This document shows, in pieces, positions 1 through 64,000 of a stretch of 64,000 nt of DNA. The stretch spans positions 32,001 to 96,000 of IMG/VR virus record IMGVR_UViG_3300043444_000140; one strand, 5' to 3'. Within the stretch, counting starts at the first letter, position 1. The number at the start of each line of letters is the position of its first letter. Source of the stretch: a virus. Below the pieces are notes generated by a model. The model ran no database searches. It was given only the letters and a program-made list of their open reading frames with translations, and had not been told where the DNA came from. The position numbers and the translations under genes are program-made.

Positions 1-59
1 CATATGTCTGGACAGTTGCCCAGGGATCCATGAAGGTAATTGAGGACGTGACCGACTAA
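1..59 (+). CDS. 3' end of a gene running off the window (…YVWTVAQGSMKVIEDVTD*), probable virion structural protein
   Basis: Open frame ending at TAA 57-59, overlapping the next ATG (TAATG). Confidence 0.5.
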   Translation, partial: YVWTVAQGSMKVIEDVTD

Positions 60-286
60 TGATTAGGACTACTCTAACTAGAACAGAGTATCCAATTTTA
101 AAAAGGTTGTCACAGTCTGAATATCCAAGAAAAGTAAAAATTTCTCAAAAGTCTATTAAAGTAAAAATCAACAATGATCTGCCATTTCGTGTTAAATTTT
201 TGCCAGGCATTGTGACTGGATCAAGCCCAACAAATCCAGCACCAATTGGTATCGCTATCGTTGGTGTGAATAATTATATTCTTTAA
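59..286 (+). CDS. hypothetical protein
   Basis: 75-aa ORF coupled to the upstream stop by a TAATG overlap. Confidence 0.6.
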   Translation: MIRTTLTRTEYPILKRLSQSEYPRKVKISQKSIKVKINNDLPFRVKFLPGIVTGSSPTNPAPIGIAIVGVNNYIL

Positions 287-290
287 TAAC

Positions 291-299
291 TGATATAAT
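291..299 (+). promoter_or_regulatory. extended -10 promoter TGATATAAT; probable leaderless transcript
   Basis: TGnTATAAT ends 7 nt before ATG 307; no SD. Confidence 0.6.
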
Positions 300-306
300 A
301 GTTTAT

Positions 307-744
307 ATGGCACGAGCAACCCTAGCACATGTGAAATCAAAGTTTGAATCTGGAGACAGACCTACTCAGGCTGACTATCTAGATCTCATTGATACCCTTG
401 TGCAACAGGCTACAGACTTGGGTTCTTCTGGAAACAATGAGAGTTCTGTTAGTGGAATTGAAAATCCAACTACAGTAGACTCCTATGACTGCACTACCTG
501 GCGTTTTGTCAAGTACATGGTCACAATTTCTAAAACATCCACAAGCCAGTTCTACGCCACAGAGATTTCTATACTTTTTGACGGCACAAACATTAACGTC
601 ACAGAGTACGGAACAATGGACAACGATGGGAATATGGGAACCATTAGCGTCTCTAGATCAGGAGATACAGTATCACTTATTGTAACTCCTGGAGCAATAA
701 AGCCAGTTACCGTTCGATTCGCTCGTATGGGACTTAAGGCATAA
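307..744 (+). CDS. virion structural/fibre-associated protein
   Basis: N-terminal KFESGDRPTQADYLDLIDT motif; C-terminal beta domain paralogous to the C-terminus of 759..2468. Confidence 0.65.
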   Translation: MARATLAHVKSKFESGDRPTQADYLDLIDTLVQQATDLGSSGNNESSVSGIENPTTVDSYDCTTWRFVKYMVTISKTSTSQFYATEISILFDGTNINVTEYGTMDNDGNMGTISVSRSGDTVSLIVTPGAIKPVTVRFARMGLKA

Positions 745-758
745 TCTAAGGAGATAAA

Positions 759-2468
759 ATGGCAACAGTAAACAAAGACTTTAGAATTAAAGCAGGTCTT
801 GTTGTTGAGGGAGCAAATGCTACCGTTAATGGCGAAGACATCATTACCACAGGAAGTTCGACAGACGACCTACAAGAGGGCAGTACTAATCTGTACTTTA
901 CCGCTCAAAGAGCAGCAGACGCAGTAGCAGATGAAATCAGTTCGGCAGTATCTACAGCGGTAGATGCACTAACTACAGATGTTATTGAAGAAGGAACAAC
1001 AAACCTTTACTTTACTAATGAACGTGCTCAGGACGCTATCGGGACCGCAATTACAAATGGAACTCAGTCTGGTATTACAGTAACCTATGATGACACAGAT
1101 GGTGAAATTGCCTTCACAGTTGCTGACCAGTGGACAGGTAAAACAACCGATGACCTATCCGAGGGTGCAACAAACCTCTACTTCACCAACCAGAGAGCAC
1201 TTGACGCAACTGCCTCTGCTTACGACGTAGCAGGTGCAGCATCTACAGCCCAGGCTGCAGCAGAAAGTTATGCAGACGGCGTAGCAACTAGTGCAGAAAA
1301 CGCTGCAAAGTTGTATGCTGACGGTCTTGCAGTTAACTACGATCCTGCAGGTTCTGCAGATGCAGCAGAGGCTGCAGCAAATACCTATGCAGACGGAGTT
1401 GCTCTTACAGCAGAAAACAATGCAAAGGGTTATGCAGATACAGTTGCTCTCACGGCAGAGCAGAGTGCTAAGTCATATGCAGACTCTCTTGCAACTAACT
1501 ATGATCCAGCAGGATCTGCCCAGACAGCAGAAACAAACGCTGCATCTTATACAGACACAGCAATTGCAAACCTAGTTGACGGTGCACCAGCACTACTTGA
1601 CACCCTTAACGAACTTGCTGCAGCAATTAACGATGACGCATCATTCGCATCAACAATTGCTACATCAATTGGCGAAAAGGTTTCTAAGTCTGGCGATACC
1701 ATGACTGGAGAACTTGTTCTTGCAGCAGACCCAACACAGGCTCTTGCAGCAGCAACCAAGCAGTATGCAGACTCTGTAGCATCAGATGCATACAATGACG
1801 CAATTGCAACTGCAGATGGAACTGCCCAGACCTACGCAAACACTGCAGAGAATAATGCAAAGTCTTACGCAGACACTAACTTTGTTAACGTTGCAGATCT
1901 GCCTGGACAGTTGGATGACTATGTTCCACTAACAGACAAGGGCACAGCAAACGGTGTAGCAACACTAGACAGCAATGGCTTCGTTCCATCTTCACAGTTG
2001 AACATTGACGTATCTGGAGACATCTCTACAGCAATCAACGCACTTACAACATCGGATATTGAAGAGGGAACAAACCTATACTTCACTGACGAACGTGCAA
2101 TTGATGCGGTATCAGCAGCAGATATCTATCCAAATGCAGTTATTGTTAACAACGTATCTAAGACTGTTGCAAACACCCAGTCTGTATCTACCGCTTCTAC
2201 CGTCTCTGGAATCACCTGGGCAAAGGCAGACTACAAGTCTGCAAAGTTGGTAGTAAAGGCAGCAACTGCAACACATTCACAGGTATCTGAGATTATGGTT
2301 ACCCTAGACTCTTCGGACAACGTAGCGATTACCGAATTTGGTATTGTTTACACCGACACAGAGTTGGCTACCGTTACCGCAGATGTTTCTGGTACTGATG
2401 TTCGTGTTCGTGTAACAACTCTAAACGCATCAACAACTGTAACTGTAGTTGGAACACTATTGATCTAA
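759..2468 (+). CDS. tail/head fibre protein with repeats
   Basis: SD AAGGAG; four TDDxxEGxxNLYFTxxRA repeats; Ala-rich NYDPAGSA/AKSYAD coiled-coil repeats; APALLDTLNELAAAI fibre motif. Confidence 0.75.
   Translation: MATVNKDFRIKAGLVVEGANATVNGEDIITTGSSTDDLQEGSTNLYFTAQRAADAVADEISSAVSTAVDALTTDVIEEGTTNLYFTNERAQDAIGTAITNGTQSGITVTYDDTDGEIAFTVADQWTGKTTDDLSEGATNLYFTNQRALDATASAYDVAGAASTAQAAAESYADGVATSAENAAKLYADGLAVNYDPAGSADAAEAAANTYADGVALTAENNAKGYADTVALTAEQSAKSYADSLATNYDPAGSAQTAETNAASYTDTAIANLVDGAPALLDTLNELAAAINDDASFASTIATSIGEKVSKSGDTMTGELVLAADPTQALAAATKQYADSVASDAYNDAIATADGTAQTYANTAENNAKSYADTNFVNVADLPGQLDDYVPLTDKGTANGVATLDSNGFVPSSQLNIDVSGDISTAINALTTSDIEEGTNLYFTDERAIDAVSAADIYPNAVIVNNVSKTVANTQSVSTASTVSGITWAKADYKSAKLVVKAATATHSQVSEIMVTLDSSDNVAITEFGIVYTDTELATVTADVSGTDVRVRVTTLNASTTVTVVGTLLI
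861..2108 (+). repeat. intragenic protein repeats (4x EGxxNLYFT, plus YAD/NYDPAGSA repeats)
   Basis: Seen directly in the translation. Confidence 0.8.
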
Positions 2469-2479
2469 AACACCACGAG

Positions 2480-2512
2480 AATACCCCCCATGAAATACTG
2501 GGGGGTATTTTT
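2480..2512 (+). terminator. intrinsic terminator
   Basis: AATACCCCCCA-loop-TGGGGGGTATT followed by a T-run; TGGTATAAT promoter directly after (2519-2527). Confidence 0.8.
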
Positions 2513-2546
2513 AATTAATGGTATAATTAGAACTTAGGAGAGCATT

Positions 2547-2804
2547 TTGACGACATCAAACAAAGACTTTAAGGTTAAAAATGGCATTGCCGTAGCAGGT
2601 AGTGGTACTTTTGGCGGACCAGTAGTCGTTGGATCTCCTACAGAACTAAACCATGCAGTTACATTAGAATATCTAGACGGATTACTGGCATCGCTAAACA
2701 TCACAAACGTAGATGGTGGAAACGTAGAAGGCGTTTCGGTGATTGACGGTGGAGACCCAGACACAACAGTTTGGGCTAGCACTCTAGACGGCGGTAATGT
2801 TTAA
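2547..2804 (+). CDS. small virion protein
   Basis: TTG start with AGGAG SD; N-terminus NKDFKVKNG resembles that of 759..2468; DGG repeats. Confidence 0.7.
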   Translation: MTTSNKDFKVKNGIAVAGSGTFGGPVVVGSPTELNHAVTLEYLDGLLASLNITNVDGGNVEGVSVIDGGDPDTTVWASTLDGGNV

Positions 2805-2862
2805 TAATTATGTTATAATTAATTTGTACGCATGGGTAGACCCCACTAGGAGATTTTAAAAT

Positions 2863-4449
2863 ATGGCACAAAGAATGCAGCAAAGAAGAGGAACTGCTTC
2901 TCAATGGACATCTGCTAATACCGTTTTGGCTGCAGGTGAGATTGGTTTTGAAACAGATACCAATCAGTTTAAGATGGGTGACGGAGTTACCGCCTGGTCT
3001 TCACTATCGTACTTTAAGAACTTTGAAGATCTAGATACTAGCGGATACATCAAGGATGAAGAGAAGGGTGCCAATAATGGTGTTGCTACTCTCGATGGCT
3101 CTGGAAAACTAACATCCTCACAACTACCAACAATTGACGAACTAGCACAAGATGCTATAAATACCGCAATTATTGCAGGTAGTGGAATTGTCAAGGATTA
3201 TGACGATACAGCCAACCAGATTACAATTGCCGTTTCCGAATCTATCTCTACAACACAATACGTAGACGACGAGATTTCAACACACAATGGTGTCACGACA
3301 AACGTGCATGGAATTGCAGACACATCTCTTCTGGTCACTACAGCAGGAACCCAAACACTTACAAACAAGACATTGTCTGCTGCAGACAACTCCATCACTG
3401 TAAATCTCGCTGACGTTGTTGATGTCACCGCCTCAGTATCAGAATTAAACATTTTAGATGGTGCAACGCTAACAACTACAGAACTTAACTACGTTGACGG
3501 GGTGACCTCAGCGATTCAAGACCAACTGGACGATAAGGCTAATCTTTCTGGTGCAACATTTACAGGTGACGTAACTGTAGAAACAAACATCATCGTTGAG
3601 GGAAACCTTACCGTTTCTGGAACAACGACCACAATAGATGTTACAAATCTAGACGTTACAGACCCACTAATCTATTTGGCTTCAGAGCAATACGATGCAG
3701 ACGTACTTGACATCGGTATTTTTGGTGCATATGGAGATTCAAATCCTGGACACGCACATACAGGTCTTGTCCGTGATGCATCTGACGGAGGTAAGTGGAA
3801 ACTTGTTTCTGGAGCATCAGAGCCAACAGCAAACGTAATTGACTTTACTGGAGTAACATATGACACGCTAAAGGTTGGAGCACTTGAGACTGCAGGTATT
3901 ACTGCAACTGGAGATGTAGACTTTACAGGTGCAACAGTGACTGGAATTGATGCACTTCCATCTCAAACTGGAAACAGTGGAAAGTATCTTACAACAGATG
4001 GCACAGATGCATCTTGGGCGACCTTAAATGCAAGCCCAGCACTTGACGACCTATCTGACGTAACAGTCACTTCAGCAGCATCTAGTGACGTTGTATACTA
4101 CAATGGCTCTGCTTGGGTGAACAAGTACGTTCAGTCAATTCCAACCCTTACAAATGGTCAGTCTGGAACATCGTATACCTTGGTTCTTGGAGATGCTGGT
4201 AAAATTGTCGAAGTTTCAAACTCTTCTGCAATCACTCTAACTATTCCAACTAATGCCGATGTCGCATATCCAGTAGGAACACAAATCACAATTCTTCAAA
4301 CAGGTGCAGGACAAATTACTGTGGCTGCTCCTTCTGGCGGTACTTTAAATGCTACTCCAGGAACTAAACTTCGTGCTCAGTGGTCATCTGCAACACTTCT
4401 AAAGAGAGCAACAGACACCTGGGTGCTGATCGGAGACCTGACAGCATAA
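2863..4449 (+). CDS. tail fibre protein with an Mtd_N-like N-terminal domain
   Basis: QQRRGTASQWTSANTVLAAGEIGFETDT..KMGDG N-terminus; fibre motifs (TQTLTNKT, ELNYVDGVTSAIQ); C-terminal ..TDTWVLIGDL domain. Confidence 0.75.
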   Translation: MAQRMQQRRGTASQWTSANTVLAAGEIGFETDTNQFKMGDGVTAWSSLSYFKNFEDLDTSGYIKDEEKGANNGVATLDGSGKLTSSQLPTIDELAQDAINTAIIAGSGIVKDYDDTANQITIAVSESISTTQYVDDEISTHNGVTTNVHGIADTSLLVTTAGTQTLTNKTLSAADNSITVNLADVVDVTASVSELNILDGATLTTTELNYVDGVTSAIQDQLDDKANLSGATFTGDVTVETNIIVEGNLTVSGTTTTIDVTNLDVTDPLIYLASEQYDADVLDIGIFGAYGDSNPGHAHTGLVRDASDGGKWKLVSGASEPTANVIDFTGVTYDTLKVGALETAGITATGDVDFTGATVTGIDALPSQTGNSGKYLTTDGTDASWATLNASPALDDLSDVTVTSAASSDVVYYNGSAWVNKYVQSIPTLTNGQSGTSYTLVLGDAGKIVEVSNSSAITLTIPTNADVAYPVGTQITILQTGAGQITVAAPSGGTLNATPGTKLRAQWSSATLLKRATDTWVLIGDLTA

Positions 4450-4970
4450 TGGCACTATCAATTGGTAGAGTAGCAGCATCAGTTAGAAAACGCTTTGTTG
4501 ACACGTTTACTAGAACCAATACGTCTGGCTCCCTGGGTACCGCTACCGATGGATCTTCTTGGAATGCCACAAAAGGAACATTTACTGTAGACACCAACAA
4601 GGCAAAGGCAGCAACTACCGACTATCAGATTGCAACTCAGTCAATGCCATACCCAAACGTTGACCTTACGATTAAGTCTGTAACACAGGGTACTGGTGCA
4701 GCATTGTGGGTTACAGACTCTGGCAATTGGTGGGCAGTTGGCACAGACACTGGAGCAGGACAGTCCTGCAACTGTCAAACATGTTCTAATGCGTCATACG
4801 ATCCTGGATACTATTATGCTGGAAACACAAACTATGTTTATTCATGCCAGACATGCTCTAGTTATGGATGTAGCACATGTTACAACGCTTATACATGTCA
4901 GACATGTTATAACGCAAGCAATGCGATCTACTACTATCAGTCTTCAAACGGAGCCTGCATGATGCAGTAA
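4449..4970 (+). CDS. N-terminal part of a Cys/Tyr/Asn-rich fibre-associated protein
   Basis: ATG 4449 overlaps the upstream TAA; beta-rich half-domain (DTFTRTN..GSLG) followed by CxxC repeats. Confidence 0.7.
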   Translation: MALSIGRVAASVRKRFVDTFTRTNTSGSLGTATDGSSWNATKGTFTVDTNKAKAATTDYQIATQSMPYPNVDLTIKSVTQGTGAALWVTDSGNWWAVGTDTGAGQSCNCQTCSNASYDPGYYYAGNTNYVYSCQTCSSYGCSTCYNAYTCQTCYNASNAIYYYQSSNGACMMQ

Positions 4971-4987
4971 GGGAAAGGTATAGAAAA

Positions 4988-5470
4988 ATGGGAAGAACTT
5001 GTCTTATTGGTTACAACGCTAGCAATCCGTATTCGTGCAATTGTAGCGGAGGTAACGCATACTCTTGTAACTGTTCAACAAATTATTACTCTTGTAACTG
5101 TGCCACTAACGTTTCTGGGTACAACTCTGTCTATGTTGCACCATCATATTATGCAGGATATACCTATAGTTGTAACTGTCAAACATGCTATCCAATTTAC
5201 ATAAGAGTAATCCAGTCAGCAGCATCTGTGATAAGCACAATAACAACATGGACACTAACTGCTTTAGCCCAATCACTGAGAATCAAGACAAACTCAAATC
5301 AGATTACCGTTCAGGCATTTTCAGACGACAGTCTAGTAACTCAGATTGGATCAGACCTGGTATACACTGGTTCTGGTGTAGTAGTAACATCAAACTATGG
5401 AATTGTAGTTTATCCATCTTCAACTTCCCAGGGTACTACCCTAGGAACAGTTGAGATTAATAAAAACTAA
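4988..5470 (+). CDS. C-terminal part of the same Cys-rich protein (split or frameshifted gene)
   Basis: CNC repeats mirroring the upstream ORF, then a beta-rich half-domain; frame open from 4913. Confidence 0.65.
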   Translation: MGRTCLIGYNASNPYSCNCSGGNAYSCNCSTNYYSCNCATNVSGYNSVYVAPSYYAGYTYSCNCQTCYPIYIRVIQSAASVISTITTWTLTALAQSLRIKTNSNQITVQAFSDDSLVTQIGSDLVYTGSGVVVTSNYGIVVYPSSTSQGTTLGTVEINKN

Positions 5471-5495
5471 TATATAATATATACAGGAGGAAAAT

Positions 5496-5732
5496 ATGTC
5501 AGAAAACTTACCAGTAGTACCGACACTAGATAGTGCGGTTCCAGTACCAAGAAACAACGACTATGACCTAGCAATGGTCATTGAGGGCGTAGTTTATGAG
5601 GTCATGAACGTAGATGGAAAGTCTGCAGCCAGATTCTTGGCACAGCCTACCTTTGTTCAGGTCGCAGCAAACTCAGTGTTTCCTGGATGGGTCTACAACT
5701 CAGACACTCAAACATTTTCGCAGCCAGAGTAG
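5496..5732 (+). CDS. small fibre-accessory protein (paralog of 6438..6818)
   Basis: SD AGGAGG; LAMVIEGVVYEVM..ARFLAQPTFVQV motif. Confidence 0.7.
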   Translation: MSENLPVVPTLDSAVPVPRNNDYDLAMVIEGVVYEVMNVDGKSAARFLAQPTFVQVAANSVFPGWVYNSDTQTFSQPE

Positions 5733-5763
5733 TGTATGATATAATCATATAGAGGAGTTCTAT

Positions 5764-6438
5764 ATGAAACTAATACACTTTTTTGCTAAAAAAGAATTTG
5801 ACGATTTAGGTCAGCCTTTACCGATGAAAAACGTTCTGCCAGACTGGTGGAAAAACGGTGAGGCTGATCTTTCGTCTGGTGAAGCAGGAATGAAAAAATG
5901 CATCCCATTCCTAGACGTAATGTTAAGTGGGTATACGCTTACCACACCGATCGATATTTTTGTATCTAAAAAAGAAGATGGATCTGTCCACGTATCGTGG
6001 AATGCAGAAAAGGGTCTTGCAGATTTTGTTGGAGACAGACCAGAAGAGTTGGGGAGAACTATTCCTAGACCAGCAGGTCACCTAGACACGCACTTTGTCT
6101 TTAAGGGGTTTTGGGGCTGGAAGGTTCCAAAGGGGTACTCTGTACTAGTTACCCACCCATTTAATAGATTTGATCTACCATTCACAACAATGTCAGCACT
6201 TATGGATAGCGACGAATTTTACCCACCAGGAAATATTCCGTTTTTCCTAAAGGACGGCTTTGTTGGTGTCATTCCTGCAGGAACGCCATTTGCACAACTG
6301 CTACCAGTAAAGAGAGACTCCTGGAAGATGATTGATAACAATCAGGGACTTATGGATTACCACCACATCCACAACGTTGTTAGAAAGCCAGGTAACTCAT
6401 ATAAGAAACTTATGTGGCACCGAAAGGAATACAACTAA
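5764..6438 (+). CDS. DUF6065-like (dUTPase-like fold) protein, copy 1
   Basis: KKCIPFLD..SGY; WKVPKGYSVLVTHPFNR; IPAGTPFAQLLPVKR. Confidence 0.6.
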   Translation: MKLIHFFAKKEFDDLGQPLPMKNVLPDWWKNGEADLSSGEAGMKKCIPFLDVMLSGYTLTTPIDIFVSKKEDGSVHVSWNAEKGLADFVGDRPEELGRTIPRPAGHLDTHFVFKGFWGWKVPKGYSVLVTHPFNRFDLPFTTMSALMDSDEFYPPGNIPFFLKDGFVGVIPAGTPFAQLLPVKRDSWKMIDNNQGLMDYHHIHNVVRKPGNSYKKLMWHRKEYN

Positions 6439-6818
6439 TGGCTAAGAAAAAGTTTGAAGAGAAAGATCATCTGCACAAGCATCAGCACAGCGATGGACCA
6501 GTAGTTATGTCTACGCTAGATCTTATTAAGTTGCTTCTTTTGAATAAGTTTGCTTTTGGACCAAAGGATCCAGTAGAGGATGAAGAGATTGAAGTGCTTA
6601 GAGAGCGAAAGACTCCAAAGAATGTTTCCATAAATCACATTGCCGTAATCTTAGACGGTCAGGTGCAGGAAGTTATCCGTGCAGAAAATAGGCTAGCAGC
6701 ACTACTTCTTAGCGATCCAGAATTTGTTGAGTTCGATGTTCACCAACAAGTTATGGTTGGAGACTATTTTTCAGACGGTAAGTTTATAAAGGGAGATTTA
6801 GATGGCAAAGAAGATTAA
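6438..6818 (+). CDS. small fibre-accessory protein with a His-rich N-terminus (paralog of 5496..5732)
   Basis: TAATG overlap; IAVILDGQVQEVI..ALLLSDPEFVEF. Confidence 0.7.
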   Translation: MAKKKFEEKDHLHKHQHSDGPVVMSTLDLIKLLLLNKFAFGPKDPVEDEEIEVLRERKTPKNVSINHIAVILDGQVQEVIRAENRLAALLLSDPEFVEFDVHQQVMVGDYFSDGKFIKGDLDGKED

Positions 6819-7500
6819 GTTTTACTCTACTAACACAAAGTTTGAACTAGAAAAGCCAGTACCAGCATCAAAGGCAGTTCCTCAATGGTTTAGGAAAATG
6901 AAAAATGTCAAAGATCACAACATGACAATTAAGAGATGTGTTCCAGTTCTAGATGCACTAACATCTGGATATATGATCACTCTGAATGCTGACATGATCT
7001 GGGATAACGAGTCTGAGTCATTCCTGACTAAATCAAAACTCCCTATGAACTCAGATCACATGCCAATGCAAACAGAAGACATGGATATCTCGGATGACCT
7101 TGCTCCACAGCCACACAAATGGCTAAACTATTGGTACATAAAGACACCACCAGGATACAGCACACTCTTTGTTCATCCACTCAACAGAACAGACCTACCA
7201 TTCCAAACAATTGCTGGTGTCGTGGATACTGACAAGCATCCAACTCCAGTAAACTTTCCATTCTTCCTGAAGAAGGGTTTCTTTGGCACTATTCCTGCAG
7301 GAACTCCGATAGTTCAAGCAATACCCTTTAAGAGAGATGACTGGAATGCCAAGATTATTGATCAAGGCAAGTCATACTCTTATCCAAAAGCATTTGAGTC
7401 CTTTAACCCACCTTTTGCGTGGTATAAGCGTAAGTGGTGGACAAGAAAGAGGTACTCTGTAGATAATACAAAAGAGGTAAACCTACATGACGAGCAATAA
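6802..7500 (+). CDS. DUF6065-like protein, copy 2
   Basis: KRCVPVLD..SGY; IKTPPGYSTLFVHPLNR; GVVDTD; IPAGTPIVQAIPFKR. Confidence 0.6.
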   Translation: MAKKIKFYSTNTKFELEKPVPASKAVPQWFRKMKNVKDHNMTIKRCVPVLDALTSGYMITLNADMIWDNESESFLTKSKLPMNSDHMPMQTEDMDISDDLAPQPHKWLNYWYIKTPPGYSTLFVHPLNRTDLPFQTIAGVVDTDKHPTPVNFPFFLKKGFFGTIPAGTPIVQAIPFKRDDWNAKIIDQGKSYSYPKAFESFNPPFAWYKRKWWTRKRYSVDNTKEVNLHDEQ

Positions 7501-7774
7501 ACTTCCAAAAGTTCCAAAACTTGTACCACCAACAAACGCAGAGCCAAAACTTAAGCCTGTCAGACCGTGGGATCTATTCAATAAAAATAAAGAGCGTGTT
7601 TCAAAAGACATTAAAGATGAAAGAATGTCTATATGCGAATCATGCCCATTCTTTATTCAATCAACAAAACAGTGTAAAAAGTGTGGATGTCTTATGCACT
7701 TAAAAACACAACTTGCAGATGCATATTGCCCTATGGGAAAGTGGCACCAAGTAGATCCTTCTTTTAAGGAATAA
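7487..7774 (+). CDS. small Cys-rich metal-binding protein (DUF6171-like)
   Basis: ERMSICESC..QCKKCGC..AYCPMGKW. Confidence 0.65.
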   Translation: MTSNKLPKVPKLVPPTNAEPKLKPVRPWDLFNKNKERVSKDIKDERMSICESCPFFIQSTKQCKKCGCLMHLKTQLADAYCPMGKWHQVDPSFKE

Positions 7775-7810
7775 GACTAGTAAGTATGGTAGAATTGACT
7801 AGGAGATCTC

Positions 7811-10800
7811 ATGCCTAGTCAATCTAACATTTACGCTGAAAAAGTTTACAGCGAACACCCAATATCTTTATGGTCACTGGATGACCAACTTGACTACGTT
7901 TCATATATCTCGGAAGAAAATCGTGACGTGTCTACATGGACTGCATCTGGAAATGACGTAGACATTTCATTGTCCACATTGAACATTGGACAAAAGTTTT
8001 CTAATGGGCTCTACAAGATTGTTGCAACCAAGACAGAACTAGAAAGTTTGTCTGAATTTCGGCTACTTAGTCAAAATATTGTAAATCTGGGAGACCTTGA
8101 CGACACCCTGTCAACCTTCTCCATAGGCTCATACTTCTACTCAGATACTGAGTATGTTAAAAGCATTACTATAGGCTATAGGTATGTTGAAGAAATAACC
8201 AATCAGAATGTCTATGTCACTAAAACGTTTGAGACAAACATCAGTAAAAACTGGATATATCTTGCAGAAACGTTCGACATCCCAAACTACACTAGCAACA
8301 TTCAACTGATAATTGACATCAAATACTACGACAGCGAAGATCCACAAACAGAGTACACCTTTTATGTAAATGGACTAAGTCTTGGTCAATGGTCAGAAGA
8401 GTTCCAATCAGAATCTCTAGGACTGTCGTACAAGAGCGACGGCAGTGGCGAGATTATAGACTTTCCAACTGACATCTCTCTCGATGGTGCGACACAGGCA
8501 GTTGTAGCCTCTGCTTATGGATTGCAGGACAACAAGGGGTATTACCTAGCCACACAAAACAAGATTTACGCAAAAAACTCAGGTTTGCCAATGGTATTTG
8601 GATCTGCAAGCGTAACATCATTGCTGTATAACGAAGCCCTACCATCGCTGATCGTTCCAGGAGAAGGATTTCTGAATAGCGTAGGTAAGTATAACTCCTA
8701 CACATTTGAAGCATGGATGCGTATAGACTCAATATCGGTAGAGGCTCACAGAATTTTTGGTCCACTCGGATCTTTGGATGGTGTCTATGTTGATAACGAA
8801 AGAATTTATTTAAAGATATCTGACACTATCAAGTCTGCCACGGTAACTGAGTGGGGAAGACCATCGCTAGTTCACATCAAGTATACTCCAAACAATGTAG
8901 CCTTAGTAATGAATGCACAGGAAATCATTTCTATTGACATAGATGCAGAAGCCCTATACCTTCCAGAGCAAACAGACGCATTTGGTAGAAGCCAAGACTG
9001 GCTAGGGTTCTACGCCTCAGACGACGTGGCTATTGACGTTGATTGCGTTGGAGTGTACCCATATGAAGTAGACAAGACAATGGCAAAAAGAAGATGGGTC
9101 TATGGTCAAAACGTAGAATACCCAGAAAACTTAAACTCGGCATTTGACGGTAAGACAATTGCCATAGATTATCCTAGAGCAAACTACACAACAAACTTTG
9201 TTTTTCCCAAAAACAGTGCATGGTCTAGAGGTATTTCAGAGAACCTATCATTTGCAAATAATTCTATATCTTCCCCAGTCTACTCTTTGCCAGATGTAGT
9301 TCTCGAAAGCGGATCTCCATCCACATGGCTTGTAGATCAGCAAGACTGCCAGTTCGAATCCGACATGTACTTTAGAATGAAGCCAAATGCAAATTGGCAA
9401 GACGTTGACGGGTATTTGTATCTAGATAGTTTGTCTTTTATTAATAAACCAGTTCGTGCATTGTATGGAATTTTTAAATCGGTTCAAGATGTATCATCAG
9501 AAGAGGTACTATTAAAGTTGAGGGACAAGACCAATGGAAACTCCCTATCTGTAACTGTTCTGGGAAACTCTGTCAAGTATAGTCTTTCATACTTTGGTAC
9601 CGAAACAGTTATAAAGTCGGTAAGCGTTGCAACTATTGGTGAAATGTTTGTTGCTGGTATAGACTTTAAAAAAGTGTCTTCTGCATTTGGACAGAGCCTA
9701 GTGTCGTTCCTTTCAAATCAGAACAACCTAGAACTTTTTATTTGTGGAGACTCCCAGCACGGAAGAGTCTTCTCTGGAAATGTTTATAACATCAGCATAT
9801 CTACCGACAGGAATGCTAGAAGTATTGGGTATATGTTCGGTGGCGACGGTATCGCCATAGACAAAGACTCATTCCTAGAGATTGCATACGATGCAGGAAG
9901 CACATACTTTGGAAACAATCCAGACTACTGGTCAGCACTGCTAGATGGCGGAGACCCATACTCAGTAACCTCAGACGCATTCTTTGCCCACACAGCAACA
10001 TACAAACTATATGCAAAAACATTCTTTGACGAATACAGACTTGACATTGCTACTTCTTCTACCTGGGAAGACTTTGTTCCATTGTCAAACTTTGCTAAGT
10101 ATGTCCAGGACGGCACTGAGGCAAGTTATTATGATCTAGACTTTTTGCAATTCAACATTGGTCACCCTGCCCCAGGAAAATTCATAGAACAAAAGACAAA
10201 AGATGGTGCATGGACATATGCCGAACTTCAAGCAGAATATAATACTCCAGTTCAGTATTCTTATGCAGAATTAGACAACGAACTATTTAGCGGATTTGCG
10301 TCCTACGGAGACTTGCAAAAGAAAACAAGAACTCAGTATGTGTACGATACAGAAAACCTTTCAGTTAGAACATACGTTACTTTTCAGTCGCTCTCTGGTG
10401 GTGCGAACACAACACTTGAGTCATACACAAATACAGAGCGAGTCGGTAGCAACAATCTGGTAAAGGCTGGTGACGAGTGGATAAATACCAAATATGAAGT
10501 AATTGACGGTACAGTTATATATCCACCGAAGTCTGTAAACTTCTATGACCTAGCAATTGTTGTTCACGTGGAAATGGTCTCAGATGGAATTTTGACCAAG
10601 CCAGTAAGGGTAACCACAATAGATCTAACTTCTCAAGCACTTGACGTAAAGTCTCCAAGTCCAATAGGGACAAAGTTTGGAATTCCAATTTATCCATATA
10701 CAAAGAATGGCATCTACTTCAACTATAAGGCAGTAAATCCATTCAAGATCTATAAGCAGAGTACGCCGTACCTATTTTTAAATAGAAGTTCTGGAATCGA

Positions 10801-11542
10801 ACTTGTTGGAGATTTTGAGCCATTGGTAAACCGTGGTCTCACAGTGCCATTAAACCCTAGGGCTTCGTCAAAGTTTAGCGTGTCCGCTATGCAAATGCTT
10901 TTTAAATATAGCAAAGACTACTTCCCGTATTCGTCCACCCCAATCTTTGAGATACAGTCAAAGAATTCCTACATAAAGTTCTATTTGGTAGCAACTCAAC
11001 CAGACGGAAAGAGAGCCAAAATCTATGCAATCAACTCCGAGACTGGGCTAGAAGAAAACGGAATAGCATTTTATATTAATGGAAAACTGGTCAAGAGTCC
11101 TACAATTACCGTTAAAGAATGGGCAATGCTTGGAATTTCTTTTGTCAAAAAACTTAGCCTAGACAGTTATTCTGGAGCCTTTAGGCTTAATGGTCCAATT
11201 ATGGTTAACCACATGTCCTACTACCAGTCAAGTGGATTGCAAGAAAAGATATATACAGCATTCAGAGTTTGGGATCGTGTTAAGGAAAACATTGCGTCTG
11301 AAAGCCTGGACTGGACATTCTGGAAGGGTAGCATTCTTGCTGGTCAAACATACTCCTGGAACAACGTTCTGGTGATTGGAACAAACAGTTTTTTTGGAGT
11401 CAGTCTACCTAACATATATAAGACGTATACAGGAACAAACAAGATAGTCTTTGACGACAATAGCGGAATTGCGTTAAGTAGTTACAGGTTTAGAACCTAT
11501 AGAAAACTATCCCAGACTACATTTACTAAGAAGCCATCATAA
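7811..11542 (+). CDS. large virion structural/minor tail protein with probable LamG/concanavalin-like domains
   Basis: 1243 aa, beta-rich; EHPISLWSLDD and YTFEAWMR motifs; SD AGGAG and TGGTAGAAT upstream. Confidence 0.65.
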   Translation: MPSQSNIYAEKVYSEHPISLWSLDDQLDYVSYISEENRDVSTWTASGNDVDISLSTLNIGQKFSNGLYKIVATKTELESLSEFRLLSQNIVNLGDLDDTLSTFSIGSYFYSDTEYVKSITIGYRYVEEITNQNVYVTKTFETNISKNWIYLAETFDIPNYTSNIQLIIDIKYYDSEDPQTEYTFYVNGLSLGQWSEEFQSESLGLSYKSDGSGEIIDFPTDISLDGATQAVVASAYGLQDNKGYYLATQNKIYAKNSGLPMVFGSASVTSLLYNEALPSLIVPGEGFLNSVGKYNSYTFEAWMRIDSISVEAHRIFGPLGSLDGVYVDNERIYLKISDTIKSATVTEWGRPSLVHIKYTPNNVALVMNAQEIISIDIDAEALYLPEQTDAFGRSQDWLGFYASDDVAIDVDCVGVYPYEVDKTMAKRRWVYGQNVEYPENLNSAFDGKTIAIDYPRANYTTNFVFPKNSAWSRGISENLSFANNSISSPVYSLPDVVLESGSPSTWLVDQQDCQFESDMYFRMKPNANWQDVDGYLYLDSLSFINKPVRALYGIFKSVQDVSSEEVLLKLRDKTNGNSLSVTVLGNSVKYSLSYFGTETVIKSVSVATIGEMFVAGIDFKKVSSAFGQSLVSFLSNQNNLELFICGDSQHGRVFSGNVYNISISTDRNARSIGYMFGGDGIAIDKDSFLEIAYDAGSTYFGNNPDYWSALLDGGDPYSVTSDAFFAHTATYKLYAKTFFDEYRLDIATSSTWEDFVPLSNFAKYVQDGTEASYYDLDFLQFNIGHPAPGKFIEQKTKDGAWTYAELQAEYNTPVQYSYAELDNELFSGFASYGDLQKKTRTQYVYDTENLSVRTYVTFQSLSGGANTTLESYTNTERVGSNNLVKAGDEWINTKYEVIDGTVIYPPKSVNFYDLAIVVHVEMVSDGILTKPVRVTTIDLTSQALDVKSPSPIGTKFGIPIYPYTKNGIYFNYKAVNPFKIYKQSTPYLFLNRSSGIELVGDFEPLVNRGLTVPLNPRASSKFSVSAMQMLFKYSKDYFPYSSTPIFEIQSKNSYIKFYLVATQPDGKRAKIYAINSETGLEENGIAFYINGKLVKSPTITVKEWAMLGISFVKKLSLDSYSGAFRLNGPIMVNHMSYYQSSGLQEKIYTAFRVWDRVKENIASESLDWTFWKGSILAGQTYSWNNVLVIGTNSFFGVSLPNIYKTYTGTNKIVFDDNSGIALSSYRFRTYRKLSQTTFTKKPS

Positions 11543-11560
11543 TATGGTATACTAGTGGTT

Positions 11561-11938
11561 ATGAATAATGAAAAACCACGCTTTCCTGGTCAAATTGGTG
11601 ACTCAAAAGTAACAGTATTAGACAAGCAGTATGAATGGGGCATCTATGTTTGGATCAAGGCAAACGGAAAGCCATTTACAGACGGACATGGTAGCGTACT
11701 AAACATCCCATCTCACAGAGGCGACGGTATTCAAATAGAAAAACTTAAGAGAGAAGCAGCATACCTAGGTCAGCCCGATGGTCGTGCCGAGTTCTATCCA
11801 GGTATGGCAAGAATTTCAGAAGAAGAGTACTCTGAGCAGGTAGACAGAATGAAGAATGGTCTTATTCCAAACCTTAACGATCTAGGTGCTGTACAAGCAG
11901 CGAAAGATACTATCGCAATGTATGGAGATGAAGAGTAA
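11561..11938 (+). CDS. conserved hypothetical protein preceding the portal
   Basis: ATG 11561 lies 7 nt after TGGTATACT (leaderless); coupled to the portal by TAATG. Confidence 0.7.
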   Translation: MNNEKPRFPGQIGDSKVTVLDKQYEWGIYVWIKANGKPFTDGHGSVLNIPSHRGDGIQIEKLKREAAYLGQPDGRAEFYPGMARISEEEYSEQVDRMKNGLIPNLNDLGAVQAAKDTIAMYGDEE

Positions 11939-13581
11939 TGTCAGAGCACTATATCCGTGACCTTGGGCTAGACGAACTGCAAAAGCAGGATGACACCTTT
12001 AAGGCACAAGACCCATTCAATCGTTCATGGGAAGAACTTAAGGGATTCTCTGGTATTGAGAAAAACTTTAAGCGTAGAACAGATAGAATCGAAAAGGCTA
12101 ATAATGACTCTGTCGTAGAGAGCACCCTACAGTACAACAATGTTGACGTAACCTCACTAGGCTACCAGGACAGTGCTTTGGCTGTACGTGGCGGTATCAA
12201 TGGAGCATCTTCAAAGGAAATTAATCCAGGTAAGGTATACCGCAATGGATATGGTCTATTCGACGTAATTACCCCACCATGGAACCTATACGAACTATCA
12301 AACTATTACGACAGATCATTTGCTAACCACGCAGCAATTGATGCTAAGGTAGAAAACATTGTTGGTCTAGGATATGACATGCAGGCTACCCAGAGAGTCC
12401 TAATGGCTCTTGAGGCATCTGACAATCCATCTGCAACAGACAAGGCACGTAAGCGTATAGAACGTGCAAAGGTAGAGGTCAAGGAGTGGTTCGAATCACT
12501 TAACTCTGACGAGTCAATGACATCAACCTTTATGAAGGTTTGGACAGACTATGAGTCTACTGGAAATGGATATCTAGAAATTGGTAGAACTATTACTGGA
12601 GAGATTGGCTATGTAGGTCACATCCCTGCTACAACAATGCGTGTACGTCGCTTGCGTGACGGATACATCCAGATCATTGGAAATAAGGTTGTTTACTTCC
12701 GTAACTTTGGTGCAAAGAACGTAAACCCAATCACAAACGATCCACGACCAAACGAAATTATTCACATTAAGCAGTATTCGCCATTGAACTCTTTCTATGG
12801 AGTCCCAGACATCCTTGCTGCTATTGGGGCATTGCAGGGTGACCTGCTTGCGTCACAGTACAACATTGACTACTTCACCAACAAGGGTGTGCCTCGCTAT
12901 ATCGTAACTCTTAAGGGTGCAAAACTTTCAGAAGAGGCAGAGGACAAGATGTTCCGATTCCTACAGACAAGCCTAAAGGGACAGAACCACAGAACTCTAT
13001 ACATTCCACTTCCAGGAGACTCAGATACCAATAAGGTTGAGTTTAAGATGGAGGCAGTCGAAAGCGGTACACAAGAGGCATCGTTCAACGAATACCGTAT
13101 CCGTAACCGTGACGACATTCTAGTTGCTCACCAGGTACCTCTATCAAAGATTGGTGGCGGTGACTCAGCAGCCATTGCTGCAGCACTAGCACAAGACCGC
13201 ACATTCAAGGAGCAGGTAGCCAGACCAGCACAACGCAACCTTGAGAAGGTACTTAACAAGATCATCAAAGAGAAGACAGACATTGTTGAACTCAAGTTTA
13301 ATGAACTGACCCTGACAGATGAAATTGCACAGTCACAGATTATCGAGCGTTACGTTCGTAATCAGGTTATGACTAGAAACGAAGCACGTGAAGTTCTTGG
13401 TCTTCCACAGATGGAGGAGGCAGACGAGTTTCTTGAGTTGAACGCAAGACAGGCTGCAGACGCTACAGCAAACACAGCACAGACCAGACAGAGGGACGCA
13501 GAGAGAAGTTCAAACTCTTCGGACAACTCTGCAACGGTTGCTGGTAGAAATCCGAAAGGTGAAGGACGCTCCGTTCAATAA
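11938..13581 (+). CDS. portal protein
   Basis: DYESTGNGYLEI, HIPATTMRV, NEIIHIK..YGVPD, YFTNKGVP, RNEAREVLGLP: typical HK97/PBSX-type portal motifs. Confidence 0.92.
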   Translation: MSEHYIRDLGLDELQKQDDTFKAQDPFNRSWEELKGFSGIEKNFKRRTDRIEKANNDSVVESTLQYNNVDVTSLGYQDSALAVRGGINGASSKEINPGKVYRNGYGLFDVITPPWNLYELSNYYDRSFANHAAIDAKVENIVGLGYDMQATQRVLMALEASDNPSATDKARKRIERAKVEVKEWFESLNSDESMTSTFMKVWTDYESTGNGYLEIGRTITGEIGYVGHIPATTMRVRRLRDGYIQIIGNKVVYFRNFGAKNVNPITNDPRPNEIIHIKQYSPLNSFYGVPDILAAIGALQGDLLASQYNIDYFTNKGVPRYIVTLKGAKLSEEAEDKMFRFLQTSLKGQNHRTLYIPLPGDSDTNKVEFKMEAVESGTQEASFNEYRIRNRDDILVAHQVPLSKIGGGDSAAIAAALAQDRTFKEQVARPAQRNLEKVLNKIIKEKTDIVELKFNELTLTDEIAQSQIIERYVRNQVMTRNEAREVLGLPQMEEADEFLELNARQAADATANTAQTRQRDAERSSNSSDNSATVAGRNPKGEGRSVQ

Positions 13582-13633
13582 ATGTGTTATAATAAAGTAA
13601 CAAAGTTTAAAAAGGGCTCTATAATTAACTAGT

Positions 13634-14965
13634 ATGACTATTTCAAAAGCACATTGGGACACTGAAGGCGAAAACGTTCGCCTATCAATGCCGTTCAGCA
13701 AGGTTGATCAGGAACGTCGCATCGTTTCTGGCTTCGCCACGCTTGACAATGTTGACAGACAAAAAGACATTGTTACAGCAGAAGCCTCTATGAAGGCTTT
13801 CTCTAAGTTCCGTGGGAACATTCGTGAAATGCACCAGCCACTAGCAGTAGGCAAGATGGTAGCGTTCAGAGAAGACAAGTATTTTGACCCTGAGACCAAG
13901 AAGTTCTATTCTGGTGTTTATGTTTCTGCATACGTCTCAAAGGGTGCACAGGACACCTGGGAGAAGGTACTTGATGGTACCCTTTCAGGTTTTTCAATTG
14001 GCGGTAGAATGAATAAGTACGAAGATGCTTATGACGAGAAGATGGATTCTGCCATTCGTATTATTAAGGAGTATGACCTACATGAACTTTCATTGGTAGA
14101 CACTCCAGCAAATCAATTTGCAAATATCCTATCTGTTCAAAAGGTGGATGGCGTAGACACCATCAAGGGTGATGTTGCTAACGTAGAAATTGAAAACGTA
14201 TTCTGGGATCCAGAATCTGGAGTTGTTAAGATTTCAGAGAACGAGGTTGAGGTAAGCCCAGCCACAGGAAACCAAATGCAAAATATAGGTTTTGTCGAAA
14301 AGTCAGATAATGAAAAACTAGACATGATAAAGTTCTTAGTTGACAGTGCTAAAGGCATTAATACTAAGATGAATAAGGAGGCTAGTCCTATGAATGAAAC
14401 AACAAACGAAGTAGCAGTTGAAGAAACTGTTGCAGTTGAAGAAACACAGGTCGCTCCAGAGGCAGATGCTACAGAGGAAGCAGTTGAGGCACCAGCCGAG
14501 ACCGTAGACGCTGTTGAATCAGCAGTTGAGAAGGCAGCAGATGCTGACGAGGACGACGTTCCTGGTACTGAAGTTATGGAAGAATCAGAAGATTCTGACA
14601 AGGACGAGATGACCGAGAAGTCGGAGACTGTTGAAGAAGTATCTAAAGCAGATGCTGTTGCTGAATCAGTAGCAGAGATCAAGAACACTCTAACATCAGC
14701 CTTTAGCGATCTAGCATCAACCATCAAGTCTCTACAGACTCAGGTTGATGAACTAAGCAAGTCTGTGGATTCCGTAAAAAATGAGGTAACGGATTCAAAG
14801 CAGATTTTCAATGAATTTGGAAAGAGAGTGGACGCTGTTGAGGCAGACACCGCTTTCCGCAAGTCTGGCGATCTAGGCGAGATCGTACAGGAAAATGAAC
14901 CAGAACAGGTTCAGAAATCCCTATGGGACGGTCGTTTCCTCAAAACTGCCGATCTATTTAGATAA
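13634..14965 (+). CDS. prohead protease fused to an acidic/coiled-coil scaffold
   Basis: RIVSGFATLDNVD, IREMHQ..AVGK, GFSIGG, ELSLVDTPAN; Glu-rich linker and coiled coil. Confidence 0.88.
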   Translation: MTISKAHWDTEGENVRLSMPFSKVDQERRIVSGFATLDNVDRQKDIVTAEASMKAFSKFRGNIREMHQPLAVGKMVAFREDKYFDPETKKFYSGVYVSAYVSKGAQDTWEKVLDGTLSGFSIGGRMNKYEDAYDEKMDSAIRIIKEYDLHELSLVDTPANQFANILSVQKVDGVDTIKGDVANVEIENVFWDPESGVVKISENEVEVSPATGNQMQNIGFVEKSDNEKLDMIKFLVDSAKGINTKMNKEASPMNETTNEVAVEETVAVEETQVAPEADATEEAVEAPAETVDAVESAVEKAADADEDDVPGTEVMEESEDSDKDEMTEKSETVEEVSKADAVAESVAEIKNTLTSAFSDLASTIKSLQTQVDELSKSVDSVKNEVTDSKQIFNEFGKRVDAVEADTAFRKSGDLGEIVQENEPEQVQKSLWDGRFLKTADLFR

Positions 14966-14996
14966 CAAAATAAAAATCACTCAGGAGGTGAACAAT

Positions 14997-16145
14997 ATGT
15001 CGGAAGAAATTATTAAAAATCAGCCAGGAACATCTGGTAACCTAGGCGGAACCGCCCCAGGTCTTTACCAGGGTCAGGGTGCATTTGCATCAGGTTCAGA
15101 AGATGGTACCAACGTTCCAGGTAACTATACAACCGCTGGTGCAATTGGAAACATTCCAACCGCACTGACAGGTGTAACAAATGGTGCAAACGCTGTCAAT
15201 CCTTCGGGAGAAGCAGGTAGCGGTATCCTTCGTCCAGAACAGGCAAGACGTTTCATTGATTACGTATGGGATGCTACTGTACTCGCCAAGGATGGTCGCC
15301 GTGTGACCATGAGAGCAAACACTATGGAACTTGAAAAGGTTAACGTAGGTGAGCGTGTAATTCGTGCTGCTACTCAGGCTGTTGGTGACTACACCAACGC
15401 TGGTGCAGCATTCACAAAGGTAGAACTTACCACCAAGAAGATTCGTCTTGACTGGGAAGTTTCTGCAGAAGCACTTGAAGACGGTATTGAAGGTGGTGCT
15501 CTAGAGGATCACCTAGTACGTCTTATGACAAATGCATTCGCAAATGACATTGAGGATCTAGCAATCAACGGTACTGGCGACAGTGGCGATGGTGCATTCC
15601 TTGGTATCATGGATGGTTTTGTCAACAAGGCAAAGACCAATGGCGATGCTCACGAGTCAGTAGTAACTGTCTCAGGCAACGCTTGGACTCCAGATGTTAT
15701 GCAGGACATTATCTTGGCTATGCCTCGTAAGTACCGTGCACTTAAGTCTAACCTTAAGTTCTACGCAGGTACTGATGCATTCCAGGGTATTATCAAGCAC
15801 AACGGTACCCTTGCAGACGCAATCGCAGAAGCATTTGCTGGTACTCCAGCAGGTACTCCAGCAAACCGTCAGGCATACCTTGACGGTGCAGGTCAGACAT
15901 TCGGTGGAGCACGTACTACTCGTGTTCTAGGAATTGACGTGCAGGAAGTTCCTTACTACCCTGCAGGTTACGTTGACCTAACATTCCCTCAGAACCGTAT
16001 TTGGGGTTTCCAGAGAGACATCACTGTAAACCGTGAATACAAGCCGAAGAAGGACACAATTGAATACACAGTATTCGTCCGCTTTGGTGTACAGTGGGAA
16101 GAAGAGGATGCAATCGCATTCGCAGACGCTGGTGCAGATTCGTAA
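14997..16145 (+). CDS. major capsid protein
   Basis: SD AGGAGGTG; GILRPEQARRFIDY, LEDGIEG, NDIEDLAING; follows the protease; strong codon bias. Confidence 0.9.
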   Translation: MSEEIIKNQPGTSGNLGGTAPGLYQGQGAFASGSEDGTNVPGNYTTAGAIGNIPTALTGVTNGANAVNPSGEAGSGILRPEQARRFIDYVWDATVLAKDGRRVTMRANTMELEKVNVGERVIRAATQAVGDYTNAGAAFTKVELTTKKIRLDWEVSAEALEDGIEGGALEDHLVRLMTNAFANDIEDLAINGTGDSGDGAFLGIMDGFVNKAKTNGDAHESVVTVSGNAWTPDVMQDIILAMPRKYRALKSNLKFYAGTDAFQGIIKHNGTLADAIAEAFAGTPAGTPANRQAYLDGAGQTFGGARTTRVLGIDVQEVPYYPAGYVDLTFPQNRIWGFQRDITVNREYKPKKDTIEYTVFVRFGVQWEEEDAIAFADAGADS

Positions 16146-16161
16146 TCTGTAACACCCTTTA

Positions 16162-16195
16162 AGAGGGGGCAGGGCTTCGGCTCTGCCCTCTTTTT
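16162..16195 (+). terminator. intrinsic terminator
   Basis: GGGCAGGGC-TTCG-GCTCTGCCC stem then TCTTTTT; TGTTATAAT follows at 16206. Confidence 0.85.
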
Positions 16196-16233
16196 CATTA
16201 TAATCTGTTATAATTAATATTTAGGAGGTTCTT

Positions 16234-16605
16234 ATGTCAGATGAACTAATTAATGAAGAAGAGCAATTTCTAGCACTACTCGCAGAAGAGGCAGAAGAGA
16301 TTGCAGCGAAGAAAGAGGCGGAAGCCACTGAAGAAGTCGCAGAAGAAAAAGAAGAGCCAGTACTTGTAGAAGAAAAGGTTTTTGACGTAGCAGAGGAAAA
16401 GCCTGCAAAGGCTGCAAAGACTGAAAAGAAGTCAGCAGAGAAGACAGTAGCCCTTTTGTCTACAAGAAACGTAAACTGGAATGGCGTTGGTTCTGTACAG
16501 GTTGGTTACAACATTGTTACTGAAGAGCAGGCAGAAAAGTGGCTTACTCGTAACCACATTACTCTTGCAACACCAGAAGACGTTGCCAAGGGGTACGGTC
16601 TATAA
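16234..16605 (+). CDS. hypothetical protein (acidic N-terminus)
   Basis: SD AGGAGG; position after the capsid gene. Confidence 0.75.
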   Translation: MSDELINEEEQFLALLAEEAEEIAAKKEAEATEEVAEEKEEPVLVEEKVFDVAEEKPAKAAKTEKKSAEKTVALLSTRNVNWNGVGSVQVGYNIVTEEQAEKWLTRNHITLATPEDVAKGYGL

Positions 16606-17730
16606 ATGGAGATTTTGAGAGTTCCACCATATCCAATTACAACAACCTGGAATTTGCCAGACAACAACTATGATTACATAGTATATGTTGAGGATTTGGT
16701 GGATCACTCAATTGAAGAGACCACAGTCACATCAAGTTCTACAGGCGTAGTTACCTATGTCTTGCCAGTAGCAAAGGTACAGTTTGATAGACAGTTCCTT
16801 ATCAGATTCTACGATCAAGAACATGAGCACATTATCCTGGAGTCAAATCTTGACATCGTTAGACCATATGTAGACCCAAACACACTGGGCGTAACCGCAT
16901 CTGAGATTTCAGATTACAAGAAATGGGAACTCATTGCAAGATCCCTAATTGACACTCATACAGGCATTGGTTTTTATAACCACAAATCTATCCTTCAGGT
17001 CCAGGGTAATGGACTAGACTACATGCCAGTATGGCGTGACGCAAACCGTGTGCTAAAAGTATACGAGAACAATGCTATGATCTACAATGGAGAAGACGTG
17101 GCAATCTCAATTACCGACTTTGCCACAACAGGAACAGACACAGTCATAGAAACAGCCTCTGCTCACGGTTTCTCAGTTGGAGACTCAATCACTCTAGCAG
17201 GATTTACAGATACGGATTATAACACTACTTATTCGGTTGCCGAAGTTGTGTCTACAACTGAATTTAGAATTGCAACAACTGTAGAGCCAACACTTAACGG
17301 TGCCGAAACAGTAAAGAGAGTTTGGGCTTACACTTTCAAGGTAACACTAGACAACTCTGCTATCGTAAAAGAATTCACAGGATATACAAACATCATCACA
17401 ACAAACTATCCTAGGCTTCCAATTGCTAGAGGAGATTATGCATACGACGAAAGCAATTATGGAACATTCGTAAATGGTGCAGACTATCTGTTTGTTCTCG
17501 ACGAGGGTTTCCGTGCCATTCCACCAGACGTTGAAAGAGCAGCAGCGATGCTTATTGACGATCTGAAGTGTGGTAGATTAGACTACTACCAGAAGTATGT
17601 CACTACATACAACACAGACCAGTATAGAATTCAGTTCGACAAGAAGATGCTAGAAGGAACAGGTAACCTCATAGTAGACAAGATACTTGATAAGTATATG
17701 AAGTCTATTACTAAAGTTGGGGTGCTATAA
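16606..17730 (+). CDS. head-tail adaptor with an inserted beta-barrel module
   Basis: Synteny; IPPDVERAAAMLIDD and TGNLIVDKILDKY C-terminus; insert AHGFSVGDSITLAG. Confidence 0.7.
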   Translation: MEILRVPPYPITTTWNLPDNNYDYIVYVEDLVDHSIEETTVTSSSTGVVTYVLPVAKVQFDRQFLIRFYDQEHEHIILESNLDIVRPYVDPNTLGVTASEISDYKKWELIARSLIDTHTGIGFYNHKSILQVQGNGLDYMPVWRDANRVLKVYENNAMIYNGEDVAISITDFATTGTDTVIETASAHGFSVGDSITLAGFTDTDYNTTYSVAEVVSTTEFRIATTVEPTLNGAETVKRVWAYTFKVTLDNSAIVKEFTGYTNIITTNYPRLPIARGDYAYDESNYGTFVNGADYLFVLDEGFRAIPPDVERAAAMLIDDLKCGRLDYYQKYVTTYNTDQYRIQFDKKMLEGTGNLIVDKILDKYMKSITKVGVL

Positions 17731-18179
17731 TGCCTACCTGCGAATCAACCAGTTTTACCTTTCCACTGCTTGCAGACATCTTTTACCCAATTGTTGAGCA
17801 AACTGCTTTGGGAAGCATTAAGAAGCAGTGGATTCACGACAAAACTCTAGCCTGTAGCCTAACAACAGCAGGATCAGCACTGGCAGAGGATGTTAAGCCA
17901 AACGTAAACATTACAAAAGAACTTATCTTGCTAGGACGAATTAGGTCAGACATTCGGGTATCAAGTTCAGACTCAAGAAACGCCATCACCAACATCCTGA
18001 TAACAAACATTAGAGATGTAAATGGTAATGAGATATATGTAGAGACATCTGGACCAAGATCTGGAAAGTCTACGCTATTTGAAATTGCAACCAATGAGCC
18101 TTTTATCAATCCTTTTGGCAGTGTCGAATACTACAAGGTAGTTCTCAGAAGATCAGAAAACCAAGGAACTGATGTCTAA
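17730..18179 (+). CDS. putative head closure/stopper protein
   Basis: Synteny and size; TAATG coupling. Confidence 0.55.
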   Translation: MPTCESTSFTFPLLADIFYPIVEQTALGSIKKQWIHDKTLACSLTTAGSALAEDVKPNVNITKELILLGRIRSDIRVSSSDSRNAITNILITNIRDVNGNEIYVETSGPRSGKSTLFEIATNEPFINPFGSVEYYKVVLRRSENQGTDV

Positions 18180-18844
18180 TGTTAACAATGAGCCTAGACC
18201 TTAAAGCATTTAACAAGGATATGAAAAATATTCTGGCATACTCTAATGGATTTCTAGAAGGTGCAGAGAGAGCCAAGCCAGCACTACTGGGTCTGCTTGG
18301 TGCTAGAATTTCAGAAATGCTAAAAGAGTTTGTAGACTCAAATGCCAGGGTGAACCCAGAGACACTTCACCACGTATATGAGTGGTATCAAACAGGAAGT
18401 CCAAACTCAAGACTATTTGAAATTAACTACACAGTTACAGGAGGTGGACTATCAATGTCTTCCTCATTCAGTCAATCCAGAAGCATTAAGTCTGGATCAA
18501 GGGTGCCATTCTACAACAAGGCTTTTATCATGGAGAATGGTGTTCCTGTAACAATTACACCAAAGACAAAGTTGGTTTTTGACGTTGATGGAGAGACCGT
18601 CTTTACGTCAAAGCCAGTAACTGTCAATAATCCTGGAGGACCAACAAAGGGTGAATACCAAAAGGTATTCGATTTATTCTTTGACGTATACCTAAAGCAG
18701 TCATTTTTGAATGATGCAGGCATTCTTGGAAACCTAAGACAGGCAAAAGATTTTGACGCTAAGTTTTCGTCTGCAAAACGTGGGGGCAGGGCATTAGGAC
18801 TAACAACAGGGTATAATTGGATGATGAAGGCAGGTAAAGAATAA
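18179..18844 (+). CDS. putative neck/tail completion protein
   Basis: Synteny; LHHVYEW motif. Confidence 0.55.
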   Translation: MLTMSLDLKAFNKDMKNILAYSNGFLEGAERAKPALLGLLGARISEMLKEFVDSNARVNPETLHHVYEWYQTGSPNSRLFEINYTVTGGGLSMSSSFSQSRSIKSGSRVPFYNKAFIMENGVPVTITPKTKLVFDVDGETVFTSKPVTVNNPGGPTKGEYQKVFDLFFDVYLKQSFLNDAGILGNLRQAKDFDAKFSSAKRGGRALGLTTGYNWMMKAGKE

Positions 18845-19386
18845 TGGCAAAGACATATCCACCAGTATTTATTAACAACTATCTTAAAGAAAAGATCAAC
18901 GCATACTTTGAGTCAAATCCTTTTGACGGTATAGTGAATGAAGTAAACATTCCATTCTTCCCCACAACGCCAACAGATATAGACGCACTGACAGAAACAT
19001 TCCCAACAAGCCAGGGAACCTTTGCGGTATACGATAGAATGTTTAAGTACAGAAGAACCCCATTCCCACACATCAAGTCAGAGCAACTTTTATACTACTT
19101 TTACAAGATGCAGGGTGACTCAGAACTTATGATGGAAATATCTCAATTAGCATACGAACTTCTAGACCGTGAGGACGAGTCAGCCCAGGAGATAAATGAC
19201 TGGATTCGTTCAAAGGTGGTCAATGGAGTAGTTACCTTTTCTGGAGTAGACTTTTATCCTGTATTTTTCCATAGAATTAAGATGTACCAACTAGAAGAAA
19301 CTAGGGATATTGTGGACTTCGGTACAGCCAGAACCTTTGCTGGTAACAAGATAATTATTGATTACGATTACCATCAAACTGTATAA
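18844..19386 (+). CDS. putative tail terminator protein
   Basis: Immediately precedes the tail tube gene. Confidence 0.55.
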   Translation: MAKTYPPVFINNYLKEKINAYFESNPFDGIVNEVNIPFFPTTPTDIDALTETFPTSQGTFAVYDRMFKYRRTPFPHIKSEQLLYYFYKMQGDSELMMEISQLAYELLDREDESAQEINDWIRSKVVNGVVTFSGVDFYPVFFHRIKMYQLEETRDIVDFGTARTFAGNKIIIDYDYHQTV

Positions 19387-19456
19387 AAAGGCTGTTATAC
19401 TTATAACTGAGGAAACATCGCCCAAAATTCCATAAAGAAATAAGAGGTGAAAAATT

Positions 19457-20158
19457 ATGGCATATACAAGAGGAACTAACACCAACATCATCGTTGGTGC
19501 AGCAGCACTATTTGTTTACAAGCCAGGTCAACTCGATGACCCAGCGAACCAACTACCAACATACGTTGATGGTATTTCGTACAAGGACGAGTTGTCAGGC
19601 TACATTGCAGATGCATTCTGGAACGGAAGCCCAGCCCAGACATCATCGAACGCAACTAGAGCAGCAAACTTCGAGAACATCGGTTACACCAGCAATGGTC
19701 TAGAACTACAGTTCCAGCCTGACTTCGGTGAAGTACAGGTTGACCAACTTCTTGACGTTGCAAAGTTGTACAAGCAAGGTATGCAGGTTAACCTAAATAC
19801 TTCGTTCGCAGAGGCAACTCTAGAGAACTTGCTTTACGCAACCGCAGCCAACCCAGACGACTTCGACAACGGAGTAACTAACCCAGACCTAAAGGAACTA
19901 ACCCTTTCTGCAGGTGACCTAGGTGAGTGCCCAATCGAGCGAGGTATCGTTGCAGTTGGTCCAGGTACTGGAGAATGTCAGCCTGACGAGCAGGTTGAGC
20001 GTATCTACATCGGTTACCGTGCACTCTCAATTGAGAATGTTACTGTATCGGCAAAGCGTGACGAGGCAACAATGTTTGAAGTATCATTTAGAATGCTTCC
20101 AGACAACTCTGCTTCTTACGGTAAGATCGTAGACCGTACCATCCCAGCAGTATCGTAA
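19457..20158 (+). CDS. major tail (tube) protein
   Basis: NIIVGAAALF, GYTSNGLELQFQP, VDQLLD, FAEATLENL; SD GAGGTG; terminator follows. Confidence 0.82.
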   Translation: MAYTRGTNTNIIVGAAALFVYKPGQLDDPANQLPTYVDGISYKDELSGYIADAFWNGSPAQTSSNATRAANFENIGYTSNGLELQFQPDFGEVQVDQLLDVAKLYKQGMQVNLNTSFAEATLENLLYATAANPDDFDNGVTNPDLKELTLSAGDLGECPIERGIVAVGPGTGECQPDEQVERIYIGYRALSIENVTVSAKRDEATMFEVSFRMLPDNSASYGKIVDRTIPAVS

Positions 20159-20172
20159 ATATAACTTAATAT

Positions 20173-20212
20173 AGGAAGCCGTCCAGTTTAACTACTGGGC
20201 GGTTTTCTTTTT
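20173..20212 (+). terminator. intrinsic terminator
   Basis: AAGCCGTCCAGT-loop-ACTGGGCGGTTT followed by a T-run. Confidence 0.8.
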
Positions 20213-20226
20213 GGTATACTTAGTAG

Positions 20227-20907
20227 ATGGCTACCGCAATATACAAATCTGCAATAATTGAAACCATTGATCGTGAGGAGATATACATCACTCCACTAAA
20301 AATCAAGTATCTAAGGTTGTTCATGGAAGAATTTGGCAATGTAAGAAAGTCTTCAAATAATGACGATGCCTTCACGTTTGTTTCTAAGTGTGCCCTGATC
20401 GCCATGAAACAGTACAAGCCAGAGATAAAGACAATTGAGCAGGTAGAAGACTCTTTTGACCTAGCAACGCTCTATACAGTTCTTGATATAGCAGCAGGCA
20501 TTAGCATGAAGAGCCCAGAAGACTCTGGAGAAAGTATCCCTGAGCAGGCTAATAGCAAAGAAAACAACTCTTGGGAAACTATAGACCTTGCTAAGTTGGA
20601 GTCAGAGGTGTTCTTGCTGGGTATTTGGAAAGACTATGAGGAACTAGAGTCATCTCTATCAATGCCAGAGTTATCGGAAACTCTCAACGCTAAACGAGAG
20701 CAGTCGTATAATGAAAAGAAGTTTATGGCATCACTCAAGGGTATTGACATTGACGGTGGTAAGCCAGAAGAGAACGCATGGGAAAAACTAAAGAACAAGG
20801 TTATGAATAAGGGTAAAGACTCTAACGACATTACTTCGCTTACTGGAGCAAGGGCTAGAAAAGCAGGCTTTGGTATCGGTATGGGCATGTCGTATGAAAA
20901 ACACTAA
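20227..20907 (+). CDS. tail assembly chaperone, long (GT-like) form
   Basis: Between tail tube and TMP; N-terminal half paralogous to 20962..21276; probably leaderless after TGGTATACT. Confidence 0.7.
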   Translation: MATAIYKSAIIETIDREEIYITPLKIKYLRLFMEEFGNVRKSSNNDDAFTFVSKCALIAMKQYKPEIKTIEQVEDSFDLATLYTVLDIAAGISMKSPEDSGESIPEQANSKENNSWETIDLAKLESEVFLLGIWKDYEELESSLSMPELSETLNAKREQSYNEKKFMASLKGIDIDGGKPEENAWEKLKNKVMNKGKDSNDITSLTGARARKAGFGIGMGMSYEKH

Positions 20908-20961
20908 TCTTAAATCTTTTGTTTATGTTATAATTAATAAGACCTTTAAAGGAGGAAACAC

Positions 20962-21276
20962 ATGGCAACAACCGTAAATGAAGCAAAGACAGTTACTATG
21001 CTTGACGGAACTAAAATTGAAATTAGACCACTAAAGATCTCTCTTCTTCGTCCATTCATGGACAAGTTCGAGAAGATCGCAGAGGTCGCAGACAATAACT
21101 CAAAATCAATGGACCTTCTTCTAGAATGTGTGGCTATTGCTATGAAGCAGTACAAGCCAGAACTAGCAGAGAAGCCAGCAGACTTGGAAGATCTTCTTGA
21201 CCTTCCAACAGTCTATGAAATTGTGGAGGAAGCATCTGGACTTAAGATTGCCCAGACTGCTGCTACACTACTGTAG
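20962..21276 (+). CDS. tail assembly chaperone, short (G-like) form
   Basis: SD AAGGAGG; own TGTTATAAT at 20926; IRPLKISLLR..IAMKQYKPE. Confidence 0.72.
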   Translation: MATTVNEAKTVTMLDGTKIEIRPLKISLLRPFMDKFEKIAEVADNNSKSMDLLLECVAIAMKQYKPELAEKPADLEDLLDLPTVYEIVEEASGLKIAQTAATLL

Positions 21277-21306
21277 CAAAAAATAAAATAAAAGAGGTGT
21301 TTATGG

Positions 21307-24300
21307 ATGGCTGATTCCCAGACTAATATCAATATAAATATTGATACCAGTCAAGCCCTAGCAAACCTGCAGGCTTTGCAGTCTCAGATATCAGCCTTCC
21401 AAACCTCGATGGCTCGTGGCACTGCCACGCAAGCAGCAAACGCTGCCAAACTAAGACAAAACCTAATAAACGACATCAATGCAACTAAAAAGTTTGCAGC
21501 AGGTATCACAGATATCAAGACCACTACAGAGTCGTTTACAACCTCACTTGAGAAAAACAAGTTCTCAATGGGGCAATACTTTAAGTATGCTGGTGGTGCA
21601 ACAAAGAATTTCGGTAAACTATTCAAAACCGAAATGGCAACTATTGATAAGGTTGCTCGTGAACGTGTCAAAGACCTACAGACCCAATACATCCAACTAG
21701 GTCGTGACGCAAACGGTGCCATGAAGGCAATTTCCGTAAGACCACTAGTTCTTGACATGGAAAACCTGGGAACCAAAACAGCCATCGCTGCCCAGAAACA
21801 ACAGATTCTAAACCAACTCCTAAAGCAGGGGTCAACAAACATGCTCAACTGGGGTAAGAACACCCAGTGGGCAGGTCGTCAGTTGATGGTTGGTTTTACA
21901 GTTCCTCTAACTATGGCAGGTACTGCAGCAGCCAAAGCATTCATGGACATGGAGCAGGCTGCAATTAAGTTTAGCAGGGTATACGGAAGTTTTGGAACAA
22001 CTACTAAAGACGTAGACGCAATGGTAGACTCAGTAAAGAGACTAGCCTCCGAGTTTACAAAGTACGGTGTTGCGGTGTCAGACACAATGACCATGGCTGC
22101 AGATGCTGCAGCAGCAGGTAAAGAGGGCGTTGAACTATTAGAGCAGGTAACTAACGCAACCAGGCTTGCAATTCTTGGTAACGTAGATCAGCAACAAGCA
22201 CTGGAAACAACAATGTCTCTAACAAATGCGTTTGGTATTGCTGCAGAAGAACTCACAGGGAAGATCAACTTCCTTAACGCAGTTGAAAACCAAACCGTTA
22301 CCGCCATTGAAGACCTTACAATTGCTATTCCAAAGGCTGCTCCAGTTATTCAGCAACTTGGTGGAGACGTAGAAGACCTAGCATTCTTCCTAACAGCAAT
22401 GAAGGAAGGTGGAATTAACGCATCAGAAGGTGCTAACGCACTTAAGTCTGGTCTTGCATCTTTGATTAATCCAACCAACAAGGCATCTGAGTTCCTGCAG
22501 AGTTTTGGCATTAACGTAAAGAACATCGTTGAGTCAAACATGGGAGACGTTAAGGGTCTAGTTGTTGAGTTTGCATCAGCCCTCGACACCCTAGATCCAC
22601 TAAACCGTGCACGTGCCATCGAACAGATGTTTGGTAAGTTCCAGTTCTCACGTCTATCAACATTGTTCCAGAACGTAATTGACGAGGGTAGCCAGGCAAA
22701 CAAGGTTCTGGGGCTTACAAGGGCAACCTCTGAAGAATTGGCAATCCTATCTGAGCGAGAGTTGAAGAAGGTTGAAAGTTCTCCAATGTTCAAGTTCCAG
22801 AAGTCAATCGAAGACATCAAGGCAAAACTTGTTCCAATTGGAGAAGCATTCCTAAAGGCTATTACTCCTGTTATTGATTTCGTAGGAAAGTTCCTAGACG
22901 GATTTAATAAGATGTCCGAGGGTGCAAAGAGTTTCTGGATTACAACCACAGCAATCCTTGCTGGTGTTGGTCCAGCACTTCTAATGACAGTTGGTCTTGT
23001 TGCTAACGGTATTGCAAACCTTATTAAGATGTTTGCATCTATCAAGTCATTCATTAACAGAACTTCGCAAGATACGAATGCTTTGGGTGAATCAACCTCA
23101 TACATGACCGCAGAGCAGATCAGAGCAGCAGCGGTCGCTGCATCACTTGAGCAGGTACACCAAACCCTAGAACAAAGATTTACATCAGAAGCAGCCTCAG
23201 TAGACAAACTGACGCAGGCTTACGGAAGAAACATCGCAGCACAATCTGCATACAGTAACGCAAACCTTATTCCAACAACTCCAGTTAGGGGTGCAAAGAA
23301 ATTTGCAACTGGTGGATTTGTGTCTGGTCCTGGAACAGGAACGTCGGATTCAATCCCTGCCATGCTGTCAAATGGCGAAGCAGTTATCCCAGCAAAGTCA
23401 GTTGCACAAAACCCTGACCTAGTTAGAGGCTTGATTGCAGGAAACGTTAAGGGTTACTCTCAAGGTGGAATTGCTAATGGCAAGGCGGTCGTAGCCTTTG
23501 GTGCACACCAACCATTCACAGTCGCTCACGAGATGATCGCAAGAATGGGTATGGATATGGCTGCCGAGTCAGGTGCCACATTCAAGCAGTTCTCAACTGC
23601 CCAGGGTAAGTCGAAGAGATCTCTACTCACTGACGACCTAAAGAAGAAACTTATCCAGGAGTCTATTGGTATAACTCCAGACATTACCAAGAACCCATTC
23701 ACCCTGATGGAGTCCCTATCTGCACAAGGTATCAAGGACGTAACCCTACTTCTTGGTCAAGACAGAATGGCTGCTGGAGTATTCGACAAGGCAGCAGCAG
23801 ACTACGGAATTACTCTACGCAAGGTTGCTATCCCTAGAGATCCAGGATCACCATCTGGCACCGAGACAAGACTAGCAATTTCAAACAACAACACCAGAAG
23901 ATATCAGGAACTAATTGCCTCTGGTGCATCTCAGGCGACCAAGGATGAAGTATTTAAGCAGATGAAGTCTGCCATGTCAATGCCAAAGATGGCTAAGGGC
24001 GGTATCGTTTCTGGACCTGGAACAGGAACCTCAGATTCAGTTCCAACTCTGCTATCTCGTGGCGAAGCGGTAATCCCTGCTAAGTCGGTAGCAAGCAATC
24101 CAGAACTAGTAAGAGGACTGATTGCAAATAACATTCCAGGATTCAGCGAAGGCTTTGACTCGACAGGACTAATAAGTGCTGCTATGGCTAAGTATCGTGG
24201 ATCAAAGCCCGAAGTATTCCAGGCTCAGTTTGAAAGAGAACTTGAAGACATTCTCAAAACAACTGGAGATACTCAAACAATGCTACTTGAGCAACTTCAA

Positions 24301-27300
24301 AAGTACGTAGATACAACAAAGACTACTGCAAAAGCAACCATGAAGAGGTTCATGTCTCAAAACGAAGAGCAGGGGAAAAACCTAAGACCGTTATACAACA
24401 GGAAGGCTGCACAACAGGCTGGAGGAGACTTTGCTCACGTAGAAGATAGCAGGGAAGTTTCTGCACAGTATGTTCTAGACAACAGCCCAAACCTTCAGGC
24501 AGGGCACAGAGAGAGACTGGAAAGACTAGTTGCAAATAATCCAGATTATAAGGTTATGGCTGGAAGTGGCTTGGGCTTTACTCAGTCAAATGCACTTAAT
24601 CTAAAAATGAGCAGAGGGAAAAAGAGTGCTCCTGTAGAAGAATTTTTGGCAGATTTTGAATCAAGAGGTGTCGGAAAATGGACCCAGAGTGCTGAGATTG
24701 CTGGTCTTAAGATGGCAGATATTTCTGACGAACTAAAGATTTACGACGACGCACTTGCTGCTGGGGTAAGGCAATGGCAAGGAATGAATCCAACTCTTGA
24801 GTTGACCCAGCAAGAGTTTGCAAACATAGAGCGTAACGTTAGAACAACTATCGCACCACAAATACCAGTTGTCGCTCAGGCTTTTGGAGATCTTGCAAAT
24901 GAACTACATGATCTAAGATACCTTGTGGGAGAAAAGGAATTTGCAGCAACTGGAATTAAGAAGAACCCATATAGACAGTTCCCAAGAAAGGGCAAAAAAT
25001 CCGCAACTGATGCATTGTCTCCAGTGCCACTAAGCGAAATGCCACTAACACTTTCAAATGAATTTGCAGATGAAGCAGCGGTACAGGCACAGACAAAGTC
25101 TCCATCTAAGAGAACACGCAAGGTAGCAAAAGACACTGTTGATGGATACGTTCTTGAACTTGAGAATGGTGAAGCAAGAGTTGCAGAAGCAGCAGCCACA
25201 GCAGAAAAGAAGCGTGGTAAGATGGCTGGCATTGGCGACAAGGCATCTGGGTTCTTTGCAAGAAGAAAGCAACAGGCTGCACTAGACAAGCAGATGGCTG
25301 CAGAAAGAACTGCCATTGCGTCTGAGTTGCTTCTAGCAACCGATAAGGAGTACGGGGCACTTGCTGCACAAAGACAACTCTTAAACAGAAAGGTAACACT
25401 AACTGACGCAGAGTATGCTGACCTATTAAAGACCATCAACTTGATGGGGGTAAAGGAAGCAGAGATTGCTACCGACATCAAGAACAATGGTGCTGAGTCT
25501 AAGGTACTTAAAGAGAGAATTGCCCTTGCTGCAGAACGTGGCATTGCAATTAATGCTGAACAGGCTGCAAACCTAAAGGAACAAAAACTAAGTCGTCGTG
25601 AAAGACTGGGCAACTTCGTCAGGGGTGGTGCTGGAAGAATGTCTGGAATCGGCATGACAGCATCTATGGTTGCTGGCTCATTGACGATGATTCCTGGAGC
25701 AATTGGAGAAATGGCACAGAGCATTACCCCAGTAATTGGTGGCTTGTCTATGATGTCTATGATGATTCAGGGTCCAGTTAGTGCTGGTATCGTAGGACTA
25801 GTCGCTGCCATCGGTGCAGTTGTTTATGGATTTATGCAATACAACGCATCAATTGACAAGGGTATTGACAAGGCTCTTGCATTTGGAGATGCTCTAGGAA
25901 GCGGTACAAAGGCTATGCAGGGCTTGGCAGAGTTTGCTGGTAACGTAACCGCATCAGAAGTCCTAGATAGACGTAGAACTCAGGCTGTAAACCCATATCA
26001 GGTTGTAAGCGGTAAGACGACCTTTGGAGAGTCATACCTAGAGTCTGATGGTGGCAAGGCAATGGCTAAGGCTATCGGAGACCAGGCTAAGGTTTCTGGT
26101 AAGGCTGGCGTTGGTGGAAACATGAAGAACCAACTAGTATCTGCTGTTCTTTCTGGGGCATTGGGTGCAGCACAGGCTAGAAGCATTGCAGTTAATCTTG
26201 GTAGAGAACTTGGCGACGAAGAACTGGGTATTAGAGTTGCTGGAGAAATTGCAGAACTTGTGGGTCCAAATGGAGAAAACGTTCTTAAGGATGGCTTGGC
26301 TATTAGGGTCAAGATGATGCAAGAAACTAGAGGTCAGATTGGAAGTTCTGCAGCAAACCTAAACCAAATGGGTGGCTTTACAGGAACAGAAATGCTTCAG
26401 ACTGGTGGTGGCATCGCAGCAGGTGCAGGTGCTGGAGCCGTTGCAGGTGCAGTGATTGGATCATTCCTTGGACCAATTGGAACTGGTGTTGGGGCTATTG
26501 TCGGAACTATTGCAGGTGGAATCACTGGTGGTCTTCTAGGTGCTCAAGAACATGCAGAACGTCTGGGGTATCTAGCAGGAGCAACCGTATCTATTCAGTC
26601 AACTGCACTAGAGCAACAAAAGCAAATGCTAGACTCTCTAGAACTAGACTACGAGAAGCGTATTGAGGCTGCCAAGGCTGCTGGCGACACCGCAAAGGCA
26701 GATGAACTTCAGAACAAGTTGATTGCTGAAAGACAAAATCTTCTAAAGCAGAACGCACTCACCCAGCAAACAATTACTGATTCGTTTAAGAATTCACAAT
26801 ACCAGAATGAGATGATGGCTGGTGTAGACAAGGCTATCGAGAAAAAGTACAAAGACACCCCAATGGAGGACATCGCCAAGGTCGCAAGAGACAAACTAGG
26901 TGGCATCCAAAATAGAGAACAGCAATTCACCATGAAGATGCTTCTCAATACAAACGTAGATCCATTGCAGATGCTTGCCATTACAGACATCATGGGCACC
27001 GACCAATCAGCAATCTCTAAGGTTCTAAACATTAATGCAAACCTTGGTGGATCAAACCTAAACCAGGTAATGGCAATCTCTGGACTATTTACTGACCAAA
27101 ATGGCAAGCCAGCCACCCAAATTCAAAAAGACTTCATTATCAGGATGTCTTCCGTTACAGACGGAGAGCAAGCAAACAAGTTGATGACTCTATACTCAGA
27201 ACTTGGAAAGTCTGGTATGGGATGGGTAAATGCTTCGGTACTTGTTGACTTTGTATCAAAGAACCCAGCACTCGAAACCAAGTTGATGAATGATATCCAA

Positions 27301-30003
27301 GAGATCAAAGATCTTCGAGGCAATAAACTTTCAGTAGACATTGTGTCAAAGGCAAGTATCTTGAATGCAGACGAGATGGCAATCCTTAGAGATGACATGG
27401 AGTACTTCAATAGCATTGACACTAAAGAAGGACAACAACTATACTTGCAGACCGTTGCAACATATTCTGGAGTTGCAAAGATTGATGACCCAGGATTCCA
27501 GTCTTGGCTAGCAGCCGAGGGTAAGGCGTACAGGGCAGACTCTTATGGATGGATCAAGTATGTAGAGTGGCTAGCACAGAGAGCAACCAACACGAGAATT
27601 GGTGCCAATGCCTTTGCAAAGGACCCTAACGATACTCCTAGCAGCACAAGCAGTGGTCCATCAGCATCTTGGCTAGACGATTACGTTAAGGGCGTTAGAG
27701 ACCTAACAAATGCTTCTCAGGGTCTAACAGTTGGCTATGCAGCCTCGGCAAAGGCTTTAGATGCTTTTGCAAAGAAGAGTTCAAGTTTTAAGAATTCATT
27801 TAATGGTCTTGCCAATAACCTATATGCCTCTGGTATTAGCCAGGACATCATTGACAACATTCTTGGTATGCCAAAGGAAGAAGCCGAAAAAGAAATGAAG
27901 CGATTCTTTGACAAGAATGGCAAGGTAACAGAATTCCTAAAGAGGCTTCAAAAAACAGCAGCAATCACCAGAATTGCCAAAACAGTAGAGTCTGGACTGC
28001 AGTCAACAAGGTCAATCTATGACAGGGTGGATGCAACAAAGGCACTAGCCCTAGGCAATAAGAACGCAGCACTAACCTCAGAAATGCTTGCTGATTCAGA
28101 TATGGTTGTTGCCCTTGCAGGTGTAAAACTTATTGGCAACCTAAAGGATCAGAAGGATGCTGTAGAGAAGTTGACCAAGGCAAAACTTGCAAGCCTTGCT
28201 ATGGACAGACTGTCTAAGGGTAAGACTCAGAACGAAATTGATGATGCTCAAATCAAGATTGACGTTCTAGAGGCTGAAAACAACATCTACCAAAATGGAC
28301 TAGACATTATTTCCAAGAAGGCAGAAAAGATTGCAGAAGTTTACGATCGCCAAATCAAGGCACTCCAAGAGGTAAAGTCTGTAAACGACGAAATTTCAAG
28401 ACAAAAGCAGGGCGAACTAGACATTGCGGATGCACTATCTCGTGGTGACATTGGTGCTGCTGCAAAGGCTGCCCAACAACTAAGAGCACAAAATGCACAG
28501 GCTGCTGCAGAGGCACAAATGAAGGCTCTAGAAGATGCAAAGCAGAGAGCAATGGACTCAATAACTGTAGAGATTAATGGTCAAAAACTAACAAGAGCAG
28601 ACCTTGAGCAGAAGATGTATGATATCCAACTCCAGGTTCTTGAGATTAGAAAAGACGAAATTGTTCAAAACGAACTAATTCTTGCACAACAAAGACAAAG
28701 TTTAAACAGCCTTATTGCTCAAACAGCAGAGCAGATTAAGAGAAATGCTGAAGCAGGCAAGCCAATTACCCAAACCATTACTAAGGTCATTAAGACTGTC
28801 AGTTCTGGTAGTGGTGGCAATGGCGGAGGAAATCCAAATACAACTAATAACAACGATCCAAAAACAGAACTACCAACAACAATAACTCCACCAACCGCCA
28901 AGAGTTTGCTTGGTATTGGAACAAGCAAAGCAAAAGACTCGTCAGTAATTAAGAGCATGGATCCAAAAACAAGCAGTGACAAAGCCATCAAGGACTTTGG
29001 AACATTGTTTGCCGAAGGAGATAAGAGTGGGTTCACAAACTATGCAACAGATGCGATTGCCAAGCGAGCACTAAGTGCAGACAAGTATAAGGACTGGAAA
29101 GCATGGTTTGAAAAGTATTCTGCAGCAGAGACCATGGTCTCTTCGCTATACGGTACGAATGCAAAGACTGTTCTTGGAAGCATTAAAACTGGAACAAGAA
29201 ACAAAGAAAATATTAACAATATTGCTACAAGCATGTACAATGCTTATGGTGCCAAAGTAACAGGGGAGCAAAAAACCGAAGGCTTTGCAGACCTGTCTCC
29301 AGAACTTCGTGGAGCACTTAACTATCTGGTAACCCTAAATAGCAGTTTCCAGGCAAACAAGCAAGAACTTGCAACCGCTACAAGCACCATTAAGGGTTAT
29401 AAGTCAGCATATGAAAAGATTGACAGTCTTGCATCTATGAGAAAAACCTGGAGTGACGCTAAGGGTGCAGCAAAGAAGAATACAGAATATCAAAAACTAA
29501 TAGATGCTTATGGAGCATCCTTCGATTCAGATGTTCAGAAATACCTAACTTCTAGCAACTTGATGAAGCAAAATGTGTCCAACGCATATTCAACCAGGAA
29601 AGCACTGATAGACGCAAAATACAAAGAGTCAGACTTTTCTTGGATTCCAGGATACTTCTCTGGAATTGTGACACAAAACCCTGCATACAATGCAGATGTG
29701 AATAAGATTATTCCATCTAAGATTAAGTACTACTCTGTAGGAGATCTTGCAAAGGGCACCGACGTTGTCCCTGCAATGCTAACACCAGGTGAGTTTGTGG
29801 TCACTCAGCCAGCAGTTAAGAACTTTGGGGTAGACAATCTAAGGGCAATCAATAGTGGCACCTACGGCGGAGATTCAGTGTATAATTATAGTGTCAATGT
29901 AAATGTCTCTAATACAGGTGCTAATGCAAATGATATTGCCAGAACCGTAATGACACAGATTAAGCAAATTGACGCACAAAGACTTAGGAGCAACAATCTA
30001 TAA
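21307..30003 (+). CDS. tape measure protein (2898 aa) with internal cargo domains
   Basis: Follows the chaperones; TMP core (WAGRQLMVGFT, NFLNAVENQT, EGANALKSGLASL); hydrophobic segments; GPGTGTSDS/PAMLTPGEFV motifs. Confidence 0.93.
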   Translation: MADSQTNININIDTSQALANLQALQSQISAFQTSMARGTATQAANAAKLRQNLINDINATKKFAAGITDIKTTTESFTTSLEKNKFSMGQYFKYAGGATKNFGKLFKTEMATIDKVARERVKDLQTQYIQLGRDANGAMKAISVRPLVLDMENLGTKTAIAAQKQQILNQLLKQGSTNMLNWGKNTQWAGRQLMVGFTVPLTMAGTAAAKAFMDMEQAAIKFSRVYGSFGTTTKDVDAMVDSVKRLASEFTKYGVAVSDTMTMAADAAAAGKEGVELLEQVTNATRLAILGNVDQQQALETTMSLTNAFGIAAEELTGKINFLNAVENQTVTAIEDLTIAIPKAAPVIQQLGGDVEDLAFFLTAMKEGGINASEGANALKSGLASLINPTNKASEFLQSFGINVKNIVESNMGDVKGLVVEFASALDTLDPLNRARAIEQMFGKFQFSRLSTLFQNVIDEGSQANKVLGLTRATSEELAILSERELKKVESSPMFKFQKSIEDIKAKLVPIGEAFLKAITPVIDFVGKFLDGFNKMSEGAKSFWITTTAILAGVGPALLMTVGLVANGIANLIKMFASIKSFINRTSQDTNALGESTSYMTAEQIRAAAVAASLEQVHQTLEQRFTSEAASVDKLTQAYGRNIAAQSAYSNANLIPTTPVRGAKKFATGGFVSGPGTGTSDSIPAMLSNGEAVIPAKSVAQNPDLVRGLIAGNVKGYSQGGIANGKAVVAFGAHQPFTVAHEMIARMGMDMAAESGATFKQFSTAQGKSKRSLLTDDLKKKLIQESIGITPDITKNPFTLMESLSAQGIKDVTLLLGQDRMAAGVFDKAAADYGITLRKVAIPRDPGSPSGTETRLAISNNNTRRYQELIASGASQATKDEVFKQMKSAMSMPKMAKGGIVSGPGTGTSDSVPTLLSRGEAVIPAKSVASNPELVRGLIANNIPGFSEGFDSTGLISAAMAKYRGSKPEVFQAQFERELEDILKTTGDTQTMLLEQLQKYVDTTKTTAKATMKRFMSQNEEQGKNLRPLYNRKAAQQAGGDFAHVEDSREVSAQYVLDNSPNLQAGHRERLERLVANNPDYKVMAGSGLGFTQSNALNLKMSRGKKSAPVEEFLADFESRGVGKWTQSAEIAGLKMADISDELKIYDDALAAGVRQWQGMNPTLELTQQEFANIERNVRTTIAPQIPVVAQAFGDLANELHDLRYLVGEKEFAATGIKKNPYRQFPRKGKKSATDALSPVPLSEMPLTLSNEFADEAAVQAQTKSPSKRTRKVAKDTVDGYVLELENGEARVAEAAATAEKKRGKMAGIGDKASGFFARRKQQAALDKQMAAERTAIASELLLATDKEYGALAAQRQLLNRKVTLTDAEYADLLKTINLMGVKEAEIATDIKNNGAESKVLKERIALAAERGIAINAEQAANLKEQKLSRRERLGNFVRGGAGRMSGIGMTASMVAGSLTMIPGAIGEMAQSITPVIGGLSMMSMMIQGPVSAGIVGLVAAIGAVVYGFMQYNASIDKGIDKALAFGDALGSGTKAMQGLAEFAGNVTASEVLDRRRTQAVNPYQVVSGKTTFGESYLESDGGKAMAKAIGDQAKVSGKAGVGGNMKNQLVSAVLSGALGAAQARSIAVNLGRELGDEELGIRVAGEIAELVGPNGENVLKDGLAIRVKMMQETRGQIGSSAANLNQMGGFTGTEMLQTGGGIAAGAGAGAVAGAVIGSFLGPIGTGVGAIVGTIAGGITGGLLGAQEHAERLGYLAGATVSIQSTALEQQKQMLDSLELDYEKRIEAAKAAGDTAKADELQNKLIAERQNLLKQNALTQQTITDSFKNSQYQNEMMAGVDKAIEKKYKDTPMEDIAKVARDKLGGIQNREQQFTMKMLLNTNVDPLQMLAITDIMGTDQSAISKVLNINANLGGSNLNQVMAISGLFTDQNGKPATQIQKDFIIRMSSVTDGEQANKLMTLYSELGKSGMGWVNASVLVDFVSKNPALETKLMNDIQEIKDLRGNKLSVDIVSKASILNADEMAILRDDMEYFNSIDTKEGQQLYLQTVATYSGVAKIDDPGFQSWLAAEGKAYRADSYGWIKYVEWLAQRATNTRIGANAFAKDPNDTPSSTSSGPSASWLDDYVKGVRDLTNASQGLTVGYAASAKALDAFAKKSSSFKNSFNGLANNLYASGISQDIIDNILGMPKEEAEKEMKRFFDKNGKVTEFLKRLQKTAAITRIAKTVESGLQSTRSIYDRVDATKALALGNKNAALTSEMLADSDMVVALAGVKLIGNLKDQKDAVEKLTKAKLASLAMDRLSKGKTQNEIDDAQIKIDVLEAENNIYQNGLDIISKKAEKIAEVYDRQIKALQEVKSVNDEISRQKQGELDIADALSRGDIGAAAKAAQQLRAQNAQAAAEAQMKALEDAKQRAMDSITVEINGQKLTRADLEQKMYDIQLQVLEIRKDEIVQNELILAQQRQSLNSLIAQTAEQIKRNAEAGKPITQTITKVIKTVSSGSGGNGGGNPNTTNNNDPKTELPTTITPPTAKSLLGIGTSKAKDSSVIKSMDPKTSSDKAIKDFGTLFAEGDKSGFTNYATDAIAKRALSADKYKDWKAWFEKYSAAETMVSSLYGTNAKTVLGSIKTGTRNKENINNIATSMYNAYGAKVTGEQKTEGFADLSPELRGALNYLVTLNSSFQANKQELATATSTIKGYKSAYEKIDSLASMRKTWSDAKGAAKKNTEYQKLIDAYGASFDSDVQKYLTSSNLMKQNVSNAYSTRKALIDAKYKESDFSWIPGYFSGIVTQNPAYNADVNKIIPSKIKYYSVGDLAKGTDVVPAMLTPGEFVVTQPAVKNFGVDNLRAINSGTYGGDSVYNYSVNVNVSNTGANANDIARTVMTQIKQIDAQRLRSNNL
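23302..24156 (+). repeat. two 56-aa direct repeats inside the TMP (23302-23469 and 23989-24156); degenerate third copy near 29731-29859
   Basis: 41 of 56 residues identical by manual alignment. Confidence 0.9.
23482..23975 (+). other. HIGH-superfamily nucleotidyltransferase (cytidyltransferase-like) domain embedded in the TMP
   Basis: VVAFGAHQPFTVAH, L..KKKLI, GIKDVTLLLGQDR and SGTETR motifs in the canonical order. Confidence 0.75.
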
Positions 30004-30659
30004 TGACCACATCGTCTTATATGGCAGGAAGAAAGAAGTACGCCAGACCACAGGCACTACTACTCTCTGATGTTCCAGGAACCCTAACAGAGGATGGATT
30101 CTACGTACCAGTAGGATACGAGTTGGGGTCTAACGAAGATATTGTTTCTGCATCATCGGAAGACCTGGGTACATTTCTAATCCTGTCAGACGACAACCGT
30201 CAAGACATTTCTTTCAAGCCTATCCGAATCGAAAAGCGTGAGCGTATGATTAATGGTCGTATGCGTTCATACCACGTAGCAGACAAGTTGCAGATATCCA
30301 CATCTTGGGAAAGACTGCCATCAAGAAGTTTTGCATCTTCTCCAGAATTTGACGAAGAGGGAAACCCAGTTCTAAGAACCAAGTCTACTCTTGCTTCTGG
30401 AATGAGCCAGATGTTTACAACAGATGGTGGTGCAGGTGGCGTTGAGTTGCTAGACTGGTATGAAAACCACAAGGGATCGTTCTGGCTATTTCTATCTTAC
30501 GACAGACATGATAATTTTGTGGGGGACTACAAATATAACCAGTTGCACAAGTACTCAGACATTATAGAAGTATTCTTTACAGACTTCTCATACTCTGTAG
30601 AAAAAAGAGGACAGGGCTTTGACTTTTGGAACATATCCTTTAGCCTGGAAGAGGTATAG
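30003..30659 (+). CDS. distal tail (Dit-like) protein
   Basis: Directly after the TMP; RIEKRERMINGRMRSYH..W; FWNISFSLEEV. Confidence 0.65.
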   Translation: MTTSSYMAGRKKYARPQALLLSDVPGTLTEDGFYVPVGYELGSNEDIVSASSEDLGTFLILSDDNRQDISFKPIRIEKRERMINGRMRSYHVADKLQISTSWERLPSRSFASSPEFDEEGNPVLRTKSTLASGMSQMFTTDGGAGGVELLDWYENHKGSFWLFLSYDRHDNFVGDYKYNQLHKYSDIIEVFFTDFSYSVEKRGQGFDFWNISFSLEEV

Positions 30660-30661
30660 GA

Positions 30662-33600
30662 ATGTTTTATGATGCAAAACTACAAGAACACCTGGAGACA
30701 TCTTCTTCAGTAAAGAATAAATCGCTAATCGTTGCCGAATGGAACATGAATATTCCAGACAACATTTCTATGGTGGGCAACTATCGCTATAGAAAAGACT
30801 CAGCCACATACAGGTTTCTTCCAGTACAGTTTTTGGAAAATGATCCAGCCCACAAAGGTGCGACTCTATCAGACGTAGTTGTTGACAACGGATTTGACGT
30901 TGACGATAACCCAATTCAATTCTCTTCTGCAGACAAGAAAGAAAGTTTCTATTACTCGCTTGACGAGTGTCTTGGCAAGTTTCGTCCACGCTCTGGAATT
31001 AACAAGGTAAGGTTCTTTGGACAGGATTCGGGCGTACACTTTCTAAATGGAACAACAGAAAATGGCTTGGGTCAGTCATTCCTTGACACGAATAGACCAA
31101 GATACTATGCTCCAGATAAGGGAGATAAGTTTAAGTACTGGACATCATTTAGATTTGAAAGTGGACTAGAGTATGGAGTAGCCAATAAGGCTATAGCAGG
31201 ATCTGCGGAGTACAAGATTGACGATGCAGTGCCATTTGTTGTATACAAAGACAGTGTTCCTGCAAACAGGGTAGTTGTCAAGATGCAAACAAATGTGGGA
31301 ACCGTTACTGTTGGACCAGTATTGACAGAGCAGGGAACCATTCCAGACCCACTATATGGAATAAGCAACGCAACTGTGCCAGTTAGATGGAAGATTCAAG
31401 GTCTAGTAGGCAACAACTGGGAAGATCTAAAGTCCTTTGATTCTAACTCTATTAGAAGAAGCGGTAAACCAATCATCGGTGAAGATGGATATGTAGAACT
31501 ATCGTATGGATTGATTGTGCCAGAAGAATATAGGGATATCTTTATTCAGGCAGAGACATATTATACTGCATCAGTGCTACCAATTAAGGCTGTCAACGGG
31601 TACGCATACCTGATTAAGAATTCTCTAGACGATGTAGGGACATACCACATCTGGATTGATGATGCACAAGAGTACAAGACGTTTGTTCCAAAGTACGGTT
31701 GGGAAGTTGCAGAAGAGACTGTAGACAGATTCACACACTACGTAGTTGACACAACCAATCCAGACAACTTTAAGGACACTACTAATCAGTTTAGAAAGAC
31801 ATTCAGAGAGTACCAAGAACTTCGTGGAATTAGAATTGTGGTAGACTCTATGAAAAAGTTTGACTCTACCTTCGACCTAATTGAGATGTCTACACGCCTA
31901 GCAGTAAACATAACCGAAAAGACAAAGAGCGTATCTGTTAAGAAGATAGCGTCCGATCTAGGAATTAGCGGTCTTCCTGTTGGACAACTATTAGCATCTA
32001 CGGGAACGATAGAAATATTTGATTATGATGATGCTTTTAATAGAAACAACATCTATAATATTGACACAAATACAAGCGGAAGTATTATTGCAAAGTATGC
32101 AGCAAATCAAATTCAATTTAAGATTTATGATGTCACGGCAGAAGTCTTGGAAAACGGCATCTACTACGACTACTTTGTTCCCATTAAGACGCTGTACGGC
32201 GACGGATTCCCACAACTAAATGTAGAGTCTAGGTCTGTCAATATCAACCTAAGAGACATGTTCTCATACTTTGAGTCGTTTACCGCACCACAGATATTAG
32301 CCACAGACGCTTCCCTGAGTTATGCCGTATCCTTCTTGCTAGATAGCATTGGCTTTGGAAATTATGTATTTAAGAGAACTGCCTCAGAGTCAGAGCCAAT
32401 CATTCCATTCTTTTATGTAGAGCCAGATGTAACTGTTGCAGACATCCTCAACGAACTTGCCAGATCTACCCAGACCGCAATGTTCTTTGACGAGTACAAC
32501 AACTTTGTCATGATGTCAAAAAACTATATGCTCCCAAGTGCTTCCGACAGAGGGCAAGATCTCACTCTTTATGGATCAGCAGACTCTGCAAGAAATGGGG
32601 TAGAGAGAAACGCAAAAACTAAGAGCAAACTAGCGAATATTATTAGTATTGCAAGCCAAGACACGGAGGTTTACAATGATGGAAAGATTAATTTTACAAC
32701 CAGATATATTCAAAAGTCATACTCTTCAATTGAGCAGGCTAACAAACTAGACCGTGACAAGAAGTGGACGTACAAGCCTTCCTTGCTATGGGAGGTATCT
32801 CCTTCAGAGGCAACCAAGGGTCAGAACGAAGAAGATGGATCTCTATCAGTCTACTCACTTACGGCAATACCACTCAAGACCGACCTATCTGAGGCACTTC
32901 CAAAGGTAAACAACAAGGGTGAAATCATTAACAATATAATTGACTTTGGCGATGCAGCATTCTGGATGGGAAGATACGCAGGATACTTCTACGCCAATGG
33001 TGAAATTATTAGGTACGACGCAGTAGAGTATTCAGTTCTAGGTGGAGGTGCTTCAACTGCGTGGATTAGCAGCCTAGAAGAGTATCAGTACTACTTCTCA
33101 AAGATTCCTTTTAATGGCAAGATGTATCCGACAGGAAGAGTTAGAATCTATGCAAAGCCATTCTATAGCAAAGAGACAGGTCTGCCACTACAAGACAATG
33201 TCGAGGTCCATGGTCGTGGTCAATTTGGTACCTCTGTTGTAGCACACAAGGCAGGCATCTCTGGTTCAGAGTGGACTACAAATGTTTCTGGAGTCACAAT
33301 GGACGCTGACTATATCTTCAGTGCCATCGGAAACTTCCAACTCAGAGATGGGTACGTGCCATACAAGGCAACTATTCCATTGCAGTTCTTTGGATCTGGA
33401 TCAAACAACTGGACGCTATCTGGTCCAGGTACGCTGTCAAAGACATCTGGAACAGCGGTTGGGGCATCTACAGACTCTTCTGTATCAACAAACATAAGAA
33501 GCGAAAAGGAGCATAGTTACTCTTTGTCAATCGCTGGCACAAAAGTCTACGAGGTATCTCAAAAACTGAAGGACCAGTACAACGTTGACAATAAGACATT

Positions 33601-36169
33601 GCTTGGAGAAATGTACGTAAAAAATGTTCAGGCAGGAACAACTGCTGGAACGTCAAAACTGACACTGTCAGTGACACTGCCTTCGTACAGGTCTTTCTTT
33701 AAGGATACTACAACTGCAGGCAAATCACCTAGTGGATCTTTTTCTTGGAGCATTGTCGGAGCCCCCGTGACTGGTGGAAACTATGGAACAATTAAAGCAG
33801 GCAAGAAGACAGTTAAAGATAAAAAGGGCAACAACGTTATTCAGGACGACGCTACCAAGACCAAGATTTATCAGGGAGAAAGCACAACCGCTATGACCCC
33901 AACTTCTGGAACAGAAACAAGTGCAAACCTTGTTATTGACTTAGTGGTGGACAACGTATCTAGAGATACTCTAAATCCTTTCTGGCTTATCGTCGGTACA
34001 AATACAGACCCTGTTAGAACTATTCAGATAAAGCCAGGAACAGTTTCTGGAGTAATTAAGCCATTGACCACAAAAGAGGTTGCCTACAACAACAGGACAA
34101 TTCATGTCGAAGATACTAGCGGTATTAAGGTGGGACAGTCTCTAAAACTAGGTAAAAAAGAAACAATCGTCAGTGGTTCAGAGAGCAAGATCGTCAATCC
34201 ATTTGACGTAGACAATAGCAAGAACCTCAGAGTTGCCTCTATCATAGACGAAAATAAGTTTACCATTAAGCACAAGGGCGATGCCCAGGGAGGTATCTCT
34301 ACTGCCAATCTTGGCAAAGATATGGAAACATTAACGTTCGAAGAACTAAGGACTCTGACATCAAATCCAGAGATAAAGGCTGGTTCCCAGACTAACCTAA
34401 GCGGTAAGAAAAACAGTTCAACCCTAGCAGCAGAGTCAACAAGAACTGGTGTTATAAAGAACTTCCTTAGCACAAACTCTGGTGTTGACGATACTGGTGT
34501 TGCAAATCCAAACACCATTCCACAAGGAAGCGTACAGTCTTCGGCACTCATTTTGTCTGGTCCATCTTTTACGAATGCAGATGACCCAGAGAGCGTTAAC
34601 TTTATTTCCTATGCATACAAAGAACTTTCAAAAACAGCAAAGTACAAGTACTTTGGAACAAGGCTTAGACTTGTTGGTAGATATGACTACGGAAACCAGC
34701 AATCTGGAGTTGGAGAAGAAGTTTGGTACACCAACAAACAACTCTCTGCGTCTGGTCTTCCAGGCACAGGAACCACAGTAAAGGCTTCATCTGCTGGAAT
34801 GGCTGTTATGCTAAATCCAAAAACTAACAACGGATACTATTTTGAAATTGCAGCGGTATCGGATACAGGAGTTGCAAAGCAGATTGTAAAGTATTCCGAT
34901 GATGGTAAGCAAATAGAAGACCCAATCCACAACCTGCTTTTCTACAAGATGAATGCTGGTGTTGACGAAGACGGTGCCCTTCTTGACAAAGACAAGGCTA
35001 CTCCCGTAAAACTATGGGGAGGATTTACAAACATTCTAGTTGACGACGGACTGCTGACTGGTCAGGCTAGAATGACATCCACATCTATTCCAAACACAGT
35101 TTATGACATTGCTGTGGAGTATGAGATTGTAAATGAAAATCACATCAAGTTCTATCTATATGTTAATAACATTCTCGTAGGCACTGTAACAGACAAAGAG
35201 CCATTCCTCGACTCAGCAAGCAAGCCAATCATCTACAATAACATGGGGCTGTTTGTACGTGGAAAGGCTAAGGCAATGTTTGAGAACGTGTTTGCTATGG
35301 GAGCAAACCCTAGCCAAAACCGTGGCACAGATGTTGTAGCAGGTGGAGTTGTAAACGGTGTGTTTAGCGAAGACTCAATAAATCTAAATGAGTCAATGAA
35401 GAAATACGCACTAAGCGGAATTATTCCAGAAAAGTATTTGAGCGGAATTGACTCTGCAACACCTGCTAGCAGTAATCTTTATTATGACGAATTCGGAACG
35501 ATCATGCGAGAGGTAGCATACTTTAATGTAAGATACGACAAGTCCTATCCAGCACTAGTAGCCCAGATAGCACCAACATATAACAATAATAGGGGTTTCT
35601 TCGTTTCTGGATTCATCGCTGGACCATACTCTGCAGAGTTCTTGGTGTTTAACGCAACAGACTCTGTGCTATATCTTGACGGCAGTGGGGGAAACTACCT
35701 AAGAATTAACGGTATAACATTCACTCAACAGTCAACTCACGAACTAACAGTTGATGAATACTTTGCTCTTAGAAGCAGTTTGTCAGATCCACAAACTCCA
35801 GTAGGTTCCGACCTTGTAAAATCTCCACTAAAAGAAGCACAAGAATACAACGTGATTAGAAACAGTAGATCTGCTTATGGCAAAAAAGAATTTACGCTAG
35901 ACTCAAGATATATCCAGAGTCAGGACTACGCAAACGGATTGATGGGATGGCTAATTGGCAAGATCATGAAGCCAAGAAAATCAGTTGGAGTGACCGTATT
36001 TTCTATGCCAACCATCCAACTTGGAGACATTGTGTCGATTGATATGGTAGACTCAGATGGCAAAGACATGGTTGCACCAAGTTCGTCAAGATTTGTGGTT
36101 TACCAGATTGACTATGAGAAGTCGTCTGAGGGACCGTCAATGTCTGTTTATCTAAGTGAGGTAGTATAG
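30662..36169 (+). CDS. large minor tail/tail-tip (Tal/hub-like) protein
   Basis: 1835 aa after Dit; C-terminal IQLGDIVSID..VYQIDY hub-like motif. Confidence 0.7.
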   Translation: MFYDAKLQEHLETSSSVKNKSLIVAEWNMNIPDNISMVGNYRYRKDSATYRFLPVQFLENDPAHKGATLSDVVVDNGFDVDDNPIQFSSADKKESFYYSLDECLGKFRPRSGINKVRFFGQDSGVHFLNGTTENGLGQSFLDTNRPRYYAPDKGDKFKYWTSFRFESGLEYGVANKAIAGSAEYKIDDAVPFVVYKDSVPANRVVVKMQTNVGTVTVGPVLTEQGTIPDPLYGISNATVPVRWKIQGLVGNNWEDLKSFDSNSIRRSGKPIIGEDGYVELSYGLIVPEEYRDIFIQAETYYTASVLPIKAVNGYAYLIKNSLDDVGTYHIWIDDAQEYKTFVPKYGWEVAEETVDRFTHYVVDTTNPDNFKDTTNQFRKTFREYQELRGIRIVVDSMKKFDSTFDLIEMSTRLAVNITEKTKSVSVKKIASDLGISGLPVGQLLASTGTIEIFDYDDAFNRNNIYNIDTNTSGSIIAKYAANQIQFKIYDVTAEVLENGIYYDYFVPIKTLYGDGFPQLNVESRSVNINLRDMFSYFESFTAPQILATDASLSYAVSFLLDSIGFGNYVFKRTASESEPIIPFFYVEPDVTVADILNELARSTQTAMFFDEYNNFVMMSKNYMLPSASDRGQDLTLYGSADSARNGVERNAKTKSKLANIISIASQDTEVYNDGKINFTTRYIQKSYSSIEQANKLDRDKKWTYKPSLLWEVSPSEATKGQNEEDGSLSVYSLTAIPLKTDLSEALPKVNNKGEIINNIIDFGDAAFWMGRYAGYFYANGEIIRYDAVEYSVLGGGASTAWISSLEEYQYYFSKIPFNGKMYPTGRVRIYAKPFYSKETGLPLQDNVEVHGRGQFGTSVVAHKAGISGSEWTTNVSGVTMDADYIFSAIGNFQLRDGYVPYKATIPLQFFGSGSNNWTLSGPGTLSKTSGTAVGASTDSSVSTNIRSEKEHSYSLSIAGTKVYEVSQKLKDQYNVDNKTLLGEMYVKNVQAGTTAGTSKLTLSVTLPSYRSFFKDTTTAGKSPSGSFSWSIVGAPVTGGNYGTIKAGKKTVKDKKGNNVIQDDATKTKIYQGESTTAMTPTSGTETSANLVIDLVVDNVSRDTLNPFWLIVGTNTDPVRTIQIKPGTVSGVIKPLTTKEVAYNNRTIHVEDTSGIKVGQSLKLGKKETIVSGSESKIVNPFDVDNSKNLRVASIIDENKFTIKHKGDAQGGISTANLGKDMETLTFEELRTLTSNPEIKAGSQTNLSGKKNSSTLAAESTRTGVIKNFLSTNSGVDDTGVANPNTIPQGSVQSSALILSGPSFTNADDPESVNFISYAYKELSKTAKYKYFGTRLRLVGRYDYGNQQSGVGEEVWYTNKQLSASGLPGTGTTVKASSAGMAVMLNPKTNNGYYFEIAAVSDTGVAKQIVKYSDDGKQIEDPIHNLLFYKMNAGVDEDGALLDKDKATPVKLWGGFTNILVDDGLLTGQARMTSTSIPNTVYDIAVEYEIVNENHIKFYLYVNNILVGTVTDKEPFLDSASKPIIYNNMGLFVRGKAKAMFENVFAMGANPSQNRGTDVVAGGVVNGVFSEDSINLNESMKKYALSGIIPEKYLSGIDSATPASSNLYYDEFGTIMREVAYFNVRYDKSYPALVAQIAPTYNNNRGFFVSGFIAGPYSAEFLVFNATDSVLYLDGSGGNYLRINGITFTQQSTHELTVDEYFALRSSLSDPQTPVGSDLVKSPLKEAQEYNVIRNSRSAYGKKEFTLDSRYIQSQDYANGLMGWLIGKIMKPRKSVGVTVFSMPTIQLGDIVSIDMVDSDGKDMVAPSSSRFVVYQIDYEKSSEGPSMSVYLSEVV

Positions 36170-36170
36170 T

Positions 36171-36707
36171 ATGCCATATATGGGAGTCGGTTTTGGCTTA
36201 GGTAGGAATAAGGGTCCGCTCATTGACGGAGACTACGTAATGACTAACAGTCCTATTTCTGCAACACCTGGACAGCCACAAAATGTAACCAAGGAAACTG
36301 GCAAAAAACTTCCAGTTGCCATTTCAATTCCTGGTCACATCATCACGGAAGAAGACTCTGGATCAGAAAACGAGATTATTGAGGAACTGTTTGAAGACCT
36401 ATCCCTATTTGAATTGATGGACTTTGGTAGAAGCGAAACGGTACTTGGTCAAAACGTTTCCTATAAGCCAATTAAGAATATATCGGACATATACTTTACG
36501 TATAGTCCAAAAAAGATTTTGGCACTGCAAGGAACATTCGATTCTTCTGGAGATAATTCTACAATCAGGCTCGACGACTTTATTGTAGATGACCAGATAA
36601 CCATTGATCCAAACACTGGAGACATCCTGGTAGCATTTGAAAACGTTACTGAGGACACAATCATACAGATAGAACTAGTTTCTGGTGGAGAAATCCAAGA
36701 CAGTTAA
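36171..36707 (+). CDS. hypothetical tail-region protein (start may be 36240)
   Basis: ORF in the tail operon. Confidence 0.6.
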   Translation: MPYMGVGFGLGRNKGPLIDGDYVMTNSPISATPGQPQNVTKETGKKLPVAISIPGHIITEEDSGSENEIIEELFEDLSLFELMDFGRSETVLGQNVSYKPIKNISDIYFTYSPKKILALQGTFDSSGDNSTIRLDDFIVDDQITIDPNTGDILVAFENVTEDTIIQIELVSGGEIQDS

Positions 36708-36728
36708 TGGTACAATAGAGGAGATATT

Positions 36729-38231
36729 ATGATTACAAATACTGGAAAAAGCATTATGGCTAAATACCTTGTTGGACAAGCCCCAGCATATGCCTCGCAC
36801 ATTGCTATTGGCTGTGGAGCAAAGCCTCTAAAGGGGCTTGAGTTTGCCATTGTTAACAGAGAAAAGGATGCAACAGTTGCAACCCTCAAGTCGGTTAACC
36901 ACGGTCTTTCTATTGGTCAGGCTATAGACGTGGTTGGTCTGGGCTCTGAATTTGACGGTACTTTTGTGATCACATCAGTAGAGTCAGATACTTTCTCCTA
37001 TACTACTGAAACTGGATCTGTAGACCTGCTTAGTCAGGACGCATTGTCTGGATACGCATACCCAAACTATAACAACAAGGAACGCCTAGATTTTGAAATG
37101 CTTCGTGTACCAATTATCTCACGAGGATATGTAACTGAAGATGACCCAGACGTTCTAGATGAATTTGGCAACATTAAAAAGATTTCTAAGATTGTTCTAA
37201 CGGCAGAACTTCCAACGGCAGAGAGATACGAGATAAGCGAAATTGGGGTATTCTCTGGACTGTCAAATCCATTAGCAGCAAATTCAGATAGCAGATCTGT
37301 ATATTCCTTTGCTGCGAATGAAGGTTGGTCTTACCACTCTGCAACTGACAATACAGTCACAGCCATCCCAGCCATTTCTGGAAAGTTGGATCAAGATGGA
37401 AACACCAACTCGATATCCGATGCAGCAATCACAGTCCCAGGATCAAACCCTGCGGTAAAGTACAAGGTTTTTCAGGCACCTGCCAGCAACGAAATCTTTC
37501 TGAGCGACTACAGAACCAAAAGATTTGAGCAGCCAAGATTTCAAGACAACGCTATTTTTATGGCAGGCAACTCTGCAAACCTAGCAGTAGACAGTTTTGG
37601 CAAGATGTCTGTAGTTCCAACTTGGACAGATGGAACAGAGTTTAAGTCTAACCATATTCACCTAACCAATGCAAGACTAAACTTTGACAGAAACTCAGTC
37701 ACAGACGAACTAAAGTTGGCTTTCTCAGTTGTGTCAAGAGACGAAGACCCAACAAATGATGACGTTCCAACAAGCGTAAGACTTATGGTCGAGTTTACTT
37801 CAACAGACGCATACGGAGAGGGGCAGTACGCAAGAATGGAAGTTGACCTGTACAATTCAGACGTGTTGAGCGAAGATCTTCCAAACGAAGGGTACAGATC
37901 AAATGTAGTCATTGACGATCTTTCTAAGAATAGGTACTTTGTGGCAACCAGAAAAATTGAGCAATTGACAAAGTCTTCTGGATTTTCATGGGAACTTGTC
38001 AAGAACGTCAAGGTATATGCAAGCGTTATGGACGCAAACAATGAACCTACAGATCTATTCTATGTAGCCCTAGATGGACTAAGATTTGAAAATGTATCAA
38101 CAACCAATCCAGTATACGGAATGACTGGCTATACGGTTGTAAACAATAATGATTTCAATCAGCCACGCACAATTATTAAGTCACCTAACTCTACCAACTA
38201 CGTTGAGTTTAGATTTGCGGTGGATGTATAA
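36729..38231 (+). CDS. minor tail/baseplate protein with an inserted beta-barrel module
   Basis: MITNTGK..HIAIGCG and EISEIGVFS fibre/baseplate motifs; insert NHGLSIGQAIDVVG. Confidence 0.7.
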   Translation: MITNTGKSIMAKYLVGQAPAYASHIAIGCGAKPLKGLEFAIVNREKDATVATLKSVNHGLSIGQAIDVVGLGSEFDGTFVITSVESDTFSYTTETGSVDLLSQDALSGYAYPNYNNKERLDFEMLRVPIISRGYVTEDDPDVLDEFGNIKKISKIVLTAELPTAERYEISEIGVFSGLSNPLAANSDSRSVYSFAANEGWSYHSATDNTVTAIPAISGKLDQDGNTNSISDAAITVPGSNPAVKYKVFQAPASNEIFLSDYRTKRFEQPRFQDNAIFMAGNSANLAVDSFGKMSVVPTWTDGTEFKSNHIHLTNARLNFDRNSVTDELKLAFSVVSRDEDPTNDDVPTSVRLMVEFTSTDAYGEGQYARMEVDLYNSDVLSEDLPNEGYRSNVVIDDLSKNRYFVATRKIEQLTKSSGFSWELVKNVKVYASVMDANNEPTDLFYVALDGLRFENVSTTNPVYGMTGYTVVNNNDFNQPRTIIKSPNSTNYVEFRFAVDV

Positions 38232-38785
38232 TGGCTGGCACCAGAAAGTATGTAAGAATACCACACAAGGACCTGCCTGACCTATTCTACTTGGATGGTA
38301 GCCCAGGAAAGAATGTTTATTTTCTTAGATATCGTGTATCTAATGAGGCTGGAACATCTTTTTCAAAATGGTCGCAAGAGTTTGAGGTTGATTCTGGCAT
38401 GTCTTCAAAAAAGTTTTTGATAAACGAAACCGATCCACTAGATAATGAAGCATCATATAGAGTAACGGGGCTAGTCTCCGTAGCCAGCGGTATTCTGACA
38501 GCAACCTGGAACGTAAAGGACCTTATAGACTCAAAAACCATATTCCAAAACAAATTTCATGTTTATATTAGAACCTATACAAATAATGCTCCAAATCAAT
38601 GGACTTTTGCACAGGAAGTTCTAGCCACAAGTTTCCAGACAAAGTTGCCATCCGATGTGCAGAACAAAGCAGACGTTGCCATCCTAGTTCCAACATACCG
38701 AGGTCTTGATGCGGAGCCAGGGCTTGGCACTGAGTCACCACTTACGCTATACCCAGAGTCAGTGGTTTGGTACCACGAGGGATAG
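38231..38785 (+). CDS. minor tail protein (FnIII-like character)
   Basis: YFLRYRVSNE..FSKWS motif; TAATG coupling. Confidence 0.55.
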   Translation: MAGTRKYVRIPHKDLPDLFYLDGSPGKNVYFLRYRVSNEAGTSFSKWSQEFEVDSGMSSKKFLINETDPLDNEASYRVTGLVSVASGILTATWNVKDLIDSKTIFQNKFHVYIRTYTNNAPNQWTFAQEVLATSFQTKLPSDVQNKADVAILVPTYRGLDAEPGLGTESPLTLYPESVVWYHEG

Positions 38786-38807
38786 TTTCGTGGTATAATG
38801 AATTACT

Positions 38808-39272
38808 ATGGCAAATAAAATTCAACTACCGACCAGAGGTCAACCAGTAGACACTTCCTTCCTTTATAAGTTAGCGGATGCAATTAACAAGGTTGGTGAG
38901 GCAGTAGACACTCGAAAGGGCAAGTCTTACATTAAGGCTAGAACAACAGATGCTGCTCAGAGTGGATCTTCTACAGCAAATACTTCAATCTTTGCATCTG
39001 TCTTTGCAGTAGTTCCAGCAGCAGCAACCGTGGATGCTACCACAGCACCAGTAACTGTACCAATTGACTTCAAGGGAATTGCGTTTCAGGCTATGCCTGT
39101 GGTTTCTGTAACTCCAATCACAATCGGTGATGGAGCAGAGGTAAACAAGACAGCATATGTTACGATTACAGACCTAACTGCATCACAGTGTACTGCTCAC
39201 GTAAAGTTTACTGGAACTGGCTCAGTCAAAAACCTATACCTGCACGTTATCGCTGTAGGCACACCTGTATAG
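38808..39272 (+). CDS. minor tail/fibre tip protein
   Basis: F..MPVVSVT and LHVIAVG C-terminal pattern; TGGTATAAT ends 8 nt before the ATG. Confidence 0.6.
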   Translation: MANKIQLPTRGQPVDTSFLYKLADAINKVGEAVDTRKGKSYIKARTTDAAQSGSSTANTSIFASVFAVVPAAATVDATTAPVTVPIDFKGIAFQAMPVVSVTPITIGDGAEVNKTAYVTITDLTASQCTAHVKFTGTGSVKNLYLHVIAVGTPV

Positions 39273-39280
39273 GAGAAGTC

Positions 39281-39823
39281 TTGGGAACCAAGAACAACAA
39301 ACTCCACCAGGTTGGATATAACGACAAGCCAATTATTCGTGGTAGCAAGAAGGTCTGGTTTCTCAATGGAGACCTGGTCAGAGTACATCACCTGAATAAA
39401 TCTAATGGCATTATGTCTGTTTATAACATTATAAAAGATCAGATTGAAAGTTGTCTTATTACTGATTTTAAAAAGAATCGTGAACGTGCCTACACAGTGG
39501 GAGAGACAGCGGACTTGGTAAACCGTCACAAGAAGTACATGCCATCACTAATGAAACGAGGAATCATTCCTCACCCAACTGGATCTCAAAAAGGTGGCGA
39601 AACTGCCTGGCAGGTAAGAAGTTACTATTCAGAGTCGCAAGTTCATGAGATTCGTGATATACTTGCTACCTACCATATTGGTAGACCAAGAAATGACAAG
39701 TTAATTACTAACGACATTACTCCTACAAGACAAGAGTTGACAAGGCGTATGGGCGATGGTATACTTACATATACAAGGACCGAAGATGGGCGTTTTATCC
39801 CAGTCTGGTCTGAATCTATTTAA
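39281..39823 (+). CDS. MerR-like HTH DNA-binding protein
   Basis: TTG start after AGGAG; AYTVGETADLVNRH..RGIIP..RSYYSESQV. Confidence 0.65.
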   Translation: MGTKNNKLHQVGYNDKPIIRGSKKVWFLNGDLVRVHHLNKSNGIMSVYNIIKDQIESCLITDFKKNRERAYTVGETADLVNRHKKYMPSLMKRGIIPHPTGSQKGGETAWQVRSYYSESQVHEIRDILATYHIGRPRNDKLITNDITPTRQELTRRMGDGILTYTRTEDGRFIPVWSESI

Positions 39824-39845
39824 TTGTTCTTGAAAGGAACAGGGT

Positions 39846-40055
39846 ATGAATAACGAAGAAACTAAGGTATCTATTGGACTTGGATACACCCTAAATCTAG
39901 GCAACTTCCAGTCGCTACGCATTGATCTGTCAGTAACAGACAACAAGCGTGAGGGCGAGAATACTAATGACGCTTTTGAGCGTGTCTATTCTTTTGTAGA
40001 GTCTAAACTCCAGGAGAAGGTTGCAGAAGCCCAAGGCGAGATCGAAGGCAAGTAA
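39846..40055 (+). CDS. hypothetical protein
   Basis: LGYTLNLGNFQSLRID motif; SD upstream. Confidence 0.7.
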   Translation: MNNEETKVSIGLGYTLNLGNFQSLRIDLSVTDNKREGENTNDAFERVYSFVESKLQEKVAEAQGEIEGK

Positions 40056-40363
40056 TGGCTGAACGCAAAGACCGAATGGCTTTGCTCAGTCGCTATGCCA
40101 AGTTACACACCAAGCACTACGAGGAAAAAGCCACACTTAATTTGAATGTCGAGCAGTGGGCTGCCGATGCACTTATTGAATCTTATACTTTACCTTTCTG
40201 CTACGATCTGCTAGAATATTATTTCAGCGTTGCACAAAAACCAGCATGGAAGTATTTTGCTAACTATGCTCACGACATAATCGACAAGCGTAACCAACTA
40301 GACCAAGACAACAAGGAGAGAGCCGAACGCCGTAGACTGGCTAAGGAGTGGCTAAATGAGTAA
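40055..40363 (+). CDS. hypothetical protein preceding the helicase
   Basis: Coupled ORF. Confidence 0.7.
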   Translation: MAERKDRMALLSRYAKLHTKHYEEKATLNLNVEQWAADALIESYTLPFCYDLLEYYFSVAQKPAWKYFANYAHDIIDKRNQLDQDNKERAERRRLAKEWLNE

Positions 40364-41576
40364 TATAGAGGCTAAGTTAATTTCAGCGGTACTACAGGAC
40401 AAGCAAGTCCACGTATTGCTACAGGCAAACGTAGAGAATATTCTCCGTACCCACAAGGACATCTGGCAGTTCATCAGAAACTATTCTGAGACTAACCAGT
40501 CAGTTCCACCAGTGTCTTTGGTTGTAGAAAAGTTTCGTGACTTCACTCCTATGGAGGGCGTTGGTGCTACCAAGTATCACCTAGAAGAGTTGCAGGGAGA
40601 GTTTCTAAACGATAGCGTTAAGGAACTTCTAAGAACTGCTGCTGCAGACGTACAGGCTGGACACAGTGCAGATGCCCTAGAGACAATCATTGCCAAGACC
40701 TCAGAACTCAAGAAGAACACCGCAGTCATTCGTGACATTGATGCAACAGATCTTGACTCAGCCGTAGCATACTTTGAGAACCTTGCACGACAGCAGGCAC
40801 TTGGCTCTATCGGCATCAAGACTGGTCTGCCAGGATTCGACAACTACCTACCTGCTGGTATTACTCCAGGACAGTTGGGTGTCTTCCTAGCCTACCCAGG
40901 TATCGGTAAGTCTTGGTTTGCCCTTTACATGGCGGTACAGGCATGGAAGCAAGGCAAGTCGCCACTAATCATCTCTCTCGAAATGAGTGAGACAGAAGTT
41001 CGTAACCGTGTATTTGCTATTATGGGCGAGGGTCTTTGGTCACACCGTAAGTTGTCTAACGGTCAGGTAGAGATTGATGACCTAAAGCGTTGGCACTCAA
41101 AGGAACTTGCTGGGAAGCCAGAGTTCCACATTATCTCTAACGATTCTGGCGGTGAGGTTACTCCATCGGTTATCCGTGGAAAGATTGACCAGTACAAGCC
41201 AGACCTAGTTATCGTAGACTACCTACAGTTGATGTCTCCTAACCAGAAGTCAGACAACGAAACGGTACGCATGAAGAACCTGTCTCGTGAACTCAAACTT
41301 ATGGCTATTAGCGAAGAGATGCCTATCATCGCTATCTCTTCTGCAACTCCAGACGATGTAACAAAGTTGGACACCGTTCCTACGCTAGGTCAGACCGCAT
41401 GGTCACGCCAGATTGCATACGATGCTGACTGGGTTCTAGCCTTGGGTCGTGGAACAAACAGCGACATCCTTGAGTGCGTATTCCGTAAGAACCGTAACGG
41501 CTTTATGGGCGAGTTCCTGGTTCAGGTAGACTTCGACAAGGGCTGGTACAAGTACAAAGACTTTGAGGATAAGTAA
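40356..41576 (+). CDS. dnaB: DnaB-like replicative helicase
   Basis: AYPGIGKS Walker A, SLEMS, VIVDYLQLM, KNRNG. Confidence 0.93.
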   Translation: MSNIEAKLISAVLQDKQVHVLLQANVENILRTHKDIWQFIRNYSETNQSVPPVSLVVEKFRDFTPMEGVGATKYHLEELQGEFLNDSVKELLRTAAADVQAGHSADALETIIAKTSELKKNTAVIRDIDATDLDSAVAYFENLARQQALGSIGIKTGLPGFDNYLPAGITPGQLGVFLAYPGIGKSWFALYMAVQAWKQGKSPLIISLEMSETEVRNRVFAIMGEGLWSHRKLSNGQVEIDDLKRWHSKELAGKPEFHIISNDSGGEVTPSVIRGKIDQYKPDLVIVDYLQLMSPNQKSDNETVRMKNLSRELKLMAISEEMPIIAISSATPDDVTKLDTVPTLGQTAWSRQIAYDADWVLALGRGTNSDILECVFRKNRNGFMGEFLVQVDFDKGWYKYKDFEDK

Positions 41577-41597
41577 AAGAAATTGCTATAATAGACT

Positions 41598-41942
41598 ATG
41601 GTCAATTCACACCACAAGTCTATTAAGAAGTTTTCTTTAAATGGAGAGATCCACGATGATTCAGCAATTGCTAGACTAAGGCTAGAGTACACTAGACTTC
41701 TTAGACAGCAAATGAGAGAATCTGGATATGCCGAAAGACTTGACATTGACCCAGACTTTACATTAAAATATAATAAGAAGACAGAAACGTTTACATTTAA
41801 GATATCAATATATGGGTCATATGTAGGAAAGAAGAGTATAGAATGCGTAGTGGGAATAGACGGCACAACAGTGATATATACACAGCCGAACAGATCAAGC
41901 GAATCCTTGTTGGATCAGGAATCGACATTGAATCAGAAGTAG
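41598..41942 (+). CDS. hypothetical protein
   Basis: ORF after TGCTATAAT; overlaps the primase by 100 nt. Confidence 0.6.
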   Translation: MVNSHHKSIKKFSLNGEIHDDSAIARLRLEYTRLLRQQMRESGYAERLDIDPDFTLKYNKKTETFTFKISIYGSYVGKKSIECVVGIDGTTVIYTQPNRSSESLLDQESTLNQK

Positions 41943-42787
41943 ACTCTGACTATATCATCTTCTGCCCATACCACAACAACTATCGCTCACCTGCTGGAGA
42001 AATTGATAAGGTAAACGGAACGTTCTTTTGCTTCTCTTGCCAGAAGGTTGCAGACCTAACTGAGTTTATTATGCATACCTCTGGTCGTACATACTTCGAG
42101 TCCGTAAGATACATAAAGTCTAAAGAAACCGAAACAGATATTGAGCAGATCGTAAACAAGGCTCTTATTGTTAAGCCAGACTACAATCAGTTTGACCAGG
42201 TTCTAATCAAGAGGCTAAACCAGCAGGCACTGGATGCTCCACGTGCTATGCGTTATTACAACGGAAGACTAATCTCAGACTCTTCTGTAAAGAAGTTTGC
42301 TCTGGGCTTTTCGGAAAAACAGGATATGGTAACTATACCAGTCCACTCACCAGACGGGGTTGAGGTTGGCTTCGTTGGTCGCTCTATCGAGGGCAAAGAT
42401 TTCAAGAATACTCCAGGACTGCCAAAGAGCAAAGTCCTATTTAACCTACACCGTGTAAAGACATCAAGCAAGGTCTACGTTGTCGAATCATCATTTGATG
42501 CTATTCGCCTAGACCAGTGTGGCTTTCCAGCGGTAGCGACATTGGGTGCTAACGTATCCAATTTCCAAACAGACCTACTCAAAAAATACTTCAATAACAT
42601 CATAGTTATTGCAGACAATGATGAAGCAGGCGGTAACATGAAAGACAAGATCGTAGAACGTCTTGGCTCACGTGTTACTGTTATCAAATTAGATAAACAA
42701 TACAAGGATATTGGCGATATGCCAGACGAAGCAATAAAAAATATTGACGAATCGTTTGACAAGTCTATCGCTGCTATGCTACAATAA
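41843..42787 (+). CDS. dnaG: DNA primase (Zn finger plus TOPRIM)
   Basis: CPYH..CFSC, GFVGRS, VVESSFDA, ADNDEAG. Confidence 0.9.
   Translation: MRSGNRRHNSDIYTAEQIKRILVGSGIDIESEVDSDYIIFCPYHNNYRSPAGEIDKVNGTFFCFSCQKVADLTEFIMHTSGRTYFESVRYIKSKETETDIEQIVNKALIVKPDYNQFDQVLIKRLNQQALDAPRAMRYYNGRLISDSSVKKFALGFSEKQDMVTIPVHSPDGVEVGFVGRSIEGKDFKNTPGLPKSKVLFNLHRVKTSSKVYVVESSFDAIRLDQCGFPAVATLGANVSNFQTDLLKKYFNNIIVIADNDEAGGNMKDKIVERLGSRVTVIKLDKQYKDIGDMPDEAIKNIDESFDKSIAAMLQ
42756..42785 (+). promoter_or_regulatory. sigma70-type promoter
   Basis: TTGACA-18-TACAAT with a TG extension. Confidence 0.7.
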
Positions 42788-42814
42788 TAAACCAATATAA
42801 ATTAAGGAGAAATA

Positions 42815-43471
42815 ATGAGCGTTATTAAGGGACTAAAAAACATCAATGCCCTGCTTGACAAGCCAAAGGTAGAAAATTCAGGACAGAAAGTTCGTTGGGT
42901 AAAGTTGGCTGACGGACAGGGAGCAAAGATCCGTTTCGTAGAGGAACTGGATGAAGACAGTGCAACTTATGCAGAGGCACGTGGTCTTGCAGTTGTAATT
43001 TCGGAGCACCAGAATCCAAAGGACTACAAGCGTAAGGCTGCTTGTACCCAGGATTCAGAGGGTCGCTGCTACGGCTGTGAGATGGCTCGTAAGGAGCCAA
43101 AGGTGGGCTGGCGTTCACGTATGCGTTTCTACTGCAACGTCCTAGTTGACGACGGTACCGAAGACCCATACATCGCTGTGTGGTCACAGGGTATCTCAAA
43201 GCAGTCTGCATTCAACACCATCCGTGAGTATGCACTTGAGACTGGATCTATCTCAAACCTAACTTGGAAGATTAAGCGTAATGGTCAGGGAACTGAAACC
43301 AACTACACCTTGATTCCAACAGGTCCAGATTCAGAACCATTCAACTGGGGAGCATACGAGTTCTTTAACCTCGAGAAGGTTGTTCGTGAAGTTCCATACG
43401 CAGAGCAGGAAGATTTCTACTTCGGCTTTGAGTCAGGTTCATCAGTCACCTCTTCAAACATTGACTGGTAA
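42815..43471 (+). CDS. single-stranded DNA-binding protein (gp32-like)
   Basis: KIRF, C..CYGC, KIKRNGQGTETNY; acidic/aromatic C-terminal tail; synteny. Confidence 0.72.
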   Translation: MSVIKGLKNINALLDKPKVENSGQKVRWVKLADGQGAKIRFVEELDEDSATYAEARGLAVVISEHQNPKDYKRKAACTQDSEGRCYGCEMARKEPKVGWRSRMRFYCNVLVDDGTEDPYIAVWSQGISKQSAFNTIREYALETGSISNLTWKIKRNGQGTETNYTLIPTGPDSEPFNWGAYEFFNLEKVVREVPYAEQEDFYFGFESGSSVTSSNIDW

Positions 43472-43484
43472 CAACTAATGTGAG

Positions 43485-43514
43485 TGGGGGTACTGTAAAA
43501 GGTACCCCCATTTG
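43485..43514 (+). terminator. intrinsic terminator
   Basis: TGGGGGTAC-loop-GTACCCCCA followed by TTT. Confidence 0.7.
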
Positions 43515-43525
43515 CTTTACATGTC

Positions 43526-43554
43526 TTGACAACATGCAAAAAATATGTCATAAT
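43526..43554 (+). promoter_or_regulatory. sigma70-type promoter for dnaE
   Basis: TTGACA-17-CATAAT. Confidence 0.7.
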
Positions 43555-43592
43555 TTTTACACATCATTCAAACGTATAAAGGAAAATAATAT

Positions 43593-46500
43593 ATGAGTTA
43601 CGCTGGACTACACGTTCACACTCACTACTCGCTTTTCGATGGTATTGCGACACCACAGGAATATGTGGACAGGGCTGTAGCACTTGGTATGCCAGCCATT
43701 GCCATCACAGACCACGGTTCGCTATCTGGGCACCGTGAGATGTATCGTGCTGCAAAGACTGCAGGAATCAAACCTATTCTTGGAATTGAGGGGTACATTG
43801 CGAATGATCGCTTTGACCACGAAGACAAGAAAGAGAAGAACGACCCCCTAGACCTTAACTACAACCACTTGATTATTCTTGCCAAGAATGCCAAGGGTCT
43901 AGAGAACCTTAACAAACTTAATGAACTTGCCTGGACAGAGGGTTTCTACAAGAAACCTCGCATGGACTGGAAGATTCTAGAGCAGTACAAAGATGGACTA
44001 ATCATCACTTCTGGCTGTCTATCTGGCTACCTAGCCAAAGCAATTGAGTCAGACAACCTGGCTGCTGCCAAAACCCACCTCCAGTGGGCACAGGAGACGT
44101 TTGGAGACGATTACTACATTGAGGTAATGCCACACAACCCTAAAGAGATTAATGACGTTATTTTGGCTCTGGCGGACGAATTCGGTATCAAGCCAATCGT
44201 TACTCCTGACTGCCACCACTCTGACCCAAGCCAGAAAGAAATCCAGGAACTTAAACTAATCCTAAACTCATACTCAAACAAGGCTGAAAAGGGTGCTACC
44301 TACGAAGGCTCTACCAAGTATGAGAACTTGATGGATAAACTAGACTACCTGTACGGTGCAGACCGTCAGATGTCATTCAACAAGTTTGAGATTCACCTAT
44401 TGTCTGATGAAGAGATGCACAATGCTATGGGTGCTCAGGGTATTACACGTCAGGACATGTACGACAACACTGTCGAGATTGTTAACAAGATTGAAGACTA
44501 TGACATTCAGGACCACACAGACCTACTTCCAGTACAGTACCAGAATCCAAATGAGGAACTTTACACTCTTGCACTAGAGGGGCTCCGTGCCAAGGGTCTA
44601 GCAGACAAGCAGGAGTATCTAGATCGCCTAGACGAAGAACTAGGAATTATTAAAGACAAGAACTTTGGTCCATATTTCTTGGTTGTACGCTCTATGATTG
44701 CGTGGGCTAAGAAGGAAGACATCATGGTGGGTCCAGGTCGTGGTTCTGCTGCTGGCTCGTTGCTCTGCTATGCCCTGGGCATTACAGACATTGACCCTAT
44801 CGTTCACGGTCTGCTGTTCTTCCGTTTTATTAACCCAGAACGTAACGACTTCCCAGATATTGATACTGATATTCAGGATAACCGTCGTGAAGAAGTAAAG
44901 GACTACTTGGTTCGCCAGTATCGTCACGTTGCATCCATCGCCACATTCCTTGAGTTCAAGGGTAAAGGCATGATCCGTGACATTGCTCGTGTGCTAAACA
45001 TTCCTCTAGTAGACGTTAACAAAGTTCTTAAACTTGTAGACGACTGGGACGACTACCTACGTTCGAAGTCAACTCAAGAGTTCCGTGAGAAGTACCCAGA
45101 GATTGAGATTTATGGAGAGCAACTCCGTGGTCGTATTCGTGGTACTGGTATTCACGCTGCAGGTGTTGTGACATCTAAGGAGCCTATCTTCAAGTTTGCT
45201 CCACTAGAGACTCGTACAACTCCAGGTAGCAAGGACCGTATCCCAGTCGTTGCGGTAGACATGGAAGAAGCAGAGCGTATTGGTCTTATTAAGATTGACG
45301 CACTGGGTCTAAAGACTCTATCTGTTATTCAGGACACTACCAAGATTATTGAAGAGCGTTATGGCAAGAAGATTGATCTTCACGATATTGACATGGAAGA
45401 CAAAAACATCTATTCCATGCTCTCTGACGGATATACCAAGGGTGTGTTCCAGTGTGAAGCGACACCATATACTAATCTGTTGGTAAAGATGGGTGTCAAG
45501 AACTTTGCAGAACTTGCAGCATCTAACGCTCTGGTTCGTCCAGGTGCTATGAATACCATCGGTAAGGACTACATTGCTCGTAAGCATGGTAAGCAGAACA
45601 TCTCATATCACCACCAAGTGATGAAGGCGTTCACGGCTGAGACATACGGATGTATTCTATACCAGGAACAGGTTATGCAGGCTTGTACAGAACTTGGCGG
45701 TATGACGATGGCTGAGGCTGACAAGGTTCGTAAGATCATCGGTAAGAAGAAGGATGCCAAAGAGTTTGACCAGTTTAAGGACAGGTTCGTAAAGGGTGCA
45801 TCTCAATTCTTGCGACCAGAAGTTGCAGAAGAACTATGGCACGACTTCGAGGCTCACGCAGGGTACTCGTTCAACAAGTCTCACGCTGTAGCATACTCAA
45901 CGCTATCATACTGGACTGCATGGTTGAAGTACTACTACCCAATTGAGTTCATGTTTGCTCTTCTAAAGAACGAGAAAGACAAGGATGCTCGTACAGAGTA
46001 TCTAATTGAGGCAAAGCGTATGGGCATTCCAGTTCGCTTGCCACACATTAATGAGTCAGACATTGACTTTAAGATTGAGGGTAAGGGAATTAGGTTTGGA
46101 CTATCAGCCATTAAATTCATTTCAGATAACATTGCTAGTAAGTACATTGCTGCTCGTCCATTTGGCTCGTACAAAGAACTTGAGGAGTTTACTTTTGGTA
46201 AGGGTAATGGTGTTAATTCTCGTGCTCTTCAGGCTCTTCGAGTTGTTGGTGCTGCAACCTTTGAGGACAATCCACGCAACGACGATGAAATTCGTGAAAA
46301 CCTTTACGAGTATCTCAACCTACCAGAATTCAATGTATCAATTCCACAACACTACCACGCATTTATAAATGACGTAGAAGAGTTTGAGGAAAAGGGATCA
46401 TTCGTTATCATGGGTATGGTAAAGGAGATTAAGCGTGGCAAGGGCTGGAGCCGTGTAGAGGTTCTAGATAAGACTGGTAGTGTTGGTATCTTCGACGAAG

Positions 46501-46874
46501 AGCAGACCGCTATTGAGGCAGGAAGAACCTATCTTCTTCTCGCTAGCGACAACAGGATTGTTACCGCAATCCCTGCTGATGAAATCAAGGGTAATGAATC
46601 GGCACTGATTAAGTTCTTGAACTACAGACAACTTCCATTCAAGGAAGAAGAAATGTTTGTGGTGTCATTCAAGTCACGCATTACCAAGGCTGGAAAGAAG
46701 ATGGCATCTCTCACACTAGCGGACAGTGGAAGAGACCTGCACTCAGTTACGGTATTCCCAACAGCCTACTCAAAGGCATATATGAAGATTGACGAGGGTA
46801 AGGCATACAAGTTTACTTTCGGTAAAACAAAAGATGGAACAACGATTATGGAGGATGTAGAAAATGTTCGATGA
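43593..46874 (+). CDS. dnaE: DNA polymerase III alpha subunit (family C)
   Basis: HVHTHYSLFDG PHP motif, GPGRGSAAGS, PDIDTD, HAAGVV, YSFNKSHA; no intein. Confidence 0.97.
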   Translation: MSYAGLHVHTHYSLFDGIATPQEYVDRAVALGMPAIAITDHGSLSGHREMYRAAKTAGIKPILGIEGYIANDRFDHEDKKEKNDPLDLNYNHLIILAKNAKGLENLNKLNELAWTEGFYKKPRMDWKILEQYKDGLIITSGCLSGYLAKAIESDNLAAAKTHLQWAQETFGDDYYIEVMPHNPKEINDVILALADEFGIKPIVTPDCHHSDPSQKEIQELKLILNSYSNKAEKGATYEGSTKYENLMDKLDYLYGADRQMSFNKFEIHLLSDEEMHNAMGAQGITRQDMYDNTVEIVNKIEDYDIQDHTDLLPVQYQNPNEELYTLALEGLRAKGLADKQEYLDRLDEELGIIKDKNFGPYFLVVRSMIAWAKKEDIMVGPGRGSAAGSLLCYALGITDIDPIVHGLLFFRFINPERNDFPDIDTDIQDNRREEVKDYLVRQYRHVASIATFLEFKGKGMIRDIARVLNIPLVDVNKVLKLVDDWDDYLRSKSTQEFREKYPEIEIYGEQLRGRIRGTGIHAAGVVTSKEPIFKFAPLETRTTPGSKDRIPVVAVDMEEAERIGLIKIDALGLKTLSVIQDTTKIIEERYGKKIDLHDIDMEDKNIYSMLSDGYTKGVFQCEATPYTNLLVKMGVKNFAELAASNALVRPGAMNTIGKDYIARKHGKQNISYHHQVMKAFTAETYGCILYQEQVMQACTELGGMTMAEADKVRKIIGKKKDAKEFDQFKDRFVKGASQFLRPEVAEELWHDFEAHAGYSFNKSHAVAYSTLSYWTAWLKYYYPIEFMFALLKNEKDKDARTEYLIEAKRMGIPVRLPHINESDIDFKIEGKGIRFGLSAIKFISDNIASKYIAARPFGSYKELEEFTFGKGNGVNSRALQALRVVGAATFEDNPRNDDEIRENLYEYLNLPEFNVSIPQHYHAFINDVEEFEEKGSFVIMGMVKEIKRGKGWSRVEVLDKTGSVGIFDEEQTAIEAGRTYLLLASDNRIVTAIPADEIKGNESALIKFLNYRQLPFKEEEMFVVSFKSRITKAGKKMASLTLADSGRDLHSVTVFPTAYSKAYMKIDEGKAYKFTFGKTKDGTTIMEDVENVR

Positions 46875-47199
46875 TATTGCAATGCAGTTGCATGAGACTG
46901 CAGTTAAGAAGGGTTTCTGGAGCGTTATAGATGACGCTACACAGGAACAGGTGGATATCTTTGTAACCAAGCAGTTGATGATGATTGTATCAGAGGCTGT
47001 AGAGGTTATGGAGGCTATCCGCAAAGATAAGGGAGAGCACGAGATTGCAGACGAGATGGCAGACATCCTGATCCGCACCTTCGATCTCTATGCAGGTTTG
47101 GTAGAGCATGGGTACACCAAGGTGTCTCTAGACCACGCATTTGAAAACAAGACAAACATTAACCAGGCACGTCCTGAGAAGCACGGAGTAAGATTCTAA
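46864..47199 (+). CDS. MazG-like NTP pyrophosphohydrolase
   Basis: SEAVEVMEA..DEMADILIR; N..RPEKHG. Confidence 0.8.
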   Translation: MFDDIAMQLHETAVKKGFWSVIDDATQEQVDIFVTKQLMMIVSEAVEVMEAIRKDKGEHEIADEMADILIRTFDLYAGLVEHGYTKVSLDHAFENKTNINQARPEKHGVRF

Positions 47200-47423
47200 T
47201 GACAGTAACAGTATATACAAAGCCAGCATGTGTACAGTGCGATGCTACAAAGCGAACGCTAGACAAGTTGGGGGTTTCTTACGAGGCTATTGACGTAACC
47301 ACAAACCAGGATGCATTTGACATGCTAGTTGAAAAGGGATTTAAGGCTATGCCTGTAGTCAATGCTGGCGACGAATGGTGGTCAGGCTTTAACCCAGAGA
47401 AGATTAATGGGTTGGTGCTCTAA
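47199..47423 (+). CDS. nrdH: NrdH glutaredoxin-like redoxin
   Basis: YTKPACVQC, PVV, WSGF. Confidence 0.93.
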   Translation: MTVTVYTKPACVQCDATKRTLDKLGVSYEAIDVTTNQDAFDMLVEKGFKAMPVVNAGDEWWSGFNPEKINGLVL

Positions 47424-48436
47424 TGACAACTATGGAAGAAGCCCTAGCATTACTAGATCCAAAGATTAGAAAGAGACTGTCTAGCGGAGTAGGATTTAAA
47501 ACCGAATTCCAGAAGACTCCTAGTTTTGGTCTAAACCGTGCACTTTTCGGTGGACTACCTCTTGGCAGACAGATTCTTATTTGGGGTAGCAAGTCATCTG
47601 CAAAGTCATCTCTATGTCTTCAAATGATTGCTCTTGCTCAAGAAGAGGGTAAACTGTGTGCATGGATTGACGCTGAGATGTCTTACTCAGAAGACTGGGC
47701 AAAGCAACTTGGGGTAGACACAGAGAACCTTATCGTATCTCAGGCTCGTACAATCAATGAAATGGTAGACGTGGGTACAGCCCTAATGAACGCAGGTGTA
47801 GACCTGATTGTTGTTGACTCGATTACATCGCTTCTACCTGCAATCTATTTTGAAAAGGGTACTGATGAACTTAAGGAACTGGAGAACACTAAGCAAATCG
47901 GAGCGGAGTCAAGAGATTTCAGCAATGCTTGGAAGATGCTTAACTACGCTAACAATAAAGTTAAGCCTACTATGCTTGTTCTTATTAGTCAGTCTAGGAA
48001 CAATATTAGTGCTATGTATACTAGTCAGCAGCCAAGTGGTGGGCAGGCTACTAAGTTTTATTCTTCTACTGTTATCAAGTTGTTTTCCTCGGAGTCAGAC
48101 AATCAAGCGATTAAGGGCAAGATTGCTGTCGGTGATAAACTAATTGAAGAGAAGGTTGGTCGCAAAATCCGTTGGGAAGTTCAGTTCTCAAAGACTTCTC
48201 CTGCCTTCCAGTCTGGAGAGTACGACTTCTACTTCAGAGGTCCTCTAATCGGCATTGACAGCGTGGGAGACCTTGTTGACACTGCAGAGATGATGGGTAT
48301 TGTAGAGCGTACAGGAGCCTGGTACATCCTACCAGATGGCTCTAAGATCCAGGGTAGAGAAGCATTCGTTAATCGTGTACGTGAAGACCTAGATCTTCAG
48401 GATGAAATTAAGGCAAAGGTAAATGGCGAAGTATAA
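47423..48436 (+). CDS. recA: RecA/UvsX-like recombinase
   Basis: GGLPLGR, WIDAE, LIVVDS, SGGQATKFYSS, GAWY. Confidence 0.9.
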   Translation: MTTMEEALALLDPKIRKRLSSGVGFKTEFQKTPSFGLNRALFGGLPLGRQILIWGSKSSAKSSLCLQMIALAQEEGKLCAWIDAEMSYSEDWAKQLGVDTENLIVSQARTINEMVDVGTALMNAGVDLIVVDSITSLLPAIYFEKGTDELKELENTKQIGAESRDFSNAWKMLNYANNKVKPTMLVLISQSRNNISAMYTSQQPSGGQATKFYSSTVIKLFSSESDNQAIKGKIAVGDKLIEEKVGRKIRWEVQFSKTSPAFQSGEYDFYFRGPLIGIDSVGDLVDTAEMMGIVERTGAWYILPDGSKIQGREAFVNRVREDLDLQDEIKAKVNGEV

Positions 48437-48608
48437 CATCTATCAGGGTGAGTTTCCATGCCACACCTGTAAGGTAGTCGTAAAGTCATTAAGATGTTAC
48501 GCAGAAACAAAGGAGTTGACCTGGATGTGTCCAGAGAAGCACCTGTCAACAGTCAACCTAAACACCAAGAAGAGCAAGAAAGACTATGAGCGAGAAGAGC
48601 GAGAGTAA
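48423..48608 (+). CDS. small zinc-ribbon protein
   Basis: CHTC..CPEKH. Confidence 0.65.
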   Translation: MAKYNIYQGEFPCHTCKVVVKSLRCYAETKELTWMCPEKHLSTVNLNTKKSKKDYEREERE

Positions 48609-48873
48609 GCGTATTGGTGCCAAGCAGCACAAGAACTCTGGTAGAGGAACCCACAAGGGTGATGCTACTTGGGAGAACTTCACTGTTGACTTCAAAGAGG
48701 TTGGCAAATCCTTTACACTAAATAAAGACGTTTGGGCTAAGGCAACTACTGATGCAATTAGGAACGGTAACGATCCTGCCATCGTAGTTGTCCTTGGCGA
48801 CAGCGGTATTAAAACAAGACTAGCAGTAATCGAATTATCTCTACTTGAACAAATCCTGTCCGATGGTGTATAA
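48586..48873 (+). CDS. PD-(D/E)xK Holliday junction resolvase-like nuclease
   Basis: SE..NSGRG..KGDA..VDFKE. Confidence 0.65.
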   Translation: MSEKSESKRIGAKQHKNSGRGTHKGDATWENFTVDFKEVGKSFTLNKDVWAKATTDAIRNGNDPAIVVVLGDSGIKTRLAVIELSLLEQILSDGV

Positions 48874-48899
48874 TTAATACATAACCTTTAAGGAAAATA

Positions 48900-49205
48900 A
48901 TGGAACAGAATAAAACAACAATTGAAATGGTTAATGGTCTCTCAGAGATTGCTGACTTTATGAATGACGAAGAACTCACCGAGGCTCTTACGTTCATTGC
49001 TAAACTAATTATTAAACCAGACATTCCACTGAATGTCGCTACTGTCGAAATCGTTCGTCTTCAGGCAATTGCTGCTAAGATGGCATTCAAGGCTACTTGG
49101 ATGGTAAACGTTGACAAGGGAAACAGGGAGAAGAAGAATATCTACTTTACAGCACACGAGGCTATCTCAGATCTTGTGTCTGCACTGAAGTATATTGTTC
49201 GATAA
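48900..49205 (+). CDS. hypothetical protein
   Basis: SD AAGGA; TATAAT at 48869. Confidence 0.7.
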   Translation: MEQNKTTIEMVNGLSEIADFMNDEELTEALTFIAKLIIKPDIPLNVATVEIVRLQAIAAKMAFKATWMVNVDKGNREKKNIYFTAHEAISDLVSALKYIVR

Positions 49206-49209
49206 CATC

Positions 49210-50019
49210 ATGGCTAAGAATTTACTACAGCAAGTTATGCTAAAGAAGATGGACCAGGCTCCATCAGGAAAGCCATCCTTTATTGACAAGGATGCTCTAA
49301 TTGAAAAGATTAATTCTGGATACACCGTAAAGCGTGTAGACAAGTTTACCCAAAAGAAATCGTTTGCACCTAGCACCATCGCATTCTCGCATGGAGAGTG
49401 TCCTCGCTACTGGTACCTGGCTTTTGAGGGTGCAGTCTTCTCCGATAACGCAGATGCCTATGGTGCTGCTAATATGACTGCTGGAACCAAGTCTCACGAG
49501 CGTATTCAGGAAGCCATGGGCAATGTCCCAGACTTTCTAATTGACTCAGAGTTTAAGATCACCTACAATGACCCACCAATCTTTGGATTTGGTGACGTTA
49601 TGCTAAAGTGGGAAGAAAAGGAATTGCTTGGCGAGATCAAGACAATGCCTAACGATGCCTTCGAGTATCGAAAAATTGCAGGTAAGCCAAAGACTGGTCA
49701 CTTAGTCCAGTTGCTTATCTATATGAAGATTCTTAATAAGAATCGAGCAGTTCTAATCTATGAGAACAAGAATAATCACGAACTGTTGATTTTTCCTGTA
49801 GAATTAGATAAGTACATGTATGAGTGGGTAGAGAACACATTTGAGTGGATGCGAGAGGTTCGTGGAGCATGGGAGAAGAAAACACTTCCAACCAAGAACT
49901 ATCGTAGCAACTCAAAGATTTGTAAGACATGTCCAATCCGTGAGGCTTGTGACTTGGCTGGTTCTGGAGAGATCAAACTACGATCACTGGAGCCTTTGGA
50001 TGAAAAACAAACATTGTGA
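49210..50019 (+). CDS. Cas4-like PD-(D/E)xK exonuclease
   Basis: ECPR, H, GDV..GEIKT, QLLIY, CKTCPIREAC (1+3 Cys Fe-S staple). Confidence 0.85.
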   Translation: MAKNLLQQVMLKKMDQAPSGKPSFIDKDALIEKINSGYTVKRVDKFTQKKSFAPSTIAFSHGECPRYWYLAFEGAVFSDNADAYGAANMTAGTKSHERIQEAMGNVPDFLIDSEFKITYNDPPIFGFGDVMLKWEEKELLGEIKTMPNDAFEYRKIAGKPKTGHLVQLLIYMKILNKNRAVLIYENKNNHELLIFPVELDKYMYEWVENTFEWMREVRGAWEKKTLPTKNYRSNSKICKTCPIREACDLAGSGEIKLRSLEPLDEKQTL

Positions 50020-50296
50020 GTGGTGCGACCACACATTTAAAACAAATATATCTTATCAGATATACTGTTCACCAGAATGCCGAGATGCTGCTACAAAAGA
50101 AAAGATAGCAGCCAGGTATCAGATTCAAAGAAGGCAACGCCGTAAGGGTAAGGAGAGACTTTGCAAGTCGTGTGAAAAGAGACTGTCAGTATACAATGAC
50201 GACACGATTTGTGAAACCTGCTCCGCTGACCCATCAGAAGTTGCAAAAGTTTTAAGAGACATAAAAGGATTGATGAATGGTAAAGATAGGAAATAA
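50000..50296 (+). CDS. Cys-rich zinc-binding protein
   Basis: CEWC..YCSPEC..CKSC..CETC; GGAG before ATG 50000. Confidence 0.7.
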   Translation: MKNKHCEWCDHTFKTNISYQIYCSPECRDAATKEKIAARYQIQRRQRRKGKERLCKSCEKRLSVYNDDTICETCSADPSEVAKVLRDIKGLMNGKDRK

Positions 50297-50852
50297 TCGT
50301 GAAAAGCCACAAAACATTCTTGCTATTGATGCTAGCACTAATAGCCTTGCTTTCGCTATCTTTTCTGGTGTATCCTTAATAAGATATGGAAAGATTAAGT
50401 TCGAAGGCAACAACGCCTACCAGAAGTTGGGGGATGCTGCAGTCAAGACTCTACCATTCCTCAAGAACTTTGAGATTGATGCAATTGTTATTGAGCACAC
50501 TGTCTTCATTAACAGCCCAAAGACTGCTTCTGATCTTGCCCTAATCCAGGGTGCACTTCTAGGTGCTGCTAAGTTGGCAGGTATCAGAACAGCAGGCTCT
50601 ATCAATCCTATTACATGGCAAAGTTTTATCGGTAATAACAAACTCTCTGCTAAGGAGAAGCAAGACCTGATGAACGAGTTCCCAGGGAAGTCCAAGAACT
50701 GGTATCAGAATAAGTCTCGTGAGATCCGTAAGCAGAGAACTATTAAGTTTGTTAATACATATTACGACAAGAACATCCAGGATGATGACGTTGCAGATGC
50801 TGTCGGTATTGGTCATTATGCAATTAATAACTGGGGAAAGATTGACAAGTAA
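50277..50852 (+). CDS. RuvC-like resolvase
   Basis: ILAIDAS, IVIE, DDVADAVGIG. Confidence 0.82.
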   Translation: MVKIGNNREKPQNILAIDASTNSLAFAIFSGVSLIRYGKIKFEGNNAYQKLGDAAVKTLPFLKNFEIDAIVIEHTVFINSPKTASDLALIQGALLGAAKLAGIRTAGSINPITWQSFIGNNKLSAKEKQDLMNEFPGKSKNWYQNKSREIRKQRTIKFVNTYYDKNIQDDDVADAVGIGHYAINNWGKIDK

Positions 50853-51005
50853 ATGGCTAAACTGTATACTAGTGAGGCGTGGTTGAAGAAACGCTACCAC
50901 CTGGATAAAAAGACTCCAGAAGAAATTGCAAAAGAGTGTGGGGCAAGCGTGGAAACAATCTATGTTTATCTTGCAAAGTTTGGACTAAGGAAATCAAAAC
51001 GATGA
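50853..51005 (+). CDS. small HTH protein (absent from the ORF track)
   Basis: MAKLYTSEAWLKKRYHLDKKTPEEIAKECGASVETIYVYLAKFGLRKSKR. Confidence 0.8.
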   Translation: MAKLYTSEAWLKKRYHLDKKTPEEIAKECGASVETIYVYLAKFGLRKSKR

Positions 51006-51169
51006 TCAGATACATAAAGCACTTTGCGTATGTTGCCAAAGCATATTATAACAGGATTGGCTGTAAGCACAACAAGCAGGGAGTTGCTTCCTGCCCATTT
51101 ACAGGTCTAACCTATACGACCTGCGAAAAATGTCTAAAGAGAATTAAGGTAGAAGAAACCAATGGCTAG
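51002..51169 (+). CDS. small Cys/His protein
   Basis: ATGA overlap; CKH..CPFTG..CEKC. Confidence 0.65.
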   Translation: MIRYIKHFAYVAKAYYNRIGCKHNKQGVASCPFTGLTYTTCEKCLKRIKVEETNG

Positions 51170-51449
51170 AAAAAGAAATGCCCCAGAGGCTGTCAAGACT
51201 AAATTTGTTCGTGAGTACAGGATGGTCGTTGACGGATTTGAGGTTGTCCGTGGGGACATTATTAAAGTATCTGGACAGTACGGAATGAAGTTTAAGTTTG
51301 ACAGTTTTGTCACAAACTCAGAAACTGGTGCTGTGTGGGTAGACTGCTTTGAAGTTTTTAGAAACTCTGCATCTGCCTGGAGATCTTTTAAGCCAGAGAT
51401 GATTAAGCGTATTCCACAACGAGGAAAGAGAGCAAAGCGTGTCGTTTGA
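51162..51449 (+). CDS. hypothetical protein
   Basis: Coupled ORF, beta-rich. Confidence 0.7.
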   Translation: MARKRNAPEAVKTKFVREYRMVVDGFEVVRGDIIKVSGQYGMKFKFDSFVTNSETGAVWVDCFEVFRNSASAWRSFKPEMIKRIPQRGKRAKRVV

Positions 51450-51978
51450 AGACCTAACAGTAGAACACCTTGACGAAGTAAACAAGGTTGTAGAGAAGTA
51501 TCTTGCAGGCACCGAGCCTACCCAGATCTCTAAAGAACTTTCTATGCCACGACAAAAGGTTGTGGCTTATATCAATGAGTGGCGTACCATGGCTGCAGAC
51601 AACGCTGCTATCCGTGCTCGTGCTAAAGAAGCATTGGTCGGAGCAGATACTCACTACACTAAACTAATTAGTAAAGCATACGAGGTGATTGATGAAGCAA
51701 CCACAGTTGCTAACCTAGGTGCAAAGACCGCAGGTATTAAGTTGGTCATGGATCTTGAGAAGACACGTATTGAGATGCTACAAAAGGCAGGACTACTTGA
51801 GAACAAGGAACTTGCCGAAGAGATGATCGCTATTGAGAACCGTCAGGAGATTCTGGTTGCTATCCTAAAGGATATCGCTGCAGAACACCCAGAGGTAAGA
51901 GACAAGATTATGCGTAGATTGTCAGAAGCATCTAAGGATAAAGAAGTAATCACAGTGGTGGTCTCTAACGATGTTTGA
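51439..51978 (+). CDS. terminase small subunit (HTH)
   Basis: N-terminal HTH plus helical region; directly upstream of TerL. Confidence 0.6.
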   Translation: MSFEDLTVEHLDEVNKVVEKYLAGTEPTQISKELSMPRQKVVAYINEWRTMAADNAAIRARAKEALVGADTHYTKLISKAYEVIDEATTVANLGAKTAGIKLVMDLEKTRIEMLQKAGLLENKELAEEMIAIENRQEILVAILKDIAAEHPEVRDKIMRRLSEASKDKEVITVVVSNDV

Positions 51979-53746
51979 TGATTTTTTAGAAGCACTCAAG
52001 TCCGATAATTTTGCAGAGCGTCCTGTAGATGCCAAGACATTTGTTGAGGGCGAGGCGTATCTAAACCAGCCACCACTGTCTCAGGTACAGTATGACATCG
52101 TAGAGGCTATGTCACAAATTTACAAACTTGACGATCTTATCGAACTACTGGGGGAGACTGAGGGTAGAAGGTATTACAACAAGTACACCAAGAACGAGGT
52201 AATTCTCCAACTTGGCAAGGGTTCTGGAAAAGACTTTACGTCTACCGTAGCCTGTGCGTATATTGTGTACAAACTACTCTGCCTAAAGGATCCTGCCCGA
52301 TACTTTGGCAAGCCTTCTGGCGATGCTATTGATATTATTAACGTTGCCATTAACGCTCAGCAGGCTAAGAATGTTTTCTTTAAAGGCTTTAAAACAAAGA
52401 TTGAGAAGTCGCCATGGTTTGCTGGAAAGTTTTATGCAAAGGCAGACAGCATTGAATTCGACCACTCTATCACAGTTTATTCAGGTCACTCAGAGCGAGA
52501 ATCTCACGAGGGTCTTAACCTTATTCTTGCGGTACTAGACGAGATCTCTGGATTCGCATCTGAGGTTGGTACAGGTAACGACCAAGGCAAGACAGCAGAT
52601 AACATCTACAAAGCCTTCCGTGCTTCTGTAGACTCTCGTTTCCCAGACCTAGGAAAGGTAGCACTGCTATCATTCCCTCGTTACCCAGGAGACTTTATCT
52701 CTTCAAGATACGACGCTGTAATTGCAGAAAAAGATGTTATAACAAAGACTCACAGGTTTGTTATGAATCCAGAACTTCCTGCAGACCAAGAGGGTAACTA
52801 TCTAGATATCGAGTGGGACGAAGACACGATCGTTTCCTATAAGTATCCAGGCATGTTTGCCCTTAAGCGTCCTACCTGGGTAGTCAACCCTACTAGACAA
52901 ATTGATGACTTTAAACTTGCGTTCTTCACAGACCTTGGAGATGCGATGCAACGTTTTGCTTGTATTCCAACCTTCTCGTCTGACAGATTCTTTAAGCAGG
53001 AAGACAAGATCCGTTCTGCTATGAGCATCCGCAATCCTCTAGATACACATAGGAGATTTGAGGAATCATTTAAGCCAGACCCAGACAAAATTTATTACGT
53101 CCACGCTGACCTTGCACAGAAGCATGACAAGTGTGCTGTTGCTATTGCTCACGTAGACAAGTGGGTAAATCTGCAGGTACTGAAGGACTACAACCAAGTA
53201 GCACCTATCGTAGTGGTAGATGCTGTAGCATGGTGGGAGCCAAGAGTAGAGGGTCCAGTAAACCTATCGGAGGTTAAGCAGTGGATTCAAAACCTACGCA
53301 GACTAGGCTTTAATATTGGAATGGTCTCATTTGACCGCTGGCAGTCTTTTGACATTCAGAACGAACTAAAGCAGGTTGGAATGAGAACTGAGACTGTTTC
53401 TGTTGCTAAGAAGCACTACGAAGACATGGCAATGTTGGTCTATGAAGACCGCCTGGTTATGCCAGCAATTGATTTGCTATTCGAAGAATTGACAGAACTT
53501 AAGATTGTAAAACAAAATAGAGTTGACCACCCTCGCAAATCCTCCAAGGACTTGGCGGATGCTGTGTGTGGTGCAATATTTGGAGCAATATCACACACTC
53601 CAAAGGACCAAAACCTTGAGGTTGAGGTTCATACTTTCAGAGATCGCCCTAAGCAGGCTCTTGACACAGATCAGAATGGTGTGATACAATATAAGCCTAT
53701 GCCAAAAGAGGTTAAAGAATACCTGGCTAGATTCGATCTAATCTAA
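51971..53746 (+). CDS. terminase large subunit
   Basis: LGKGSGKD Walker A, AVLDE Walker B, HADLA, FDRWQS, DHP..SKDLADA. Confidence 0.92.
   Translation: MFDDFLEALKSDNFAERPVDAKTFVEGEAYLNQPPLSQVQYDIVEAMSQIYKLDDLIELLGETEGRRYYNKYTKNEVILQLGKGSGKDFTSTVACAYIVYKLLCLKDPARYFGKPSGDAIDIINVAINAQQAKNVFFKGFKTKIEKSPWFAGKFYAKADSIEFDHSITVYSGHSERESHEGLNLILAVLDEISGFASEVGTGNDQGKTADNIYKAFRASVDSRFPDLGKVALLSFPRYPGDFISSRYDAVIAEKDVITKTHRFVMNPELPADQEGNYLDIEWDEDTIVSYKYPGMFALKRPTWVVNPTRQIDDFKLAFFTDLGDAMQRFACIPTFSSDRFFKQEDKIRSAMSIRNPLDTHRRFEESFKPDPDKIYYVHADLAQKHDKCAVAIAHVDKWVNLQVLKDYNQVAPIVVVDAVAWWEPRVEGPVNLSEVKQWIQNLRRLGFNIGMVSFDRWQSFDIQNELKQVGMRTETVSVAKKHYEDMAMLVYEDRLVMPAIDLLFEELTELKIVKQNRVDHPRKSSKDLADAVCGAIFGAISHTPKDQNLEVEVHTFRDRPKQALDTDQNGVIQYKPMPKEVKEYLARFDLI
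53661..53690 (+). promoter_or_regulatory. sigma70-type promoter inside the terL 3' end
   Basis: TTGACA-18-TACAAT. Confidence 0.7.
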
Positions 53747-53771
53747 CTATAAATATAAGGAGAAACAAAAC

Positions 53772-54701
53772 ATGACTTCATTTAAGAAGCCACTTATCGC
53801 TATTGCTTCTGCACTAGCACTCGTAGGAACTGTTCTTTCAGTACCTGCAAACGCTGCAACCGCAGCACTCACTGTAAACGCTGTTGCTGTTGCAACTGCT
53901 CCAACGACAGCGGTAAACGCTGTAGCACTTCCTGTTCCATCGGATAACTCGGTGGATTCTGGTGATGCTCTAAAGATTGCTCTAACTGGAGTAACTGTTG
54001 GAAGCACCGTAACTGCTACTGCAACTGACGCACTATTGCTAACCAGCCTAACTGGTGCAACTGCTGCTTCTGGTTCGGCAACTGTTTCTGTAGCGACTGG
54101 TACTGGTACCACTGCAGACATCTTCGTATTCACCAAGACTACTAAGACTGGCACTGTTGTTGTTACCGCAGACAACGTTACCACTACCTACTACGTAAAG
54201 GGTACTGCTGGTGCTCTAAACACCATAAAGGTAGATGCACCTACTGCTGCTCTTGGAACCACCGCTAAGGTAACTGTTACTGGCACTGACGTATTCGGCA
54301 ATGCTGTTAATGGTTCAACCGTATCGCTCCAGGTAGTAAGCAAGACTGCAACGACCACCTACTCGCTAACCACTGCAAATGATGGTACTGCCGTTAAGGA
54401 ACTTGCTGGTCTATCGGTAGACACCTATGACCTTATCGCAACTGCTACCGTAGCATCTGCTGTAACTGGTCTAACCGCTCCTACTGGCTTTGTCCGTGGC
54501 ACCCTAAAGGTTGTAGACCTTGCTGCTCTAGTGGCAGAGAAGGATGCAGAACTCGCTATCGCTAAGGCAACCATTGCAGATCTAACTGCTAAGTTGGCTA
54601 TTGCAGAGGCTGCTGCTGCTGGTAACAAGGCAAAGCACAACGCACTTGCTGCTAAGTGGAACAAGAAGTTCCCCAAGAACAAGGTTGCACTACTCAAGTA
54701 A
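53772..54701 (+). CDS. secreted Ala/Thr/Val-rich Ig-like surface protein
   Basis: Signal peptide ending PANA; TDVFGNAV (Big-1-like); C-terminal coiled coil and basic tail. Confidence 0.75.
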   Translation: MTSFKKPLIAIASALALVGTVLSVPANAATAALTVNAVAVATAPTTAVNAVALPVPSDNSVDSGDALKIALTGVTVGSTVTATATDALLLTSLTGATAASGSATVSVATGTGTTADIFVFTKTTKTGTVVVTADNVTTTYYVKGTAGALNTIKVDAPTAALGTTAKVTVTGTDVFGNAVNGSTVSLQVVSKTATTTYSLTTANDGTAVKELAGLSVDTYDLIATATVASAVTGLTAPTGFVRGTLKVVDLAALVAEKDAELAIAKATIADLTAKLAIAEAAAAGNKAKHNALAAKWNKKFPKNKVALLK

Positions 54702-54718
54702 TTGAGGTATAATTGATT

Positions 54719-54747
54719 AGGGAGAGGGTTTCGGCTCTCTCCCTTTT
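54719..54747 (+). terminator. intrinsic terminator-like hairpin
   Basis: AGGGAGAGGGT-TTCG-GCTCTCTCCCT followed by TTT. Confidence 0.75.
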
Positions 54748-54783
54748 CTATCCCCAGCGTATTTAAAAAAGGAGTTAAAATAG

Positions 54784-55186
54784 ATGTCCATAGATATCGT
54801 ATACTTCTCAAATTATTCGGGGAACACCAAAAGATTTGTGGAGAAACTAAATGCTAGACACAACAATGTTACTCGTATCCCTATTGATTGGGATAACGAC
54901 AACCCTATTACTGTCACTAACGGTTATGTACTTTTTGTACCGACTTATGGTGGGGGTAGTGAGAGATCTGCAATACCCAGACAGGTTCGACACTTTTTAA
55001 ACATTTCTAGCAATAGGGATATGCTCCAGGGCATCGTAGCCTTTGGCAATACTAATTTTGGAGAGCATTACTGCAAGGCTGCAGAGATGATCTCAGGGAA
55101 GACTGGTGTCCCAATAATAGCCAGAGTAGAGATATTTGGAACGTCAGAAGACGTACAAAGAGTACAGGAGAGGTTGGAACAACTAT

Positions 55187-55194
<8 letters not shown>
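54784..55194 (+). CDS. nrdI: NrdI flavodoxin
   Basis: [29 protein letters not shown]. Confidence 0.95.
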
Positions 55195-58245
<3,051 letters not shown>

Positions 58246-58256
58246 ATAAAAACATT

Positions 58257-58279
58257 AAGGGGGCGAAAGCCCCCTTTTT
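58257..58279 (+). terminator. intrinsic terminator
   Basis: AAGGGGGC-GAAA-GCCCCCTT followed by TTT; TGCTATAAT follows at 58294. Confidence 0.85.
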
Positions 58280-58340
58280 GTCTATCTAAATGATGCTATA
58301 ATTAAATTGTTAGTCTTAAGATTAACAAGGAGACCCCAAA

Positions 58341-60212
58341 ATTAAAAAACCCCAAAGATTTTTCCTAGCGTTGTTACTAGCCTTTGCACCACTTCTTGTA
58401 GCATCTATGGCTTTTGCAGAGACAAGAGCGGAGTACGATGCAGTCGTGGCTTCAGCACAGGCTAAAGTTTCTGCTGCCCAGGAGGCTCTCAGTAGGGCAC
58501 AAGAGGCTTATAACTCAGCAGTTGGTGCTGGAGTATCCCTAGATTCGCAAATAGCACAGGCAGAGCAGGCACTAGGTGTAGCCCAAGCAGCCTACGACCA
58601 GTCCCAAATTCCAGATCCAGCGTGGACCAGACCGCTAAAAGAGGAAATCTATACTGTTAGTGTTCCGTACACAGTTCAGGTTCCATATACAGTCATAGAA
58701 CAAACTACGTCTCAGGTGTCTAGAACCATTCAGGTTCCACACACAGAAACGGTAACGACAACAAGCCAGGTTGCTCGTACAACATATGTTACCAGCGGTG
58801 GAATAACTGCAGAAATGTATAATCGACGAGGGTATAATCAAGCACCACCGCTACCATATGCAGGAGAGACCCCAGTCCTAACGACAACAGTGCCAAACAT
58901 TGACTTTCAGTGGGGTGGAGGGTATATCCTTCAGGAAGGTAACGTGTGGTATGGGGAAGACGTTGTTGTCAAGTTTACTGGCAACCTGTTGTTTCCAGCA
59001 GATGGACAGTATCAGTTCTATGCCCCAGCAGACGATGGTGTCATCTTTGACCTTGCTGGTATGAGGCTGATCAGCGACTGGGTAGACAAGGGTGGAGGAG
59101 GATCAGTTACCCAGCCCGTCAACATTATGGGCGGTGTTCTTTATCCTTTCACACTGTACTACTATGAGAATGGTGGTGGAGCATGGGTTCAACTAAATGC
59201 TAAATTAGTTAGTGATGCAAATTTCCAGGTAGTTCCAGCAGCATGGTTAGGAACACAGGTAACGGAGACAACCACATATGAAGACGTAACAACCACGTCT
59301 GAAGTAATTGTCTACACAGAAGAGGTGGTGATTGACACGGTTATCACCGATGTTGAGGTAACTCTTTTCAGAGACGAAGTTGCATACAGAGAAGAGGAGC
59401 GAATCCGCTTAGTTCCAGATGAAGATGCAGAGCACCCAAAGATCAAGAATCCAGATCTCCTCCCAGCGATATCTGACGCACAGTCTAATCTAAACAATCT
59501 TAAGAGTTCTAAGGCTCAAAACTCAGGTATAATAGAAGCAGCATCTGCCGATGTTAGCACAAAACAACAGGAGTTAAATGTCGCTCAACAAGAATTGGAA
59601 GCCATTCCACCATTCAGAGAGCCAACACCTACGCCTACGGAGACCGAGAGCCCTTCTCCAGAGCCAACAGAAACTGAGCCTGAACCGCTACCAGAGCCAG
59701 AGCAAACAGAAACCCCCAAGCCAGAACCAGAACCTGAGTTACGAGTAGAAGAAGCGGTATCTGAGATTCAGAATCTGGTAGAAGTAGCACCAGAAGAACT
59801 GACAGATGCCCAGGCAGAACAACTTGTCGCAGCAGCCCTCGTTGTATTTGAAACAGCAGAGCAAGGCTCACCAGCATATGAACAGGCACTAGAGGCACTT
59901 GCCGTTGCTGCTATTGCAGATGACCCACAATTGCCAGCAGAGTTAGCAGCCATTCCTGGAGCAGAAGCAGTTCTAGAAACATTTAACGCCATTGGAAACG
60001 TGGGGGCTGACATGTCTCCAGAGGTTCGTGAAGAAGCAGAACAAACGGTTATCGCATCTGTTATTGCTACAGGTGCAGCAGTAAATGCAACGGTTGCAGC
60101 AGCCACAACTGCAGCAGCCACAACAACTTCGTCATCAGGTGGTTCGTCTGGTGGCGGTGGTGGAGCATCAGGATCAAGTTCTGGTGGCAGAACAAATAGG
60201 AAGGTGAACTAA
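58341..60212 (+). CDS. exported PA14-domain surface protein (probable ATT start)
   Basis: PA14 motifs (IDFQWGGG, APADDGV, YYENGGGA); signal peptide; Pro/Glu/Thr linker; Ala-rich C-terminal segment and basic tail. Confidence 0.8.
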   Translation: MKKPQRFFLALLLAFAPLLVASMAFAETRAEYDAVVASAQAKVSAAQEALSRAQEAYNSAVGAGVSLDSQIAQAEQALGVAQAAYDQSQIPDPAWTRPLKEEIYTVSVPYTVQVPYTVIEQTTSQVSRTIQVPHTETVTTTSQVARTTYVTSGGITAEMYNRRGYNQAPPLPYAGETPVLTTTVPNIDFQWGGGYILQEGNVWYGEDVVVKFTGNLLFPADGQYQFYAPADDGVIFDLAGMRLISDWVDKGGGGSVTQPVNIMGGVLYPFTLYYYENGGGAWVQLNAKLVSDANFQVVPAAWLGTQVTETTTYEDVTTTSEVIVYTEEVVIDTVITDVEVTLFRDEVAYREEERIRLVPDEDAEHPKIKNPDLLPAISDAQSNLNNLKSSKAQNSGIIEAASADVSTKQQELNVAQQELEAIPPFREPTPTPTETESPSPEPTETEPEPLPEPEQTETPKPEPEPELRVEEAVSEIQNLVEVAPEELTDAQAEQLVAAALVVFETAEQGSPAYEQALEALAVAAIADDPQLPAELAAIPGAEAVLETFNAIGNVGADMSPEVREEAEQTVIASVIATGAAVNATVAAATTAAATTTSSSGGSSGGGGGASGSSSGGRTNRKVN

Positions 60213-60383
60213 ATGAAGAAATTTCTAAATGATATCCTTGGTCAGGCTTGGACACTACTAGGTATGTTTGTTGCTTGGGTAGTTCTAGAAGGCTCTGCCA
60301 AGACAATTGTTGGCTATTGTATCTTAGGTACTTTGGCTTTGTGGACATTGACTTATCCACTAAGAAATGAAAAAGAAGATTAA
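60213..60383 (+). CDS. small two-TM membrane protein (absent from the ORF track)
   Basis: MKKFLNDILGQAWTLLGMFVAWVVLEGSAKTIVGYCILGTLALWTLTYPLRNEKED; SD AGGTG. Confidence 0.75.
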   Translation: MKKFLNDILGQAWTLLGMFVAWVVLEGSAKTIVGYCILGTLALWTLTYPLRNEKED

Positions 60384-60409
60384 ACACATAAAGGAAGGAG
60401 TTGTTTAAT

Positions 60410-60670
60410 ATGGTAAAAACTATTGCAGATATTTTTGCAAGAATGGTAGCGGTCTTTGTGATCTCGGCACTTGGTGTTCTTGGTGCTGGTGCTGTAGCAG
60501 GAGTCGAAGTCATTCAGGCAGTTTTCATGGCAGGTCTACTTGGCGTAGCACGTGTACTTGAGGACCTAGCAAAGTCATTCCTACAGGATGGCAAATTGAC
60601 CCAGGCTGAGATTAACTCGGCATTCCGCAAGGAGCACAGACGTGCTGAGGAAGAAGACGCTCAGAATTAA
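60410..60670 (+). CDS. small membrane protein (possible holin)
   Basis: Two hydrophobic helices and a charged C-terminus; SD AAGGAG. Confidence 0.65.
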   Translation: MVKTIADIFARMVAVFVISALGVLGAGAVAGVEVIQAVFMAGLLGVARVLEDLAKSFLQDGKLTQAEINSAFRKEHRRAEEEDAQN

Positions 60671-60738
60671 TAGTCAACCCCTTGACTACCCTCTCTAGTT
60701 GGTGTAAAATAGATATACTACCTAGAGAGGGTTTTCAC

Positions 60739-60921
60739 ATGAGCGAAGTAAATTGGAATGAGTTTGGGGATTGGCTCCAGGCTGGTATTGATAAGGGCTG
60801 GGTAACTGAGCCTTTCTGTTACACCCACGATGGTGATCCATATATGACAGAAGAAGAAGAAAAAGAGTGGGAAGAGGGCGGAGACCCTTGTGCACCAGTT
60901 ATTAAGATTTTGGACAATTAA
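60739..60921 (+). CDS. small acidic protein
   Basis: GIDKGW..CYTHDG..GGDPC; TTGACT-17-TAAAAT promoter upstream. Confidence 0.7.
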   Translation: MSEVNWNEFGDWLQAGIDKGWVTEPFCYTHDGDPYMTEEEEKEWEEGGDPCAPVIKILDN

Positions 60922-61790
60922 TGAAAAAACTAATTAGCATTGCGTCAGCAGTTGTTCTAGCACTATCTGTTTCTCCAGCACAAGCAAATGAAAATACATC
61001 CGTAGTGATTATTGATAGTGGGTTTGATAGTGAACTTCTTAATCCAATTAAAGAAGTTTGCATCCTAGTAACCAAGAATTGCAACAACGGCACAGCATTT
61101 GACGACTCGATCGGAGCATCTGATACAGGTCTGACATTGATGTCAAACTGGAAATCGGAATGGGCACATGGAACCAAGATGGCAGACATCGTACGCCAGA
61201 TCAATCCGAGTGCAGACATTATTCTTATTCGTAATGCTATCGTAACACCAAGAGGTGCAGTAAATATTGGCGGTACCAAAGAGTTTGAATTGTCATTGCA
61301 ATGGGTAAAAGACAATGCCAAAAAGTATAACATCTCTGCAGTATCTTTCTCACGTGGATCAAACACGTGGACCAAAACTGGCAAGGGTTGCCCGATTGAT
61401 GCAGGCATTCAGTCTAAGATTGTAGACTTGCAATCGCTTGGTGTTGCTACAGTAATCGCTGCTGGAAATAACGGAGACAAGGTGAACGTTAGTTATCCTG
61501 GTTGTATTCCAGAGGCTGTTACCATCAGTGGTATTTACTCACAGAACTACACTCCAAAGATTTGGTCTTCGTATCGTGAGACTCGTGGCACTAACTCTGG
61601 ATTTCTAACGGACTTCTTTGCAATGGGCAATTTCAAGACTATTGCTGGACCAGTCGCTGAGTCCACATCATCTTCTGCTGCTGCTTTTGCAGGGTATTGG
61701 AGCAAGGTCTACAACGCATCATACCAGCAAACCTATAACAGTATCCTGCAGTCTAGCAAAAACAAGTTTGTGGATGTTATTAATCAATGA
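60921..61790 (+). CDS. secreted subtilisin-like (S8) serine protease
   Basis: Signal peptide AQA; IIDSG, HGTKMA, AAGN, STS catalytic motifs. Confidence 0.82.
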   Translation: MKKLISIASAVVLALSVSPAQANENTSVVIIDSGFDSELLNPIKEVCILVTKNCNNGTAFDDSIGASDTGLTLMSNWKSEWAHGTKMADIVRQINPSADIILIRNAIVTPRGAVNIGGTKEFELSLQWVKDNAKKYNISAVSFSRGSNTWTKTGKGCPIDAGIQSKIVDLQSLGVATVIAAGNNGDKVNVSYPGCIPEAVTISGIYSQNYTPKIWSSYRETRGTNSGFLTDFFAMGNFKTIAGPVAESTSSSAAAFAGYWSKVYNASYQQTYNSILQSSKNKFVDVINQ

Positions 61791-62986
61791 CCAATCTATT
61801 CTTAAGTGGACCGTTTGACTATAAGGGTAAGGGCTGGGGCTATGCCCACTATTCCTATGGCTTTGCCATGGAATCTTTTGCGGAGGTAGCGACTAAAGAG
61901 GATTCTGTGTGTGGATACTTCTCGTATCCGTTTACTCTTGGATCTGCCAAAACCCAAATGAGGCAGTACAAGGATCCAGTCAGCATATCCTTTTTGCCAC
62001 CAGACGTGGCTCTACTAATACCAAGACAGAAAAACATCTGTGTGTTTGCATGGGAGTTTGATAGGTTGCCAGTAAAAAGCGATGGGAACAATGGTATCTT
62101 TAAAAAGGATTATGCTTCTACACTAAAGAAGTTTGACCATGTCATTACGCTATCGTCCTACTCCCAGTCAGCCCTGAAGACGTATGGGATAGATTCTTTT
62201 GTGCTTCCTTCAGCAGTATCGCCAAAAGAGATTGATCCTGGAGAGTCTATTGACGACTTGCCATGTTACACACTAAGCACAGTCTCAGACTATTACAAAG
62301 ACCATGAGCCAGAATCATTAGCAAACTTGTTAGACAAATCGGATCATGAAAAAAGATTCCTCTACATTCTTAACCCACACGACATTAGAAAGAACTTTGG
62401 CAACCTTGTTACGGCATTCGTAAAATTTAGACAGGAACATCCAGACGCAATTCTTTTGCTTAAAATGACTGCACAGGGAGATCTTGGGAAGTTGCAGGCA
62501 ACCGCTTTTAGGAGAGAGTTTCCTTCATTCCCAGAAACAACGTTCGACAATGTTTATTTTATTCCACAAAAGTTGTCGGATAGCGAACTACAAATGCTAA
62601 TTAACTCTTGTCAAAACTATGTGTCTCCTAGTCGTGCAGAGGGGCAGAACCTGCCATTATGTGAGGCTATGGTATCTGGCAGGGTATGCATAACTCCAGA
62701 TCATACATCAATGAGTGATTACGTTACTAACGATTCGGCAATTATTCTTGAGTCCAATACCTGGATGATAGATGAATCTACGCACAAGTACAAAGACTTC
62801 TGGGGATTCTCATGGTTTAATGTGGGAGAACAGACAATTCTTGATGCACTTAATCGGGCAATATCATTGACATCAGAAGAGAAAACTGCTATGCTTAATA
62901 AAGCAAAACAGAACGTAGAGAACTTTTGCTCACCAGAATCAGTTCTTCAAAAATGGCAACAAATAAAGTTGCAAATAGGAATCTGA
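61787..62986 (+). CDS. glycosyltransferase (GT-B, GT4-like)
   Basis: AWEFD, RKNF, PSRAEGQNLPLCEAM. Confidence 0.85.
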   Translation: MTNLFLSGPFDYKGKGWGYAHYSYGFAMESFAEVATKEDSVCGYFSYPFTLGSAKTQMRQYKDPVSISFLPPDVALLIPRQKNICVFAWEFDRLPVKSDGNNGIFKKDYASTLKKFDHVITLSSYSQSALKTYGIDSFVLPSAVSPKEIDPGESIDDLPCYTLSTVSDYYKDHEPESLANLLDKSDHEKRFLYILNPHDIRKNFGNLVTAFVKFRQEHPDAILLLKMTAQGDLGKLQATAFRREFPSFPETTFDNVYFIPQKLSDSELQMLINSCQNYVSPSRAEGQNLPLCEAMVSGRVCITPDHTSMSDYVTNDSAIILESNTWMIDESTHKYKDFWGFSWFNVGEQTILDALNRAISLTSEEKTAMLNKAKQNVENFCSPESVLQKWQQIKLQIGI

Positions 62987-63007
62987 TCCTGTATAATTGA
63001 ATAGTAT

Positions 63008-63080
63008 TCCTCCTTAACTCAGTTGGTAGAGTGTTCGGCTGTTAACCGAAATGTCGTTGGTTCGAGTCCAGCAGGAGGAG
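63008..63080 (+). tRNA. tRNA-Asn(GTT)
   Basis: Full cloverleaf; anticodon at 63041-63043; CCA not encoded. Confidence 0.95.
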
Positions 63081-63083
63081 CAA

Positions 63084-63270
63084 TAGGGGTCGCACCCCTA
63101 GGAGGCTGATATACCTTCGTAAACGTATATTCGGTTTGACTAAGCATACCGAGATCCTAATAGACTGGGATTCTAAAAGTTTTAGCGTTGGCTCTATGAA
63201 CCTTTGTAGAGACGTTTTACTGGTAGCGAAATTACTAGTCGGTGAGCAGAGGTCGCTAACTTTGGCTCAC
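63084..63270 (+). ncRNA. candidate structured ncRNA
   Basis: Seven consecutive hairpins and two possible pseudoknot pairings. Confidence 0.5.
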
Positions 63271-63274
63271 AACT

Positions 63275-63341
63275 GGATAGGTAGTTTAATGGCAAAACTG
63301 CAAGGAACGGCAAGTTGGGAGTTCGAATCTCCCTCTATCCA
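63275..63341 (+). ncRNA. tRNA-like element with a truncated anticodon arm
   Basis: Intact acceptor, D and T arms; D-to-T region 18 nt instead of about 23. Confidence 0.7.
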
Positions 63342-63345
63342 CAAA

Positions 63346-63516
63346 CAGTAGTCTCCTTCTGGAATGGGAGTTCTCGCTTCACTACGAGGCTGCTGGGAAA
63401 TAGCCTGCCTGCAGGAAGGGCTATTTTTAAATGGGTTAGTGCTGTTTCTAATGATGGCTACTTGCAAGGCTAACCTCCCGACAGTCGGGCGAATCCGAAG
63501 GGGCGATATCCTCGGT
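63346..63516 (+). ncRNA. candidate structured ncRNA(s)
   Basis: Two multi-branch stems and additional hairpins. Confidence 0.4.
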
Positions 63517-63519
63517 CCA

Positions 63520-63593
63520 GGCTTCATAGTTCAGTTGGTTAGAACGCCACCCTGTCACGGTGGAGGTCAGGGGTTCAAGTCCCCTTGGAGTCG
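63520..63593 (+). tRNA. tRNA-Asp(GTC)
   Basis: Full cloverleaf; anticodon at 63554-63556. Confidence 0.95.
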
Positions 63594-63643
63594 CTAATGG
63601 TTTCCATGCACCACTCTTCGGGTATAAGATAAAGCATGGACAC

Positions 63644-63716
63644 GCCCTTGTAACTCAGTTGGTAGAGTGCGATACTTGTAATATCGAAGTCGCAGGTTCG
63701 AATCCTGTCGGGGGCT
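63644..63716 (+). tRNA. tRNA-Thr(TGT)
   Basis: Full cloverleaf; anticodon at 63677-63679. Confidence 0.95.
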
Positions 63717-63752
63717 CATGTAGTATAATGGAACAAAAGGGAGGTCATAATT

Positions 63753-64000
63753 ATGGCTAAAGCACAATTTCCAATTGACGGTAAACTCGGAAAAGATTTT
63801 AAAGTCACAAGTTACATGGGCATGAGAATTCACCCAGTAACCAAGCAAAAGAAGCACCACAACGGCACTGACATCTGGTCTGGTCATGAACCATGCTGGA
63901 TTGAGGCACCTTACGATGGTAAGGTAGTCTATGCTGGTCCTTCAAAGAGCAAGAACTCGGACGGATCTGTTGGAGGGTTTGGATACTACGTTATTCTAAT
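63753..64000 (+). CDS. M23 peptidase, probable endolysin (partial, runs off the window)
   Basis: SD GGAGG; MAKAQFPID..VTS..GMRIHPV..HNGTD (HxxxD)..APYDGKV..GGFGYYV. Confidence 0.8.
   Translation, partial: MAKAQFPIDGKLGKDFKVTSYMGMRIHPVTKQKKHHNGTDIWSGHEPCWIEAPYDGKVVYAGPSKSKNSDGSVGGFGYYVIL

Follow-up and report, generated by a model that had tools for sequence, protein, structure and literature searches.

The window analysed here is a stretch of 64,000 nucleotides of virus DNA (positions 32,001 to 96,000 of IMG/VR record IMGVR_UViG_3300043444_000140). Its + strand carries a tail fibre gene (2863-4449, 528 aa), which matches the Pfam model Mtd_N (E 3.8e-13) and the PHROG tail fibre and minor tail protein families. 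The stop codon of the fibre gene overlaps the start of ORF1 (ATAATG; 4449-4970, + strand, 173 aa), and ORF1 is followed by a 17-nt spacer (4971-4987, + strand) and by ORF2 (4988-5470, + strand, 160 aa), with a Shine-Dalgarno-like GGGAAAGG 9 nt ahead of the ORF2 ATG at 4988. Further genes lie downstream on the same strand: a small protein of 78 aa that has no Cys (5496-5732), a phrog_7084 protein of 224 aa (5764-6438) with ∼30% identity to proteins of the haloarchaeal viruses HF1 and HF2, a second small protein of 126 aa (6438-6818) that is a paralog of the first, a second phrog_7084 paralog of 232 aa (6802-7500) and a DUF6171-like six-Cys protein (7487-7774; CxxCP ... CxxCGC ... CPxGKW). The overlap of ORF1 with the fibre gene and the conserved gene order, by which most related loci have a fibre gene homolog immediately before the family member, point to a role at the tail tip, where the proteins may bind the receptor.

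Homologs of ORF1 form at least 214 clusters. The best two are 170-171 aa long; most of the others are single chains of 300-570 aa. Neither ORF matches a Pfam, PHROG or NCBIfam model, both were without a match by blastn and tblastn against 50,697 phage records, and the family profile, when run against PDB sequences, had chance-level matches only (E 0.14). The literature on phage Cys or disulfide ladders, Cys-rich tail fibres, DUF6171 and freshwater actinophage tail proteins yielded no description of what is a large lake-phage protein family, split in the window's clade and single-chain in most relatives; the original prediction had likewise recognised no described class of receptor-binding protein. 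The host range of a phage is set by its receptor-binding proteins, and next to nothing is known of these proteins in the uncultured phages that abound in fresh water.

The predicted core and its cysteine arms

The sequences flanking the arms, residues 1-106 of ORF1 and 68-160 of ORF2, had been taken for two halves of one beta-rich domain, and structure prediction bears this out. In the AlphaFold2 model of a two-gene read-through from the related locus L033 the core reaches a pLDDT of 97-98 and the arms 35-57; the single-chain homolog P0018 has the same core at a pLDDT above 90, with the arms at 46-74. The insert sits between two adjacent core strands in both models. VIA-align matched the predicted core to CBM66 (PDB 4B1M; Z 16.4, 148 aligned residues), the Douge BppU CBM baseplate chain (PDB 8ZDO; Z 16.1, 171 aligned residues) and the TM4 gp23 C-terminal receptor-binding domain (PDB 9N6A; Z 15.9, 171 aligned residues), and Foldseek matched it to VIP36, ERGIC-53 and the J-1 Dit CBM2. 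The models thus show the core as one two-sheet jelly-roll beta-sandwich of the ConA-like carbohydrate-binding-module type, with ORF1 supplying the N-terminal and ORF2 the C-terminal half.

The actinophage modules (8ZDO, 9N6A) and CBM66 have the same beta-sandwich fold as the predicted core, the former in a comparable tail-module setting, but their identity to it is only 9-12% and the core has no Pfam match in any of 125 family members. We know of no ConA-like CBM, among these three structures, with a long Cys-laddered out-and-back insert or a split between two genes. The Douge module binds cell-wall glycans (PMC13033339), and the lectin-like core described here would be a further candidate site for glycan binding, besides the arms.

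The arms are as the original prediction gave them, 20 Cys between 4767 and 5188. The outgoing arm (4767-4967, + strand) is residues 107-173 of ORF1 and the return arm (4988-5188, + strand) residues 1-67 of ORF2, so that each gene contributes one 67-residue arm with ten Cys, in a reading frame of its own. The translation of the outgoing arm follows the pattern CNCQTC-20-CQTC-4-CSTC-5-CQTC-16-C, that is, a base, three CxxC rungs and one apex Cys; that of the return arm reads C-11-CNC-7-CNC-6-CNC-23-CNCQTC, running from apex Cys through three CNC rungs to the base. The Cys-to-Cys gaps are 2,3,21,3,5,3,6,3,17 on the outgoing arm and, reversed, 3,2,24,2,7,2,8,2,12 on the return arm. All 20 Cys lie in the arms and none among the 199 flanking residues, and Cys averages 0.42% in the + strand ORFs of at least 150 aa in the window. 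Both arms are rich in Tyr (13 outgoing, 11 return), Asn (8, 10) and Ser (9, 10), with one charged residue per arm.

The DNA of each arm holds a 27-nt (9-codon) tandem duplicate, at 4862/4889 in the outgoing and 5060/5087 in the return arm; the sequence TACTCTTGTAACTG occurs twice, at 5060 and 5087, against a chance expectation of 0.02 matches. These duplicates are what the predicted addable rungs would look like in DNA. A DNA palindrome behind the mirror pattern was considered and rejected, there being only two weak inverted repeats (76% and 85% complementary) as against the direct 27-nt repeats.

Mirror pairing across the family

The AlphaFold2 models give the arms no confident structure, so the case for their pairing is wholly one of comparative statistics. 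These were taken over 155 distinct single-chain inserts, from proteins related by descent. The number of Cys is zero in 34 inserts, even in 120 and odd in one, and the cores are free of Cys (the N-terminal core in 151 of 155, the C-terminal core in all). When the gaps of the two arms are compared in mirror order they differ by 2.08 on average, as against 5.51 in parallel order and 5.04 after shuffling (Wilcoxon p ∼1e-18, n=116), the kinship among the proteins meaning that such tests are not fully independent. CxC stands opposite CxxC in 155 cases and like opposite like in 11. Rung number ranges from 2 to 21 pairs across the family and co-varies perfectly between the arms: in 15 of 15 proteins, spanning five rung numbers, the Cys counts per arm, taken from independent sequence landmarks, differ by exactly one. 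Variable segments 5-7 stand opposite variable segments 15-17 in the mirror register, and in the mosaics L020 and L015 facing rungs switch together.

The proposal of an antiparallel, Cys-stapled hairpin with addable rungs, including the expectation that homologs would change rungs in matched CxxC/CxC pairs, is supported by these comparisons of sequence. They amount to a rule that can be read from sequence: for each Cys there is a mirror partner, and both the rungs and the variable segments of one arm are matched by those opposite. This rule indicates which residues would pair and the probable site of specificity, and it describes a natural scaffold of adjustable length.

One part of the prediction that did not survive is the variable tip. 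Within subfamilies the apex segments are the best-conserved part of the arms (83-100%, compared with 46-60% for mid-stalk segments), and in the window the apex consists of two chain ends. Since it is the facing mid-stalk segments that are hypervariable, they are taken as the likely specificity surface. The comparison once drawn with bovine ultralong CDR-H3 loops holds in one respect only. Those loops have their disulfides in the knob and are not known to have any in the stalk; in the family the Cys are spread over the stalk, the sequence shows no sign of a knob and conservation is highest at the apex, so that nothing corresponds to a Cys-rich variable knob on a Cys-free stalk. What the two would share is recognition by way of two long strands that stand out from a beta-sandwich (PMC10523490).

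Accessory genes and the nature of the rungs

Two of the genes downstream of the tip proteins follow Cys content rather than the phage backbone. Cys-rich loci have the DUF6171-like gene and the small gene of the 5496 position, the latter with homologs immediately after Cys-rich family members only; both genes are missing from 17 of 17 Cys-free loci, among them L018 and L019 with a backbone closely similar to that of the window. At Cys-free loci the 5496 position is empty, with the phrog_7084 gene, which follows both kinds of member, starting at an offset of -37 to +3 relative to where the family gene stops. The genome carries a second such module, which combines another 10-Cys tip protein with the same two accessory genes. 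Counted from DUF6171-like genes outward, an ORF with at least eight Cys lies upstream in 55 of 68 loci and downstream in 13 of 71. L027 and L028 are Cys-rich, yet the accessory genes are absent within 4 kb. The association of the accessory genes with Cys-rich tip proteins is shown by these gene neighbourhoods, with few independent contrasts behind it, as ∼3 changes on the tree suffice to account for the Cys-free state.

The assignment of the 7487 protein to DUF6171 is close to the threshold: it scores 26.3 bits against the Pfam model (E 1e-5), just under the cut-off of 27, and its paralog 22.5 bits. It matches phrog_13558 at 1.8e-15, Atlas DUF6171 clusters score 0.94, and its six Cys are invariant. 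At least 595 DUF6171-like loci were found in IMG/VR. The 5496 and 7487 proteins probably serve Cys-rich tips specifically, as factors for folding, oxidation or metal loading. This gives the uncharacterised DUF6171-like proteins a testable function and prompts one to ask how a phage gets Cys-rich parts of its virion to fold inside a reducing cell.

The rungs themselves are most likely disulfides forming a sparse cystine ladder. This preference follows from the relatives, in most of which a rung is one Cys per arm, and from the Cys-free relatives, which keep the insert with Tyr/Thr-rich repeats instead of a ladder. Assembly in the reducing cytoplasm counts against it. Theta-defensins have two antiparallel strands with a series of parallel cross-strand Cys-Cys links (PMC13408038), and their likeness to the family extends to the mirror register of the Cys and to the even number (in 120 of 121 Cys-bearing inserts). 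The differences are of scale and topology: theta-defensins are cyclic peptides of 18 residues in which every second position is a Cys, whereas the rungs here are 6-24 residues apart, on 67-residue arms within or between large proteins, with no cyclic backbone.

The same architecture could instead be held by metal-thiolate rungs, with one Zn (or Fe) bound by the four Cys of each CxC/CxxC rung and a small cluster at the six-Cys base, a reading that we regard as the main alternative, though a doubtful one. The strong preference for CxC opposite CxxC speaks for it, and such a pair would need a bulge to be accommodated in a regular antiparallel ladder. The redox-switch zinc centre of Hsp33 is made of four Cys from one CxC and one CxxC, a combination that the base of the arms and their three inner rungs also have, which favours metal at those rungs; the Hsp33 centre is a single site in a compact chaperone domain, with no repeat, hairpin or homology to the arms. 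Metal sites could form in a reducing cytoplasm, and the six invariant Cys of the associated DUF6171-like protein are as in a metal-binding protein. The single-Cys rungs that prevail in the family stand against this chemistry, as no metal site is possible there in a monomer, and so do the Cys-free relatives, which retain the insert without any ligands. Histidine is absent from both arm sequences, and from the seven commonest residues of either arm, and there are no Asp partners. An oligomer such as a trimer would permit metal sites despite single-Cys rungs, and the metal reading would need one for these relatives, in the manner of the seven-iron needle of T4 gp37.

According to what is said of the work of Bartual et al. 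2010, the gp37 chain leaves a globular domain, runs out along the thin needle and comes back. The out-and-back course from a collar or globular domain is a likeness to the insert between adjacent core strands, with its mirror-register arms. The needle, at the tip of the long tail fibre, is a host-recognition device, as the family proteins may be, and is stapled at regular levels by seven metal ions (PMC6957217). In gp37, though, Fe is held on HxH motifs of three chains, as opposed to Cys pairs only, and the binding site is the head at the tip, where the family has a conserved or cut apex; no homology was detected.

A further reading, which we consider improbable, leaves the arms unzipped: the insert would be a low-complexity, largely unstructured linker or decoy, its Cys regularity a product of repeat expansion. 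The low confidence of AlphaFold2 in the arms fits such a linker, as do their strongly biased composition and the tandem DNA repeats, and a beta-roll antifreeze repeat model that matches the inserts of two relatives (Pfam scan, 125 members) hints at a solenoid-like alternative. Repeat expansion predicts parallel regularity, however, and the parallel register fits worse than shuffled order. Nor does it predict the even Cys number, the equal rung numbers or the co-switching of facing segments, and the arms evolve under a dN/dS of 0.045. The disulfide-stapled hairpin remains the preferred account of the insert.

Two separate cistrons and a candidate recognition device

The original prediction treated 4449-5470 as one fused product; the locus holds two separate cistrons. 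ORF1 ends at TAA 4968-4970 and the ATG of ORF2 lies in the -1 frame relative to it, with a 17-nt spacer both in the window and in L001. In L033 and L034 (85% identical) the spacer is 15 nt, which places the two ORFs in the same frame with TAA and TAG between them and the ORF2 frame closed one codon ahead of its ATG; the shorter spacer with its two stops excludes a conserved frameshift. The nine ORF2 homologs (128-171 aa) all begin with MGR-x-C, down to 52% identity; in eight the motif is on the called start, and in the ninth, P0003, on a contig of 1,150 bases, the frame is open past the called gene. The split is kept down to ∼52% identity and recurs in separate assemblies (JGI, NCBI, ENA, Logan), where the ORF1-type proteins measure 150-171 aa and those of the ORF2 type 128-171 aa. 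Relative to L033, dN/dS is 0.068 for ORF1 and 0.091 for ORF2, at dS ∼1. No unsplit relative with the apex motifs SNGAC / GRTC occurs among the 155 inserts.

That a single polypeptide is nevertheless made, by programmed -1 frameshifting or other recoding at 4910-4970, or that the split is an assembly error or fresh pseudogene, is very improbable: the ORF2 frame is open from ∼4910, so that a -1 shift before TAA 4968 would join the ORFs, and most relatives are single-chain, but neither frame relation nor shift site is conserved across the 2-nt spacer indel of L033/L034, on which ground programmed frameshift and assembly error were rejected, separate assemblies agree, the Shine-Dalgarno-like motif and dN/dS below 0.1 speak for two working genes, and the ORF1 tail past the last Cys varies in length and sequence in the more distant P0010, P0011 and P0014, as against the invariant MGR-x-C.

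On balance we favour the view that ORF1 and ORF2 encode two polypeptides that assemble into one laddered protein of the tail fibre tip. The Cys-free N-terminal half from ORF1 and C-terminal half from ORF2 would complement each other into one ConA-like beta-sandwich, and the two arms would lie side by side, antiparallel and stapled at ten levels by a six-Cys base (CNCQTC opposite CNCQTC), three CxxC/CxC rungs and one apex Cys pair. In most relatives, where the protein is a single chain, the arms would form a true hairpin; in the window's clade a stop, a ribosome-binding site and a start would have taken the place of the hairpin loop. Matched rung units would be gained and lost on both arms, here by way of the 27-nt duplications, and the hypervariable facing mid-stalk segments would present the likely specificity surface.

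A broader proposal can be put forward only tentatively, and we would lean against it as a whole. Lake phages, putatively of actinobacteria, may use an undescribed modular host-recognition device: a lectin-fold head with a two-stranded, Cys-laddered stalk of tunable length, in which facing rungs serve as cassettes that are swapped, duplicated and diversified. The ladder would be installed by the small protein and its DUF6171-like partner, and in the window's clade the stapled arms alone would hold two chains together. If this is true, the pair of accessory proteins would be a phage system that builds disulfide or metal ladders into virion proteins in the bacterial cytoplasm, and the split at the apex would show that stapled arms alone can join two chains. 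The natural split at the hairpin tip is in effect a ready-made two-chain complementation experiment. GNYV-type repeats are common to P0014 and P0005, which suggests that these two form a 5+5 Cys pair.

Genes and predicted core fold of the split, putative tip protein

Two genes on the + strand encode the putative tip protein: ORF1 (ATG 4449 to TAA 4968–4970; 173 aa, frame 0), whose ATG overlaps the fibre-gene stop just before it (ATAATG), and ORF2 (ATG 4988 to 5470; 160 aa, −1 frame), which follows after a 17-nt spacer. ORF1 ends in an outgoing arm (4767–4967) and ORF2 opens with a return arm (4988–5188), both rich in Tyr, Asn and Ser and each with 1 charged residue. The cysteine patterns originally reported for the arms are exact and far beyond chance, with 10 Cys in each 67-residue arm and 0 in the 199 residues outside (the long ORFs of the window average 0.42% Cys). 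The Cys gaps of the outgoing arm (2,3,21,3,5,3,6,3,17) mirror those of the return arm read backwards (3,2,24,2,7,2,8,2,12). In the DNA, a 27-nt (9-codon) unit is tandemly duplicated once per arm (4862/4889 and 5060/5087), and the two CNCQTC bases are 17-mers with 94% identity; a repeat check found no meaningful inverted repeat across the arms.

An exhaustive HMMER search with ORF1 (E ≤ 1e-3) returned 214 clusters at 50% identity, nearly all of 300–570 aa, and scans of IMG/VR and metagenomes gave 57 loci; the related loci are mostly from lake metagenomes. Everywhere except in the window's own clade the protein is a single ORF, in which an N-half and a C-half flank a hypervariable insert, most often with CNCQTC ... 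CNCQTCYP at its two ends. Searches of ORF1 and ORF2 against Pfam, PHROG and NCBIfam gave no matching model, and a Pfam scan of 125 members gave none for the core. AlphaFold2 gives a confident core both for the single-chain homolog P0018 (pLDDT > 90) and for a read-through of the two genes of the related contig L033, with stops as Gly (pLDDT 97–98); on this basis the two half-proteins, from ORF1 and ORF2, are predicted to combine as a single domain. The predicted core has a ConA-like fold: VIA-align gives Z scores of 16.4 to CBM66, 16.1 to a mycobacteriophage Douge baseplate chain and 15.9 to the TM4 gp23 receptor-binding domain, and the BFVD matches include many actinophage minor tail proteins. 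The Douge CBM binds mycobacterial glycans (PMC13033339). The protein would be a phage tail-tip carbohydrate-binding-fold protein with a new, rule-governed stalk module, naturally split in the window; a literature search found no description of this architecture.

The original prediction assumed a single fused product, which is wrong. In L033 and L034, metagenome contigs that share 85% identity with the window, the spacer is 15 nt vs 17, so that the two ORFs fall in one frame; TAA and TAG separate them, and the ORF2 frame is closed one codon upstream of the ORF2 ATG. A conserved frameshift joining the two ORFs is thereby excluded. The nine ORF2 homologs (128–171 aa, down to 52% identity) all start with MGR-x-C, and a Shine-Dalgarno-like GGGAAAGG lies 9 nt upstream of the ORF2 ATG. 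The best ORF1 homologs (170–171 aa and 150 aa) end a few residues past a conserved ..SNG(A/S)C. A comparison of the window with L033 gives dS ∼1, with dN/dS of 0.068 (ORF1), 0.091 (ORF2) and 0.045 (each arm). Independent assemblies carry the split, which is old and selected.

Pairing of the two arms

AlphaFold2 left the arms unmodelled (pLDDT 35–74 in P0018 and the L033 read-through), and pairing was therefore tested comparatively, on the inserts of 155 distinct single-chain members, delimited with an HMM for each half. The number of Cys per insert is 0 in 34, even (4 to 42 or more) in 120 and odd in 1, and the cores are nearly all Cys-free (151/155 N-cores, all C-cores). The mean absolute difference between Cys gap vectors is 2.08 for mirror pairing, 5.51 for parallel pairing and 5.04 for shuffles; of 116 proteins, 97% fit mirror pairing better than the average shuffle (Wilcoxon p ∼1e-18, a value that overstates independence given kinship). 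Facing short gaps are CxC–CxxC in 155 cases, CxxC–CxxC in 8 and CxC–CxC in 3. The sole odd insert, that of homolog P0133 (17 Cys), has a base CxxC facing CNC, not the usual six-Cys base.

Rungs had been predicted to vary in matched numbers on the two arms, and they do: in one subfamily, whose two arms offer independent sequence landmarks, the Cys count ahead of the outgoing landmark exceeds the count beyond the return landmark by exactly one in 15/15 proteins, across values of 6, 7, 8, 9 and 11. In six 22-Cys proteins, the low-identity inter-Cys segments 5–7 (0.72, 0.49, 0.48) and 15–17 (0.46, 0.60, 0.57) are exact mirror partners (i pairs with 22−i), and the base and apex segments are 0.83–1.0 identical. 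Two mosaics show joint switching: in L020 segments 7 and 15 changed together, and in L015 vs L012 rungs of SPSYP and GGYYYA type swap arms, one type still opposite the other. Kinship among the proteins makes the p-values overstate independence, yet these signals recur in very different subfamilies. Neither repeat expansion nor a parallel solenoid predicts mirror gaps, even Cys, matched rungs or joint switching. An antiparallel stalk of two strands, with Cys contacts from arm to arm, would be expected to give such comparative results. The stapled hairpin growing by addable rungs thus holds on Cys parity, mirror gaps and matched rung numbers; the variable knob proposed for its tip does not, as the apex is conserved and mid-stalk variable in each subfamily. 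In the window clade the apex consists of two chain ends with a conserved Cys beside each (..GAC-MMQ and MGRTC..), which suggests that this pair forms a last interchain rung.

Disulfide or metal rungs

Most rungs in the family consist of a single Cys from each arm, an arrangement that leaves disulfide as the sole option in a monomer. In Cys-free relatives, Tyr/Thr-rich hexapeptide-like repeats take up the insert, so no ligands are needed for a stalk to exist. Together these favour a sparse cystine ladder, for which the theta-defensin ladder is a known motif (PMC13408038). Against disulfides stand the pairing of CxC with CxxC, which is awkward in a flat ladder, and assembly in a reducing cytoplasm; one CxC and one CxxC also supply the ligands in the Hsp33 zinc centre. 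A trimer could build metal sites after the manner of T4 gp37, which holds seven irons (PMC6957217). We put metal at roughly half the odds of disulfide.

The Cys-free inserts (loci L018–L026 and L048–L055; proteins P0049, P0057, P0059, P0060, P0068 and P0069) reach ∼400 aa and consist of Tyr/Thr/Ser-rich short repeats, e.g. PYTSNx and TYTxGx. Pfam LbR_Ice_bind, the grass antifreeze beta-roll, matches inserts in 2/125 members of family alignment A2 (best E 4.7e-07), probably on heptad repeats of GN(Y/F)V type; split-clade relatives, P0014 and P0005 among them, have such repeats too. The matches hint that some stalks may be roll-like.

Downstream genes and genome setting

Downstream of Cys-rich tip genes the order is small protein (window 5496–5732), phrog_7084, small protein, phrog_7084 and a DUF6171-like six-Cys protein (7487–7774), or, in a shorter version, only a small protein and a DUF6171-like protein. 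Cys-free loci (17/17) keep the phrog_7084 pair and have neither the first small gene nor a DUF6171-like one; among them are L018 and L019, whose backbone is near the window's (fibre gene E 5e-183, next gene E 3e-154). On the core tree only ∼3 changes are needed for the Cys-free state, which leaves few independent contrasts; both states occur in the well-supported group that contains the window. Cys-rich L027/L028 is an exception, with accessory genes absent within 4 kb. Its family gene (3488–4372; 20 Cys) has 0 accessory genes in the 8.4-kb locus, a 579-aa protein next to it and a 526-aa protein further on.

DUF6171-like genes occur at at least 595 IMG/VR viral loci. Their six-Cys products share invariant PWD, CxxC, CxxCxC and CP..KW (L060–L138, found with alignment A4). 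In 55/68 loci with enough upstream sequence, the 4 kb upstream contain a same-strand ORF with ≥ 8 Cys; the downstream control gives 13/71. Several such ORFs fall outside the ConA family (e.g. L088, L091, L094, L098, L116, L119, L126, L135), and one phage contig (L023 and L126) carries a Cys-free family member without an adjoining DUF6171-like gene and, elsewhere, a DUF6171-like gene 257 nt from a different 14-Cys protein. The small protein and DUF6171-like pair are tentative candidates for maturation factors, a role we put at somewhat below an even chance; a literature search for a DUF6171 association with Cys-rich proteins found no description.

The two diverged phrog_7084 paralogs (5764–6438 and 6802–7500, + strand) follow the tip gene at Cys-rich and Cys-free loci alike. 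Among the phage records searched they match only haloarchaeal viruses (49 records, including HF1, HF2, HRTV and HJTV), at ∼30% identity over full length.

The source record is a 107-kb IMG/VR virus genome, ∼99% complete, that encodes portal, prohead protease, DnaB, Pol III alpha and class I RNR; the window covers 32001–96000. Upstream of it, at genome 28472–30303 (locus L059:4473–6304), lies a second tip module without phrog_7084 genes: a fibre-like gene ending ..TWVLIGDLKS (the ..WVLIGDL motif is common to the window's fibre C-terminus), a PASTA-domain protein with 10 Cys in its C-terminal part, a 103-aa small protein and an 81-aa DUF6171-like protein. The PASTA domain and the fold matches to actinophage tail proteins are consistent with an actinophage. 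Genes for a PA14-domain protein and a group-1 glycosyltransferase (window 58371–60212 and 61787–62986) adjoin the replication and nucleotide-metabolism genes (Pol III alpha, DnaB, class I RNR).

Follow-up and report, generated by a model that had tools for sequence, protein, structure and literature searches.

Tape measure proteins (TMPs) are usually viewed as rulers and channel formers with no enzymatic additions other than peptidoglycan-cutting ones. TMPs with embedded muralytic domains include those of mycobacteriophages, with Rpf-like and M23-like motifs, and pb2 of T5. These domains act on peptidoglycan outside the membrane and do so without an NTP. One published precedent exists for a cytoplasmic enzyme brought in by a TMP, namely gp96 of the Thermus phage P23-45, a 5,002-aa TMP with an N-terminal virion RNA polymerase, for which a role at the entry pore, preceding the expression of phage genes, has been proposed (PMC10770324). 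Large proteins with interchangeable effector domains, which enter together with DNA or through a tail-like apparatus, are also found among the polyvalent proteins (Iyer et al. 2017, PMC5512222) and in Sle1 of Actinobacteria, which is a TMP-related modular CIS effector or cargo and not a phage tail ruler (PMC13277306). The article on polyvalent proteins mentions neither TMPs nor HIGH nucleotidyltransferases (PMC5512222), and our literature search returned no description of a TMP that contains a nucleotidyltransferase. HIGH nucleotidyltransferases do occur in phages as the "cytitidyltransferase" family (PF01467; phrog_3041; T4-GC_534 of the T4-like cyanophages P-HM2, S-PM2 and S-MbCM100), whose members are encoded by separate myovirus genes and often occur as N-terminal domains in longer proteins of phages. 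For the cyanophages S-CREM2 and S-SZBM1, proteomes of purified virions included a cytidylyltransferase with such an annotation (PMC10665884, PMC9146016).

We analyzed a window of 64,000 nucleotides (positions 32,001 to 96,000 of the IMG/VR record IMGVR_UViG_3300043444_000140) from a phage genome of ~107 kb, the record being 99% complete. The source is an uncultured freshwater phage whose host most likely belongs to Actinomycetota, to which a WhiB gene in the genome and the similarity of its TMP to those of Streptomyces and Gordonia phages (~31% identity to the annotated proteins) give clues. The features of the TMP gene are as follows.

21307..30003, + strand: TMP gene, a single ORF of 2898 aa
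21307..23301, + strand: conserved N-terminal scaffold, aa 1-665, with colinearity kept in every full-length relative
22930-23040, + strand: hydrophobic segment within the scaffold, aa 542-578, from hydropathy
23302..23469, + strand: repeat R1, aa 666-721, a 56-aa TMP motif (hmmsearch E 3e-30)
23479..23979, + strand: predicted HIGH-superfamily nucleotidyltransferase domain, aa 725-891, bounded by the predicted fold and structural matches
23500..23529, + strand: putative nucleotide-binding signature G732-A-H-Q-P-F-T738-V-A-H741, of the (H/T)xxH type
23755..23766, + strand: G817-Q-D819-R820, GxDR motif
23854..23871, + strand: S850-G-T-E-T-R855, SxTxxR putative phosphate-binding motif
23989..24156, + strand: repeat R2, aa 895-950, right after the enzyme domain (hmmsearch E 4e-27)
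24157..25206, + strand: variable region, a possible second payload, aa 951-1300, kept only in the closest relatives (dN/dS 0.32)
25648..26547, + strand: hydrophobic glycine-zipper segments, aa 1448-1514 and aa 1700-1747, from hydropathy
29728..29868, + strand: diverged repeat R3, aa 2808-2854, close to the C-terminus (hmmsearch E 9e-8)

Judged by its sequence and position, the ORF is a genuine phage tail TMP, as the first-pass annotation had it, because PF10145 matched aa 249-443 (E 4.6e-25), ten tape-measure PHROGs covered aa 8-720 (best E 4.5e-97) and the gene lies in a tail module with the order portal, protease, capsid, Ig-domain tail protein, two chaperone-like paralogs, TMP and minor tail protein. 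The scaffold belongs to a family of more than 5127 giant TMPs at E<=1e-20. The Pfam scan also placed a Gly-zipper match (PF13488) at aa 1706-1751, and the composition count gave no cysteine among the 2898 residues. The variable region at aa 951-1300 had no Pfam or PHROG match, and the ESM Atlas offered a weak lead to LPD39 (score 0.86).

The stretch 23482-23975 (+) is stop-free and encodes KAVVAFGAHQPFTVAHEMIA, SLLTDDLKKKLIQ, KNPFTLMESLSAQGIKDVTLLLGQDRM and PSGTETRLAISNNN, corresponding to TMP aa 726-889. About 165 residues had been read here as a complete HIGH nucleotidyltransferase, and the predicted fold at aa 725-891 agrees with this span to within a few residues. The AlphaFold model of the domain (pLDDT 90.9, pTM 0.85) alternates strands and helices, with six short strands and seven helices, and has the Rossmann-like alpha/beta fold of the HIGH superfamily. 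The first-pass annotation was to be given up if no such fold appeared; the Foldseek search that it had proposed instead returned NMNAT, PPAT, NadD and FAD synthetase at probability 1.0. The best VIA structural match was PPAT (Z 14.5, rmsd 2.7, 150 of ~157 residues), and because NadM (Z 13.6) and NadD (Z 13.5) are tied with it within ~1 Z unit, the structure does not single out one substrate. The domain shares its compact fold of ~160 residues with CoaD/PPAT, NadM, NadD and NMNAT1, its T-x-x-H with PPAT and eukaryotic NMNAT, and its SxTxxR is equivalent to their ISxTxxR. However, its identity to CoaD/PPAT and the NMN/NaMN adenylyltransferases is 9-17%, and those enzymes are free-standing and oligomeric, whereas the domain is an insert in a structural protein.

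Motifs of the GxFxPx(H/T)xGH, GxD and SxTxxR types had been noticed in this order, and all three were present and conserved in the relatives. The G, T and H of the nucleotide-binding signature were invariant in stand-alone relatives and embedded copies alike (alignments A2 and A3 and a 24-copy alignment), as were the S, T and R of SxTxxR in the stand-alone and embedded alignments. GxDR was invariant in the stand-alone alignment A1 and at least 90% conserved in the embedded copies, with P0013 as the sole exception. The window domain retained nine of the nine invariant columns of the stand-alone family, and the motifs were held across 24 aligned embedded copies down to 37% identity. The TVAH of the signature had been called atypical. 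We had to correct this point, because TxxH is the norm for the stand-alone family, for PPAT and for eukaryotic NMNAT: TxGH occurs in all stand-alone relatives, PPAT 3pxu has T-R-G-H and the eukaryote-type NMNAT 9rpk has T-F-M-H. On the strength of the model, aa 725-891 are predicted to form a complete HIGH-superfamily nucleotidyltransferase domain, and it is probably catalytically active.

A phmmer search with the domain against 1.84 billion representatives gave 38 matches, including the stand-alone proteins P0019 (E 2e-7) and P0015 (E 8e-8). Both exceed the PF01467 cut-off of 21 (30.7 and 25.7 bits, respectively), whereas the domain itself reaches no Pfam or NCBIfam threshold, and PF01467 gave no match at E<=1 in P0001 or P0002 and none in the genome scan. 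The membership of the domain in PF01467 is therefore transitive. P0015 is linked to 474 phage records, mostly cyanophage "cytitidyltransferase", phrog_3041 ("cytidyltransferase") matched the domain at E 1.4e-7, and the cyanophage cytitidyltransferases in BFVD matched it with TM ~0.8 and E 1e-12 to 1e-9. These matches place the domain in the uncharacterized phage "cytitidyltransferase" branch of PF01467, in line with the kinship to stand-alone cytidyltransferase-like proteins proposed at first sight. The family is the nearest described one to the domain (phmmer E 1e-10 to 1e-4) and shares the TxxH, GxDR and SxTxxR signature, albeit at only 22-30% identity, and its members are separate genes instead of parts of a TMP. 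Moreover, the stand-alone GRxNPPTxGH has shifted to GAHQPFTxAH in the embedded clade, with three positions altered.

More distant searches returned little. Neither phmmer against the PDB nor blastn or tblastn searches of 50,697 phage records matched the domain, none of its domain-bearing relatives stems from a cultured phage, and a word-indexed homologue search at similar length found nothing for it. The profile of alignment A1 gave weak PDB matches only (E 1e-3 to 1e-2), to FMN adenylyltransferase, PPAT and NMNAT. P0010 (237 aa), considered as a candidate free-standing gene of the embedded type, was not located in a scan of viral contigs, and the genome scan found no second copy of the domain or other PF01467 gene elsewhere in the 99%-complete genome.

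The domain is bracketed by two copies of a 56-aa motif, common among TMPs, with the core GTSDS-IPAMLS-GEAVIPA. R1 and R2 are 73% identical in amino acids and 67% in DNA, and the final repeat of most relatives stops 38-84 residues short of the C-terminus. By tblastn the motif occurred in 915 phage records, of which the 30 listed have it in annotated TMPs or in unnamed "hypothetical" or "coil containing" proteins. A monomer model of R1, domain and R2 gave the repeats a pLDDT <60 and did not show them packing on each other or on the domain; we therefore make no claim on the repeat fold. The position of the embedded domain varied from aa 716 to 1417 across TMPs, always adjoining a repeat, and a repeat started within -6 to +4 residues of the domain end in 23 of 34 domain-bearing TMPs (hmmsearch). 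At 12 of 12 IMG/VR loci, the domain lay inside open frames of 1917 to >4224 aa.

Among the 120 nearest scaffold relatives, 19 (~16%) contained the domain, and the scaffold tree requires at least nine gains or losses of it. In other scaffold relatives the cargo was instead a HAD phosphatase, an IMPase-like domain or LysM; the cassettes adjoin the 56-aa motif, and among the proteins examined the nucleotidyltransferase and a full HAD domain never occurred in the same protein. As its flanks and distribution indicate, the domain is a modular cassette between two 56-residue motif copies, in the variable region that follows the N-terminal scaffold. This very large TMP family has several interchangeable cassettes, of which the domain is one, an aspect that the first-pass annotation had overlooked.

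The dN/dS ratio was 0.11 for the domain and 0.10 for the scaffold (vs L001), as opposed to 0.32 for the variable regions, so the domain is under purifying selection as strong as that on the scaffold. Short minus-strand ORFs at 23526-23735 and 23931-24134 were dismissed as genes because they overlap the plus-strand frame under dN/dS 0.11.

A complete and conserved enzyme domain in a TMP means that infection may bring a preformed phage enzyme into the host. We consider the best overall explanation, at a probability of roughly 55%, to be that the domain is a HIGH nucleotidyltransferase cassette of the TMP that is delivered to act on a small metabolite. The TMP in the tail lumen would exit the tail before the DNA, and the cassette, lying between the hydrophobic segments at aa 542-578 and 1448-1514, would fold or refold once past the single host membrane, in the cytoplasm. 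It could there transfer a nucleotide from ATP or CTP to a small phosphorylated metabolite before phage gene expression starts, with NMN/NaMN or phosphopantetheine as candidate types of acceptor. PPAT is a 32-symmetric hexamer and the TMP is usually a trimer, and this analogy suggests that the domain might form a trimer. That the cassette is present in the mature virion and reaches the cytoplasm is possible, although we put it at somewhat below even odds. Two points count against delivery: a folded domain of ~20 kDa, in three or more copies, is expected to be a tight fit in the lumen of the tail tube, and in most phages N-proximal TMP parts are not known to reach the cytoplasm.

The comparison with described delivery systems shows both likenesses and differences. 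As in the muralytic TMPs, an enzyme domain is inserted in a TMP, while delivery at infection, a feature of those proteins, would here be by extension. A HIGH nucleotidyltransferase needs ATP or CTP and therefore the cytoplasm. Like gp96 of P23-45, this protein is a giant TMP with a cytoplasm-type, NTP-using enzyme, although the RNA polymerase of gp96 is at the extreme N-terminus and experimentally shown, whereas we describe a predicted small metabolite-type enzyme that is internal, repeat-bounded and swappable. The polyvalent proteins combine several effectors with an MPTase peptidase, whereas this TMP has one recognizable enzyme domain and no MPTase-type peptidase.

We weighed other explanations against delivery of a metabolite-modifying enzyme. 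The domain could be non-catalytic, serving as a robust nucleotide-binding fold whose refolding or ligand binding beyond the membrane ratchets the TMP out, or which adds regulated bulk or length. That related TMPs carry, as alternatives, small and mutually unrelated alpha/beta domains (HIGH nucleotidyltransferase, HAD, IMPase-like) would fit such a role, as would the lack of any examined protein with both the nucleotidyltransferase and a full HAD domain, and the three changed signature positions of the embedded clade. Conservation of ligand-binding residues would be expected here too. However, the catalytic T and H, GxDR and SxTxxR are retained over deep divergence, dN/dS is 0.11 over the whole domain, and the P23-45 polymerase, the only characterized TMP-fused cytoplasmic-type domain, is catalytic (PMC10770324). 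We thus regard a purely mechanical role as unlikely.

A more specific proposal, given as an example in the first-pass annotation, is that the phage injects an NMN/NaMN adenylyltransferase with which NAD+ is restored in the face of NAD-depleting defences. Pathways by which phages reconstitute NAD are established (PMC13464706), and NadM and NadD are structurally tied with PPAT. A faint hint also comes from the stand-alone relatives, since the sub-threshold NCBIfam matches of 15 members of alignment A1 tilt to NMN/NaMN adenylyltransferase models (TIGR00482 6, NF002243 5, NadM-Nudix 4), with CoaD matched once (E 0.014). Against this, the window domain matches none of the NCBIfam models, including NMNAT and coaD, and its top structural match is PPAT. 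Furthermore, an NMNAT by itself is unable to remake NAD+ from ADP-ribose and nicotinamide, and of the possible partners, which also include a PnuC-type transporter and a ribosylnicotinamide kinase, the two searched for, NAMPT (PF04095) and Nudix (PF00293), are absent from the 99%-complete genome. NAD rescue consequently retains the leaning of the stand-alone relatives and lacks these partners, and we find it distinctly improbable. Taken together, the observation that opened this analysis is confirmed and its interpretation is partly supported.

Some TMPs, such as lambda gpH and T5 pb2, are proteolytically processed. The giant ORF could likewise be a polyprotein, from which the cassette, bracketed as it is by repeat motifs, is excised at the repeats, either inside the cell that makes the phage or while the tail is being assembled, working there or being discarded, and so would be missing from the virion. 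For polyvalent proteins, cleavage upon deployment has been suggested (PMC5512222). Yet scans of this TMP and nine relatives revealed no peptidase domain, hundreds of ordinary TMPs have a single copy of this motif with nothing to release, and a late metabolic enzyme would be of no obvious use in a cell near lysis, which makes excision very unlikely. Finally, chance motifs in low-complexity tape measure sequence, which the lack of a direct Pfam, NCBIfam or PDB sequence match might suggest, are refuted as the source of the resemblance by the confident AlphaFold model with its full-length superposition on PPAT, by Foldseek and BFVD, and by significant phmmer and PHROG matches with invariant motif columns.

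Beyond the delivery of a nucleotidyltransferase cassette by this one phage, we tentatively propose a broader reading, which we hold to be more doubtful. The giant TMPs of a very abundant group of freshwater actinobacterial phages, with thousands of variants, might be a modular effector-injection platform, in which motif-bounded slots hold swappable cytoplasm-type enzymes (HIGH nucleotidyltransferase, HAD phosphatase, IMPase-like). These would pass through the tail before the DNA and target host pools of nucleotides or cofactors, or a defence signal, while phage genes are still silent. If so, no metabolite-modifying enzyme other than this nucleotidyltransferase would yet be known to take such a route. 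A conserved nucleotidyltransferase exchangeable with phosphatases on one scaffold in thousands of environmental phages would make tail delivery ahead of expression a common strategy. It would also provide a handle on the function of the widespread phage "cytitidyltransferase" family, on the passage of folded domains through the tail tube, and on early takeover or anti-defence in freshwater Actinomycetota, whose phages have barely been cultured.

The strings reported by the first-pass annotation, which had proposed that the tape measure protein (TMP) carries a complete HIGH-superfamily nucleotidyltransferase, are the exact translation of window 23482-23975 (+), free of stops and part of one long ORF. 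The only opposite-strand ORFs within this span (67-69 aa) were dismissed as noise because they overlap a strongly constrained plus-strand frame. The features concerned are as follows.

Window 21307-30003, plus strand: TMP, single ORF of 2898 aa
Window 23482-23975, plus strand: nucleotidyltransferase domain, TMP aa 726-889
TMP aa 666-721: R1, first copy of a 56-aa motif
TMP aa 895-950: R2, second copy
TMP aa 2808-2854: R3, diverged copy
TMP aa 951-1300, window 24157-25206: second non-scaffold region, directly after R2
TMP aa 542-578, aa 1448-1514 and aa 1700-1747: hydrophobic segments (hydropathy)
P0060 aa 1030-1154: HAD cargo in a sister TMP
P0137 aa 2039-2124 and P0168 aa 2321-2364: other non-nucleotidyltransferase domains in sister TMPs (IMPase-like, LysM)
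G000:C1:98416-98589 (locus L004), beyond the window: gene of the WhiB family, scoring over the Pfam cut-off

The host ORF is identified by its sequence as a tape measure protein, as the first-pass annotation had it. PF10145 (PhageMin_Tail) matched aa 249-443 (E 4.6e-25), ten tape measure-annotated PHROG families span aa 8-720 (best E 4.5e-97), and over its first 570 residues the protein shares ~31% identity with Streptomyces and Gordonia phage proteins annotated as TMPs. The gene sits in a tail module: portal, head protease and capsid genes come before it, as do those for an Ig-domain tail protein and a pair of chaperone-like paralogs, and a minor tail protein of 1835 aa is encoded after it. 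Both adjacent genes just upstream (window 20227-20907 and 20962-21276) share phrog_10504 at the N-terminus and look like tail-chaperone paralogs, separately encoded rather than produced by frameshift. Upstream of the portal gene, a 1243-aa ORF (window 7811-11542) had no PHROG match at E<=1e-5, and a cluster of three tRNA genes (Asn-GTT, Asp-GTC, Thr-TGT) lies at window 63008-63717. The source, a virus contig from IMG/VR, is 107,035 bp long and rated 99% complete; the window takes up its bases 32001-96000. The WhiB-family gene marks the phage as a predicted actinophage and, taken with a GC content of ~43%, points to a freshwater, single-membrane host among the low-GC Actinomycetota.

Searches with the domain alone against Pfam, NCBIfam and PDB sequences returned no matches; phrog_3041 ('cytidyltransferase') matched it with E 1.4e-7. 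A phmmer search of 1.84 billion representatives gave 38 matches, 11 of which were embedded copies in giant proteins or fragments (39-78% identity), the remainder being proteins of 170-1620 aa with 24-35% identity. PF01467 was matched at E<=0.01 by nine of ten tested non-embedded relatives, eight of them above the family threshold. When the domain was aligned with 14 short relatives, nine columns proved invariant, all kept in the window domain: G, T and H in the first motif, an L, the G-D-R, and the last motif's S and R. An AlphaFold2 model built on the short-relative alignment (pLDDT 90.9, pTM 0.85) has strands alternating with helices, and Foldseek against the PDB retrieved HIGH-family enzymes exclusively at probability 1.0 (NMNAT1, PPAT, NadD, NadM and FAD synthetase). 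VIA-align gave Z 14.5 for PPAT (rmsd 2.7 Å, 150 of ~157 residues), 13.6 for NadM and 13.5 for NadD. On this model, we regard as certain that the fold of the insert (aa 725-891) is that of a complete HIGH-superfamily nucleotidyltransferase, in agreement with the initial proposal.

The nearest family is that of the phage cytitidyltransferases, an uncharacterised group. Among viral models, the best were cyanophage 'cytitidyltransferases' (P-HM2, S-PM2, S-RIM2 and others; E 1e-12 to 1e-9, TM ~0.8), and P0015, a direct phmmer match to the domain, retrieved 474 phage records, mostly from Synechococcus and Prochlorococcus phages and annotated 'cytitidyltransferase'. Synechococcus phage S-MbCM100 encodes tandem 'cytidyltransferase' paralogs of 385 and 510 aa (L008:5764-8458), each with an N-terminal nucleotidyltransferase domain and a long uncharacterised C-terminal extension. 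An ORF of 690 aa on a different IMG/VR contig (L002:8258-10330) has collagen triple-helix repeats; its final stretch shares 34% identity with the C-terminal half of the domain, and its product may be another structural protein with part of this fold.

That the TMP domain is an NMN/NaMN adenylyltransferase rebuilding NAD+ against NADase defences seems improbable to us. Among the stand-alone relatives, NCBIfam matches below threshold leaned to NMN/NaMN adenylyltransferase models over CoaD or TagD; the window domain itself matched none of these models. NAMPT and Nudix were not found in the 99%-complete genome, and an NMNAT could not by itself convert the products of NADase defences to NAD+.

The view that the TVAH motif is atypical did not hold up: every stand-alone relative has T-x-G-H, and in profile alignments the equivalent site reads T-R-G-H in one PPAT (3pxu) and T-F-M-H in one eukaryote-type NMNAT (9rpk). 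GAHQPFTxAH, where stand-alone relatives read GRxNPPTxGH, is a hallmark fixed in nearly all embedded copies. The 24 aligned embedded copies keep the signature, the GK(S/A)KR loop, LLGxDRM and PR...S(G/A)TxxR down to ~37% identity, with the exception of P0013, a single deep branch that has lost DR. In comparison with locus L001 (86% identical), the domain has a dN/dS of 0.11 (165 codons, dS 0.62); the value is 0.10 in the scaffold (the conserved aa 1-665), 0.08-0.12 in the repeats and 0.32-0.33 in variable regions. By these ratios, the domain is maintained by selection.

Comparative sequence analysis identifies the domain as a cassette of a modular TMP family that is very large. The N-terminal scaffold retrieved more than 5,127 proteins of 1,600-5,000 aa at E<=1e-20, and 19 of the 120 best matches carried the nucleotidyltransferase. 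In many sister TMPs, PF03767 (HAD class-B acid phosphatase) takes the place of the nucleotidyltransferase after the scaffold, and single ones have an inositol-monophosphatase (IMPase)-like domain or LysM in its stead. The nucleotidyltransferase occurred in 21 of 83 full-length proteins and a full HAD domain in about two dozen, never both together in this biased, phylogenetically non-independent sample. In 12 of 12 IMG/VR loci, the domain is part of an open frame, 1,917 to >4,224 aa in length; none of the domain-carrying relatives found came from a cultured phage. Its presence requires at least nine changes on the scaffold tree (shuffle mean 18.9) and its identity correlates only moderately with scaffold identity (rho 0.57), which together fit repeated gain, loss or exchange. 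TMP aa 951-1300 is fast-evolving (dN/dS 0.32) and conserved in the closest relatives only; it had no Pfam or PHROG match, and the ESM Atlas gave a weak lead to 'large polyvalent protein associated domain 39'.

Among carriers, the domain is placed anywhere between aa 716 and 1417, always downstream of the motif near aa 681. A repeat begins -6 to +4 residues from the domain end in 23 of 34 carriers and terminates <=17 residues ahead of the domain in 16 of 34. R1 and R2 share 73% identity at the protein level and 67% at the DNA level. The flanking repeat appears from its distribution to be a general TMP motif: tblastn matched it in 915 records from cultured phages, those of Mycobacterium, Gordonia, Pseudomonas and Vibrio among them, and the carriers among the 30 matches listed were annotated TMPs or unnamed proteins, usually with one copy per record. 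A Casadabanvirus has the motif close to the C-terminus, and mycobacteriophage Leston has it at an internal position. Within the window TMP family, the copy number is two to four in most proteins; one copy is usually found near aa 681, and the final one mostly ends 38-84 residues before the C-terminus. The motif modelled as a monomer with low confidence, and no peptidase domain accompanied the repeat in the window TMP or the nine relatives scanned.

A complete, constrained HIGH nucleotidyltransferase is thus established as part of the TMP polypeptide, and our literature search found no published report of such an arrangement. The nearest systems are TMPs with muralytic domains and the TMP-enzyme fusion of P23-45, the latter being the published precedent for the mechanism proposed below; the model put forward there has the N-terminal RNA polymerase of gp96 located at the TMP pore and transcribing pre-early genes (PMC10770324). 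In two virion proteomes (PMC10665884, PMC9146016), purified cyanophage particles contained very few enzymes, one of them annotated as a cytidylyltransferase. Modular TMP-like CIS effectors are known from Actinobacteria (PMC13277306); a survey of polyvalent proteins mentions neither TMPs nor HIGH nucleotidyltransferases (PMC5512222).

We infer, at odds of roughly two in three, that the TMP domain is catalytic. A catalytic role would require the cytoplasm, since the chemistry uses ATP or CTP. The cassette lies between the hydrophobic segment at aa 542-578 and those at aa 1448-1514 and aa 1700-1747, and a glycine zipper matched aa 1706-1751 (Pfam). The 2898-aa TMP contains no cysteine, and most of its giant relatives among the open frames of IMG/VR loci have 0-1. 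The hydrophobic segments and the lack of cysteine are compatible with tail passage and membrane insertion. The TMP would pass through the tail and insert into the single host membrane with the cassette stretch on the inner side, so that the virion might, as we tentatively propose, deliver the nucleotidyltransferase to the host cytoplasm.

What the first reader, a model, noticed from the sequence alone, without database searches (positions are those of the whole stretch)
23302..24156. 56-aa repeated module delimits cargo cassettes in the TMP: a polyprotein delivery system?
Seen: FATGGFVSGPGTGTSDSIPAMLSNGEAVIPAKSVAQNPDLVRGLIAGNVKGYSQGG and MAKGGIVSGPGTGTSDSVPTLLSRGEAVIPAKSVASNPELVRGLIANNIPGFSEGF (41/56 identical) exactly bracket the nucleotidyltransferase. 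Their DNA differs at many synonymous sites, implying protein-level selection rather than a recent duplication. Each copy starts and ends with a [F/Y/M]-x-x-G motif (FATGG, YSQGG, MAKGG, FSEGF). A third degenerate copy (YSVGD..GTDVVPAMLTPGEFVV) is near the C-terminus. A single such motif is common in TMPs; the module+cargo+module+cargo layout is the unusual part. Inference: the modules are processing or autoproteolysis sites and recombination anchors that let effectors be swapped in and released.
Basis: partly seen in the sequence, partly recalled or inferred. Interest (0 to 1): 0.8.

Follow-up and report, generated by a model that had tools for sequence, protein, structure and literature searches.

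The report
Tape measure protein with enzyme cassettes
The 2,898-residue tail "ruler" protein of this uncultured 107-kb phage repeats three times the short junction module that phage lambda's ruler carries once beside its cutting site, and between these copies sit swappable domains, one a conserved nucleotidyltransferase, so the tail probably carries ready-made enzymes into the host, though neither cutting nor delivery has been shown.

Summary
The tape measure protein (TMP) is window 21307-30003. It holds two 56-aa modules (23302-23469 and 23989-24156). They are 41/56 identical, with synonymous sites saturated (dS about 1.5, dN 0.24). They exactly bracket a 173-aa domain, and a third, degenerate copy lies at 29731-29886.

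The bracketed domain is a cytidylyltransferase-like (HxGH-superfamily) nucleotidyltransferase. This rests on a confident AlphaFold core, Foldseek matches to PPAT, NMNAT and phage cytidylyltransferases, and two active-site motifs kept in 43 homologues.

The module is not special to this phage:
- It matches lambda gpH 733-781, next to the unmapped gpH*/gpHC cleavage.
- It matches the JBD30 "hook" and two sites in Douge gp16.
- It hits 22,385 protein clusters and occurs 2-11 times in each of the 236 long TMPs fetched for their module matches.

The cassette idea holds. TMPs with 61-97% identical N-termini carry different domains in different orders. Collinear homology ends at the edge of module 1 in 62 of 114.

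Cleavage or autoproteolysis is supported only by analogy with lambda and T5.

The scan has found the same theme on other DNA before. I found no paper describing it.

The parts
21307..30003 (+). Tape measure protein gene, 2898 aa, one uninterrupted ORF
   Evidence: ORF list and translation. PF10145 at aa 249-443, E 4.6e-25. TIGR01760 at aa 199-555. PHROG TMP families. Lies between the tail chaperone genes and the distal tail and hub genes.
22933..23043 (+). Hydrophobic, probably membrane-inserting segment (aa 543-579) upstream of module 1
   Evidence: Read directly from the translation. Inferred by composition only. Its position matches the hydrophobic stretch that precedes the processed end of T5 pb2 (PMC10038345).
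23302..23469 (+). Junction module copy 1 (aa 666-721). Starts KK|FATGG and ends KGYSQGG.
   Evidence: 82-109 bits. Matches Douge gp16 and the JBD30 TMP. Same module type as lambda gpH 733-781.
23470..23988 (+). Cargo 1: cytidylyltransferase-like nucleotidyltransferase domain (aa 722-894). Motifs GAHQPFTVAH (nt 23500-23532) and SGTETR (nt 23854-23871).
   Evidence: AlphaFold core pLDDT 83-95. Foldseek hits to PPAT, NMNAT and FAD synthetase and to phage cytidylyltransferases. Homologue P0035 hits PF01467 at the aligned region. Motifs conserved in 43 homologues.
23989..24156 (+). Junction module copy 2 (aa 895-950). Starts PK|MAKGG and ends PGFSEGF.
   Evidence: 69-106 bits.
24157..25056 (+). Cargo 2: conserved globular domain of unknown fold (aa 951-1250; confident core about aa 1040-1205)
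   Evidence: AlphaFold core pLDDT 75-96. No convincing fold match (Foldseek; VIA-align best Z 5.5). In most of the other TMPs that match it, it begins within about 10-30 residues after a module, whichever copy that is. Only 35-67% identical to the closest relative, whose N-terminus is 97% identical.
25639..26559 (+). Conserved hydrophobic region (aa 1445-1512) and glycine zipper (aa 1706-1751) within the conserved core aa 1440-2450
   Evidence: PF13488 at aa 1706-1751. Conservation profile across relatives. Hydrophobic stretch read from the translation.
28777..29730 (+). Cargo 3: 318-aa segment (aa 2491-2808) with no homologue among the 236 TMPs; ends exactly at module 3
   Evidence: blastp finds only self. 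10-42% identity to P0003, whose flanks are 72-97% identical.
29731..29886 (+). Junction module copy 3, degenerate (aa 2809-2860; YSVGD...GTDVVPAMLTPGEFVV)
   Evidence: 55-81 bits against module profiles. Sits in the canonical position: 38 residues remain to the C-terminus, against a median of 68 and a minimum of 36 in 236 TMPs.
29887..30003 (+). C-terminal 38 residues plus stop: probable hub-docking end
   Evidence: Inference by position. The last 33-42 residues of the JBD30, T5 and Douge TMPs form the trimeric coil seated in the baseplate hub.
20227..21276 (+). Two tail assembly chaperone-like genes (20227-20907 and 20962-21276) just upstream
   Evidence: Both match phrog_10504; the longer one also matches phrog_10474.
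30003..36169 (+). Downstream tail tip genes: a 218-aa gene in the distal-tail-protein position (30003-30659) and an 1835-aa minor tail / hub protein (30662-36169)
   Evidence: phrog_10359 minor tail protein, E 1.8e-54, for the large gene. Role of the small gene inferred from position.

Best explanation
This is a giant siphophage tape measure protein built as a carrier of swappable domains.

Shown:
- The 56-aa repeat is the conserved junction module that ordinary TMPs carry once, about 40-120 residues before their C-terminus (lambda gpH 733-781, JBD30 gp46 1019-1066). Here it occurs three times.
- Copies 1 and 2 fence a nucleotidyltransferase of the HxGH (cytidylyltransferase-like) superfamily, and its active-site motifs are under purifying selection.
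- In the TMP family that shares this N-terminus, the stretch after module 1 holds different domains in different orders. These are the nucleotidyltransferase (NTase), a HAD acid phosphatase and at least three unknown families. Homology between relatives breaks at module edges.

Inferred:
- TMPs leave the tail before the DNA, so these domains reach the host envelope or cytoplasm as ready-made proteins, 3-6 copies per virion.
- By analogy with lambda (gpH to gpH* plus gpHC) and T5 (pb2 to pb2* plus pb2C, which carries a reported muralytic motif), the chain is probably cut at or just before each module after tail assembly. Each released piece would then be a module plus its downstream cargo.
- The enzyme most likely adenylylates or cytidylylates a small phosphorylated metabolite. 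Its substrate is unknown.
For: - Module identity and spread.
- Position next to known processing sites. The lambda module lies at 733-781. gpH* of about 78 kDa corresponds to residues 1 to about 710-732. The review of the lambda data in PMC12617516 says the site and the protease are unknown. T5 is cut after R1127, directly before AEGGMMYPG...GEHGTEVV (PMC10038345; sequence).
- Basic residues are enriched just before FAxGG: 29% at -1 and 48% at -1/-2, against a 12% background. All ten close module copies are preceded by K or R.
- NTase: AlphaFold pLDDT 83-95. PDB matches to PPAT (TM 0.66-0.70) and NMNAT. Phage cytidylyltransferases match with TM up to 0.78 and rmsd 2.6-2.8. PF01467 scores 27.5 bits at the homologous region of P0035. 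G[AK]HQPFTx[AG]H and S[GA]TxxR are kept in 43 homologues of 38-86% identity.
- Cassettes. 246 short inter-module segments fall into 132 clusters. PF03767 lies between modules 1 and 2 in P0060 and P0098. NTase and family cl0 occur in both orders on 61-97% identical N-termini. Collinear homology ends at aa 720-729 in 62 of 114 relatives. The identity profile against the closest relative is mosaic, with breaks at the end of module 2 and the start of module 3. Cargo 2 begins shortly after a module in most of the other TMPs that match it.
- This NTase clade was found only inside long TMPs: no hits among proteins of 95-303 aa or below 1593 aa.
Against: - No direct evidence of cleavage exists for this protein or for any multi-module TMP.
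- The T5 stretch after the cut does not match the module profile, so that link is by eye only.
- The lambda site is unmapped and could lie 20-40 residues upstream of the module.
- No protease domain is detectable in this TMP.
- Modules are absent between adjacent cargos in many relatives, and some NTase-bearing TMPs have no second module. Fencing is therefore frequent but not obligatory.
- The modules are low-confidence in the monomer model and are unresolved in the Douge, JBD30 and lambda virion maps.
- This sequence itself gives no PF01467 hit, and its motif is TxAH rather than HxGH.
- Three to six enzyme molecules per infection is a small dose.
Confidence: 0.5

Rival explanations
1. The modules are structural elements that are never cut. 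They would be short hooks or clamps that hold the TMP chains in register, or that anchor the ejected TMP to the opened baseplate hub. The fenced domains would stay tethered to the channel-forming TMP and act, if at all, at the entry site.
For: The JBD30 authors predicted residues 1022-1066, which is the module, as a hook of two helices and a beta-hairpin, and proposed that it anchors the TMP in the baseplate (PMC11445458). In T5 the new C-terminus of pb2* lodges between hub subunits. The module core is very strongly conserved (GPGTGTSDSIPAxLSxGE), more like a binding interface than a simple protease site. It has low confidence as a monomer, as expected for a segment that folds on a partner.
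Against: A hub has only three crevices, which does not explain 3-11 modules per chain. The modules are not resolved in any virion map. The JBD30 proposal itself includes a cleavage right after the module. The two experimentally known TMP cleavages both lie beside the module or a look-alike of it.
Confidence: 0.3
2. The bracket is only a by-product of recombination. Because the module is the one conserved island in a fast-evolving protein, illegitimate or homologous exchange between module copies inserts foreign segments and duplicates the module. The internal copies would then have no function of their own.
For: Homology breakpoints sit at module edges. Domain order is shuffled among close relatives.
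Against: The two copies have diverged to saturation at synonymous sites yet keep 73% protein identity (dN/dS about 0.16). Internal copies are conserved across thousands of clusters. Functionless scars would decay.
Confidence: 0.1
3. The nucleotidyltransferase is not a delivered effector. It would work in the producing cell (for example on the unassembled TMP or on a tail component), or it is a folded spacer that only adds tail length.
For: No substrate or target is known. The enzyme needs a nucleoside triphosphate, which is absent from the periplasm. Nothing else in the 107-kb genome points to an NAD pathway (no Nampt).
Against: The active-site motifs are invariant in 43 homologues while the rest of the domain diverges to 38%, which argues against a mere spacer. 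The same site holds unrelated enzymes in relatives, which fits interchangeable payloads better than an assembly role.
Confidence: 0.1

Closest known systems
Lambda tape measure gpH and its maturation to gpH* plus gpHC
   Same: My module profile hits gpH 733-781 (FATGGFTG...HRGEFVF...GYATGG; i-E 7e-7), inside the region modelled by TIGR01541 (472-813). gpH* of about 78 kDa corresponds to a cut at about 710-732, just before the module. Copy 3 of this TMP sits in the equivalent place.
   Different: Lambda has one module and no enzyme. This TMP has three modules, with globular domains between them. Pfam's PF09718 covers 627-701 and not the module. The lambda cut site and protease are still unknown.
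T5 tape measure pb2 (pb2* plus pb2C)
   Same: It is cut after tail assembly (after R1127). This frees a C-terminal piece that carries a reported muralytic motif and is expelled first into the periplasm (PMC10038345). The residues after the cut (AEGGMMYPG..GEHGTEVV) resemble a module start that follows a basic residue.
   Different: There is no significant profile match. T5 has a single site, and its cargo is cell-wall directed, not a nucleotidyltransferase.
JBD30 gp46 'hook' and Douge gp16
   Same: Direct sequence matches of the module: 8rk3 at 1019-1058 and 8zdo at 964-1013 and 1412-1462. Douge shows that a cultured phage can have two copies.
   Different: The modules are unresolved in both maps.
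TMPs with embedded peptidoglycan hydrolases (TM4, T5, and Gordonia phage Mutzi here)
   Same: An enzyme domain is carried inside the ruler. In Mutzi the single module (1178-1225) is followed directly by a sequence that, by eye, looks like an LAS-type metallopeptidase (HxxxxxxD ... HxH).
   Different: Those cargos attack the cell wall. Here the cargo is a nucleotide-handling enzyme, and relatives carry a HAD phosphatase.
Polyvalent proteins of phages and conjugative elements (Iyer et al. 2017, PMC5512222)
   Same: They are giant injected proteins that string together unrelated, shuffled effector domains, some of which act on nucleotides.
   Different: That survey never mentions tape measure proteins. 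Its carriers are head-packaged or conjugation proteins, thought to be processed by zincin-like peptidase domains. No such domain is found here.
Phage 'cytitidyltransferase' proteins of cyanomyophages (for example P-HM2 E3ST13, S-PM2)
   Same: These are the best structural matches to the cargo (TM 0.77, rmsd 2.6 over 184 columns, 23% identity).
   Different: They are free-standing proteins of unknown function. The clade here was found only inside TMPs.

Membership tests
TP901-type phage tail tape measure protein (PF10145 / TIGR01760) | Match to the family core model above the curated cut-off | tested here: met
   PF10145 scores 89.1 bits against a cut-off of 33.2. TIGR01760 scores 111.7 bits against 28.8.
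TP901-type phage tail tape measure protein (PF10145 / TIGR01760) | Gene position between the tail chaperone genes and the distal tail / hub genes | tested here: met
   The neighbours are annotated.
Lambda gpH-type C-terminal junction module (part of TIGR01541) | Sequence similarity of the 55-aa unit to gpH 733-781 | tested here: met
   The profile built from 1005 modules hits gpH 733-781 (15.1 bits, i-E 7e-7 for a single-sequence search). TIGR01541 spans 472-813 of gpH but gives no hit on this TMP.
Lambda gpH-type C-terminal junction module (part of TIGR01541) | Single copy 40-120 residues from the C-terminus | tested here: not met
   Copy 3 fits this, with 38 residues remaining. Copies 1 and 2 are internal, at aa 666 and 895. 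This TMP is therefore a multiplied variant.
Lambda gpH-type C-terminal junction module (part of TIGR01541) | Proteolytic cleavage next to the module | not testable with these tools
   Needs virion proteomics. Even in lambda the site is unmapped.
Cytidylyltransferase-like / HxGH nucleotidyltransferase superfamily (PF01467) | Rossmann-like alpha/beta fold of the superfamily | tested here: met
   The AlphaFold core has pLDDT 83-95. All top PDB matches are PPAT, NMNAT or FAD synthetase (probability 1.00, TM to target 0.66-0.70). There are 51 viral matches at E<=1e-3, mostly annotated as cytidylyltransferase-like.
Cytidylyltransferase-like / HxGH nucleotidyltransferase superfamily (PF01467) | (H/T)xGH motif after strand 1 | tested here: inconclusive
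   The motif here is PFTVAH (TxAH) at aa 736-741, at the strand-1/helix junction. Thr in the first position is as in PPAT (from my own knowledge). Gly is replaced by Ala in 41 of 43 homologues, and two have TxGH.
Cytidylyltransferase-like / HxGH nucleotidyltransferase superfamily (PF01467) | ISxTxxR-type motif before the C-terminal helix | tested here: met
   SGTETR lies at aa 850-855. S[GA]TxxR is kept in all aligned homologues.
Cytidylyltransferase-like / HxGH nucleotidyltransferase superfamily (PF01467) | Direct match to the Pfam model | tested here: inconclusive
   This sequence gives no hit, even at E<=10. Homologues of 45-46% identity hit PF01467 at the aligned region with 25-28 bits, against a cut-off of 21.
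Polyvalent proteins (Iyer et al. 2017) | Several unrelated effector-type domains in one giant protein, with shuffled architectures among relatives | tested here: met
   The NTase, two further globular segments, and shuffling with a HAD phosphatase and unknown families in relatives.
Polyvalent proteins (Iyer et al. 2017) | Associated processing peptidase domain (zincin-like MPTase or similar) | tested here: not met
   No peptidase family is detected in this TMP by Pfam or NCBIfam.
Polyvalent proteins (Iyer et al. 2017) | Transfer into the recipient cell with the DNA | not testable with these tools
   Inferred from the general behaviour of TMPs.

The most novel reading that the evidence does not exclude
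The junction module is a true processing signal, self-cleaving or read by a conserved protease. Giant TMPs would then be polyproteins that release a changeable set of virion-borne enzymes into the host ahead of the DNA. Here that would be a nucleotidyltransferase, and in relatives a HAD phosphatase. These enzymes might act on nucleotide or NAD-type metabolites or immune signals before any phage gene is expressed. The same module would then explain the long-unmapped lambda gpH to gpH* cleavage.
Probability: 0.25. Interest if true: 0.85.

Novelty: new variant of a known kind. Interest (0 to 1): 0.62.

Why it matters
Tape measure proteins are usually treated as rulers that also form the DNA conduit, sometimes with a cell-wall enzyme attached. 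Here, and in thousands of uncultured long-tailed phages, the ruler appears to double as a modular carrier of non-lytic enzymes that are exchanged between relatives at one conserved 55-residue module. If these domains are delivered, phages have a route for pre-made effectors that act before transcription. That would be relevant to counter-defence and to host takeover.

The module also gives a concrete, mutable candidate for the lambda gpH cleavage determinant. The site and protease of that cleavage have been unknown since the 1980s (PMC12617516).

The module is widespread yet has no domain model of its own in Pfam, so a dedicated model would improve TMP annotation.

Tried and rejected
- A metagenome scan for loci with the NTase found none. 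The viral-contig scan returned only 12 loci, mostly matches to the module alone.
- Megablast against phage records found no close relative.
- No family in Pfam matches either module or the cargo directly.
- The T5 pb2 profile search gave no hit, so the T5 resemblance stays an eye-level observation.
- The extended tblastn matches in Gordonia phage Mutzi and Brevundimonas phage Bambus were not NTase homologues. Those TMPs carry a probable metallopeptidase (by eye) and an SLT domain.
- Cargo 2: Foldseek and VIA-align gave no convincing fold. The language-model lead to the polyvalent-protein domain LPD39 (score 0.82, below the useful range) was not backed by any Pfam hit.
- The NAD-salvage idea found no support in the genome: no Nampt and no second PF01467 gene.
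- Searches for stand-alone or shorter proteins carrying this NTase found none, so there is no natural split gene to use as evidence for independent polypeptides.
- Families cl0 and cl6 of the relatives gave no Pfam or PDB sequence match.
- Literature searches for nucleotidyltransferase, adenylyltransferase or acid phosphatase inside TMPs found nothing relevant.
Full report
**What is there**

Window 21307-30003 (+) is one 2898-codon ORF.
- It is a TP901-type tape measure protein (TMP): PF10145 at aa 249-443, TIGR01760 at aa 199-555, and several PHROG TMP families.
- It lies between two tail-chaperone-like genes and the distal-tail and hub genes.
- The genome is a 107-kb IMG/VR virus record estimated 99% complete.

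- Module 1 (aa 666-721) and module 2 (aa 895-950) share 41/56 residues and 113/168 bases.
- 24 of the 41 identical residues use different codons.
- pS is 0.65 (dS about 1.5, saturated) and dN is 0.24. The best chance match in 100 shuffles was 15/56.
- The two copies are therefore an old duplication kept by selection on the protein.
- They abut the intervening 173 residues with no spacer.
- A third, degenerate copy lies at aa 2809-2860, 38 residues from the end.

**What the module is**

It is a very common but unnamed piece of TMPs.
- tblastn finds it in 413 phage records, almost always in the annotated TMP.
- A profile of the three copies hits 22,385 clusters at 50% identity (4,168 at E<=1e-10), with up to 11 copies in proteins of up to 7,872 aa.
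- All 236 long TMPs fetched have 2-11 copies. These proteins were picked by their module-profile or region scores, so the sample favours multi-copy proteins. The first copy is typically near residue 666 and the last a median of 68 residues from the C-terminus.
- Among proteins with solved structures, it matches Douge gp16 twice (964-1013 and 1412-1462) and the JBD30 TMP once (1019-1058). It is not resolved in either map.
- The JBD30 authors predicted this stretch as a "hook". They speculated that the TMP is cut right after it and that the hook anchors the TMP in the baseplate (PMC11445458).
- My profile also hits lambda gpH 733-781. TIGR01541 spans this region (472-813). Pfam's PF09718 stops at 701.
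- No Pfam model matches the module itself.

**Link to processing**

- Lambda gpH is cut after tail assembly into gpH* (about 78 kDa) and gpHC (about 14 kDa). The site and the protease are unknown (PMC12617516).
- Calculated masses put the cut at about residues 710-732, at or just before the module.
- T5 pb2 is cut after R1127, and the freed pb2C carries a motif reported to have muralytic activity (PMC10038345).
- The residues after the T5 cut (AEGGMMYPG...GEHGTEVV) look like a module start after a basic residue. My profile does not detect them, so this is suggestive only.
- Across modules, K or R is enriched just before [FY]AxGG: 29% at -1 and 48% at -1/-2, against a 12% background. All ten close copies follow K or R.
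- None of this shows cleavage in this protein.

**Cargo 1**

- With a 19-sequence alignment, AlphaFold gives a confident Rossmann-like core (pLDDT 83-95). Both modules are low-confidence.
- The top PDB matches are all HxGH-superfamily adenylyltransferases: PPAT (TM 0.66-0.70), NMNAT and FAD synthetase.
- The best viral matches are the free-standing "cytitidyltransferases" of cyanophages (TM 0.77, rmsd 2.6).
- The sequence itself gives no PF01467 hit. Homologues of 45-46% identity hit PF01467 at the aligned region above the cut-off.
- G[AK]HQPFTx[AG]H and S[GA]TxxR are kept in 43 homologues down to 38% identity.
- I therefore read it as an active nucleotidyltransferase of unknown substrate.
- Close relatives of this clade were found only inside long TMPs.

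**Cassettes**

- Relatives whose first 640 residues are 61-97% identical to this TMP carry different content after module 1.
- The content includes the nucleotidyltransferase (NTase), a roughly 295-aa family cl0, a family cl6, a HAD acid phosphatase (PF03767) and the cargo-2 family.
- These occur in varied orders. NTase and cl0 appear in both orders.
- The N-terminal collinear homology to this TMP ends at aa 720-729 in 62 of 114 relatives; module 1 ends at aa 721. Smaller peaks lie at 890-899 and 940-959.
- Against the closest relative (P0003), identity along the protein is:

| Residues | Identity |
|---|---|
| 1-640 | 95-100% |
| modules and NTase | 67-90% |
| right after module 2 | 35-67% |
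| 1241-2480 | 72-97% |
| 2481-2800 | 10-42% |
| from module 3 on | 62-85% |

- Cargo 2 begins within about 10-30 residues of a module in most of the other TMPs that match it, whichever copy that is.
- Over all 236 TMPs, 246 short inter-module segments fall into 132 clusters.
- The fencing is not strict. Many relatives place the NTase directly beside another domain, and some have no second module.

**Other segments**

- Cargo 2 (aa 951-1250) has a confident alpha/beta core but no convincing known fold.
- aa 2491-2808 has no homologue in the set.
- aa 1440-2450 is the conserved core, with a hydrophobic region, a glycine zipper and a widely conserved coil.

**Reading**

The best-supported account is a ruler that also carries swappable domains, with the lambda-type junction module multiplied at cassette borders. 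Delivery into the host follows from what TMPs do in general. Cleavage at the modules is an analogy and has about even odds or less.

The main rival is an uncut structural hook or clamp.

I found no paper that describes the repetition or non-lytic enzyme cargos in TMPs.

**Earlier findings of this scan**

The scan has reported the same module-and-cassette theme on other genomes, with the same caveats. I reached the lambda, T5 and JBD30 links before reading those notes. I also checked one of their statements, that TIGR01541 covers the module, and it holds.

Noticed in passing
window 20227-21276: Two adjacent tail-chaperone-like genes share the same N-terminal family (phrog_10504). The first, longer one adds a second family (phrog_10474). 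This may replace the usual G/GT frameshift arrangement.
   Followed up: partly
window 24157-25056: The segment right after module 2 is a conserved globular domain (AlphaFold core pLDDT 75-96) with no convincing match in the PDB. There is a weak language-model lead to the polyvalent-protein domain LPD39 (score 0.82).
   Followed up: yes
window 28777-29730: A 318-aa segment ending exactly at module 3 has no homologue in 236 related TMPs. This includes the relative whose N-terminus is 97% identical.
   Followed up: partly
relatives P0043, P0075, P0056 and others, aa about 720-1015: The commonest domain after module 1 in this TMP family (cl0, 39 members) has no Pfam or PDB sequence match. Its consensus (GLGGVY ... 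VFVKP ... DKDLxxxN ... DvGPAG) looks protein-kinase-like by eye. This is untested.
   Followed up: partly
relatives P0060 (aa 1030-1154) and P0098 (aa 1015-1148): A HAD-superfamily IIIB acid phosphatase domain (PF03767) sits between modules 1 and 2 of TMPs whose N-termini are 63-82% identical to this one. P0098 also has a peptidoglycan-binding domain just before its last module.
   Followed up: partly
L013 (phage T5) pb2, residues 1120-1150: The mapped pb2 cleavage (after R1127) is followed by AEGGMMYPG..GEHGTEVV. This resembles a degenerate junction-module start, and it overlaps the stretch previously read as a zinc carboxypeptidase motif.
   Followed up: partly
L015 (Gordonia phage Mutzi) TMP, aa 1178-1400: A single junction module is followed directly by a GFAGGG linker and a stretch with an LAS-type metallopeptidase pattern (HxxxxxxD ... 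HxH) by eye. This would be a cultured example of a module followed by enzyme cargo.
   Followed up: partly
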